Assembly: GCA_012295275.1 (NCBI GenBank)
Contig: CM022670.1
Location: 34,348,001-34,412,000, forward strand
Source of the DNA: Chrysomallon squamiferum
Lineage: Eukaryota > Animalia > Mollusca
Length of the DNA: 64,000 bases
Direction of reading: 5' to 3'
This document shows, in pieces, positions 1 to 64,000 of this stretch. The number at the start of each line of letters is the position of its first letter. The stretch's first letter is position 1. Position numbers and translations under genes: made by a program. The notes under the pieces were generated by a model. That model was not told the origin of the DNA, did not search any database, and worked only from the letters and a program-made list of their open reading frames with translations.

Positions 1-1405
1 ACAGAATGCAAGCAGATCTCCCGGGTTGATGCACGTATTTGAACAGATTAGTTTGTTAACTCTTTAATCGTTGAACCATGAATTTGTTTTGATAACATTG
101 CCGAAATTCCCTCTAGGCGTCAGAAGAAGACGTCATTAATTATTACTTCTCATAACTTTTCGACCGATCTCTTAAATACAGCTTTGATAATACTACAGTA
201 CTGGATTGTTAGCAAAAAAATAAAGTACGTTTTGGATTTTTTTTTTTTTTTTTTTTTTTTTGTGTGTTTGTTTATCTATATATATATATATATAAAACCA
301 GATTTATAACCATTTCTGAAAATACTTAATTTTATTTTTATTTATTTATTTATTAATCTTTTATCATTCTTCCTATTATTTCCCTTTTTCTTTTTTCCTT
401 TATATATTTATTTATTTATTTTTTATTTTCCATCTTCGTATTTTCTTATCTAAATCTTTTGCTGTAAAACAACACTCAGTTCAAACAAAATTGAATTACA
501 CAGAAAATTAATGTTAATCTTTCATTATCCAAGATGCACTATCCAACAAACCAAAAAAAAAAAAAAATTTAATTAATCATTTTCAAAAATACTAATAAAA
601 ATAATCCCGGGTTATACTTTAAAAAAAAATCACTTCCACGATGAAACTCCACACCCGTGAACTCCAAGATGTTTACGCCGAATTCGCCATCATCAACAGT
701 TTAGTGTTGCACTTTTTGCACGGTCAGCTGCACGAGGTTTTGTCTCGTTGCCTCGGTCTCGCCGCACATCGCGCGCTATGTGCGAAACTCTCCGCGGGCC
801 CCGACGCACACCGAGGTCAGCTCTAATCGGGAGAAATTAAGTCCGCAGACATTTCCCACAAACGGAGACGGGAGGGGACTCAGGGGGTGGTCTGTTCTTG
901 CGCGGCCATATTTGACACCCCAGGTCGGAGTTTTAAGATTCATTTCAGTGCAGGCGTCCGGGGGATGTTGAGCAGATCGGAAGAAAACACCCTTGAAATG
1001 AGCGATAATGAAGACGAATGTATCATCATTTTCAGATAACGCGTATTCCCCCTCACTTACTGTTTTGTCCTTTAGCTTCACTGATCCAAGTAACTGATTG
1101 TTGATAGTTGCATTAGTTACTCGGGTCTTGGTAGCATGTGGGTCATGTCATCGATCTGGTGAGTTCGAATCTCCGTAGCTGATCATGTGACCGATAACAA
1201 AAAAAACAAAAAAATAAAAAAAATAAAAATCGCCAAAAAAACAAATAATAATAATAATAAAATCAAAACCAACAATAATAAGTTATCTACTAACTTTCTA
1301 ACTTATAACCAATTGAACGGTTCAAGTTTTGTATCAATAACTTGAACTTTGAGTGAATTTAAGTACAGCCTCCGGCCGATGACATAATCAGTATTTAAGA
1401 AAACA

Positions 1406-1451
<46 letters not shown>

Positions 1452-3439
1452 TGGATAAATTACCTCGTTAAAACCTTGTACTTAAGCCCCCTTGTTCTCA
1501 TATCAAACTAACGAATTTAGCTTGGAGGTGTTTTATTATTTTATTGTGCCAGTCTGAGTATACTGGCTGCTGTGATATGCTACAGTGTAAGTTGCGCAAT
1601 TCAGAAGTGTGGGATTGCCTGCCTAAGTCACTGTTAGGTTGTTAGTTCGTCAGATCAACCCAGCGATAGAATCAGTTTAGCGTCCTTGCTTTTCTGAAAA
1701 TACTACTTTTCAGGGATAGGTCCAAGGCTACTTTGGAGCAACATTTGTAACAAGGATGATGCTATCATATTATTTGATGACATACTGTAGAAGAAATTCG
1801 AGCACCTCTGGCATATAAATACATGCAGCATAATAAACGTTGGCTCAAAGCTGATAGTTCAATCAGTCTGCCATGAATATAAAAGTTGCTTGCTAAGCAA
1901 AAAAGGTGTGTTATATTTTTCAAAATTGTATGTACTAAACAATTTTCCTGAATTATATAAGTTAAGATCAAGACAAGCACACGCGAACTCTCCAGTGATT
2001 GCGTGCTTAACTCGTAGGAACAAAACCAACATGAAAATGATCTTGCAGTGATATCTTGCAATTTAATCCCATCTGAGAAACATAATAGCAAGACACTCTG
2101 CGTAAAGCTGTTATAAGTTACAGTAAAAGCAGATGGAAAGGATTGTTAGTGTATGTAAAAACATTACACGATTAGTTCTCTGCACTGTTTTTAACGGACG
2201 TCATTATAATTTGTACTGTTATGTCTAAAACAAATCACAGATACACCAGAAAATATTAATATTTCATTACAGTATTACAAACTTACCACTGTTAGGTCTT
2301 AATGCCCTATAATTAACGACAAATGGGCGAAATTTCATAGCTAAAAGGATAAAAACCTATCAGTGCATCTGTTATGATGTTACAGTCAATATCACTAGTC
2401 TATCAAAGTCTACGGCACGTGCTTTCCTGCATGTAGGACGATTCACGACAAGAATTTCTTGCTGGTAATGGAAAAAAAAAAAAAAAAGTAACCTATCGCG
2501 ACATTATTATCTTTATGACACTTAAATACAATCAAGATTATGCAACGAATTATCATTCTGTTTAGTTCGTTATCAACTAAAATTAAATATAAACTTTCTT
2601 TTTCATAATTTTCGAAAACATGTGAGAGAAAAATTGTTACTGTAGATCACGCCACTGAGAAAGAAGTATCAGTATTTAAAATGGAGATATCCTTGATTTT
2701 TTTGTTTTGATTTTTTTTTTCCATACCATTATTATTATTATAATATATATTCCCATAGCCGTAAAAGGGTTAAATTTAGTTAATAAGATCATTCGGTGCA
2801 TTGTAAGCTTTTCAGTATATATCTATTTGCGTTTAATATTTCGATCCTGGGGGTGGAGTGCTTTCAAAACTAAAATGACACGTCTAAATATTCTTGAAAT
2901 ATGAAACGCTGTAGGAGTTAGCTACTGTACTGAAACATTTACACATACACTCTTAATCTATGTTTAATTACAGTAATGAGAAAGATCAAGTATATCGTGT
3001 TTGTAGTTTACATAAAAATAATGATTTACTGCATTCTATTTTTTTATTTTTTTTATTTTTTAAAATATTTTATATCTTTTTCTATTTTTTAGTTCAGATA
3101 TTTTAAAAATATATCCATATAATATACACACACTTATTTTTTTTACATATTCTGCCTATTTACATAAATACGTATATACACAGACATATAAACATTGTCT
3201 ATCTCTCCGACATTTACCCACTAATATAATTATTATTATATGCCTACATTCGCATGCACGCGCACACACATACATACACGTACAAACACATGCATAACAC
3301 ATAAAATACATCTACTTATGAACACATTTTTAAAAATGTTCTATCGATACTTATATATCCCTCTTCCTTCTCCAACATAATTCTGTCAAAATTAAAACGT
3401 ACGGTGGGTACCATGTTGCTCTTACAACTATTTATTTTG

Positions 3440-3740
3440 CTAATGATGGTGAAGTTGGCGGTGTCGGTGACTGTAGCGATGATGTTAATCATGATGTCGA
3501 CGATACGTGATGGCGACAGCAACGACATTTACACGAAAACGATGATGTAGCGATAACAGTCGTGCTGGTGTTACTGAAGTCTCAAAATACGACGATGAAA
3601 ATGAGGATGAGGATGATGATGATGATGATGATTGTGCTGATGATGGCGATGATGAAGAAGAAAAAGAAGATGATGATGGCGATGATGAAGAAGAAAAAGA
3701 AAAAGATGATAATGATGATAATAGTGATGATGATGATATC
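3440..3740. repeat. Degenerate (GAT/GAA)n trinucleotide region
   Basis: GAT/GAA runs with an internal duplicated unit GATGATGGCGATGATGAAGAAGAAAAAGAA. Confidence 0.85.
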
Positions 3741-4863
3741 CGATCACCACATACGAAACAAAAGTTATTATTTTTACGTATGCTGTATTAACGTATACGA
3801 TGTACAATATTTTATATTTGTACTTACGAAGTGGTGTTAACCCAAGCAGACGGCGAGTGCTGATATAATTCAAAACATCAGAAGTGAAAACCTCTTCTGA
3901 CGCCACCAGCTTTATCTACAGATGTTCACTTCAATAAAGGAGGCAAAAGAAACCCAGCAGGGACGGGATTCCGGCTCCCCGGGGGTAGCTGTCGTCACTT
4001 AATCATTACACACGCACCCTCTTTCTAGTGATGCTATCTCGGGTCGCTTTCATCGTGTTTCCAGCTAATAAGCTAATTTCGCCCTCGACAGACGTTCAGT
4101 GTCTCCTGGGCGCGAAGAGAGGGCGAAGTTATGAGGCAGATACACAGAGAAATATAATAAATTAACACAAGAGTGTCGGTTAATAAAAGAGAAAATTTAA
4201 TTTATGGCTAGGTTAAGTGAGGTTTCAACAACAGATCTGTGTATCAGATGGTTGTTGGGTCTGTAGAGCATATGTTACATTCGAGTAGTGTCTACAGCGT
4301 CTGATAGGAGTATCTGGTATTAAACAGTGGTACGTGCTGTCATTCTGAATCACACAAGTCAAATTACAGAAATCTTTCTACATCTGATTATACCGTAAAT
4401 ATTAAAATTTCAGTATATAATCGAGCATTTCGAAGGTCTTTATATAAAACGGATTATAATTACAAACTGTTGCTGATAAAAGGTGACTGAGTTAATTTTT
4501 CGGATGCTTAAGCAGGATTTATAAAGGTTATTAAATGGGAAAAATGAGATCAAGGAAAAGTAATATACAAATAAATGAATTAAATGTAATGAAATAATTT
4601 GAATAACTGAATATTTAGGAAACCACAATACATTTTGATAATTTTTAGATATTAATCATGCTTATCATTTTTGATAACTAGTTATAACTAGAGGTTATGA
4701 TAAACCTTTTGGAATGGGAAATAACCAAAGGTCTGTTTACGCATTCATATATATATATATATATATATATATGCATGTATGTATGTATGTATATATGTAC
4801 GTACGTGTGTACTGTATAGATGACTTCTTTTCTTTCACTTTTGCCTTTTTTTTCTTCTTCTTC

Positions 4864-4894
<31 letters not shown>

Positions 4895-5983
4895 TACTAT
4901 TTTCTCCTTTTCACCCATAAAATTGTTAAAACTGTACATCCCCAGTAAACACAAACATCTTCAACGTATTTTGGCCGACGGATTCGCTACTGTTGCCAAA
5001 AACATTCAGTTCATATTTTAGTTCCCGGGTGATGCTCTGCATATACAGAATGTTAAGTTAATGTTACACTGAAGCTTTATCTCTTGTCCATAATTCTTTT
5101 TTTTTTTTCTCTTTCTCTCACCACCCGACCAGGAATGTTACACAAATTGGCAATGCACGCGGGTGCAAACACGCAATTACTCGCGCGCTATTGGCGAGGG
5201 TGAACGAAGATGCGGCCATTCTGGCGCAGTGCCTGCACGTGTTGTGCGTGCAAGAACAAATGGTCTTGATGGGATTCGGAGACTGGCGCGTTGATGGCCA
5301 ACAGTGGATTGATAATGAGAGTCTCTCGTTATCCGCGCTTTGGTGGCCAAAGTCTGTGGCTTCTATCTTAATGGAAGGATGACAAAAATGCTGTTTTGCA
5401 GAAATAAAACACAGCGCCAGTGATAAACCAGTAAATGGTTTAATTAACTGTAACATTCTAGAAGAATTTCCCCAACTGGGTGGCTAGGGTTAGGTGAAAA
5501 AGGGCATCTCTGTAACAAATACTTGATCTTTGCAGAAAAAAAAAAAAAAAAAAAAAAAATGTATTATCAAGTGAAGTTAAACAGAAACTAGATAATAATA
5601 ATATTATATGTGCCGACCCGACCTTTGGGTTATTTGTGTGTTTTTTTGTTCCCACCCAACCTTTTTTTGTGGGGGAGGGGGATGGATCTGGGGTTTTTGA
5701 TCCAGTGTAATTTTATTGTCGATTGTTTTTATATTTGTTTGACTTATTGTTTTGCTGGGTTTTTTCAGATGATAATTATTTTAATTATAAAAGTTATATT
5801 CATTACAATGATGGTGTCCTCTTTTATACAGAAAGTCTAAAATCGTCTAGAACCATTCACTTGAATGGTTAAGAAATCAGATTTCTAAAACGTATCATTT
5901 GTTCTCAACTTCCAATTTTTATGACTCAGTCTACTTAAATTTTGAATAATATACCGATATCTTTCAGGAAAATAGAAAATATG

Positions 5984-6015
<32 letters not shown>

Positions 6016-6499
6016 ATATAATCAAATAAAATAAAATAACATGTGCTTAATAAAAATTAAGTCGCTGATTTAATCTGGTTAAAAATTACGAATTACGACG
6101 GGTAAAAGATAAACGGACCTTCCATAAAATGACAGCCATATGAAGAAAGCCTTTAATAAATCAGATAACGTGCACTGATTGGAACGGGAAATTATTTAAC
6201 TTGTGCACCGAAGTGGATGTATATCTGTCGTCAGGCCTTGAGGAAACGAATGTGTACTAGAATATAAGTTGGTACGGATAAATGTAGACCTGTATGTAGA
6301 CATGTTTGTTCACTCAGTCTTTGAAGTAAATATTTCATTGTTTATCTTACCAATAAAAGAATTAAAAAAAAAAAAAAAAAAAAATGAAGGTAATAATTAA
6401 TGTAGCTTTAATATTTGTCCATAACGAGTGATTAATTAAATGATTATTATTTTACAGCCGAGCAACGAGTTTTGATGAGCGTTATACAATGCCCTATCA

Positions 6500-7167
6500 A
6501 GCTGCTGTTATTCGTTAATTGATTCAGGTGAACACCCAAACACGTCATAACGGCTGAAGTGATTGGGTTGTTATTGCTTCAAGTATTCACCCCGTTTACA
6601 AGCAGTTTGCTACCTGATTGGGTCCGTTTCTGCATGTGTGAGCATGTCTGGACAATGCATATTCTGAAAAGCATGTGGTTTTGTTATGCGCAACAGCCTC
6701 CACTCTGGCAAGGGACCGCGCAGGTTGGCGTTCTATTACAGGAGTGGGAACACACACTCACTGGAAGTTTGTCGTTAAAGCGGGAAAGTGTTTCGCTTGT
6801 CTGTCCCCTTCGCCTCGTTTTACTGGGAAATATCCTCGCGTCGTGCCGTCTGGGTAGCACTTCTTCTCAGCGACAGCAACCGCCAAAGGGGTAACGAGAG
6901 AGAGAAAGAAAAAAAAAAAAAAAAAAAAATCTAAATCGTATCTGATTCGTCAACCGGATAAAAATATTTATAGAAAAAAAAAATTGGGACAGTCCCGATA
7001 AGTTGCAGGTACAAATGTCGGCTGTACGGACGTAATACGGGAGGTCAGTGTAGGTTTTTGTGAACGTTGATCATCATCGTGTCTTTTCGTGTGTTCAGGG
7101 ATATTACGGGAATATGTTCCGAATTTCCAGATACAAATTATCCTGACCACATCGGGTGTTGAGCGCC
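6500..7167 (+). promoter_or_regulatory. CpG-rich promoter / 5'UTR region of the Ig-domain gene
   Basis: CpG-retaining, relatively GC-rich block directly upstream of a Kozak ATG (7168). It contains two reverse CCAAT boxes (ATTGG at 6562-6566 and 6617-6621) and a CRE-like CACGTCA at 6541-6547. The TSS cannot be located from sequence alone. Confidence 0.55.
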
Positions 7168-7240
7168 ATGGATCTGTACCGCCTGTTAAGGTCGAGTTTG
7201 TTTGGAGTACTTATTTTCTTGGTGTCGCACGGAATCTCAG
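7168..7240 (+). CDS. Coding exon 1 of a spliced Ig-superfamily gene: signal peptide MDLYRLLRSSLFGVLIFLVSHGIS
   Basis: Strong Kozak context gcgccATGG. Basic n-region, hydrophobic core LFGVLIFLV and small residues at the end. Ends CAG|GTGAGT in phase 1, and G+AT gives Asp in frame with the exon at 35165. Confidence 0.8.
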
Positions 7241-8049
7241 GTGAGTTGTGTGTCTCGTACTGTCACTGCACGCAGGTGACAGAGACCGCCAGCGAGCGCG
7301 TGTGTTGGTTCAGTCAGCCTGGTAGTAAAACACGTCTCTTCTCCACGCGAAAGACGTCGAATTAACGTTGATTGAAATTGTCGTTTAGAAATTAGTGTGT
7401 GTTTGATTAAAACGTACGTTCTGTTCACACAGTTGGATCGATTATTTTTCACCTGTGTCCTAGAGAGGGACAAAAAAAAAAAAAAAAAAAAAAGTAAACA
7501 AAATAGGCCCTATTTAAAATAACAATAAGATAACCACACCTTTTGGTATAATTGTTAAAGAAATGATAATGTTGATTCAGAATTTAGGTATTTAACCCAA
7601 CACTTTATTATATAATCTTTATTCTTCAATATCTTGTTGTGAGGAAAATAAATTTAGTCTTTAATACATACATTTTATATTTTTAACTAAAATGTTATAA
7701 AGAAATTGTATATTGCAAAATAGTTTTGGTCAGGTATAATTACATACAAACCTGAAATTAGAAATTATGTCATAAACCAATAAAAAAATATATATTTTCT
7801 TCTGAAATAAATTTATCCACAGAGAAATGGTAGAGAATTGGTTCCATTTTTCCTTCATCTATGTGTTTGTATTACTCAACAGCTAGTGTTAAAGTTTGAT
7901 AAAGTTATGTAACTATGTAATCACAGTATTTGATGTGTAGATAAATTTACACACATACTATCAATCTTTCCATCTATCTTTCTATAAGCACACCACAAAT
8001 ATTTTGTTTTACACAATTCTAAAATGTTATCTAATTCCATAGGAATTGC

Positions 8050-8510
8050 CATGACTACTACTACTACTATTACAGCCACCAACACAACACACTATTACCA
8101 ATGATATATTTACCACTATTACCAGTAATGTATTTACCACAAATTACTACTACTATTACTCCTACTACTGCTACTACTACAACTACTTCTATTATTAATA
8201 TCACCATCATTACTGCTACTATTACCACTACTGTTACTATCACTATTACTATTATCATCACTGTTATTACCAATACTGTTACCATCATTAATGACTCTTA
8301 AATACTATTGTTACTATTACTACTGTTGCTATCAATACTTGTAATACTGCTACCCTTATCACACTACTACTACTATACAGTTACTATTATTACTATTATT
8401 ATTATTACAACTGTTACTATTACTATTACTGTTACTTCTGCTACTACTGTTACTGTTACTACTGCTACTACTGCAATGGCTGTTGTTGCTACTACTACTG
8501 GTAGTAGTAT
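8050..8510. repeat. Degenerate (TAC/TAT)n trinucleotide region
   Basis: ACT/ATT triplet periodicity over about 450 bp. Confidence 0.85.
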
Positions 8511-11295
8511 TTCAAAAGGTCTGCATTACCTCTCGTGGTGTATTTTTAGACACTGACAAATAGGTATACTGAATACACAAGACTGGGTGATATCAAACAA
8601 TACATACTTCAAACACTGTTAACATGCTTTTGAGATTTGTACATGTAACACTGGTGTTCCCATAACCCACGTGACCCCACTTTGACCCCACTGTCATTAT
8701 CATTGTGAAAAATTTTGTTATAATTTTCAGCTAGGTAGTTCAGTACTCGTACTATGAAAAGTTGTAAGGAAAAAACGAAAAGGAAAAATAAGAAACAAGA
8801 TTTTTGTAATTTAGAATTTTAGTTAATTGAAAATTTAATCAGCAATAACTGATATTAAAAAATAAGTAATTATTTATTTATTATATATATAGATATATAT
8901 ATATACTTATTTGTATCAGTGCATTAGCCATGATTAGGGTTACAAATTTATATGAACAAATATCTTAAGTTAGTGTAAGGTTATTTGAAATAAAAGCCTA
9001 ATTAATTCCCATCCTTAGAATAAAAACAAAAATTAAAATATCATTCAAAATACTTGTTTCTCTTTTTAACATTTTCAGAAAAATCACTGTAAGGTACCTT
9101 TAAACAGATCCCTAGCATTTAGATAATAAATAGGTGATTATGAGTCAGTGTAGTATACTTAGTACTGTATATGGCATGTAGTAATATATAATAAAAACTA
9201 AATATTGGTTGTGATTCTTCAGTTATCTATAATTATTAATTTAGATTCTTATTTTTTATTTATTGGTAAACTTCCACCAGATCTTTGTGCCAGTTCTGAA
9301 TTCATGTTGCCTTTGTGTCCATTCTTTGATAAACTCCTCTGGTTCTTGATGCTGTTACCCCAGTCTGTATTACATTTTTCTGGAGACTGGGTTAAAGCAG
9401 TTTAAAGGGAGAGACAGTACTGTAACACAGAGGAGTTGAGCAAATAAAACCTTCCAAGAAACTTTTATTAAAATGATCAAAAGGATATTTTAAAAAAAAA
9501 AATGGCTTTCAGGCTCATTTGGTATCAAAGTTGTGTTTGGAATGGTTTCTCTGTTGAATTTGTGGAGCCTTTAAAAATGTAATTTTAATATCATTAAGAA
9601 AGATAAATGTAGAAAAAAAAAAAAAAAAACAGGGTGTTTCTTTCCTTTCCTTTTATCCTGTTTCTGTTTAAAACTGTGAACTTTGTTTAAGAAAACAAAT
9701 AAATAAATAAATAAGCAGTAAATTTCATTATATCCTGTTTAGATGGAGTTTTCATTTTTTTGTTTTTTTATGGTAATGGTGCATATATTCTGTGGGAATA
9801 AGAAGTGTGCCAAATATGTCATAACACCTTTAATACGTGTTTACCACAGGTAAGTCCATATTCATACGTTGTGTATCAGATGTCAAGAGAAACAAGAAGA
9901 AAACAAAACCCAGTGAATTTCATTTAACTCGGCATACTAAATCTTTGACCTTTTACGAGCTATTAAAGGATTAAATATAATCTCAACAGATTAAAATTAC
10001 ATATTTACTGCAGTTATATGCATGTATTAATTTTAAATTTGTTTATAATTATTGGTTCTTGAGCATATATATGTAAATACTTTATTCACTAAATCTGTTA
10101 TTTTTACAAGAAGTTTATGAAAGGTTATGGTATGTGCTGTTCTGTCACTGGTGAATGATTTTGGAAATCAATAACCCACTAGAAAGCAGTGATGGTTTAG
10201 TTTCCTGATTGTTGACTAATATGTTTAATTCTGTTATTAGTTTAACATTCTTAACTGGTTTAAACAAATAATTAAAATTTGCTTAATAGAATTTAAAATA
10301 TTATTTAAAACATTAATTACAGCATTGCATACAATCATCCATATATTACATAGTTGTATATAAACAAATATGTCATATATATATATATGTGACACAAACA
10401 CATATGTATATATACACATATATGTATATATACTGACACAGGCACAAACAAATACACACATAAACAATTTTATATAGTTTTAAAATGTATATCGCTCTGA
10501 ACACAGAAACCATGACACTTTTAAGACCATATAAACCATATTACAGACGACAGGTAACAAACATGCATGGCTGTATATATATATATACATATTATAGAGA
10601 GAGAGAGAGAATACACCATAGCTGTATACCACACAGTGACATACAAAGTTTGATGAATACATCACTGTCAGAGCACTGTGTCTATAGGACCCACTTGTTC
10701 AGCGAGTGCACCTTCTGACAGTAGGTGATCTCAAAACTATTGTCATTAAAAACAGGTAAGTGCTGTGACCTGTTTCAACTCACTGATGTTGTCTTGTCTC
10801 TTCTGCCACTGGCCTCGTCAACTGACGGGAGGGAGGGAGGTTGGGGAGGGAGGGAGCGGAGGGAGTGTACGACGGGGGGGAGGAATTATTTTTAAAACAC
10901 AAAGGTTGGAGTTAAACAGTACTTTGGGTAAATGTGTTTGTGTACATGTACAATGAGGCTGTCGTCTTGTGTGATTGTCTACATGGAAGTGTTCACGTAC
11001 TTGGTCTTGTTTTTTTTTTTTTCCCGGTTGTTTTTTTAATGATCTTGTGTGGTACTACTGTTAGTTTTACCTTACCTGACATGTGTGTCTACCTTATATG
11101 TTAACAGTTTTATTAATACTGTATGTGTGTGTGTGTTTGTTTGTGTGTCTGTCTGGGTTACTACTGTAAGTGATGCCCTTGGAACATTAACAGTTTTATA
11201 AATAAAGTTTTTTTTTGCGTGGCTGTTTTGCTACTGTTAGTGTAAACTCTTCTGACATGCCTAGCCCCCCCTACCTGTTAAGTTTTATTAAACTC

Positions 11296-11357
<62 letters not shown>

Positions 11358-12570
11358 CTCTAAATGTTAACAGTTTTATAAATATGGAGTTGTGTGCATA
11401 TGTGTGTTTAATTTTATGTTTAGGTTTTGCAGAGCTTAAATTGAAAGTTATATATTTTATGTACATTAATGTTCAACACAAAATGATAATAGTAAAATAA
11501 CAATAATTAGAAAAAGAACAACAATTATAATACATTTGCATTGACAACAGCAATAATAGGCACTACATTTGTGTTATATTATTTTACATTTATATTTTTT
11601 TTATAAACAGAAGCAAGACTTACAATTTCACCTATGTATGTTTATAATTACAGTCTACACTATTCAGAAATGTAATGTATTTTAAGTGCATAATAATTAT
11701 TTAAAATGATACCATACTTTATACCCAGTGATATATATATGTCATTTGACATTATTAAACCTTCTTGTTTTCTCATAACTAAGAAGTTAATAATAAAATA
11801 TTTGAGTATTTCAGTAGACTTTGAAATGCGTTTTTCAGTAAATAATAATAATAATATTATAGTTTTTATATATATATATTTAGAATTTGAACTTATTTCA
11901 TTCTTTTTTCCTCCTTATTAGAAATATTATAGTTCAATGTTTCCCTATTTCACATGTTTGTTTATTTAATTTTTTTATTGCTTAATATAGTTATCTCAAA
12001 ACCTGTCATTGTATTGAATATAATTATGTTGATATTTGGCATTTGAACTTACTTAACTCTTTCAGTTTCCTGCTTTAGGAAGTTTTCAATAAAATATTTT
12101 TATGTGTTTCAACAGGTCCTGAGTTTAATGTTCATCTTTGTTTTTGTGTATGCAGCTGTTGCCATTTGTACTTTTAGGAAACACTGAATGAGAAAAACAG
12201 AAAAATTTCTATTAATTCAATTTAATATTGATTATTGTATATTTAAAACATTTTTTTTTTATATAATTATTAAAGTGATCAGAAACAATAATTATTCACT
12301 TAGACTGAGCTGCTATTCGTTCAATTTATAATCTAAATATGGTTGCTGATGCTGAATCTTTCATTATCAGCTATTGTTTACATAATAATGTGGTGTTTTC
12401 AAAACTTTGATATTTTTCCAAAATTGACTCAATGAGTTTTTGGTTTCCTTGTTATAATTGAATTTGAGCAGTGTGAGTTTCAGATAAATAAATAAGTCAT
12501 AAAGAAAATAATTGTATTGTATGTGTTTTTAATATGTAAATGAGACCCAGAAAATGTTATTTTTAGTAGC

Positions 12571-12572
<2 letters not shown>

Positions 12573-12608
<36 letters not shown>

Positions 12609-12714
12609 TTTTATTATTATCATTATTATTATTTATCATCATTATTTATTATTATTATTATTATTGTTTTATTATTGTTATTTATTATTATTTATTATTA
12701 TTATTATTTATTTA

Positions 12715-12746
<32 letters not shown>

Positions 12747-13092
12747 TTAATATTATTTTACTATTAATGTAATAAAACTATAAAAATGCTGTTATGAGAC
12801 ACGTGTGATGTACTGTAAAACAGACCCTGTGATGCTCTGTGGCAGAGATCATGCTGGGGGTGAGGGTGTGTTTATCATGTGTTGATGGTGACATTGTTGT
12901 TGAAGCTGGACTGATCAAACATGTAACACTATACACTGTACCACGTCATTGCCACTTTGTCTAACCCCATATACATTTACAGCACAAAATATCTCTGTTT
13001 TTTATTATTATTAGAGATTGTTGTCATTTATTCTTTTATTTATTATTTATTTTTTATTAAATTTATTTTATTTATTTCATTTATTTCATTTT

Positions 13093-13139
<47 letters not shown>

Positions 13140-13713
13140 TATTTATTTATTATTTTTTATTTATTTATTTATTTATTTATTTTAATTTTCTTTATTTTTT
13201 AATTGTTTTTTTCTAAATTTATTGTTATTTTATAATAGAATTTATAATTATAGTAAAATTAATTTTATTTTTTGATTGTGGAATGATAAATTTTATATCA
13301 TATGAACTGGCCTTCCTATTATTTATTTATCTATCTTTATATGTTTGTTTAGTGCTTCCATACTCTCTGTTTTTATTTTGTTTTATTTTAACTGGTTTTT
13401 TTGGTTAATTTATTGCATATCATTACAACAGGCATATAAATTGTTTTTGTCACTTAACCTTTTGCTTCTGAATCTTATTTTTTGCTCTAGTTTTAAATTT
13501 ATGTTTTTATTATGCTAATTTGTCAATAATTATATATCAGTTATCTATTTATATGTAGACATGTATGCAGTTTGTCGTGTGTAACTGGCCTACTTTAAAT
13601 ATAAATATTTATGTATTTGTTATGTAAATACTTACTGTACACAGATTTTAACTATTTACATACTTACTTATTTATTCTGTTTACTTTTATTTATTTTGTT
13701 TTATTTCCTTTTA

Positions 13714-13749
<36 letters not shown>

Positions 13750-13855
13750 ATTTTATTTTATTTTATTTTATTTTATTTTATTTTATTTTATTTTATTTTA
13801 TTTTATTTTTATTTTATTTATTTTATTTATTTATTTTTTTTTTTTTTTTTTTTTG
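12573..13855. repeat. Cluster of AT-rich microsatellites: (TAT)n, (TATT)n, (TTTTA)n
   Basis: Visible at 12573-12770, 13040-13200 and 13700-13855. Confidence 0.9.
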
Positions 13856-14006
13856 TAAGTGTCACAATTAATATTTTAAAACTTATTAACATTCCCAAAA
13901 ACTTGTTACAATAAATGAAACTGTCTGATAACAAAGAATATTTAATAATTCTTTTGTCCTTTAATCAGAATTGACTCATAACTAAAACATTATTATATAT
14001 TTCAGA

Positions 14007-14055
<49 letters not shown>

Positions 14056-14233
14056 AGTTTTTGTAGATAGGATTATATATTCTAAACACATTTTAAATTT
14101 CTTTTTTCTTTATATTAGTTTTTATAATATTTTCTGTTCATGAAATTTGTTTCTTTAATTTTACCTGTCTAATCAAAATCAGACCAAAAATTCTCATAAT
14201 ATCATACAAACATAAATATAAACACAAATATAA

Positions 14234-14240
<7 letters not shown>

Positions 14241-14328
<88 letters not shown>
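14241..14328. repeat. (GA)n microsatellite
   Basis: Perfect GA run of about 88 bp. Confidence 0.98.
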
Positions 14329-14331
<3 letters not shown>

Positions 14332-15549
14332 GTAAATTAAGATAAAAAAAAAAATGAGACCATTTCAGAGACATACTTCAAAATATGACAGTAAATTTTT
14401 GACAGCTAAACAAGACCCGACATTAATTGTTACACAAGTGATCTGGTGTCATATTCCTGGCTGTTTTTGTTCAGTTCTGTGTGACACCTGTTACCAAATT
14501 AAGCGGGTTCACTCGGATTAGGTGTGCAGATGTGACCACACAGAACCATTTGTACTCTGCACTTCCTGGTGGCAGTCGTCTTTGTAAACCTCAGCTGTGT
14601 GCGACAAACTCGATAACGTCTGCTTCACGTCTTATCTGATTGATTATTGATATTCAGCACAACAACAACAACAACAACATCAACAACACCAAGACCAAAT
14701 TCATTTTTATATTCTAAAACCTTAAAAAAAATCCATAAAAAATTATTATTTATTTTATAAATTTGAGTTTTAGTTCAAATACTAAATTAAGTATGTTTTT
14801 TAGGGGTTTTTATTTTTTATTTTTTTTTTTTTTTGTAGTATGACGTCAAACATACAATTTTCAGTCAACTGTGTATTGATGCTGAATGTATATGTCCAAT
14901 AAAGATGGTGATTATAATTATAAGCATGAGTGCATATGCATGAATGCAGGCATGCATGGATGTTTGCATATATTCCTCAATTAGACGGTACAAAGACTAA
15001 CACATTTTGATTTTAACATAGACAGCGCAAACAGCAAATGAAATGAATTAGGAAACAAGAAGCAGATATTAAATTTTGTTGTTCTTTTATGTGTAAATAT
15101 ACTTTTGTTATAAATTCGGTGTATGTCTGAAAAGCTTTTCTTTTGAACATGAAAAACCACATTTTCTTTAAATTTCCAGTCTTTTAATGCAAAATCAAGC
15201 TGTAGTCTGTCAGTGCAGTTAAATTACTGTAATTTGACTGCTGACTGTTGACTGTATATTATTACTACATATTCACCATACGTCATTATTTCATTATTAT
15301 CTCGTGCTGTATGATATCACTGTATTTCACCCCTTCAACATATAATCGATTAAAGATTAATTCTTAATGAAAAACTTTCAAATCAAGGGTGGTCTCTATT
15401 CAGGTAAAAAAAACAATTTTGTTGCCAAGGCTAAAGCAGTAAGCACCTCACAGGTCGATGGATGGATGGTGTGATGGGTGTGAACAGGAGAGTTTAAGAT
15501 GTTCTGGTTAATAGCCGGGATGTCAAAGCAATGGCGTGTTTAGCTATCT

Positions 15550-15598
<49 letters not shown>

Positions 15599-16584
15599 CC
15601 ATTACAACCCACAATTTCTACAACCGCCATTCGTGTTCACCTACCTGGAATGTTTTTTTCATACTGGGAAGAAAGGGGTTCTGTTTACCTGGTGTTACTT
15701 TGTATGCTCGTTTGTCGTCAGTGCTGGCACAGTCTCAATACTGCCTGCATTTTCAGCTCAGAGAGGACTTTTAAATTTAACTCCTTCTCACTGTTTCCTC
15801 TTTTGTACACAAACATTGCTTATTGAACTGTGGGGGATGTGGAATTTCATTAAGGGTACAGTTTAATTATCAAAAATCTTCATAACACATTTTTTTGTGT
15901 TGCAAAACATAATGGACTTAGTATTGTGTAGTTTAGATATGTTACGTTAGAATTAAATGCTTATATTTTATTATCAATACTTGTGTGTGTATATATTGTC
16001 TGTGTGTATGTGTTTATATATTACATATATATTCACACCATTTTATAAAATCGTAGAAAAGTCAAAGGTACAGACATCTGTTGCAGTGAACTGCCTGCCT
16101 GCTTATCTGTTTATTTTCCCAATTACATGTCAATAATTATTCATCCATCCATCCATCCATCTGTCCTGTTGTTCTGCTTTCTGTAATTGACCCACATTGT
16201 GTTTCTGCCTCTCAATGGGAAGTCACTAATAAAAATATTTCTCATGTTAAATGTCCCTCGGTGTGTGATCATCTGATGTCGTAATCACAGTGTGTGTGTG
16301 TCTGTGTCACAGCACCTGCTAGATCAGTGGATGCAGCAGTCATCTGTCGGAAAACTTCACAGTGCAGTCAGACAGCTGACACAGCAATCTGGATCTCTGG
16401 TGTTGTTGTTGGGAAACTGCTGCACGACTTGTGACACATTCGTCATTGTATGTGACTGCAGTTTGCTGTTTTGTGATGTACGAAAGAAAAGTATTTTATT
16501 AATTTTGGGGGGGTTTTCAGTTTCTAATAGTATATTTCAACATGTAAATTTGTATGTGTATGTGAATGTGTATATTTATATCTT

Positions 16585-16628
<44 letters not shown>

Positions 16629-16939
16629 ACACATACACACACATAAACATACACAAACACACAGATACATGCACCAGATAGTTCATTTCCTATTCAAGTC
16701 ACAGCGTCTTCCTGTGTTCCTTTATTTATTCAGATTTATCCCTTGTCATAATGGGAGTATTAAAAAAGATCAAGGTTAAAGATAGGTGTACTGTTTCCTT
16801 ATAGACGAAAAAGTTGCTGAACTATGGTGGTTTCTTTTTGAACATCTCTACTGAGCGTAAATACAAGTGCTTAAATATAAATATAAGTTATGTTACAGAC
16901 ACACATATTACATTATAATTCAGAATATGCAAACATAAT

Positions 16940-17071
16940 TTGCATACATACATACATACATATATACATATATATGTATATATGTACAAGCATACATACA
17001 TATATATACATGCAGCACATACATACATACATACAAACATACATACATACATACATACATACATACATACA

Positions 17072-17102
<31 letters not shown>

Positions 17103-17150
17103 CCCCCACACACACACACACACACACACACATACATATATGCATACATA
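16940..17150. repeat. (TACA)n/(CA)n compound microsatellite
   Basis: Seen directly in the sequence. Confidence 0.95.
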
Positions 17151-19294
17151 CATCCTTAGATGCATCATTTTTATGTTAAAACTTTGAGCTGTACAGTTAA
17201 GCACAAGTTTACAATTTGAATTAAATGTACCCACTCTACTGAAAATTAATGTTTATATTATCCTCACTTGTATAAACCAAACCTAAACATACCACACAAG
17301 TTGCAGTACAATTGGGCTCTGTTTGGACAAAAAAAAAAAATAATAATAATAATAATGTGATTTAGGTTGTGGTATGCACACATTTTTTACAATTAAAGAA
17401 TTTAATGTATCTTTGGAATTCTAAATACAGACTTCTCATGTCCCATTATTGTCACTGTTTGTGTGGAGCAGGTTCAGAAGTATAAGGTATCATCGTAGAT
17501 AACTTAAGTATCACTGTAGTAATACAAAGAATATTTATTATTGTTATTATTATTTTTTTTATCAAACTGTATTTGGCTATATAGTGCCCTATCATTGCAT
17601 ATTTCTATCAGCATGAATCAAATTTGGATTGCATAAATCTCCTGATAAATAAACATTAATACTTCACGGCCTTTGAAACATGGTGTAACTTTATACATGC
17701 TTGCCTTGGTGTGTGTTCATAAATACAACCCCTCAGACAGTTGCTTTTACATATTTATGTTATGATACAGCAAGAATCATAGCATTCTTTAAAATCCGCA
17801 AATATCTGATTTTTATCTGATGAAAACGTATATCTTAAATTAAATATAATCAGGCCAATGTGCCCAGGTAAATCTGTTGGCTATTGTCAGCGATGCCTTT
17901 GATGTTGACTTACCTGGCAAATACCTGGTTTTTCACCTGTAGTTATTAATCTGAGTTGAAAGTGTCAGTGTTGAAATGAGAGCTGTTGAACATAACATGT
18001 CTTTCAGTGGGCCATGTTTTTTAATAATGAGTGACAACCTGACGATGGACTTGTTACAGTTCTTGTATGGTCTCGTGTATAATGAAGCATTATGTGGCCT
18101 TAACAGTTTAAGTAATAACTGCAATAATGATTTATTTCAAAGTCCTCTGATCTTCGTTGTTATTACAATATTACAATGTTACACGTATTCTTTATAGTTT
18201 TTAAAATAAAGAAATAAAAAATTACTTTTATATATTTTCATTGTTATTGGGCTTTTTTTTTTATCCGTTCATTCATTCTTTGTTTATATATTCTTTTCTT
18301 TTTTTTGGTCTTTCTTTTTTAATATGTTTTTTTGTCCTTTCATTTTCTAATGTTTTGCTTTTTTATTGGGAATTGTGATGTATGTTGGTATTTGTTATTG
18401 CTATACATATAATTGATAATTACAATACTCAGTTTACATACCAAATTTAGTTCAAATCCAAATGTATAATGTATTAATATAATATGTGGATATATATGCT
18501 ATACTATAGTTCTAATTAAATACACAGACATAAAATATTTTATATTAAACTGTAATTCAAAGTAAATTTCCACACAGGAAACATATTTTATTAGTAAAAA
18601 AAAAATAATTATAGAAAAAATTACTAATTATGTAAATAGAAAAGTTCATGTACAATATTTTATGGGTAGAAAGTAAAACTGACATTATTAAAACTATAAA
18701 ACTGGGTTTCATTATTTCATTATTTTCATTATTTTAAAACAATTTCTTTAGCTACAAAATTACATATATTTCCTAAAATCCAGTTATTCTTTTTCTTTAC
18801 TAGTTATCAATATAACAGTTTGGTAATAGTTTCTTTATGAGACTGGTTACTTGTAATAGATAACAATTAAAAATGTTCTAAAAAAAAGAAGAGAAAAAAA
18901 AGCTGAATATGATTCTTTTAAAACAAAGTCTTGATTCATCATTCCCTGGCATAAAATAATTGAACAGTAAATTCACAATGAATGCCTACCTCTGTACACA
19001 CACATATACACATATATGTTGAATAATACAGAATTCTCAACAGACATAATCAAGACAGTTTTATTAAACTGGATGTATTTTATTATTTTTTTTTAGATCT
19101 TGTTTTATTCTCTAATCTTTGTTTTAGTAATGAAACACAGGGTAGAACAGGAAATATGTCCTTCACATGACTAGATTCCATAATCATCTGTGCACAAGTG
19201 AAACAATAAAACTGTAAATTTGAAATTTGTGTGCCTGTGGGGGGGGGGTATTTTGGAGTTTCTGTTTATATTTTCTTTAAAAAAATTATAATGT

Positions 19295-19770
19295 CAATAA
19301 GCTAAGAAATATTTTATTATTTTAATTTTGCAATAACAAAAATCCAAGAATTTCAATTATTTTAATTTTATTATAATGAAAAGTCAAGAATTCTTATATT
19401 ATTTTAATTTTACAATAATAAAAAGCCAAGAATTCTTTTATTATTATAATTTTGCAATAACAAAAAGCCAAGAATTCTTTTAATTTAATTTTGCAATAAC
19501 AAAAAGCCAAGAATTCTTTTATTTTCATTCTGCAATAACAAAAAGCCAAGAATTCTTTTATTATTTTCATTTTGCAATAACAAAAAGCCAAGAATTCTTT
19601 TAATTTAATTTTGTAATAATAAAAAGCCAAGAATTCTTTTATTATTTTCATTTCGCAATAACAAAATGCCAAGAATTCTTTTATTTATTTTAATTTTGCA
19701 ATAACAAAAAGCCAAGAATTCTTTTATTTATTTTAATTTTGCAATAACAAAAAACCAAAAATTCTTTTCA
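19295..19770. repeat. Minisatellite, ~39-43-bp unit, ~12 copies
   Basis: Recurrent TTTTGCAATAACAAAAAGCCAAGAATTCTTTTA core with length variants. Confidence 0.95.
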
Positions 19771-20384
19771 TTTTGCTTTTATGACTTCTTGTCTTCTTTC
19801 ATCTACCCTTTCTTCTGCTGTTTTTTCTCAATTGTATTTCATTTAAATATATGTAAATAAACATTCCTTTTATTTTTTTCTATCCCTTTCTCTGCATTTT
19901 GTCTTCTCTTTTTTTTCCAAAAATTAATCCATTGTTCATTTCTGAACAGTGCTATTCTCCTCCAGTGTTCACAGAAACCATATTTCTTTCTCTGATAACC
20001 CATAAACTTCAGAGTTTGTTTTGTAATATGATAGAATTATGTTTGCCTACCTGTGTGTTTACTGCAATGAGTGGAATGTAAGCAATGAGGGGATATAGAT
20101 TTTTTTTCTTTTTTTTTTTTGTACTTGATTGTTTCTGACGTACACCTTTTTGAAGCCCTTAGAGATAACCACCAAGTTGTCTGAATGTTGGACAGATTTT
20201 ATAAACTCACATGTAGTGTTCTTATTAAGTCACTTTGAAAATGTTTCTTTTAAGTCAGTTTGCGGTTGTTTCGGTTATGCTAGTTTCCAAATGTTCCTGT
20301 TACATCATTTTACAGATCTGTTTGTGTTTAGTTTCTTTGAAAATATTTCTCTTTAGTTGATTTGAATTTTTTTTTGTTACGTCG

Positions 20385-20930
20385 TTTTGTCATTTTACAA
20401 ATGTTTCTTGTAATTTTCTCTGACTTTGTAAATCTTTTTAAAGTGATTGAAGATTACTAGAAACATTTTCTGTCACTTTGTAAATGTTTCTAGTATTCTT
20501 CAGTCACTTTGTGAATGTTTCTAGTATTCTTCACTCACTTTGTAAATGTTTCTAGTATTCTTCACTCACTTTGTAAATGTTTCTAGTATTCTTCACTCAC
20601 TTTGTAAATGTTTCTTGTATTCTTCACTCACTTTGTAAATGTTTCTAGTATTCTTCACTCACTTTGTAAATGTTTTTTGTATTCTTCACTCACTTTGTAA
20701 ATGTTTCTAGTATTCTTCACTCATTTTGTAAATGTTTGTAGTATTTTCTGTCACTTTGTAAATGTTTTTAGTTTTCTTCTATCACTGTAAATGTTTTTAG
20801 TATTCTTCAATTATTTTATAAATGTTTCTAGTAATCTTCTATTTTGTAAATGTTTCTAGTAATTTTCTGTCACTTTGTAAATGATTCTAGTGTTCTTCTG
20901 TCACTTTGTAAATTTTTCTAGTATTCTTTT
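20385..20930. repeat. Minisatellite, 31-bp unit, ~17 copies
   Basis: Unit CACTCACTTTGTAAATGTTTCTAGTATTCTT; homogeneous in the centre and degenerate at both edges. Confidence 0.95.
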
Positions 20931-21245
20931 GAAAACGATACTAATGATTCAGCTTGTAAATTATATCTCTGTAATGTTGAACATTTAAATATGGAGTCAG
21001 TATGTAACTATGATACTATGTTAAGGATATAAATATTTATGACAAGTTGATCTTACTGATTTCATTTTATGTCAGTTTGCAATTATTTCAACTAAACAGG
21101 TTGAGGATCCTTTAACTAAAAACATTTCCAAGTAACAGAAATAGTTAAATCTTTCAGTGTTTAGATTGTTTTCCATATAGGCCTATATAAACTTTATTTT
21201 ATGCACAAAATTAAAAATATAGGAAAAAATCTTTTCTTACTCTTA

Positions 21246-21307
<62 letters not shown>

Positions 21308-21798
21308 TTATTTATTTATTTATATTTTTTTTTTACAAATCAATAAATGTTTCTGTCCATAAATAAGTGAGTTCAAAAATGTGTGTTGTTACTTTTGTAA
21401 ATGTTTTTATTATGTAAATGAAGATGATTGCATAAATACATAAATCTATATGAGCATTACTTAATGTACAAAAAAACAGGGGAAAAATAATTTAAAAAAT
21501 GCTTTAATCACAAATATGCATATAAAAGGTCTGTATTAAATAAACAAATAAATAAAATATGACTTGAAAAATTTTTAAATATATTTTTATCTGCTTCTGC
21601 AATTGAACAAGAGATTGAGAATGAAACCATTTGCTTTTGAACTGTAAAATGTTTACACAATAAACATAAATATGTTTAGTGATGTTATTACTTTTCTGCA
21701 TGAAAAAGTTACATTTAATACTAGTCTTTCTTGCTAGTGAGCCTCATGGTGCATGCTAAAAAAAAAAAAAAAAAAAAATATTATTATTGTTTTTTTAA

Positions 21799-21836
<38 letters not shown>

Positions 21837-23747
21837 TTCTTGCCAAGCATCTTAAATCTCAGTATATACAATTTTTCAAATGTAATGTTTTCTTAACATA
21901 TTAACTACTTTTATCATATTAGTACAATGCTTAAGCCAGTTTTGCAACAGAAACAGTTAAACTGACTTCATAAAAGATAGTTACGTAAGTGTGTTCATGC
22001 ATATGTATATGTTTACGTATATCTGTCCATGTATATTTATGCATACCTATTTGCGTGTGTGTACATGCGTGCAAAAGTGCAGCATAACAAACCTTTTTTT
22101 TTATTTTTTTTTTAACATATTACATTTGTTCATACACCTGTACCACTCAGCAACAGTATCAGTATCCTTTCATGTACAAGGTAATCGAGACTCGCAGGTA
22201 AGACCTACCTGTGTGCGATACTTTAAATTGACTCATTTCAGGTGAAAACAGTACTTAACATTCCAACACATGTCATAATGGGAGCAGTATTGCACAAGGC
22301 TATTAAAATAATATGATATATTCGCAGCGAACAAATTTCTGTTTGGTTTGACCGGTCATGCGTAGAAGACACGGTATGTAACATGTTGACACAATGTCTG
22401 AAGTAATGAGCGAAAGAATCTCCAGTATGTGCTACGCATTTGGCCCATTGTGTCACTGATTATTGAACGAGATTACCAGTCGCAGTGTAACTTGATCCAT
22501 GCGGATCTGCACCTTCTGAGAGAGAGAGAAAAAACACACAGTTGTAAAAACACCAGAGAAGAAGAAACTGTGTTGTATGCATGGACACGTATTGAGAAGC
22601 AAAAGTGAAACATCACTGAATGAGGTTTAATAATTTAAGTTGTGAAATGGGAAAATGTGATGGTTTAGAAAATTTGATAAAGATGTTTAGTATCCACTGT
22701 ATTGAAAGTTTGATTCATTCTGTGTGTGTGTGTGTGTGTGAGAGAGAGAGTGTGTGTGGGTGTGGGTGTGTGTGTGGGCGAGTGTATGTGTGTGTTTTGA
22801 ATTGATACAAGATCTGACATATATTTTTTTAAATAGTTTTCTATCACATAAGATTAATTACAGTTTCTTTTGCCATTTTTAAACTTTTAAGATTCTTCCC
22901 CATAATTTTACATTTTTTTATTTATTTTATTTTATTTTATACATATTTTATTAATGCTACAATTCTTACACTGTATTTTTTTTTATTATATTTTTTTTAT
23001 CCTCCTCTTAAGGTTTATCTCAGTAAATGAAAGTAAATATATTAGATCAGAAACTCCCACACAAACCCTGTGAGCTGTTCACTCTCTGATCCACACAAAG
23101 CTTTATTAATAACTTAAATACTTTTTTGTGTACTTTGTACTTTGAAGAATTGTATAAATGACTACAAGTAAATAATCAGTGAGTTTTATCTCTCTCATAT
23201 CATCATTGTATAAAAATTACAAAAAGCCTACATTAACCTTTAATAACAGACATGGAACAAGTCAGAAATACTGCATGGAATTTTGGAAACTTTAATATAT
23301 ATATATATATAAATGGTTGTGGACACTAATTTTTCTCTTTTTCTTTATCCATTTTTTTTTATTTTTTTTTTTTATTTTTTTATTTTTTTTTTATATTGTT
23401 TTTTAAATTTTTTATTTTTTTTAATTAACAAATAAGTTTTTTTCAGAAATATTAATGGTTTGAAATGTTGAGCTGCACAAAAAAAAACACAATCATTTTA
23501 AATATAAGCTGAAAGTCTTCAACTTTTATTTCAGCTCAAAATATCTCCTTAATAGAGAAGCAAAAATACTAAATTATTTTATTTTATTTTATTCTATTTT
23601 TTACAAATATTTACATTTATATTTATATTTATATGTCAAGTCATTTTATTTTTAACCATTACTTTTCATATATAGTTATCACCAGTTTCAAGTGTTCAAT
23701 CCATTATTCATAAATGTAATGATGAAAAAACATATTTCTCAGTGGTG

Positions 23748-23782
<35 letters not shown>

Positions 23783-24114
23783 GATATATCATTGCTATTT
23801 TGGTGGTTTAACTACAGTAATTGATGACAAAATAATTTTTCAAAAATCTGTCATGATCTGTTTAAGATTTTGTCATTTAATATATTATCAGCACAAACAC
23901 TATGACATGAGTGTTAAAAATAATACTGTGGTGTCGAATAAAGCTGTTACATTATCAGGTTCATACTTCTAGTATCAACTTCTACTTTGTGAAATATGAT
24001 TAATATATAACACTCAGTTCCTTTTTTTTTCTTTCTTTGAAAGATCTGTAATGATGCTAGTATATTATCTTCTCACATGCTATCATTACAAAATACCATG
24101 AATGGCATGATGCA

Positions 24115-24330
24115 TTTAATTACCGTTAATATACTGAACAAAAAAGGTAAGGATCATCAGGAATAAAAATATTATTATGGAATCTTGTGATAAGCACTTA
24201 AATACCAGTAATAAATAAGAAATAAAAACATAAGGATCATCAAATAATGAAAGGATCAGTACAGAATCTTGTTATAGGTGCTTAATTACCATTACTATAC
24301 TGAACAAAAAAGATAGGGATCATCAATTAT
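24115..24330. repeat. Old tandem repeat, ~83-bp period, ~2.5-3 copies
   Basis: GGATCATCA recurs near 24151, 24234 and 24317, with shared TTAAwTACC and GAATCTTGT segments. Confidence 0.75.
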
Positions 24331-27300
24331 TTTGAAATAACAAATTTACTCATCCAGGGTATATCAGTAAAAAGATACGAAATTGTCAGTTTTAAATTTC
24401 AGGTCATAATTTATTGTAGCCATTCATTTTATGTCGTTATCGAGTTCCTCTGTTACTGCATAAAGCATTAACCATATATAAACATCCCTGAATTATTTGT
24501 TCTTTATAGTATAGTGTGTGGAGATGTTAACATCTACATTGGTGATTCTCTGATTAAATCAGACAGTCCTGACCTTCGCATTATGTTGATCACACAAAAC
24601 ATTATCTTCATGTTTCAATCATTGTTACGAATTTCCCAATCCAAACCAGGAAAATAACCAGAACGAATTAAAAAAAGAAGAAAAAACAATGTCTGTCCAT
24701 TTTAAATTCTGTTTCCTTAAGTGTTGTTGTCATGTTTAGCAAATGACTGAAAATGTCCTGAACAGAACTGATGAATACAAAGTTGGCTCATAAATGCTGT
24801 AATACAGCTGAGAGCAAAATTCTTCTTATTTTTTTTTATATCATTTTTCACATTCTTTTTATCTCACCTTTAAAGGTAACAGACTGCATTACATTCACAT
24901 TTCTGAAATTCAGGTACTGCGACCATGTTGCTTTTCGCTTTATTCACAAATAATTCAGTAACAGTGACGTATTCTCACTTTGATCAGACAGTGTGTAAGA
25001 ACGTTAAACGGAGCCTCACACTGAAACGTCTCTTCATTGTGGCAGATGCCACTGCAGCATTAGCGGCATAAAAAGGCTCCAGGATCCATTTACAAGCTCC
25101 GTTTATTGGCTCCTCCCTGCTTACATGTCATTTTTATTCCACGGTTCTGTATCATTTAATTCAGGTGTGGTTATGGTTTCGCACTTCGTCTTTATCTGTT
25201 CACATTCCTCGCGGTGAACAGGAAACCTATTGTCATTGTTATGTCTGTGTTTAAATGACTTGTTCGCTGCAGTGTAGTCTTGTGGAAATTCAACATTGAC
25301 AGCTGTTGGTTTGGGTTGCCATTCAGTGAAAGTTTTCTTGTATATTTGGGACTTCGTGTTAAAAATCTTTTCTTCAAAAATTCTTTTCTTTACTTTTTTT
25401 TTTTTTTCTTTATGTAAATTTTTGAAATTGTTTTGAGATGTAGACTTGATTCAGAGGTGTATAAATGTTAAATTTGTACTCGAGGATTTTTACATCAAAA
25501 TAATTATTAAAAATGTACTTTTTCTGCAGCATACAAATAATAGTTTATTTTTAAAATATTATAGTAGCAACAACAACAACAAACAATAATAACAATTGGA
25601 GATTGTATATTGAAATTTATTTATACAGACACATACAATTTATCCCTACATTTCAGATATGCAGAAAGTATAATAAATTTAAGCAATAGAAAAATACTTT
25701 CCTTTGTATCTCTGTGTGAGATTATGTATATATAATACTGAAGTGTGTATGTGTGATACTGTTTTGTGTAATAGACTGACTTATTTACACCAAACCTGTT
25801 TGAATATATAGTCAGTATATGGGTGGCTGGGAAAAAAGGAAAAAAGGAATACTTTAAATAAAAGTTATTTTACAAATTTGTCAAAATAGATATGATGTGT
25901 ATTTTGTATCATAAAATAAGAACAAATAAATAAAATTAAAAAAAACAGTTTCCTTGGTTTTTCACATCTGTCATTGTGTATATTAATGGTATTTATGTAC
26001 CCAATTATAAAAATATTTTATACAAAACCAAAACAAAACAATTAGTTTTAGTAAGTTTTCATATTTCAGATTATAATAAAATAATTCTGGTTTGTTGATT
26101 TACAAAACAACTTAACATTTTATTGCTTCATGAAATACACACAATAAATAATGCTTTAAATACAATAAAATTTTAAAACCCCCCCAAAAAACATTTTAAT
26201 AGCATAATTTAATATTATTCTCTCTTTGATATATAAAATATAATATTTATTAACCTATACATTAATATTAATTTTAAATGTTTGATATCTATCAATCAAT
26301 ACATCAATATTAATTTCCCATTAACAATCTACCTATTAATGTTAGCTTTATTTTTACTGCCCACATTTTTACTGATTATAACCATGTTTACCAATCTTTA
26401 TAAATGAAACTGATACAATCGCATTAACACACAATTACCAGCATTGATAAACAGTTAAAAATTCTTTAAAAGATCATTTGTATCGGTATTCGGTGACTAG
26501 AACTTTGACGTCCTCGTAAAAAGATCTGGCTGAAAGCTGCTTTGATGTCTGATCGAACCATTTGAAAAAAAGAAAATCCCACCAACTGATAATTGTGCAG
26601 GAAATGGGTGTTAATTGAGTCCAAGGTTCCAGCGAGTCTGTGAAAGCGGGTCTAGCAGAAAATTACTTCGCAGACAGTGAGCCGTGGAGTTAGTGAAGCA
26701 GTTAATACTCGCTTCAGAATAACACCCGCCGAAATAATAACAGAATACACACACCCACAGTAAAGAGGTTGGGAAATTCTTGGGGATATAAAATGTGGGT
26801 ATATGCCAAGTTTTCTTAAAACAGTTTTGTATCCAGGAGGTATATAAAAACTTGCTACTCTGTAAGTATGTATAATCCTAGCCAAGCAGAAAAATAAAAC
26901 ATTAGGTACTCTTTTTCTGAATCGTCTAGGTTGATCTGGAACTCTATTTAATGTTAAGAATGTTTCTACAAATATATATATATATATATATATTTATTTA
27001 TTTATTTAGAAGTTTAGTTAGAAATTTAGATTAACTGCATAATGGAGTAAGAAATATATGTAAAACACAATGCATAAACAATTTTGAAATAAAACTTTGT
27101 CTTTAAATATTTCATTAAGACAATTCCACAACCCCTCAGTTTCTGTGACAAGAATTGTGAATATCATAAACATGCTATTTAAAAGTTCTAATAAAATAAT
27201 ATAATGCATTTGAATGCAACTTTAAAATGATTGTTAAATGATTTTATAAAATTAATAAAACAGCATTAAAAAAAAAGGACAATGTAAAACAAATACTTAA

Positions 27301-27804
27301 TTAGCTAAGGGATTAATTTGAGTAAAGATTTAAATTTTTCATCTAAATTATTATTAAATTTAGCAGCTTAACATGAGTTGTTTTTTTTAAATTGAAAAGG
27401 AAACTTTATACTTTTTGTTATATTTTACCGGTCATAGACGTAAAAATACATTAGAAATATATCTAAAATTTTAAATCAAGAAGTTTAATACAGTTACAAG
27501 TATTTACAACTGATGTTCTCATGGATGATTTTGTTTTTTGTTAGTGGAAAGCAAGGTCTGTGTAAATCTGCACTTTCTCACAGGATAATGTTAATAAGTA
27601 AAACAGCAGCTGGACTTGTGGCACCTGCTGAATGTACTAAACAATTCTGGGAGAACCCCAGTATCCTCACAGTGAATGCTTTACATTTGAATCACATTCT
27701 TCCAATCTGCATACACCTCTTTTATGTTTGTTTTATATTTCTTTATTACCTCATCTACGTACTTTTTCTCTCATTTTCGTTCTCTCTTTCATTTACTGTT
27801 TTAT

Positions 27805-28045
27805 TATTTCATCCCTCTAATGGTATAGCTATCTTTTCATATTCCCTGTTCTTTTAGCATTTCTTCTCTTTAACAGTATATCTCTTTATTTCATATTCCC
27901 CATTGTTTTAGCACTTCATCCCTCTAAGACTATATCTATCTATTTCTTATTTTGTATATCTATCTGTAACTTCTTCCAACAAACTGTATCTATTTTTATA
28001 TTCCACATTCTTTTAGCATTTCATCCCTCTGTCTATCTATATTTC
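27805..28045. repeat. Degenerate tandem repeat, ~52-54-bp period
   Basis: TTCATCCCTCT and ATATTCC...TTTTAGCA recur about 3-4 times at regular spacing. Confidence 0.7.
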
Positions 28046-28461
28046 AATCAAACCCATTTCTCTTCTTCATCACTTTAACTTGAATGTTAGTAAGTGGCAT
28101 TAGAAGATGACAGTAACAAACCACCCCCAAACCCTTCAGTGTGACCTTATTTCATTTCAAAGGTAAACATGGACTTTGAGCTCACCATTTATGTTTACAA
28201 ACCTTTGTTAATAACTGTATCTCATTACCATGCCCTTCATTGGAGTATTAATACCTGTATTTAATCTGTAACCTTGGTTATCTCTACACCTAGACAAACA
28301 CCAGGTTGCAGATAAAGAGGTGATTTGTATGTAAACATTACACATGCACCAGAGACATGTTGTACACATGCAGAAAATGCAGATACATTTTTATAAACTG
28401 TCAAATAAAAACATGTTTATAACTATTCATTTTGTTATTTTATTTTATTATTTACTTTATT

Positions 28462-28492
<31 letters not shown>

Positions 28493-29311
28493 TTATTATT
28501 ATTATTTTATTTTTTTTTTGTTAAAATTGTTTATAAAAGGTTTATTTTTCATTTAAAATACAAATTGTTTAAAAAGTTTCACATTTCTGTTTAATGAATT
28601 TTTATTAACAGCAGTTGACTAAAAAATTATAAAACTGAAAGTATAAAAAGTTAAAAGAAGATAAAATAATACTTAACAACATATTCTTCACATTCATTAG
28701 GCTATTTTAATTCTCTGGGGTTTTTTAATTGTAATAACAAACACTTTTAATAAACAGTTTGCACATTATTTCCTCTGATATTAAGTAATAATAATAATGA
28801 TGACAACAATAATCATTATGGTCATAATAAAACTTGTAACAATAATGATCATAACATACAACAACAACAACAATAATCATAATGATGATAATATATTCAT
28901 AAGTCTTAAAAGTTTTAAAAGCACATTCCTTACTAGTATTTGTAGAGTAATACATCACAGTTTATTAATGTGATAACAGTGTTGTACACACACTGCATTA
29001 AACAAATATTAAGACATAATCAAAGAGGCCAGTGGTGATTACAGAAGAGTGACAACATGAACCTGTGACTGCATTTGAAGTACAGTCAAACATTGCACAG
29101 CTTAACGCTGGATCATTCTGCTCCACACGGAGATAGGATGATTGTTGAAAATATCGAGTGCCGATAGCAACAGCGAGAACACACACACAATATCAGGTGA
29201 TGCAACATCTCAACATGGCTTTGATGTTTATCAGGTGTGCACCAGGTGATGACAGCAAGTGATAAGTCAAGATTAGCGTGTACCTGGAAGAATCGGGAGA
29301 TAGTAATTAAC

Positions 29312-29782
29312 ATGCACTGTATGTACACACAGCACTGTACGTACACACAGCACTGTACATACACACAGCACTGTACGTACACACAGCACTGTACTTACAC
29401 ACAGCACTGTACGTACACACAGCACTGCACTGTACACACAGCACACTTACACACAGCACTGCGTTACACACAGCACTGTACGTACACACAGCACTGTACG
29501 TACACACAGCACTGTACATACACACAGCACTGTACATACACACAGCACTGTACTTACACACAGCACTGTACGTACACACAGCACTGTACATACACACAGC
29601 ACTGTACGTACACACAGCACTGTACATACACACAGCACTGTACATACACACAGCACTGTACGTACACACAGCACTGTACATACACACAGCACTGTACATA
29701 CACACAGCACTGTACGTACACACAGCACTGTACGTACACACAGCACTGTACGTACACACAGCACTGTATGAACACACAGCAT
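29312..29782. repeat. 18-bp minisatellite (TACACACAGCACTGTACN), ~26 copies
   Basis: Near-perfect tandem array. It accounts for the YTQHCT / CTYSAV / VCTVLC / CCVYVQ ORFs on both strands. Confidence 0.97.
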
Positions 29783-31799
29783 TGGAAACTGATTAAAACT
29801 CAGCTCATCAGTTCAGTGGGTCGTACGTTTGTGTTTGAGTAAAACTGCCGAGTTCTTTTGACACTGGTGTACGTGTGTGCTTTTGTAGTATGTGTTGTTG
29901 TGTTTGGAAGCATATGTCTCTGCGTAGTCTTGTATGTTTGTGTGTGTTAAAGTATTGTGGGTTGAGTGTGAGGGGTTTTGTGTGTGTGTGTGTGTGTGTG
30001 TGGGTGTGTGGGGTGTGTGGGGTGGGGTGGGGGGTGTGTGGGTGTGTGTGTGTGTGTGTGTGTGCACATGATTTTTAAATATGTATGTGGTGATGTGTGA
30101 ATGAAAGGGAGTAAGTGTATGTATAATTTATGATGTGTGCCTGTGATTTTAAAATATTTTGTGGAACTTTGGTTTGTTATCATTGACTTCCATGTATTTG
30201 TTATATCAGTTATCTAATTATATATATATATATGTGTATTCGTCATTATATTAGTAATATCAAATTCAGAAGTTCAGTAATGTGTAAACATATAAATAAG
30301 TGGTAGGGACATCATCCTTACAAATAACATTATTATTGAATCAGAAAAATAGTTTTGAATATTTACACACACATACACACAGACACACATTATTCACACA
30401 AATAAACACATATACATGACACATACACCCATATACACATATACACCCATATACACATATACACCACACACACATACACATCACACACACATGTACATCA
30501 CTCACATATACACACATCACACATACATGCACATCACACACACATACACATCACACACAGACACACACACACACACACACACATACACACATACATGAAT
30601 ATACAAAATGCACACATATATACCACACACATATACACATTCACTTCAAACACACATGCCAAACTCAGCACACACACACACACACACACACACAAGGTTA
30701 TTTATAATGGTCTGAAAGCAGCAGAGAACATCTAAAACAAACTGAGTTTTGACATTTAGTTTGATGTTGTGTTTTCAGAAACACAACAAAACAAACTGTC
30801 ATAACCACATCACCACTGAACAAACACGTGTGTAATACTTGTTCTTATCACACGACCAGCCTGGGCTGTTAAAAAAACACACCTCTCCACTACAGACAGA
30901 TATCAATTATTCCATCTGTTTGCTTTTTTGTGTCATGTTGGTCCACTGTATTCAGCGAGTATTTCTCATAACACATATCATGTGCCTGTCAGATTGTGTG
31001 CTTTGCCCCCTTTGGGATGGCAGCATTAACGAGCTTTATAACTAGATCAACTGTCAGGTGGCGAATTCCTTTTTGGGGGGTATGTTGTTGTCACCGAGGA
31101 TGTGTTGAGTAGGTGTTTAGGTAGGTGTGCGGGGGTACGTTCTTATTATTGTGAGAAGATTATATTCTTTTTAGTGGCACAAATCATATTTTTGTTATGA
31201 GTGTTTTTAAGAAGAAGAAGAAAAGAAAAAGGATTTGAATGTAAAATGATAGTATTAAGATTTTTTTTTTTTTTTTTTAAATGTGTCATGTTGTAATTAG
31301 TTTTAGGTATTTTTATTTCTGATTGATACTTTTGTTTTGTTTTTATTTAATAAATAATCATATAATGGACTTTTTTTTTTTCATTTTTAAAATATTAAAT
31401 CAAGATATATTTGTTTTTGTAAAATGATAGTTTATTTCAATAATATGAAGTCTTTTCAGTTCTTTTTTACATGAATATTTTACATTCTGTTGCTATTTCT
31501 AAATGACTCAAAATTTATATTTTTCCACTATACATGTATACTGAAATCAGTATTTGTTTAGTGTGTTCATATATCATCATAGTTGTGGCAATTCATGAAT
31601 AAAAAGGTTGTGAAATATAAGAAGTATTCTATAAACTTTTCATGCAGTTCATATCTCCCTCTTTTTTTAACATTTTTAACAAAGACTGTGGAGACTGTAG
31701 GTGGGTTTTTGAAATATTAAATGATAATGATATTAGTATTTAGATGGTTTTGTTGTTTTGTTATTTAGTATGTTTTGTATTATTATTTCGTGTGTTGTG

Positions 31800-31860
<61 letters not shown>

Positions 31861-33229
31861 GGTGTGTATGCAAAGAAAAGAAAAAAAAAAACTATTCAAA
31901 ATGATAAAAAAAAAAAAAATCTTTTTATAAATTGTTTCACAGTCTTAATAAAGAACATTTATTTCAAGATATTTTAACTTTATAAATAATTCAACCGACC
32001 TGCTTCTTTTTTCTTACAATTATATCTACAGGGAAATAACACATTTATTAATTAGAGTTATTAACCAAGCATCATATATTAAATATATTATGCATGTGTG
32101 GAAGTTTAAATTCAAATTAATGAGGAACCAGTGATAGGAATCAAACTGAGGACACATCAAATACAGTGAAATTGTCTGCATGAACCTCTATTCCCAGCTG
32201 GCCACAGCAGGCTGAACCAGCTGCTACAACTGTATTCCTTCTGACAGACGACTAAATTACAGAGATGCTAAACCACTCAGTAATTCTTCATCAATGTCAG
32301 GTTCCTGGCTTCGTTTATGTTGATTTGGCCAATTGTGTGCTGTTATCACTGGTCCATGGGTGGCAATTTGAATAAATCAGAATTTCAGCTAATTTACAAT
32401 ACCAAGTATTCAGATTAACAGACCATGTGTTGGTGGTGGTGGTGGTGGTGGGTATGTTTAAAAAAAAAATTCTTTAAATTATGGTATATCTGATGACCCG
32501 GTGTAGAATGTTTGGTGATATTGTTAAAATAAAGAAACAGAAGTTATTTAGAAGTGTGAATGTGTTTCTGTGTGTATTTTTTATTAAATTGTTAAAATGA
32601 ATTTAAATGTTTTATAAAATAAAATGTGAAGCACTTTGCCAGGATTTGGTCATCAGTTTCATTTGTTAACTTTTTCCTTCAAGTTTGGTACCACCATTAC
32701 ACTTTTCTTCATGTATATTGCAGGAATTGTTTCCTGTTACTCATTTCAGTTTTAGAACACATGGATATATTTTAGTTTCAATATGCCAGAACTCTAGTAA
32801 CATTAAGATCTAACTTGCATGAAAAAGAATCATAACTCTAATGATTTGATACAACATCAGTTAATATTAAAACTCTTTAATCCACAATCTTTATCATCAT
32901 CAATATTGAAAATACATAGTAATCCAAGTGTATTATATAAAAAGTAACAGATGTAATTGTGAAGATGTTCAGCTGAACAATTCTCATAATAAAACAAATG
33001 TCAGTAATTAACAGGGAGTTAAAATTTTTCTCTAATTTCAGTTTGTAACTTGTGCTTTACAAATTAATTTATTTTTAAAATGTTTAAAATACAAAAAAAA
33101 AAAATTCTAGTTTCTTTTAAAAATAGGTAAAATAATCTTGTAACAAACGAAACACATTAGTAGTGGTTACCATCATTAACCCCCCATCATGTGATTTGTA
33201 AGGAGAACGTGTTTCCAGGTGACCTGTCC

Positions 33230-33425
33230 GTGTGTTTGATCATTGTTCTTCGTGTAAAACAAATGGTTCCCATGTCTGCTGCGGGACGCATCCTTGTTAC
33301 GGAGTATTTATGGAGCAATCAATCACACTCTGACATCAGCAACACTTCCACAGGTGGCAGTTTGCTCCACCTGGTCAGCTCAACTGAACTGGAATGATGT
33401 TCTGCACAATTTGAAGTGGCAGAAT
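33230..33425 (+). repeat. Diverged ~190-bp direct repeat, copy 1 (upstream of Ig1 exon)
   Basis: Collinear similarity with 35770-35965: ATCATTGTTC, CCCATG(G)TCTGC, TCAATCACAyTCTGrCATCAG and the identical 15-mer ACACTTCCACAGGTG (33342-33356). Confidence 0.85.
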
Positions 33426-33860
33426 GAGACTTTTTTGTCTCATTTTCTTTTGATTAATGGCTTTATTCCAACGATGTCCAAACCAGATGTTTTGCTGTCC
33501 GTGTGAGATCTTTGACTCCCCTTTGCCCCACATGTAAATACTAGTAAAAATATGTGTCAAATCAGAATCCTAAATTATTTATTTCAAAGTTTATATTAGT
33601 GTCTTGCTGTCTGCATATTTCTTCTACTTCACATTTTCCACATGTAAAATAACAATAGCAATAAAAAAATATGTTCAAATAAAAATCTTTGATTCAGAGT
33701 TGAAAATAACAGAACAAATATGTTTTACTGTTCAGGTATTTTTGTTTTATATTTCAAGATCTGTCTAAACAGTCACATTAGTAAACTTTATTTTTATCAG
33801 TATTGCACTTTTCTTTATTTACAATTTGAAGAAATCATAATTTTAATTCATATATATAGG

Positions 33861-33893
<33 letters not shown>

Positions 33894-35164
33894 TTTCTCA
33901 AATCTCTTTACATTTTTATAAAGTCTTTATAACCTTTCAGTAATGTTTTTTCTTCTTATTCTTTTTTTTTCTCACCCTTTAAAGTTTCAAGAAATCAGTA
34001 TTAATACAATATATTCTACTCAAATCCAAATTCTGTTGTTTGAAAATGAAAGAATAAGTAAGGTGCATAAAACAATAATAATAATAAAAGTAAATAAAAA
34101 GATAACAATAAAAAATGATTGAAACTGATAAGCTTTTTGTAGACAGTTTGTTTATCAAGGATTAATATAATATTTGATATGAAAACACACAAAGCAGAAA
34201 ACTAAAACACATTTTAAATTAACATATAATATTATGACAAAGTTCAAATGATATTTGACTGAAACTGTTTAATTATTGAAACTGTTTGAACTTTGTGTTT
34301 TGGTCACATCATGTTTGAAAACCAGCATTGTGAATATAACCATTTTAAACTTTTACATTTAATTTACAATATGAACAATTTCAAAACTGTTACTTTTATT
34401 CAATATTAAAATCATGCAAACTTCAACAAAGATTTTTTTAAATCTGTTAATTAAATATCATGGCTTATCAGATTATTTTTTAAAAAACATCGAGTTTTCA
34501 ATCACTTATCATTCAAGCATTTTCAACCAATATAATATTACTAACTAAATGTAAGTTTTGTCCATTTAGAATTCTTTATGAAGTCTAACACAGATATGTT
34601 GATCTGTAATTGTATTAAAAATACCATACATATTTTCTTTAGTGGTTATGTGGTTTCTAATATATCACAGATCAAAGTGCCATAGGCCAATACGTAAGAA
34701 AAAATTGCATCATCTGTCAAAAGGTTATGGATATTATAGTTTAACCGGTTAAACTTTAACCCAAGTCGATGTGAAGGTTTTTTTTATAATGTTTGTGTTT
34801 ACTGGATATTTACAGTGGGGGAAAAAAAAAGTATATCTTTAACAGAGTATACAAATTTTCATGATAATCATAAAAGTAAAATTTATTCTTTATTAAAAAA
34901 AAAAAAAAAGAATTCAAATTGAATCCTCTAATTAAAATATTTTCTTCTTTCAAGATTTGGAGGAAGACATCATTTTTCTTTAAAATTTATATTTTATATG
35001 AAGTATGAGTAAAGGGTATATTTATAATTTCTCAATAAAATTTTGATATTTTTTTTGTTCTTCAGGGTCTGATTAATGGTTACATTTACAATACTAAATC
35101 ACTTGCTTTACCGTGCAATACTGAAGCACATTTTTAAAACGTCTGTTCTTGGCTTTGATTTCAG

Positions 35165-35443
35165 ATCTGAAAATAACCCGACCCCCACGCAATGAGACCG
35201 TCCTGGAAGGGCGTCGCTTCAGCTTCCCCTGCAAGGCCAAGGGTCACCCCCCACCCCGCATCCGCTGGTTTCACAACGGAAATGAGCTGTACAAAGACGG
35301 ACGCAACTACCACATCTCCAACAAGTCTGGAACTCTGCGCTTTTCCAAGGTTGACGTCATCGACCGAGGAGAGTACCAGTGTAAGGCTGAAAACGACGTG
35401 GATGCCGATGTGCTGTCAGAAAAAGTCTATCTCACTGTCAACG
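35165..35443 (+). CDS. Coding exon 2: complete I-set-like immunoglobulin domain (Ig1)
   Basis: Acceptor tttgatttcag| and donor |gtaagt; 279 nt, phase 1-1. Translation DLKITRPPRNETVLEGRRFSFPCKAKGHPPPRIRWFHNG...GTLRFSKVDVIDRGEYQCKAEN...VYLTVN shows the canonical C, W and DxGxYxC residues and N-glycosylation sequons NET and NKS. GC-rich codons against an AT-rich background. Confidence 0.95.
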
Positions 35444-35769
35444 GTAAGTGTCGAACTTTGACTTTATACAAGAACTGAGAAACTCAAAAAAAAGAACAAA
35501 AAAAACAGCCCAAAACAATCATCAACAACAAAAAAAAACAGTCCAAAAATAATAACAACGAATTTAATAATAAAAAAAAATAAAAAAGTTAAGAAATAAA
35601 AATTATTATAACTATGAAAAACCCAAAACAAAATCAAAATGAAACAAAACAAAACATCATGGTAAATAAACGAAATTTATTACATGTGTATGCAATTAAA
35701 ACAAAGACAAAAAAAAAAAAAAAATTATTATGATTCCAGCTTAACATTTTTATTAATGGCTGTAAATTT

Positions 35770-35965
35770 GTGAGTTTAAATCATTGTTCCTGATGAACTG
35801 AAAACCCATGGTCTGCATCTGGATGCATGCTTGTTGTGAGCTGTTTATGAACCAGTCAATCACATTCTGGCATCAGGGACACTTCCACAGGTGCCAGTTG
35901 ATTTAAACTGGTCATGTGAACTCAAAGTCTTCTAATGAGTTCTGCTTATAATTGTGAAATATGAA
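35770..35965 (+). repeat. Diverged ~190-bp direct repeat, copy 2 (downstream of Ig1 exon)
   Basis: Same motif order as 33230-33425; ACACTTCCACAGGTG at 35879-35893. Confidence 0.85.
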
Positions 35966-36314
35966 TAAATACCAAAGGAAGTTTATCACTTCTCATGGCT
36001 TATTCTTACTGATAAACATGCATAATTTACATGCATGTTACCATAAAAGCATATACATATATGATAATTTTCAACCAATGAATACTGGTCCTATGGAAAA
36101 TGGACTAGTGAATCTATGGCTTAATCATAGAGAAATCAAATATGTGACTTCTGCAGTCTTTGGAATAAGAAATATATGTTTTTAATAGACAAAGTCTGGT
36201 TCCTAGCAGAATACACTGTCAAGCAAATAAAACAGATAAATAGATTACAGATAACCTAGTAAAACATTTTCATTAAATTGTTTTCTCAAAACTAATGTTA
36301 ATAATATTTTTCCT

Positions 36315-36345
<31 letters not shown>

Positions 36346-36369
36346 TTTTTGTTGTTATTGTTGTTTTTG

Positions 36370-36443
<74 letters not shown>

Positions 36444-36529
36444 TATTATTATTATTATTATCATTATTACAATTGTTATTATTATTTGGTTTGTTTCTAA
36501 ATTTAATGATAATACATAATGTAATAAAT

Positions 36530-37485
36530 TAATTGAAATGGTTGCCAGTTAAGGCGAATAATTGTACCAAGGTTCATTCATTCATATGGTTACACATTAA
36601 GACAATGTAATACTGTCACTACCGTAGATCACCATGGTTTCATTTTGCGACTCTGTACACATCTGTATTTCAGTTATTAGATTCCCCTCATTTTAAACAG
36701 TAGGGAGGTGACACAATATAACACATTTATTACATCACGTCTCCTTGGTTTCTGCATTTCTTTTATTAGCTTCCACCAGTTGAAAGTGCAAGAAGTTAAA
36801 ACAGTGTAGCACATTTGTTTGGTCACCTTGGTATTTTATAGCTGTTTAAAACATTTATATTTGAGATATAAACAAATTAAGACAGTGTAATACTTTTGTT
36901 ATAAGGATAGGTTGCCATGGTTTTACTGAATAGCTGTATAAAAAATAAATACAATTTAATAAAATAAAATACAATAAAATAAAATAAAATAAAATACAAA
37001 TAATAAAGTATATATTGCTGTCGGTAGGTTCTACTGATTTTAAACAGATATTAAGACAGAACAGAAGGTCACTGTTATTTCATTTATGGCTATATGATGA
37101 ACATCTCTGTTTCAGTTAATTGATCTAACAGATGATAACTAAGTTAGTTCTGTATTACACCTATAAAAAATTATACTATCTATTTTAGTCACAAACAACA
37201 AATAGAAACAAGATGGTGTATTACATATTTTGTCATAACAACAACAACAACAACACACCAAAAACAGTTTTATTTTGTAGGTATTTAGATACCTGTATTT
37301 CACTATGTGTTTTCCATTAAAATCGGGTAGAAACACGTGAAAACAATGTAATGACATTTTGTTAAGACAGTAGTTACCATGGTTTTATTACTTTATAGAA
37401 GTCTAGAAGGTCCCCCAAGGTTTTATTTTGTAGCTCTGTACAGTTATTCAAGTTAGCAGATTCCATCAGTTTTCAAACTGGGTTT
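36530..37485. repeat. Cluster of ancient degenerate repeats
   Basis: TTAAGACArTrwwwTAC and CCATGGTTT/CCAAGGTT motifs recur (about 36597, 36877, 37362), and CTCTGTACA...AGTTA..AGATTCC is shared between ~36650 and ~37434. Confidence 0.55.
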
Positions 37486-37928
37486 AGAAATACCTCCATA
37501 AAGTATCTTTTCAAAACTTTTTAAGCTTTGTTTACATTATCATGTATGCATGGAATGATTTTAATCAACATGTTTACATACGTTTCTTTGCTAAGTGCTT
37601 ACATTCAGAAAACCAGATGAGATAGGAGAAAAAAGTGCGTTCCTGGTGAGTGTATATTTAGCATCATACAGTGACTGATGCTGTTTCTTTAGGCTGAAAT
37701 TTGAAAGATCCTGTTGAAGTTGTCAAATGACCTGTTTGTCAACATTCACTTTTTTACATTTTTTTTTTTTTTTTTTTTTTAAATTTCAATCCATGAAGGA
37801 ATGTCACAAGAGATGACAAGATTGCTTGAATAATAATGAAAAATATGTACAAAAAGAGTAAACTAAGAACAAAGAGTTGTATTGTTTACAATAGACAAAG
37901 TATATAACAGTTCTTATCTAGTATGTAA

Positions 37929-38028
<100 letters not shown>

Positions 38029-38248
38029 TTAACAAATTCTAAAATATAATAAGTTAAACAGTTGTCCTTATATTTCCCAACTCCCTTCGCTTATTGTGTA
38101 GTTGTAACATTACAGAAATAACCAACAGATCCATTATGAATTCAGATGTACTGGTATTTTCTGTATGAAGTATATTTAATAATAATAATTTTACCATTGT
38201 TTTAGTAGTTTATTTTACTGGGCATGCCTCCAGAAATTACCTCCCTTC

Positions 38249-38295
<47 letters not shown>

Positions 38296-38550
38296 CTTCT
38301 TTCTTTCTTTCTCTGAAGACCAACAAGTCTACATAAAAGTGCTGGATCAATCTGACAAGAGATTTAACTTTTTATGAGGTCATATTATTCTACCCTGCTA
38401 GACAGTGTAATATGCTAGGAACCAGACGTTGTTTGTGTGGGCCCCTGTATGGTGGGCAATGGACTGTGACTGGTGTTCATTGTCACAAATGATTTCAATT
38501 GTTATAATTCAGGCAGCATTTGGTAGCTTGGAAATAACAATAACAATAAC

Positions 38551-38586
<36 letters not shown>

Positions 38587-39240
38587 GCTTTGATAATTTT
38601 TTATTATTTAGAAAAGAAAAAAATTTTGTTTTCTTTATTTCTTTCTTTCTTTTTCTTTTTTTTCTTTTTCTTTTTCTTTTTTTCTTTACAGTTGCTTGTT
38701 GTTGTTTTTTTTCTTCAACAAAATGGTTCAATGGTGGGTTTTTGAAGGGAGGTTGGGAGGTTGTTTTTTTATTATTGGTAACAGTTTATCTTTATTAAAA
38801 GTAATAAATAATTGTTTTATACTGAAAATATAATCAGTGATAAAATATTTCATTTGAAGAGTTTGATGTTATTATTTTATTTTATTTTATTTTATTAAAT
38901 TGTATTTATTTGTTTTTTATTTACTTTTGTTATTTTTTTTATTGGCTTAGTTCTGTTTGTTTTTATTTATATTTATCTTGATAGATTGGGTGTGTGGGGG
39001 TTTTTTTGTGGTTTTTTTCTCAGTTTATCTTACACTGATTTTGTTTGTTCTTTTTATTAAAAAAAATATATATATATATATCTCCTCTATTTTTGTATAT
39101 ATATCTTTAGAGGATTTGAGTACAAATTCTCCAACATACTTAACAACATTTCTTTTTTTAACATAAAAAGAGTTTGCCTTCAGGTAATTCCTTGTGCACT
39201 GTGATACAGTTCATGTTCAACATGTGTACAGTGCTTATAC

Positions 39241-39309
39241 TCACACACACACACACACACACACTCACACACACAAACACACAGACACACACACACACAC
39301 AAACACACA

Positions 39310-39350
<41 letters not shown>

Positions 39351-39379
39351 ACAGACACACACACACACACACACACACA

Positions 39380-39434
<55 letters not shown>

Positions 39435-39471
39435 ACAGACACACAAACACACACTCACACACACACACTCA

Positions 39472-39526
<55 letters not shown>

Positions 39527-39529
39527 ACA

Positions 39530-39628
<99 letters not shown>

Positions 39629-39729
39629 CCACACACACACAGACACACACTCACACACACACACACAGACACACACTCACACAGACACACACACACTCAC
39701 ACAGACACACACACACACAGACACACACA

Positions 39730-39804
<75 letters not shown>

Positions 39805-39805
39805 T
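39241..39805. repeat. Long interrupted (CA)n microsatellite, ~560 bp
   Basis: CA runs interrupted by GA/CT. Source of the THTH/VCVC pseudo-ORFs. Confidence 0.98.
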
Positions 39806-40542
39806 CACCCACCCACCCAGCCAGAGGTGTCCTGTTCTTGTTGTAGCAAGCATGGGTGTACACAAACACCCAGATCTTACAAGGCAGAGGTGGATTGTAT
39901 GCACAACTGGTTTGTCACAATGATAGGTATTTAGGTCAGGGGCTTGATATAGACATGTTGGCTTTTTATCACTCACGAGATCATGCCTTTCGTGAAACTG
40001 ATAGTAAATTCCTGATTGATCTGTGAGGTTAAGCTTACAGCATGTGGGAAAGAATTTCACTTTATGTAAATAATTGTGCTCTGCATGTCGAACAAATGGC
40101 TTACATGCTCTGGTGTAATTATGTGAGTGGTTTGTTGGTATGTAAGCAAGCTAACTGATAATTAATTCCATTTTCACTTCTCTTTTTTCTTTAATGGTTT
40201 CTACAAAATAGTGTAATGTATTCACATTGTTGAAGATTTTTTCTGAAGTCATAAAGTGTAAAATCCTCGCGGGTACATGAAATATGTTTTTACTTGACTC
40301 TGCCCTTGTGAAAATAATACTTTTTAAATTAATTTTTCTTTTTTTCTTTTTCTTTTTTTATTTAAATCATTTTTTGTGATTGTGATTTCTTTGTATTTGT
40401 TTAATTATTTCATTTATTTCATTTTATTTCATTTTATTTTATTTCATTTTATTTAAATTATTTTATTTTTATTACAATGAATACATAATTTACTCTTTTA
40501 TTTAAACATCTTGTTTTGAATGATTCAGAAAATATTTGGTAT

Positions 40543-40573
<31 letters not shown>

Positions 40574-40856
40574 TTTGTTTGTTTGGCTGTTTGTTTGTTT
40601 GTTACACCAGTTAATATACAGTCAGAAAATGTTTATTTTAAAATATTTTCTCATCAGACATAATTTTTAATTTTTAATTTTTAATTTTTTTGGAGGTATT
40701 TAAAAAGAATTACTTGTCTCATATTTTGTTCTTATTAAACATATTCATGCATCCATTTGGTTCATTCTAACAGGAAAATGCCCCATTACTTCTGAAACCA
40801 TCATGTATACAGACACTTAACAAATATTAATATAAAGATGATGTGTGTTTTTACAG

Positions 40857-40984
40857 CTAAAGCAACCATCTACGAGTGGTCACACACTAACCGGAGAGTG
40901 AAGCACGGACAAGAAATCCACCTAAGATGTCAGGCGATTGGAATTCCTTTACCAACCGTGCAGTGGAAGAAAAATGGCAAACTG
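40857..40984 (+). CDS. Coding exon 3: N-terminal half of second Ig domain
   Basis: Acceptor gtgtttttacag| and donor CTG|gtatgt; phase 1 in, phase 0 out. Reads AKATIYEWSHTNRRVKHGQEIHLRCQAIGIPLPTVQWKKNGKL, matching the Ig LxCxAxGxPxPxVxWxKNG motif. Confidence 0.92.
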
Positions 40985-43900
40985 GTATGTAACTCTTCGT
41001 TTTGGTACTGGTCAGCATATTAAGGATTATAATAAATTGTATTCCACTTGCAGATCAGGTTAAATCATAGAGAACAGTATACACTCAACCTGCCTTATCC
41101 TTGGATTTGGTTGGTACTGGTGTGTTTTTTTTGACTAATTAATCATTTATTCATTCTCTGATCAACCTGTTGTTCAAAGATATTTTTGAAAAAATTACTG
41201 TATTTCCATGGTGGCATTAAAGCATGCTAGATTGCTGTATCAGTAGCAGTTACCCAGTTTTTTGTAGTATTTATAGATGGTTTTTCTAATTGTTAATAAT
41301 CATAGGGTAAAATTAATTCATTTTAATATAAGTCTCCTGAGCATCTGTACTTTTTGCTCTTCCTAGAACTGTATAATCCACAGATTAGGTGGTCCAACTG
41401 TTTTCAATTAACAGTACAGTAGTCTGCATAGAGGAGAGACCCAAACATAATGAAAAGTTTAATGTGTAATACTGGCAATAACATACAGACATGTCCTTAT
41501 TAAGTGTCTGAAGTATAGATGTTAGTGTAACTGAAATTATAATACCCTTGTCATAAAAATGGTGAATAATGTGACAAGTATGTCACTTTGTCAGTGTGTA
41601 ATAATGAACATAATGTCCCATTTGTACTGTAGGCGTATCTGATGGAAAGCACAATGCACTTGTAATACAGACAATAAAAAATAATGAAAACAGTGTCCCA
41701 TTTGTAGCATAGGTGTTGTATTTGTATAAATAAAAGTACAATGGAATTGTACTTTTAATTACAATGCAATATGTGTATTTGATTTGATATAATAAGTACA
41801 TTTCATTTGTGGAATGTACAATAGCACAGTGTTGAGATAATCGATTGTAATATAATGAAGAATATTATATTTTATTTAGAGTATGTTCAACAATATGATT
41901 AAATGTGTATCTAACCCATGCAGGGTATTGTGTGTTTTAAAAATATAGATTATATTGGCCAAACAAAAAGTCCATGTTTTCAGTATAGCAGATAATTAAA
42001 ATTACACCGACTTAATCTTTTACTGTGAATTAATTCTATTACCATATATAGACCTGACTTTAATTTATTAAAGAAATCTCCAGTCAGTACATTAGTAGTG
42101 TTTTTACTGTAAAATAATGCCTGTATTTCTTAACAGGTAATTGTTGTAGTGGTGGTGGTGGTGGTGGTGGTGGTAGTTGTAGTAGTAGTAGTGTCAGCAG
42201 CTGTTGTAGTAACAGTAATAGTGGTAGAAGTTGTAACGGCAGTAGTTACAGTAAAAGTAGTAGCACTACTCATTATAGTTATAGTAGAGTAGTATTAGTA
42301 GTAATACAGGTTGTAGTTGTAGTAGTGGTAGTAATGGTGATTCTGTATTATTTGAATATACGATGATACACTGACATCTGTTATTTCTAATGTTCTCATT
42401 ATTCAGTTTAGAAAAAAAAATAAAGAATAAAAAATAATTTGTTACAATGCTAGTCAAATTTCTGCCACAAGTAGAATAAACAGAGAAACATCCACTCTGT
42501 AACTGATATGGTTATGCTGTAAATAAATGGGTATTTATTCTTATTCATTTCAACGGTTTCATTTCTAACAAGATGTTTCAGGTAACATAATACTGATTCA
42601 GTTTTGGTTGTAATGTAATTTTACTCTTTTATCAAACTTGCTGAAATCATAATGGCTTATGTTGTTTGTTTGTTTGTTTGTTATTTGAGTCTTGAAATGA
42701 ACTTGCATAATTACGTTTGTGGACACTAACGCTGTGTAGACAATTTGCACTAGCTGACAGACCATAATCTCTGTTTAATGAGTGTTTTAATAAGAACAAA
42801 GGTTTATGCAAGCAAATATTTACAACCAAAAATCCCAAATAAAAAAAATGTATATAAATTTATTATCTGTGTATCAAAATTTTCAAAACAATTTTTAAAA
42901 TTTTGAATTAAGTTATAGAAAAAACCAAAATACAAAAATATCAAAAAATAATGGTTCACTCAAACAACCTAATTTTGGTTTAAGCCAAATTTTAAACTTT
43001 GCATAATTTCTTTAAAAGTAATTTGAAAAAATATAATATGAAACTTTTACACAAATTCAACTTCATTTCATTTATTTTCAAGAAAATTTTACTTTTTTTC
43101 TGAAGGGTAGGAAAAACTCAGTCTGTTTAAACTTTTTCAACTAATAAACCCAGCCTTTAGAAGACTTTTTTTAACCATCAATAAATTTTCATAACATTGA
43201 AATTAAACGCATTGTTTTTAGAATAACTGTTTTACTCTCTTTGCCTTTTGACCATCTGTACATACTTGTTACTTATCCTAACTGTATTCATGTATGTCAC
43301 AGTGATAACATGTATAATAGATATGTTTATTATTACGACTATGTCTAATTTTACAGGAATACTGATATGGATATGTCTTCTGTGTATGTATGTGTATAAT
43401 ATACACACAGACACACATGCATATATTGTTACAAAATTATATATGTAGTTCCCATTCAACTCTATATGCATGTATATTAAAATGAGTAATTATGCTGAGA
43501 GAGTTTATTAAACTTGTTGGTGTCACCTTTCAGCACTTAACATCACTATTAATTTTAAGCCCACGTATACATTCACTGAGCAAATAAAGTGGTTTCATTA
43601 AATCTGCTGATAAGTGTAATTTACACTGAAACGGCTTTGGAACTGATTTCTCAAATTATTATTGTGGGTGATAATGCTGGTAATGCAGTCAATGTGCTGA
43701 TCTCTGCTTTCAGATTTATGTATTGATAAGAGGTGCTGTGCTTTGTGAGTATGGCAATTTACGGTGTTCGAGGGCTGGGACCATATGTGAAACAAATTGG
43801 CTACAAAGAACTAACAGCTGGGTGTGTGTGTGTGTTTAGATGTGCAATTATGAAAGAGAAAAAAGAAAATGAATTGTTTGATTAGGGAAAATGCTACGAA

Positions 43901-44373
43901 TAAAAGAAAGTGTTAGATTATTTATTTATTTTTTGTATCTGAGATAATAGTGACTTCAGTTCTTTTATCATTATTCTTTTAACGTTTTTAATTTTATTTA
44001 ATTTAATTTTTAATTTAATTTTTTTATTTTTATTTTTTTATTTTTTATATTTTATTTTTTATATTTTTTATATAATATTTATAAGAAAAAATAGAAATAA
44101 TAATAATATTTCTGGGGTTTTTTTTTTTTTTTTTCAATTTTTTTCCTTATGTCTTTACTATCTTTTTTCTGGGTTTCTTTTTGTTTGTTTGTTTGTTTAT
44201 TTTCATTGTCCACATTTTTCTCCATCACTTTGTTTTTTCTCAGATTTCAATTGAGGATGCAGTCCTGTGTGTTTTGAAACACTCATACAGCATTCTGTGA
44301 TTTAATAGCCCAGCACTTGTGTGCACTTGAGCCAAAATTATCGAAATTTAAAAAAAAAAAAAAAAAAAAAAAG

Positions 44374-44404
<31 letters not shown>

Positions 44405-44599
44405 AAAAAAAAAAAAAAAAAAAATGATTTTAGAAACAAAACCAGATACATATCTTTTCAGAGTATCTAAGTACAAACTGTTATTTAAAACATAACAAGA
44501 AAAGGGTGGGACTGGTTTGAACTATTTTAATTCTAAACATATGTAGCTGAAAAATAAAGATAAAAGTCTCTAGAAGAAAATTTCTTGTCTCGTTTTTTT

Positions 44600-44630
<31 letters not shown>

Positions 44631-44841
44631 TATATCTCTCAATTAAGAAAGATAACAAATCCAAAATATATAGATATATATATATTTTTTTTTTATTTTT
44701 TTTTTAATTACTTAAAATAAATTGTTTAATGTTTATGGGTACAACATGTCAGCTTGACATGCTTTCAGCTCTGCATTTTAAAATATTCTGAATCCAGACT
44801 ATGTTACCAAATCTTGCTGTAGAGAATTAGAAACTGATGTA

Positions 44842-44898
44842 CAGGTACTGAACCTTATATCCATCATCCTCAAATCTGGAAAAATCCAGAAAATTGGC

Positions 44899-44964
<66 letters not shown>

Positions 44965-45395
44965 GTGACTACTTTTAAATTAGTCAGGCTGTAAGTACCC
45001 ACTCTCTGCATTAGTTGTTTCCATGACTTACACGTTGAACGGTTTAAGTGAGACTGTTTCTGTATAGAGATAAATCTCTCACAGAAGTCATTACACCTGT
45101 CAAATTAAATTATGTTTTTTTTTTTTATTTATTTAATTTTCATTTGATTAATTACACATGATATTGTAAGAAATTTAAGTGTTTTAAGAAGTGTATTAAT
45201 TTGTACAAATATCATTTAAATAAAATAATGTTCTTTCTTTTCGTAGTTTAATTTTAATCCTATTTAATTATAGATTATAACTCTCTTTAGGTAACTTAAG
45301 ATTTTTAATGGATTAAAAAAGAAGTGTGTATTTTAGAAATCTGGCAAATACAGAAATTCAGTCCCAAGCTTGCAGGATAAATGGTTCAGTACCTG
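44842..45395. mobile_element. Non-autonomous Tc1/mariner-superfamily (pogo/Tigger-like) MITE, 554 bp
   Basis: Terminal inverted repeats CAGGTACTGAACC (13 bp perfect, 19/21 when extended) at 44842 and ending at 45395. Both ends are flanked by TA (44840-44841 and 45396-45397). No coding capacity; internal (TAT)n. Confidence 0.8.
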
Positions 45396-45575
45396 TAGTT
45401 TCTTGTACCTGTGTTATTCACAGGATAGTAATGATGTACACAAATGTATAAAACACTAGAAACCACAAAGATATTTGAGACACCATGCTAGTATATATTA
45501 AAAAAATAATAATCCATATAATACAGAAATACAATTTTATTCCATTAAATGTACCTTTGAAAACATTTCATATTC

Positions 45576-45621
<46 letters not shown>

Positions 45622-45906
45622 CACCTGGAGCAGTAGTCCTTGTTGTAACAGTACTTGTAGCTGTAGAGTAGCTGAGATACTTGTTTTTGTTATTTTAATA
45701 GATTAACACCATTGCTGTCATTATTAGAATGTATATAATGTTTCACCAATATTTGTGTAAATGTATATATAAGGATGAATGTTTAAATATATTGTTGTTG
45801 TTGTTGTTGTTTTGTTGTTGTTGTTGTGGTGGTGGTGCTGTTGCTGTTGTTGTTGCTGTTGTTGTTGTTGTTGTTGTTATTGTTGTTATTTTTGTTTATT
45901 TCACAG

Positions 45907-46099
45907 ATCACAAACCAGGATTCAAGCATCAAACCATTTGTTGAAATTGTCCAGTACAAGAAAAAGAACACTGTGAGAGCGACACTGATCATTGTGGTGA
46001 ATGAAAGTGCTGAGTACGAGTGTGAAGCAGTGAATAATTATATTGGAGGTCCAGGGTCTGACTCGAAGAAAGTTGTCATCAAAACTACACCACCCAGAA
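45907..46099 (+). CDS. Coding exon 4: C-terminal half of second Ig domain plus Thr/Pro linker
   Basis: Acceptor tttatttcacag| (phase 0, matching exon 3) and donor A|gtgagt (phase 1). Reads ITNQDSSIKPFVEIVQYKKKNTVRATLIIVVNESAEYECEAVNNYIGGPGSDSKKVVIKTTPPR, with the YxCxAxN motif that completes the Ig disulfide. Confidence 0.9.
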
Positions 46100-46126
46100 G
46101 TGAGTAGAGTTCTTTCTTATTAAAAT

Positions 46127-46490
<364 letters not shown>

Positions 46491-49400
46491 CTCAAAAAAT
46501 AATAAAACAGTGATTCAGTGATAAGAACATTTCTTGGTATTTGATATTTAGATGTGAAATAATATGTAAAGAAAAATTCATTTCCAGCAGAAAATTAAAA
46601 TGTATTTTCTGACAAATAGAATTTAATATGAAAAATAAAATGTTAACAGTATTTATATTAATTCTGATCTTTATTAAGTCAAGCAAATTTGACCAGGATA
46701 TCTTTTAGAATCAGAGATATGTTATTAATGCAGAAAAGACTTCCAGCAATATGTTGTCTGGGGTTTATAAAGTGGTTCCTCATTGGCAGTGGTATGAGTT
46801 GTCTTTGGGCTGGTTTCTAGCCTTTAGAAGTGGTCTTCAGAATGATTCCTGATTAACAATAGTTAACCCAAAAGTGGTTTTGTCAGTTAGAGTTAACTGT
46901 TTTATGGTCTATTCCTAGTATGTTATTTTATTTCTTTATTTCTTTTTATTGACGTTATTTCCAGTGATAACATTTTTGAAACAATTTCTTTGGGTTAATA
47001 GTGTTGTTGTTTTTCTCAGTGTAGTTTTACATTTAAATGAATGATCTTAATGATGGTTCCTGGTTGATAGGTGCTTATTATCAACATGATTTCAATTAAC
47101 AGAATTTCTCATCAGAAGTGTTTTGAGATAATATGAGTTAACAGTCAAAAGGGTTAACTGGTTTGGTTTATAGCAATCTATGTGCCTTGTATATATAAAA
47201 AAAAAAAAAAAAAAATCTTTACTGTTAAGTATTGTTTATAATACTAAAAACATCTATAGTAGTATTATAAATTTAAAAGGCCATAAGTGAGGAATAAAGA
47301 TAAAATGTCACAGGAATCCTTTTCTGTATCTTCTTCTGAAACTGATTCCACATGGTCAATAATGTAAACTTTGTATGTCCCAGTTTTATGTATACTATAC
47401 ACCTGTGAGTCAGGTGTGGGAGAAGTGAAGAGAGAGAGAGAGAGAGACTTAGAGAAACACAATACTTGTCCACATGAGTTGCTCATCAGCACACAACGAC
47501 AGCCAGAACTGCCAGGCTGGTCCTTAGTGCTCCTGCAAGTGTTTGATTGCTTGTGAAAAAAACACAGCAAATGAGCTGCCACATACAGAAATGATGTAAA
47601 ATGTTTTTCACATGTTAACTGTTGAGAGAAAAATTAAAAAAAAAAAAAAGATTTTGAAAAAGGAACGAGGAAAATTAATGAGAAGGGAAATCTGACTGTC
47701 AGTGTGAATGAGAATTAGAAACTGTATCATAAGGAGACACAGGTTGGAATGGGGGATTAAAGTGATATTAAGGTTACACATGTTGGTGTATATCTGATGT
47801 CACTAAAGTAAATATTGTTAATCTGATGAGTCAATCAGATCAACAAAACAGCACTCCATAAATCTGCCACAAACAACAATCCATCAGTCCATTTATAAAG
47901 CAGATATCCAACCACGGAAAAATGAAAATGTATACAGTCATTGTAATATCAAAACATAATTTATGTTCAGACATTCATTTCAAAAGTTCCCTACATCCAA
48001 ATTAGGTCATTGACAAGCTATTTAAGTTATCCTGTTGACATCTCTTCAGATCTGTTTTCACAGTATGAAAATTAATGAAATGGGTTCACATTATTTCAGT
48101 AATCCTTAAGATTAAACTGAAAACTTGAATTGTCAGCACTTCAAGTGATATTTAACATCAGAAATTGTATTTAAGAAAAGAAAAACAAAAAGAGAAGAAA
48201 TTAAACAAATGAAAAGGTAACCCAGACTAAAGTTCATTATTACTAAACATGCCAGGAACATTCTTGTTTACACTGCAGCACTGATTATCTGACAAGCAAT
48301 AAATATATTTGTTTATGTGGATTGTAAATCAGGCACACCTGATACAGACACCAAATACGGCAATACATCTCTGTGTTTTCAAACATGTCTCTCCTTTATT
48401 TTCATTTCAATCTCTTCTGCTTTCATCACATCTTACACAAACTGCTGCGCCTAACGCCAGCCTCCTCCCAGTCATACATATGTAGCTGTTAGGTAAACAC
48501 CGAGTACCTCATCAGATCTCATAAATATGTTCAGCTAATTGACTCCACAGTCACAGCAAGCCTGGCAGATGTGTGCACCTTTGTAAACCCTTTGGGAGGT
48601 CTGTGTTTCTCATCTACCCCAGGCATGCTGCTGTACACAGCAAGTGATGCCGATACAAATATCATTACATTAGCTTTGATGTGTGCAAAAATATGAATGA
48701 GCCGCGCTGTAAATGGTCCGAGTGTTTGTCTTGCATTGTATGGTGTCATCACCGGTGTTTTTACAGGACAGCAGCTTCAGACAGTTGGTGTGTGTGTGTG
48801 TGTGTGTTTGGGGTCTGCACATGTCAGATGGGTGAGATGGATGTATTTATGATTATGTGTGGATTTGCTGGTGATAGTTTTACAAGTATAAACATGGCCT
48901 CCATGTTTCAGTTCATCTTCTGCTTCTGTCTGGGCGAAAGAAAAATATTGATTTGTCAAACTTTGGTTCCTCTGTGAAGCTGAGATTACCTGTTAGCTAT
49001 CCATCCTTTCGTGTTCTTCATTGCATCCATTCATCTATTCATCAGATCATCCATCTATCCATCTATCCATCAGATCATCCATCCATCTATCCATCAGATC
49101 ATCCATCTATCCATACATCCATCCATCTATCAATCCATTCATTAATATATCTGTCTATCATTAAGACATACAGAATGTCATATCATCTCTTTCTTTTATA
49201 AATTTTATTTATTTTAATTTATGACTTCTTTTTAACATTTTTAAGTGCATTTGGTAATGTCAAAAACTGGTAAATGTACAAAAGTTTAATACACCAAACA
49301 TACATGAGTTGATTCCTGACTTTCCAATCAGGTTCCTTCAAGCTTGGGCAAAATATCTTAAACTTTATTTTTGGGGGTTTAAGATCATCACAAATAATAT

Positions 49401-50189
49401 TGATTTTCTTTAAATTCTTTACAACATATTCATATATTTTTAATTATTTTGCTTAAGCACATAAGATTCAAAGTTCTTCCATGATGGTAATCATCCCTAT
49501 GTTTATCCATTAATCATCCCTGTATTTGTCATGAGTTGTAGGACTTGACTAGTGATCATGCATACAGAGGTTACACTTGAACTGATCAGATATAAGTTAA
49601 TAAGTTTAATTACTACTTTAGTCACTTGCTTTGGCCATTAACCCATTTTATTTAGGTCAGAAAGATAACTGGATGCATCAGACCTGGTTTTCTTTACTTC
49701 TGGGTCAGAAATAAAAAACACAGAGAGTTTTTTGTGTGTGTGAGTTGGGTTTTTTTGGATAAATGTTTACGGATTCTCATCTCATGGCTCCTTGTCTTAT
49801 CTTTTTGGTTTCATGTCTTGTTTATAGAGACAGCTGTATTGGATGGCTTCTAATGATGAGAAATCTGTGTCTGCCACAGATTCTTCACTAATCTGATGTT
49901 AATAGACCTGTTCTACACCATTCATTATTCTCATTTTCAGCAGCCTCCTTTCCATCTTTCCATCAGATGCTGTTACAGCATAGTTATTACACTTCAGTGT
50001 GTTTTAGTCTTTCATACTCAGTTTCATGCAGCAGGCTTTGCTTTGATGGTTACAGCAGAAGTTGAGATCTTTCGAGTTGTGTGATCACTTTCTGCTAAAT
50101 ACCAGTATGTCCTAATTCCCATTTCAGTCACTTTTCTGTGACAGGTCTGTCAGAAACCATGATTTATGCTTCCCCATCTTTATGAAGAC

Positions 50190-50360
50190 AAATATAAAAG
50201 ATCCTTTACTGCTGGCTGAAAAAAAAAAAAAAACCAGTGGCTTCAGCAGGTTTCCTCTCTAATGACATGTATGGTCTTTAACCATACATACAACATCATA
50301 TAACCATTTATTAAAAAGAGCCTGTGTACGTTGTTAAATAAAATGTTTCTCCTTTCTTTC
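50190..50360 (+). mobile_element. Degenerate SINE body/3' end resembling Nin-DC/Deu-domain SINEs of molluscs
   Basis: ATATAAAAGATCCTTTACTGCTG...GTGGCTTCAGCAGGTTTCCTCTCT...TGGTCTTTAACCATA...CATATAACC...GTTAAATAAAATGTTTC follows, from memory, the motif order of the Nin/Deu central domain and a gastropod SINE tail. Not database-verified. Confidence 0.6.
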
Positions 50361-51054
50361 ACATCTTAAAATATAATTTGTGTTTTGTTTTATATAACTG
50401 TTTTGTATGATAACATTCTGTACTTAATACTGGGTAGTTTTCTTCTTTTTTGTGGGTTTTGTGGGAGGGGAGTTGTTTGTTTTTTTCCCTCTTTTTTTTT
50501 GTTTTATTTTATTTTATTTAAATTTTTTGAAATCTCATTTTTACAAGATAAAATCAAGCTTACATTTAACTTTATGACTGTATATGATATTTGCTGTGCC
50601 CATATAAATGCACAGCAATTAAATGATTTAATTTTATTTTGGAAATAATTGATTATATAAATGTATATGGTCATATAATACATAGATTTTGTACACTTAA
50701 CTCTTTTAATCACATACTTTTTTAACATTTATTTCCTTGTACATCTATTTTCTTACATTTATTTCCTTTCATTTTATGACTTCAAAACTGCTTTAAAAAT
50801 ATATTTCTAAATCCCACCATGTCCAAAAGAGTGAAGGAAGGAGATAGGATCAGCTTACTCGCGAACGATGCAGTTATTTTGTTAAGATCAGTTTTTCTCA
50901 CAATTATGTGTTGTTTCTTACATCTAGCATGTCTAGATTGCTTCCTGCCTCCACAGTTTTGTCATTCAGTTAACTTGGTGAACCGTGTACATCATGTTTA
51001 TTTAAAAAACACTTTTCCTTCTTTGTAGTGACGTCCCACTGTTGTAGGTTTTTT

Positions 51055-51275
51055 TTTTATCATGGTACTACATTCACACTGTGGCTGATGGTACATTATG
51101 GTTTAGTATCATTTAAACTTGTAAATGACTACTATCCTGATACAACATTCAGACTAAGGCTAATGGTACATTATGATTTTGTATCATTTAAACTGATAAA
51201 TGGTTTTATCATGGTACAACATTCAGACTAAGGCTAATGGTACATTTTAACTTTTCATCATTTAAACTGATGATT
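51055..51275. repeat. Tandem repeat, ~74-75-bp unit, 3 copies
   Basis: ACATTCAsACT..GGCTrATGGTACATT...ATCATTTAAACT in units starting at about 51061, 51136 and 51210. Confidence 0.9.
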
Positions 51276-52727
51276 TAGGCTAGTGATGTATGTGATACAT
51301 GGGTTTTTATTGCTAAAACGGATCAATTACTGTGTCTCAGTACAACATTTAAATTGAAACTGATAGGACGAAACATCATTAAAATTCCATTAAACAAAGA
51401 AATGTTTCAGTATTTAAGTTAAGACTGATAGGACTTAAGAGTCTGTATTTCGGTACACCATTTTTTAAAAGCCAAATAAGATTATGGAATAGTTTTCGTA
51501 TTCTTACTGATCTGTCCTGGTAATTTTACAGAGTTTTCATATAATTTACTAAATTTTCCCAATCCAACAGAAGCTCTATGTAAATGTAGAGCCACAATCT
51601 TTTATCATTCTTGTTTAGTGACAGTGATTTTTTTATTTTTTTAAATTCTAAAAAAAAAAAGAAAAGCAAAAGAAAAAAGAGAGAGACCGAAACTATGGTG
51701 TAAAAAATAACTGATGTACCTCTTTTTTTTCATTTTTTTTTTTGTTAATTTAAGAGGTAAAAACCATATTTGTTTGTTGATATACCTATGGTGGCACGAA
51801 TGTGTTAATGTCGCCAGCTCTGAGAATAAATGGAGATCGGTGATATTTCACAGTCATATAAATTGCTGTTAATGTTTTAAAAAACTGTAGAGGTTCACTG
51901 GGTGTGAGCTCTGTAATGCGTCTCTGCTGATGAGATAACCACTGCAGCGTGAGGGAGGGTGAACTACATCAGCGTGTGTCCTAATCACTTGCATTTACTG
52001 TTAATCCGCATATGTGTAATCATATACATGTTTATTTTAAATGTGTGTTAATTATCAGCAGGTGCATCAGCATGCACCATATCAGACCTGCGTTCAGTTT
52101 TTTTCCTGCAAAGAACTTTCATGTGGTACAGCGTTTGTGTATGCGTGTGTATGTAATCATAATTACGGCTAACGCATACGTATTTGGTATGTGTTTGTAA
52201 ATATTTCTTGTACTGGGTGAATCTATCTTTGGAAACCTTTTTTTTTTTTAAATGTAAATTTAATCAGTATATTTAATAATATTCAAAATTATTGCCAATA
52301 AGTAAATATATAGATTTTAAAAAACATTTCTGTTTTTCTTTTACAAAGACATAAAAACATTTCAGTAACACTTTATAATCTTGTCAATTTATTTTGATAG
52401 ACAAACTGCAGGCACTGTTAAAATATACACATTCAGTTGTTTAAAAAGCCATGCAGATTATTACAGTAAAGCATTATAATAACTTTAGTTTATATTGACA
52501 CAAAAAGTGTAGCCTATAAAAAAAAAAACACATTCAATTTTTAAAAAGTCATTACTTATTTTTTCACGAAGCCAGGGAATCATTTCAAGTGAGACATTAA
52601 TCTGTGTTTGCACGTGCTGTTACATATTTTTATCTTCATGACATTTCTTAAATTCCACTTTTGTCAAACCATGGCTTTTTCTTCAGCCTGCCCCAACTCC
52701 ATCATGACTTCTTCTTTTTTCTCTCTG

Positions 52728-52760
<33 letters not shown>

Positions 52761-53079
52761 CTCTTTCTGCAATCCTTATCTTCGAGTATCTGTGACCAAG
52801 GGAGTGAAATATGAGGGCAGAAACACAAACACTTCTTTGATTGGGCCAAATGTTTTTGATATCTCCCAATGGCACATGTGTAATGGATTCTACAAAAGTG
52901 GCTTACAGCCAACACACATACACATACGTTGTTGTATTTTTACTATTAATAATTTCAACGGAGATTTTAAAAAAATTATTTTATTTATTTTTGGTTTTTA
53001 TAGCATTTTTTAAAATATACAGCTATAAGCTGATAAGAATATTCTATTTATAATGTAACGGAAACTGTTTCATTTATAT

Positions 53080-53135
53080 ATTTATTTAATTATTTATTTA
53101 CTTACTTAATTATTTATTTATTTATTTACTTACTT

Positions 53136-53167
<32 letters not shown>

Positions 53168-53305
53168 TATTTATTTATTTATTTACTTTATTTATTTATT
53201 TATTAACTTATTTATTTACTTATTTATTTACTTATTTATTTTATTTATTTATTTATTTATCTATTTATTTATTTTTATTTATTTATTTATTTATTTATTT
53301 ATTTG
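53080..53305. repeat. (TATT)n microsatellite
   Basis: Seen directly in the sequence. Confidence 0.95.
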
Positions 53306-54633
53306 TTGTGTCGTGTGTTACTGATAAGTAATTTGAACAAGTAATTTAGAGGTGAAACTCATTTTTCCTTCTGATTTCAAATATATATCAAACTTAAATA
53401 TTTTATAAATTTTATTAAATTTTATTTTTTTATTAACAAACCCCCACACCAATCCACAAATAACCTGAATCCTTGACACAAATCAACTAAATTCAACGAA
53501 AAATAAAAATAAACATTAAGGGATGGGCTTTTATCATGCAGCTCGCAGGGATGGTGTGATAACTGGGCAGTCCTGGTCATCACTTTTATCAGAGCAGTGT
53601 AAAAACGCTACCCAGCATGTGTTGTCTGTTTCCTCAGTGGAGCTGTTACTGCCACATCTGGGGTATGCTGTATTACAGACAGTTTAAACAGAGCAGCTTG
53701 GTCCCTGCAGATAAGCTGGCACTCCGAAACTGTTGGTTAATCACTGATAACTTGATTTTTTTTATATATTTTTTATGTTCTGTAACTGAAATACACTGTG
53801 TGGTCTGTTTGTACACAGACTGTTAGTTGTTATTTCATTTAGAATTAAAATCATGGTTGTAGTGGGGTGAAGTTTTGTTGGGCATCAAATCCCATCTTAT
53901 AATCTGATGATGGTCTTGATGTGCTGAGGATATTCCTATATCCTGAACAAAGATCCACGACTAAATCAATTTATATCCCAGTGAAGGTTTAAGACCAATT
54001 TATGTCCTATGAAAGTCAAACACCCATTTGTGTCTTAAATGAAAGTCTAGCACCTTTATGTTAAGATGTAATGGACAAATAAATATTACTTAAAATTCAT
54101 AAATATTTGTACTTAAAATCAGATATGGAATTTGTGATTTAAAATTTCGAAAAAACTACACGTACTTAGGATACAGTTCATCAGCTGATGTGTTGGTGTA
54201 GACAGTGAAATTCTGTTCTGCTTGATCGCACTTGAGAAATTCAAAACATGTTTCTTATTTAGTATATCTCTGAATTCTGGTATTTGAAACCTCAAGTCAG
54301 ACTGGCTTTTAAAACATTGACACTTACACCAGTGATAAAAACGTAGCTATAAAATTATTTTTAAAATGTGTCTGTCTGTCTAACAGTCCGTGCATTGTTC
54401 TGTAAGAACACAGTTTGTTTATCCGCATTCAGATCTGACAAGTGATGTATGTTTCAGAACACAGAACACGGCTGCGACTAAGTGATTGCCTTTATTACAC
54501 GCAAATAACAGGCAAAAGGAATGTGCATTACTCATTATACAGTTCTAGTCACTCCGCAATTAATCTCTTGTACTGGGAGTTGACTGTTTCAGTTTAGCAG
54601 ATTATTTAATATTCAGACAGAAAAATGTCATTT

Positions 54634-54665
<32 letters not shown>

Positions 54666-54779
54666 CATTTGTTTTGTTTTTTTTATTTATTTTTTTTTTT
54701 TTATTATTTATTTCATTAATCTTTTTTACTTATTATATATTTCATAAAATCTCTTTTACATATGTGCTATGTTGAATTT

Positions 54780-54965
54780 GTATGTTAAAAATGTGTGTAC
54801 ATGTTGTTTGATATATGTGTGTACATATGTTGTGTTGAAATACATATGTTGTGTACATGTTGTGTTGTGTTGAAATGTGTGTATGTGTTGATATATGTGT
54901 GTACATGTTGTGTTTGATATATGTGTGTACATGTTGTGTTGATATATGTGTGTACATGTATGTAC
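54780..54965. repeat. ~25-bp TG-rich minisatellite
   Basis: Repeated ATATATGTGTGTACATGTTGTGTT(T)G. Confidence 0.85.
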
Positions 54966-56174
54966 ACTGTGAAAGGTACATAAATATATATAAAAAAATA
55001 TATATATATATATGTAGATTATGAAGTAAATTAATAAATCAGCAGCAGGCAAGTCTTTGATAAACTCATTAGCTATATTCACCATCACATATTATTTATG
55101 ATTTCACCAGTGTTTATTACCAGTGTGCTAGTCTTCCACTGATAAGTCCTGTCTAAGATTACACGAAGGTAGAACGTGGCTCTAAGCTAGTATTCCTTCC
55201 TTCCTTCCATGCACTGGAAGTCAGTTCCTGGCTGCCTCTAGCCTGCTCTGCAGTGGTAAGATCTGTCCCCAGTCTGCATGCACTGGATGGAAACTGTGTG
55301 ATAAGTGTGATAGCTGTCTGCGGAGTGTGATGTAAAAATCTCTCTCATAAAACTTAGTGTGGAATTAACAGCAAGTCGCGTTTAACACTAACAAATGTCA
55401 GCAGTGGTTGAGGATTTAATTTTTGAGACTTGTTCATTGAAGTAGTTGTTGGAAATGGCCGGCGATTATGAAAAGTGGTGAATGCTCTATGTTTTATCCA
55501 TCGTTTTTGTTTTCTTTGGGGAAAAATAAAGTTTTAAAAAATATTTAAATTTTGGAAAAAAAAAAGAAATGAATTATGAAGATGAAAGTGTGAGTGTTGT
55601 AGAATATTGAAAATTACTTGAAATGGATGATCCTCATTCTAGAATTATTCCCAAAGTGAAAAATTCACATTCCATTTTGTGACTGAATATGTTTACTTAC
55701 TGCATTATGGAATTGCTTAGATATGGAGCAGTCTGTTCATTTTTATTCTTGGACAAAGGAATTTAAATATCTTGAATAGCAGCATTTCACTGGAACAAGA
55801 AATCATCTACATTAAACCATACATCACTGGAATAAGTTTTAGGAATTATTTTGAATAAAAGTGTTAAGCTGTTTATAGGTTGGAATCATTATCATCTTTG
55901 GAGTTATCTTAATTATATATCTAAGTGTTAAACAGCATCACAGATACATTGACTGAGTTTATGTTAATTAGATATGAAATTACATGAACTGAACTATGTA
56001 ACAGGACCTTGAAAATAAGTATGTTAAACTCATATTGCTCTGGTATATATCTGGATTAAGCCAGCATCTCAAAGACTCAGTTGACCTTTTTCTAGACTTC
56101 AGAACTGTATTAATTATAGATGGAAAAAATTTATTTACCAGCCCTTGGGAACCAAGTATAAACTGAAGATGTTA

Positions 56175-56835
56175 ATCTGAGGAATCAAGTGTAGTGAATA
56201 GTGGAGCTCTGGGATCAAGTTAACACAGCCAGAGACTGGCTGGAATTATTCTGAATTTTTTTAAACTTTAGTAATTGTATATTAAATGTATTAAACAGCA
56301 TCAAAGGATTAAGGAATTAAGAATAATCTGAGGAATCAAGTATAGTAATTGGATGGATTTGTGGGGATCAAGTTGATACAACAGAGACTGGTTGGCTGTG
56401 TTCTTATATTTTTGGAATTATATTGTTTATAAATATAAAAACTTTCAGGAATTAAGAATTAACTGAGGAACCACGTGTAGCAAATTGCTGGAGTTGTGGG
56501 ATCAAGTTGACAAAACAGACTGGCTGGCGATGTTCTTCCTTCATATTTTGGAATTGTATGGTATATAAAAAATAAATAAATTGAACTATATCACAACTCT
56601 CAGCAATTAAGAATTAACTGAGGAACAAGTATAGTAAATGGGTGGAGTTGCAGGTTGACAAAACATAGATTGTTTGGAATGGTTCTTCAGTGTTTGGAAT
56701 TACATATAACATTAGGTGTACTGAATAGTGCCAGGGGACTGGGGAACTAAGACTAAACTGAGGACCAAGTGTGGTAAATGGGTGGAGCTGTGGGATCAGG
56801 TTGACACAGCAGAGATTGGCTGGAAGTGTTTTTCT
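56175..56835. repeat. Diverged tandem repeat, ~136-155-bp period, 5 copies
   Basis: CTGAGGAA.CAAGTrTrGT...TGGAG.TGTGGGATCArGTTGACA.AGCAGAGAyTGGyTGG in units starting at about 56175, 56325, 56461, 56616 and 56756. Confidence 0.9.
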
Positions 56836-57361
56836 GTGACTGCCCAGTGTACAGCAGGTGTAGGCAGATCTCTGGGACTGATCACATGTGTTGTGGAGTG
56901 GCTGCCTTCTCTGTTGAAATACACTGGTCAAATCAGCCTGTGCTTTACGAGTGCTGGTCAGATCTTCTTGTTTTGCCATTATCAGTAAACTGTGTGGTTA
57001 AATGGTTTAGTGGAATCCTGGAAATCACTGGAAACATATATAAAAAAAATATATATATAAGCTTGGTTGACATACAGAATTGAGCTGATACTAGATTATG
57101 TTGTGGAAGAATCATGGTTTTAAAAAGTCAGTGATGAAAGCTGGATTCATCATCAAACATGATTACAAAGTAACTGAATTAATTTCAAAAAGTAGAGAAG
57201 CTAAATTATAATAGTGTTGTGTGAAAACATGTTACAAACCCAAGCCAGAATTTTGTTTGCATTGTGAGTGATGCTGAGTGACTTGACATTCAATTAAGAA
57301 GTTCTGTGTGGAATGACTTGAAGTTTTGTTTGAAGATTAATTTTTTGAGTACCTTGGCACC

Positions 57362-57480
57362 ATGGCCAGGTGTAATATGAAACAGTGTGTTGAGTATTGT
57401 GTAACAATGTTTTTCTTATGGAGTATTGTTTTTTTCTCTTTCATGTTGACTGCAGAAACGTCAAGAAAGCCTGGTGTCTG
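57362..57480 (+). CDS. Candidate exon of the same gene: 25-nt internal micro-exon (57456-57480, (K)TSRKPGV-) and/or alternative first coding exon from ATG 57362
   Basis: Pyrimidine tract plus tgcag| at 57455 and strong donor CTG|GTGAGT at 57481. It is open in the frame delivered by exon 4. The upstream gcaccATGG (57362) opens the same frame: MARCNMKQCVEYCVTMFFLWSIVFFSFMLTAETSRKPGV. No downstream partner exon was identified in the window. Confidence 0.55.
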
Positions 57481-57818
57481 GTGAGTAATGTTTTCTCTGT
57501 TATTTCTGTGAGTAATTTGTTAATGCTTGCACCATATGTTGTATAAATTATAATAAATGGTCACTGCCTATACAGTTATATTTCAGTGAATTACTAACCT
57601 TTCAGTTGAAGATTGCTGTGAAATTCTTACAGCTTGAACCTGCATTAACAAACCACCTGCTTTAATACAATAACATTCAAACTTTTGCCATAGTGTTAAA
57701 ATTTTTAACTTCCTTTAACAAAGTGCTTCATCATGACAATTATGTTGAAAGTTCTGCCAAGGTTTTAAACCGTTTTTTTTTTTTTTTTTACTTGTTGCAC
57801 CAGCCTTATTGCAATGAC

Positions 57819-59045
57819 TGAAAGAAATTAGTTTCATTTCACCATATAATTAATTCTAATGGTAATTATAAAATCATGGCAATACAGCCAGCTTCACTTT
57901 TGTGTTATTTTCATAGCAATATTTTTTTTAGTTTCCCCTCAAACTTAAACCTTTGTTTTTTGGGGGAGGGGGGGATATATTCTTTTAAAACCCATGTATT
58001 ATAGTAGTAAATTTTCAAGGTTATTTAAATTGTTCAACCTGCTTTGAAAACCACCCTGCATTATAACAAGAATATTTCATAGTTATGCCAAAAATTTGTA
58101 ACAGTGCAGTAGCATACATTATATATAGAACAGCAGCTGCTTTACAAATGTCAAGATAAGTTTTATACAATATCTTGATATTTTATTATTAAAATATCCT
58201 TGCTAATATTAGTAAAGAATTCAGAAGCAAATAATTTTTCCTTTCTCTAGTCAGTAATGAAAACAATACTCAAATTTTCGTGTTTGTTAAAAAAAAAAAA
58301 AAAAAAACACAGAAAGTTTGTACATTTGTGAAATTAAATAGAACACATCACTTAATATCTATACTGTAAACCAAATTTTCAAAAAAAAAACACTTTTTCA
58401 AAACAAATATTATTCCTGCTGAAATTTGGCAAACTCACTGACATTTACTTTCTCTTTATTTTGTTTTATATTTTTATAATTGTCTTCCACTGTTCCAGAC
58501 TGTTACAGTTAATTCAGACTTTATGGGACATAAAACAGCCAATAACTGCAGAAGGACCATTTATTCAGACTGAGCATCATTAACAATAAACTAACTCACC
58601 CAGCCAATAATTAATCAATCTGTCCATCCACGTATTCATCCTTCATTCACTCATTCATTTATTCTATACATTCATCCAGCTAACATCTATCCATCTGTCA
58701 ATCAGTCTATACATCTGTCCATTCATTCTTCCATCCATCACGTCTGTCCATACATACATTCACCCATCAGTCTAAACATATATCAATCTATCCATTCAGT
58801 CCATTCATTCTTTCATCCATTCATTCTTTCATCCATTCATCCATCCATCCATATTTTCATCCATTCATCCATCCATCCATCCATCCATCAGTTCATTCAG
58901 TCATTCAGTTGTTAGGTCAGCACCAGCATGTTAACATATGTAAATGACACACACCACTGATGCAGCCTGCAAATCACACACGCTTTCATAATTACCATTA
59001 GAATTAATTATATGAAAATTGGTGAAATGAAACTAATTTCTTTCA
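57819..59045. repeat. Long-range inverted repeat: arms 57819-57869 and 58988-59045
   Basis: 57819-57844 is the exact reverse complement of 59020-59045, and 57843-57869 of 58988-59014. Together 51 contiguous nt of the left arm pair perfectly, with a single 7-nt bulge in the right arm. Confidence 0.95.
58610..58910. repeat. Degenerate (TCCA/TTCA)n microsatellite inside the loop of the inverted repeat
   Basis: Seen directly; a similar tract lies at 49010-49160. Confidence 0.9.
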
Positions 59046-59614
59046 TTCATACAGTGTGTTTGCTGTAAATTATTCACTGGTTAGATGCTTAATACAGCCA
59101 TGTTGACAACCGCAAAACACTTACTCAGATGTTTAATTTTTATGATTTGAATTATAATTCTTTTCTGTTTGTAATCATATAAATTAAGTCATAGCTAGGG
59201 TGTGGCTTTTTGACTTTGTAGAATTAATATTATAATAATAGTGAAGTTCTGTTTTATATAGCTGTCTTTATTTTCTCTTTTTCTTGCTACTTTTTCTTTT
59301 TCTCTCTTTCTGTCTCTCTTTCTGTTTCAGTTATTTCTTTAAAAAAAAAAAATTGTGTAAGGAGTGGACACAGCATTTTTCACTAATCTATTAATGATTT
59401 AATTTCCCATACCAAATATTTTTTTCTGACACATAAAAGAGAAAGAGGGGAAAATTCAGTGATTCACATTGGACTTCAGCTGTGCAGGATTGGCTAATTT
59501 ATTTTTTCAAGCATGTCAAGATAGTTTACCGTAATTTAACACTGAAATCATTTTTAATACATGATGGAAGAAATGCCTTCAACAGTGCTGAATATGGAAA
59601 TAATGTCTTTGAAA

Positions 59615-59805
59615 ATTTCAATAAGAGGAATTCAAAAGAAAACAAAAATCTGAATAGGAGATTCAAAAGAAAAGAAAATTTTAATAGGAGATGTTAATTG
59701 GAAAATTGCATAGGAAGAAACTGAAAAAAATATATATTTAATAGGACAAGATACAGAAGAAAATAAATTCTGAATAAGAAGGAATTTAGAAGAAAAAGAA
59801 AACTT
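59615..59805. repeat. Degenerate A-rich ~30-bp tandem repeat
   Basis: AATAGGAGA/AATAAGAGG plus AAAAGAAAA recur about 6 times. Confidence 0.6.
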
Positions 59806-61903
59806 ACACTGATATGGTTTCAGAATATTCTATGTATCTCTATCTTTTCACTCATCATTAAGGCCTGGGCAAACATTTCTTAATGGATATTTTTGTTGAT
59901 TCATTTTAATGCTTTGAACAAGGTGTAATGACCATCTTATGTAACGAATGCCTCCAGAACCCAAATGTTAGTGTTGCTGAAGATAAGATTAAGTCTTTAA
60001 TTAGCAAGTGACAAACCTGATCACACAAATGAATACATCCATCACTCAGGTTATCAGACCAAACTGCCACTGGTCAACCAGAACCAGGTGGAAAACACAC
60101 CAACTTGTTACTCCTAATTGGAAGCATGGGCACCTCTCTATTACAGCAGTAGAGAACTGGTCAGCCAAGCCAGAGCTGATGTGTCATGTGCTGGCTATTA
60201 GGCATCCATGTTAGGTAGTGGTCATGATGACTGTTAAGGGTCCATGTATTGGGGTGGTCATATCTCTTTTGCCTGGTGAGGAAAGCTGTAATATGATGTT
60301 TTACATTATTGTTGATTTACTGGACAAATACCTATTGTACAGTATTTAGATAAAATCTGAGACTTCAGAAAACTGGGATGTAGTCTGGGATTGGAATTGG
60401 GATCAAACAGATTACACTAATTGGAGCATGCTTTTATCAAAATAATTTTATCTCTGGCACAGATCTGTCTGATTGGGAAATCTACATAAAACAAATGTCA
60501 ATGTTTATATGATTGGTTGAAGATAAGTGTAGTTGTTTAAAACTATCCCAGCAGGCTCTGGTTAAGCATTAGTATCTTTACTTCTACATCACCTAGACTA
60601 GTTGGGAAATTGTGTCTTCAGTATTATACCAGTTTTAATGCAGTGTTTTAAATGGTGACAATGATTACAGTGTTTAAACGATAGAGAACATTTGGCCATG
60701 AGTCCAAGGTTAAAATGAAATGTTGACTGTTTACTCATGGTTTTGAATTGTACAGTAACAAGGCATTTGAGTAAAATACACAGAGATCACATTAGTTTGG
60801 TGTTAATCATAATGTCACTACTTCATGGAAGCATTTATGCAGTACCAGTATTCTTGGCAGAAATTAAAGTCTTATTTACTTAGCAAAATTTTGCTATGTT
60901 ACTGTTTCCATTAACTGATTAAGAATGAATAATAATATATGAAAATGTGTCATTTTATTCCCTTATCTTGTAACAAAAACCATAGACTAACAAAAGTAGT
61001 CACAACAAAACATGAATGAATTTAATGAAAGTATAGATATTAGATATTAGACCTCTGTTTTTATTACATTATCATTTTTACAAGAAAACTAATTTAATTA
61101 AAAAATCTTTAAGTATTGTCTTAAGATGTTAAATATTAATTTGTTGTTGTTCTGGAAGAGTTTATTTTCTGAACTGTTTTGTTTTAAAACAGTTAACATT
61201 GAAAGTCATCAACCAGCACAAAGCATACACTTCTCAAAGATCCACTTTTATTACCAGTCATGCTTTTTTCTTCACTGAGTTTATGTCATCTCATGTACCT
61301 GTCTGATTGTGTTAATTCTGGCCCATGATTTACTAGTGGATACCTGTAACATGTCACATATGCATGCATCTCTGTTCTAGTTTTTATACAATTTATTGCA
61401 TCATTAACCATTAATTTTGGTTAGAAAATGTTGAGTCACAGTGACAAAGTGATAATTGTGAGTTAAAATAACAACACTAAAAGATGTTGATGTATTTCAT
61501 ACAAAAAAAAAAAAGAGCTTGAAAACAACCCATCAACAAAAACTTTTACCAGTGCCTTTAACATTTAATAGCTTTTAAGACATGTAAAATGAGGCAAGAA
61601 ATTGTAATACTTTAAAATGTTTGTTCTGTTGTTTGTCAACACAAAAGAGCCATTTTTAGCATAGATGAACAGAAAGGTATGCAGTTATCAAAATGGCATT
61701 TATGGTATGTGAGTGAATTTGTGGTTAACAACACTTAAAGATATTTTTGTTTTAATTTTATGAGAAAGGAAAGCAGGTACTGCCAGTTAAAGAACTTTGG
61801 TTTATGTAGGAGATAGCACTGAAGAGAACTGATCTCACAGTCTGTTGTTACACAAATACTCTGCAAAAACCAATAAAACACATGTGAGCATGCATGCATA
61901 CAT

Positions 61904-61940
<37 letters not shown>

Positions 61941-64000
61941 AAATACATATACATTTAGGCACTTGCTCACATGCACATCAAACATACATGATAACATAAA
62001 GAAATTCCTTTACAGATCTGAAACCTTTGCACTAGAAGTGACATACAAGCGATATATAACACCTGCAGATCATATTTACTTATTCCTGGCATTCATAAAT
62101 TTTGTTAACTGATAAAAGATAATTTTTATTGGTAAGTTTGTTAGATTGTAAATGGCTTAACAGAAGTTTCAAGAAACAAAAATAATTTGATCTCATAAAT
62201 TATATAAAGTATATTTGGTCAACATGAATTTTCATTAAAGACAGATAAATTAATGAATTTGTAATTGCCATGGTATTTTCAGTATACTGATATGATTTTA
62301 TGAAAAACGGCAAGTTAGAAGTAACATCCTCATATTTTATTTCTTTACACTAACTTTGTAAGCAGAATCTTACTGATTTCAATCTTTTTATCTCAACTGA
62401 TGCCAAAGCCAACTTTGTTTGGTTTTTCTTTTTACTGAATATCTTATAAAGAAATCAGAAAGGATTGCTTTTCAGAAAGACTTCTCTAATCCATTTGATC
62501 CGAGGTGCAGGGTGTCTAGATAAGAATCAAAGATATTTTTTTGTTTTGCTTTGCTCTGTCTTGTTTTTGTAGATATATTCCTCAAGTCCCCAGTCTGACT
62601 TTGTTCTGTTCTGACTGGAAACACCTCAAGACTCCTGGGACTTTGCTTTGTTTCTGTATTTACATTAATCACTGTATCTTTCTGATGTCGATCAAGGAAT
62701 GTGGATAACTTTTTGCTTGAGACACACTTACAGTCATAGAAGAACAAATATTTAGTCATCTTTTAAGAAATTAAGACTTGTAAGTGATTCCAGCCTTTTC
62801 ATTATTGTCCAGTATTTTTGCTTCTATTTAAACAGTTGTAAGAGTTGTCCTGCCACTGCTGAAGTATTAAATGACATGGTGTATTTTCCTCTCAGTAAAA
62901 GATCACTTACTGACAATTGTGACTCTTTGAGTTGTTTCTGCAAGTTTAATTAGAAAATATTGAAAGTACATGTTGAAATATCACTGTTTGAAAAGCAGTA
63001 AAGAAATCTGTTCATTTATTCCAGTATGTGGAATGTCATTTTTGAAAAATCGTTTTCCTTCTTTAGTCATATACATTGTTGTTAGAAAACTTGTATGTTT
63101 AGATATTTATCCACAGATTATGAAATAAAGAAAAAAGAAATACAGCACTTTCAAAGTAATTAAGACATTAATCTTTTTTTTTTTTTAAAGGAAAATATGA
63201 TGATTTCTTGCCCAGGATTTCAAGCTTAGACTATGTTCAGATTATAAATAGGAAAACATAACAAATTAAACTGACAGTCTGAATAATAACAAGAACAAAA
63301 CAAGATTTTGTTCCTAAATTGTAGATAAAATATGAAACTCTGAATACTAGACAAAGTATTTGATACAGTGCCTGCATTAATATATATATTTAACTGCTAG
63401 GAGATATTGTAACATGTATTTATTTTTACAAAACAAAAATAATTCAAAAACAGATATCCTTGTAAAACTATATGTTGACTTCTGGTTGTTGTTTTTTTCT
63501 ATTTCTATATCCCAATGCTTTGCCTGCATGCAGTCTGTTAATTCTGGAAAACAAAGCTTTGTTGAAGAATATGAAGATATTAGGTTTTTATATCTTATAA
63601 TCCAGTGTTTTGGCTGTTTGCAATCCAGTGTCTGAGTGTTTTGAAAGCTGATAACCTAGAAGGCAATTTGATAAGATTTGGAATCGTAATCTGTTCCTTA
63701 CCAGATGTATGAATTCAAGTCTTGTTCTGCTTGTTCAATGATAACACTGATGCAGGGAAAAACTGCAGACCTGCTAGTTTAACTTTTGTCAGTTTTTGCT
63801 TATATTATGCTTGCAATATTAATAAATATTTTGAAAGGTATATTCCTATAAATTAAGACATTTGGCAGTGTCATGTTTTGGTTTTTCTGTAGTTTACGAA
63901 ATGCTTTAGCAATGATAAACACAGTAAATTAATTGGTTGTTAATGTCTTTTTAATTTCCTACATGTAAGATATTGAGAAAGAGAAATTTTGACATTTAAA

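Follow-up and report, generated by a model that had tools for sequence, protein, structure and literature searches.

An intron of an immunoglobulin-domain gene contains two segments, about 1.1 kb apart, which are complementary to each other and are predicted to pair in the pre-mRNA. This raises the question of what such a duplex does for its gene, if it does anything, and of how it came about. The window, that is, the whole stretch of DNA that was analysed, comprises 64 kb; it is AT-rich, microsatellite-rich animal DNA.

A sequence-only reading of this region had described 51 contiguous nucleotides which find a perfect partner interrupted by one 7-nt bulge, and this was confirmed letter for letter. 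Pairing is perfect over 26 bp between 57819-57844 and 59020-59045 and over 25 bp between 57845-57869 and 58988-59012, with the bulge (59013-59019) lying between the two helices.

57819-57869, plus strand: 5′ strand of the perfect core (26 + 25 bp)
58988-59045, plus strand: 3′ strand of the perfect core, with the 7-nt bulge at 59013-59019

Among the reverse-strand self-matches of the 64-kb window, the core ranks first (E 6e-16). The energy computed for its duplex is -76.2 kcal/mol, compared to -18.7 +/- 3.6 kcal/mol in 500 shuffles, the best of which reached -35.9 kcal/mol, so that the claim of a core beyond chance stands. When 57000-59340 is folded, the core pairs with a probability of 0.98-0.99. 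None of 4227 Rfam families matched the window at its gathering score. No other copy of the arms occurs within the window. The DNA depth of run X1 over 58955-59270, which includes the 3′ arm, equals that of a single contig, which argues against a further copy at 85% likeness among the pieces listed (12 pieces and 7 loose ends lie beyond these). A 21-nt motif from the core has two matches in metagenome contigs, both in DNA that is unrelated beyond the 23 nt concerned and thus attributed to chance, and the core has no match in viral contigs. The complementarity is real, as is the long-range duplex proposed for the transcribed strand of the intron, and these searches revealed no multicopy element; its job has to be inferred from the surrounding gene.

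The host gene could be followed through the window as an open reading of 232 codons up to position 57480, with a signal peptide and two Ig domains.

7168-46099, plus strand: upstream exons of the host gene, with signal peptide and Ig I-set
7168-7240, plus strand: signal-peptide-like exon
35165-35443, 40857-40984 and 45907-46099, plus strand: Ig I-set exons (Pfam)
57456-57480, plus strand: internal exon of 25 nt which continues the frame of the signal-peptide and Ig exons and is followed by the 57481 donor
55151-57480, plus strand: likely long alternative first exon (covered by RNA contigs from 55151 onward), with donor 57481 in common with the 25-nt exon

Five of 11 sequencing runs were compared with the window (X1, X2, X5, X6 and X7; X3, X4 and X8-X11 were left out). 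X1 and X2 are DNA, while X6 and X7 are RNA runs from one study, represented by contigs only. The RNA pieces listed cover 55151-55753 and 55808-57481 in X6, and 55258-56315 and 56739-57481 in X7. In both runs they stop at the 57481 donor, followed by 4 and 2 unaligned letters, whereas the DNA contigs of X1 and X2 continue. The reading enters the 25-nt exon in phase 1 and leaves it in phase 2, so that a transcript without this exon would be out of frame. Together with the RNA contigs that end at 57481, this suggests that it is not a cassette exon. Another of its proposals, an exon with both a start codon at 57362 and an acceptor at 57456, gained support from contig ends and phase. From the ATG at 57362, a hydrophobic reading that resembles a signal peptide runs in the same frame through the pyrimidine tract of the acceptor (hydropathy, phase). 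Three contigs (X6 record 16, X7 records 22 and 23) break off at the point where, with an assumed k of 31, a 31-mer would have its start at the 57456 acceptor, and X7 record 24 starts at this point. As the long RNA pieces reach 57481 and the contig ends are placed by the 57456 acceptor, they weakly suggest a hybrid exon, which would combine the long first exon and the 25-nt internal exon with one active donor.

The X6 and X7 contigs contain no RNA joint to an exon within 57481-64000, and the next exon thus likely lies beyond the window. Loose RNA ends at 59356, by a donor-like site that follows an acceptor at 59331, are likely low-complexity matches to another transcript. They were set aside because their first base differs from the base that follows the exon in other contigs.

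Neuregulin/vein-type ligands carry one or more I-set Ig domains followed by an EGF domain, according to excerpts of PMC4914847. The host gene, with its signal peptide and two Ig domains in the window, is only a candidate for such an EGF ligand. Pfam reports I-set only, PDB and representative-protein searches return generic multi-Ig proteins, and a search of the host protein in the Atlas returns generic Ig clusters. One close homolog, P0151, is 77% identical in Ig1 and carries no name. Searches for longer homologous proteins gave no match, the Ig1 exon has no match in viral contigs, and a regular-expression search of the window for an EGF motif yielded nothing credible.

The 5′ arm of the duplex coincides with a splice-like arrangement in this intron.

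57773-57803, plus strand: candidate cryptic acceptor, with a T17 tract at 57773-57789 and its first downstream AG at 57802-57803
57804-57861, plus strand: candidate 58-nt cryptic (poison-type) exon, inside the 5′ arm, with a donor-like site at 57862

In our own scoring the candidate acceptor reaches 0.79, compared to 0.44-0.70 for the five real acceptors of the gene, and is among the four best of 752 in the window. By the same self-made scoring, the donor-like site ranks 14th of 349 GT sites in 57490-63990, with a score near those of two real donors; it lacks the +5 G that is present in all five real donors of the gene. If the putative exon is spliced after 57480, an in-frame stop results at 57829-57831. 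Acceptor and donor motifs with an in-frame stop, as characteristic for a poison exon, were thus found, but RNA inclusion was not: among the X6 and X7 RNA rows listed there is neither a joint nor a contig end at 57804 or 57861. The 5′ arm is covered by unspliced RNA pieces only (X6 and X7, in contigs which drop rare forms). X6 has no RNA cover over 58920-59219, and this was not used as evidence.

The core can be extended in both directions, and it is here that natural alleles come into play. With the alleles that are commonest in the other samples, the duplex is lengthened to about 75 bp, between 57800-57878 and 58979-59066.

57800-57878, plus strand: extended 5′ arm; given the alleles that are most frequent in the other samples, it is part of a duplex of about 75 bp
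58979-59066, plus strand: extended 3′ arm, with 4 listed variant sites
57879-58978, plus strand: loop of 1.1 kb, variable between samples, with a CATT/CATC tandem array inside

The ends of the extended 5′ arm, 57800 and 57878, bracket the candidate acceptor (57802-57803) and the donor-like site (57862). Segments of 79 nt with such an acceptor at their start and a donor make up 0.09-2.4% of those in the window when the donor threshold is set to the level of real donors, and as much as 4.1% when it is loosest, in a test of boundary overlap that was devised post hoc. In the predicted fold with the duplex, the donor-like site is 0% open, and the common alleles leave 3-6% of the AG open. When the 3′ arm is removed, the AG is predicted to be 87-99% open and donor positions +3 to +6 to be 78-90% open, while positions -3 to +2 are still locally paired. 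For the haplotype of the window itself, the prediction leaves the AG 65-70% open. The acceptor end thus seems to tolerate loss of pairing, which counts against a suppressing function.

The alleles at 58981, 59051 and 59066 gain pairs relative to the window. The variant at 59012, the sole one listed in the 102-nt core, retains a U-G pair on the plus strand. The four arm alleles, pooled from different runs, stabilise the duplex by 10.8 kcal/mol, which was matched by 11 of 2000 random sets. Two-sided compensatory changes are absent from the 40 of 47 difference rows listed, which are within-species data. Such restoring alleles fit both selection and decay, as they are also expected under neutral decay when it is the window that has the derived allele. 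Mismatches between the arms are concentrated peripherally, and simulations of uniform decay produced two unbroken runs of at least 25 in 0.03-0.8% of cases. With a homologous periphery, the core runs are improbable; with a non-homologous one, the stabilising alleles are unexpected. Either way, a non-neutral or homogenising process is suggested. Selection on the duplex is suggested.

Of the 40 listed differences, 36 fall into the loop and four into 58979-59066, with none in 57230-57878 or 59067-59270. By per-run totals, the remaining seven all belong to X7 (one in 57456-57702, one in 57800-57934 and five in 58904-59189; three of the seven are A>G). The extended 5′ arm therefore has no listed difference in X1 and X6 and at most one unlisted difference in X7. 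For 57230-57883, no difference is listed where 8.4 (X6), 10.9 (X7) and 4.2 (X1) were expected (Poisson p = 0.002, 0.001 and 0.015, respectively); these expectations derive from the longest listed contig pieces, and X6 and X7 have alleles in common. The core alone shows no significant depletion of variants (Fisher p = 1.0, clustered events). Across 59067-59270, neither X1 nor X5 has a variant, but the depletion there is not significant (p = 0.15, clustered events). X1 has another invariant stretch, of 786 nt, elsewhere, and X2 has three unplaced differences within 57078-57757. By raw count, the loop has three poly(A) hexamers.

The reading that we favour, at somewhat less than an even chance, is that the cryptic 58-nt exon is suppressed by the duplex of about 75 bp, which covers its full length, acceptor and donor included. 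The arms would form this duplex in the pre-mRNA and thereby hide the candidate exon end to end. If the 3′ arm were missing, 57480 would be spliced to 57804, and nine codons after this joint a stop would be met in both 5′ forms of the gene. Inclusion of the stop would lead either to decay or to a truncated secreted product. If cryptic inclusion is harmful in this way, selection would preserve the core intact. The duplex probably arose by a local inverted duplication and would then have been retained.

Long-range base pairing in introns has precedents. In Dscam1 and 14-3-3, docking/selector pairing over long distances controls exon choice, and ADAR uses editing-complementary sequences. In the docking/selector system, mutually exclusive exons form a cluster, and every one of them has a selector that competes for one docking site. 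What our case has in common with Dscam1, 14-3-3 and ADAR is long-range intronic base pairing in the pre-mRNA. Unlike in Dscam1 and 14-3-3, the core overlaps no used exon, and no duplicated exon, competing selector or second partner was found within the 64-kb window.

Cases with cryptic exons are more closely related. In BRD2 and BRD3, disruption of an intronic complementary pair raises the inclusion of a stop-bearing cryptic exon, as stated in excerpts of PMC10789245. The combination of an intronic complementary pair with a stop-bearing cryptic exon is similar to that proposed here. In these excerpts, the BRD2 pair is located in the introns that flank the exon, whereas in our case one arm is the candidate exon itself, covered by about 75 bp. 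The same excerpts report conservation and function for BRD2 and BRD3, while the candidate exon is predicted from sequence motifs and a modelled fold. In the pseudoexons of ATM and CFTR, according to PMC1935003, unused splice sites are likewise silenced within stems; the ATM pseudoexon folds on itself, whereas here the partner is 1.1 kb away and nearly perfect. Pairs of conserved complementary regions (PCCRs), as outlined in parts of PMC8052449, are also intronic, within 10 kb of each other and very stable. By the PCCR-type thresholds (intronic, less than 10 kb apart, below -15 kcal/mol), the duplex with its 1.1 kb and -76 kcal/mol falls into this range; PCCRs are defined by cross-species conservation, while the comparison of the duplex covered samples of one species. 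The same paper reports that PCCRs are under-represented where splice sites are active and over-represented where they are inactive or cryptic, a preference that agrees with the cryptic-exon reading and not with masking of a donor. By analogy, the duplex would work like these poison-exon, pseudoexon and PCCR structures. An exon that is first in one transcript and internal in another is also described in excerpts on hybrid first/internal exons (PMC8769537); there it is junction reads that identify such exons, while 55151/57456-57480 is proposed from contig ends. Among the matches listed in a literature search on long-range pairing and poison exons none mentioned molluscs, which does not establish the element as unpublished.

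Next in standing is the possibility that a neutral local inverted (templated) duplication of 50-80 nt pairs in the pre-mRNA without any effect and that the splice-like motifs are incidental. We consider this rather unlikely, but it is a serious rival. Templated inverted insertions are a known product of repair. A neutral duplication accounts for the single copy, for the lack of a target-site duplication and for the restoring alleles. Inspected by eye, the mismatches of the extension do not favour either strand, with three G-U pairs on the plus and two on the minus strand, and three polymorphisms break peripheral pairs in some haplotypes. Moreover, a second, unrelated long-range inverted match exists in another intron of the window. 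Several observations are not accommodated so easily: the arms diverge non-uniformly, their boundaries match the candidate exon, and both vary little while the loop between them varies densely. The T-run next to the breakpoint could have caused the duplication and not have been its target, which would speak against suppression. Whatever its effect, a local inverted duplication is the likely origin of the duplex, and a transposon is an unlikely one. When the common allele is placed at 59051, a direct repeat of 3 nt bounds 57814-59050 (by eye); it was taken as a by-product of a local 4-nt palindrome.

The duplex may also serve another role, either as an ADAR substrate or as a scaffold whose outer stack loops out the hybrid exon together with its start codon and thereby tunes the 5′ forms or intronic polyadenylation. 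We regard this as unlikely, although several findings point in its direction.

57115-57231, plus strand: 5′ strand of the outer stack (weaker short helices, borderline)
59099-59226, plus strand: 3′ strand of the outer stack (borderline)

The minimum-energy fold includes this stack, while 57250-57800 folds on itself inside it, so that the real exon would be looped out and not masked. Helix probabilities are 0.19-0.80 for the window and up to 0.98 for the X7 alleles. On the plus strand the z values are -4.3 (window) and -5.6 (X7 alleles), compared to -1.9 and -3.2 on the minus strand, with boundaries that were picked after the fold had been seen; the earlier statement that outer pairing favours the plus strand is thus borne out. 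For the 5′ piece, no other among 747 windows did better, and for the 3′ piece 6 of 871 did as well or better. The X7 alleles stabilise the stack to a degree matched by 6 of 907 random sets, but mainly through one site, 57219, and an allele of X6 has a weakening effect. A blind control gave a z of -4.33 or below for 3 of 73 segments; for the real segment it gave -0.9 and did not select the outer stack. In addition, its 5′ partner is located in a variant-rich stretch with six sites in 57131-57219. We therefore regard the outer stack, as modelled, as borderline. In human, editing sites are over-represented in stable long duplexes, according to parts of PMC8052449. For the X7 RNA contig over 58904-59189, at depth 3, between 1 and 3 A>G differences were deduced, which may or may not reflect editing; in X6 the contigs contain no A>G in the 5′ arm.

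Suppression and the outer stack can be combined into what may be called an antisense lid. The inverted copy would cover the whole poison exon, alleles would open or close its acceptor end, and the outer helix would loop out the hybrid exon, so that natural cis-variation would set the output of Ig-containing versus Ig-less forms of the gene. We hold this composite to be quite improbable.

Very improbable is the model put forward in the sequence-only reading, in which base pairing of the 3′ arm to the first exon bases and to the 57481 donor governs inclusion of an alternative exon. All eight outer helices it listed can be drawn, but most cannot be distinguished from chance. In the full ensemble, the probability is 0.00 for 57627/59068, 57584/59079 and 57456/59134, 0.02 or less for the donor-masking helix 59114-59127 / 57482-57494, and 0.07 for 57204/59159 and 57194/59166. 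Only 57159/59178 (0.80) and 57115-57131/59210-59226 (0.64-0.72) hold. The first outer helix (59062-59068 / 57627-57633) is broken by the 59066 allele, which occurs in two of the three other runs that cover the site. When the donor region was scanned against the whole window, rank 160 went to the proposed partner and rank 74 to the best one within the arm. Summed over all partners in the 3′ arm, pairing of the 57481 donor amounts to 0.08. Invariance of 57230-57480 in X1, X6 and X7 would agree with donor pairing, as would an alternative 12-bp partner of the donor (57478-57489 / 59069-59080), which belongs to the best stem chain; the total of this chain is better than that of 374 of 377 shuffles. 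Attractive as it is in the chain, this helix has a probability of 0.01-0.05, and its neighbours at 57386 and 57361 have 0.23-0.33 and 0.00, respectively; it was rejected. With RNA contigs that stop at the 57481 donor and a frame that is broken by exon skipping, masking of this donor by the 3′ arm is not supported.

Least probable of all is a MITE or DNA transposon, about 1.25 kb long, with the arms as its terminal inverted repeats: two inverted ends do flank a 1.1-kb interior, but a target-site duplication was found at none of six end pairs (with the alleles of the window), and the X1 depth equals a single contig.

If the duplication is neutral, it is an ordinary one. Long-range intronic duplexes on cryptic or poison exons are an established class in mammals, and the value of the case described here thus lies in the example and its geometry and not in a new principle. 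If the duplex does suppress the exon, it would be a natural and clear-cut example of how a short inverted duplication has been recruited to silence a cryptic exon. As alleles are predicted to open or close the acceptor, this could be tested by allele-specific splicing, without engineering.

Two splice-related features accompany the long-range inverted matches in the introns of the host gene:

59262-59357, a pair of acceptor-like and donor-like sites just beyond the 3′ arm of the main duplex (58979-59066), with the donor-like site at 59357
38402-38446, a candidate exon of 45 nt located 3′ of a long T-run and overlapped by the 3′ arm (38396-38432) of a second inverted match

The acceptor-like site of the first pair, with an exon start at 59331, is the top-scoring one in the region 57510-63990 (0.81 on our self-made score). 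No credible use of the 59331 and 59357 sites was found in the RNA contigs. Beyond the donor at 57481, the path in the contigs of RNA run X7 splits at the third letter into two 32-nt records with depths of 8 and 14.8. In the next exon this letter would fall at a third codon position, which makes the fork a likely synonymous variant.

The second inverted match (36189-36225 with 38396-38432) is found in the intron which separates Ig1 and Ig2. Self-comparison of the window gave 89% identity over 37 nt (E 4e-6), and pairing that includes the flanks reaches about -62 kcal/mol.

The self-comparison also revealed a direct match (57634-57690 with 58033-58090, 76% over 59 nt) which joins the start of the intron after 57480 to the loop of the main duplex. 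Other contigs of DNA run X1 and of run X5 carry matches to two 35-nt pieces (57651-57685 and 58362-58396), which suggests that these pieces are small repeat fragments. Elsewhere, tandem arrays at 19386-19775 and 20399-20886 contain internal palindromes that produce self-inverted matches.

P0151, a close homolog of the Ig1 exon (77% identity), and P0152 are unnamed gene calls of 139 aa each. They originate from ENA contigs of 405,575 and 362,247 bases, and the orthologous intron may fit within the span of these contigs.

CpG is undepleted in positions 1-7500 (observed/expected about 0.9-1.4 in all listed 500-nt windows except one) and is scarce across most of the host gene body, where the only rise noted is a small one at 55250-55500. 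This rise lies close to a likely second start of the host gene. The likely long 5′ UTR of the long-exon form contains 40 upstream ATGs, and a degenerate tandem repeat at 56140-56830 (4-5 copies, period about 135-165 nt) sits within it. Within 57362-57455, the acceptor at 57456 has a pyrimidine tract that also serves as coding sequence. In the long-exon form, this tract specifies the hydrophobic core of an N-terminus that resembles a signal peptide, and the product of this form would be devoid of Ig domains.
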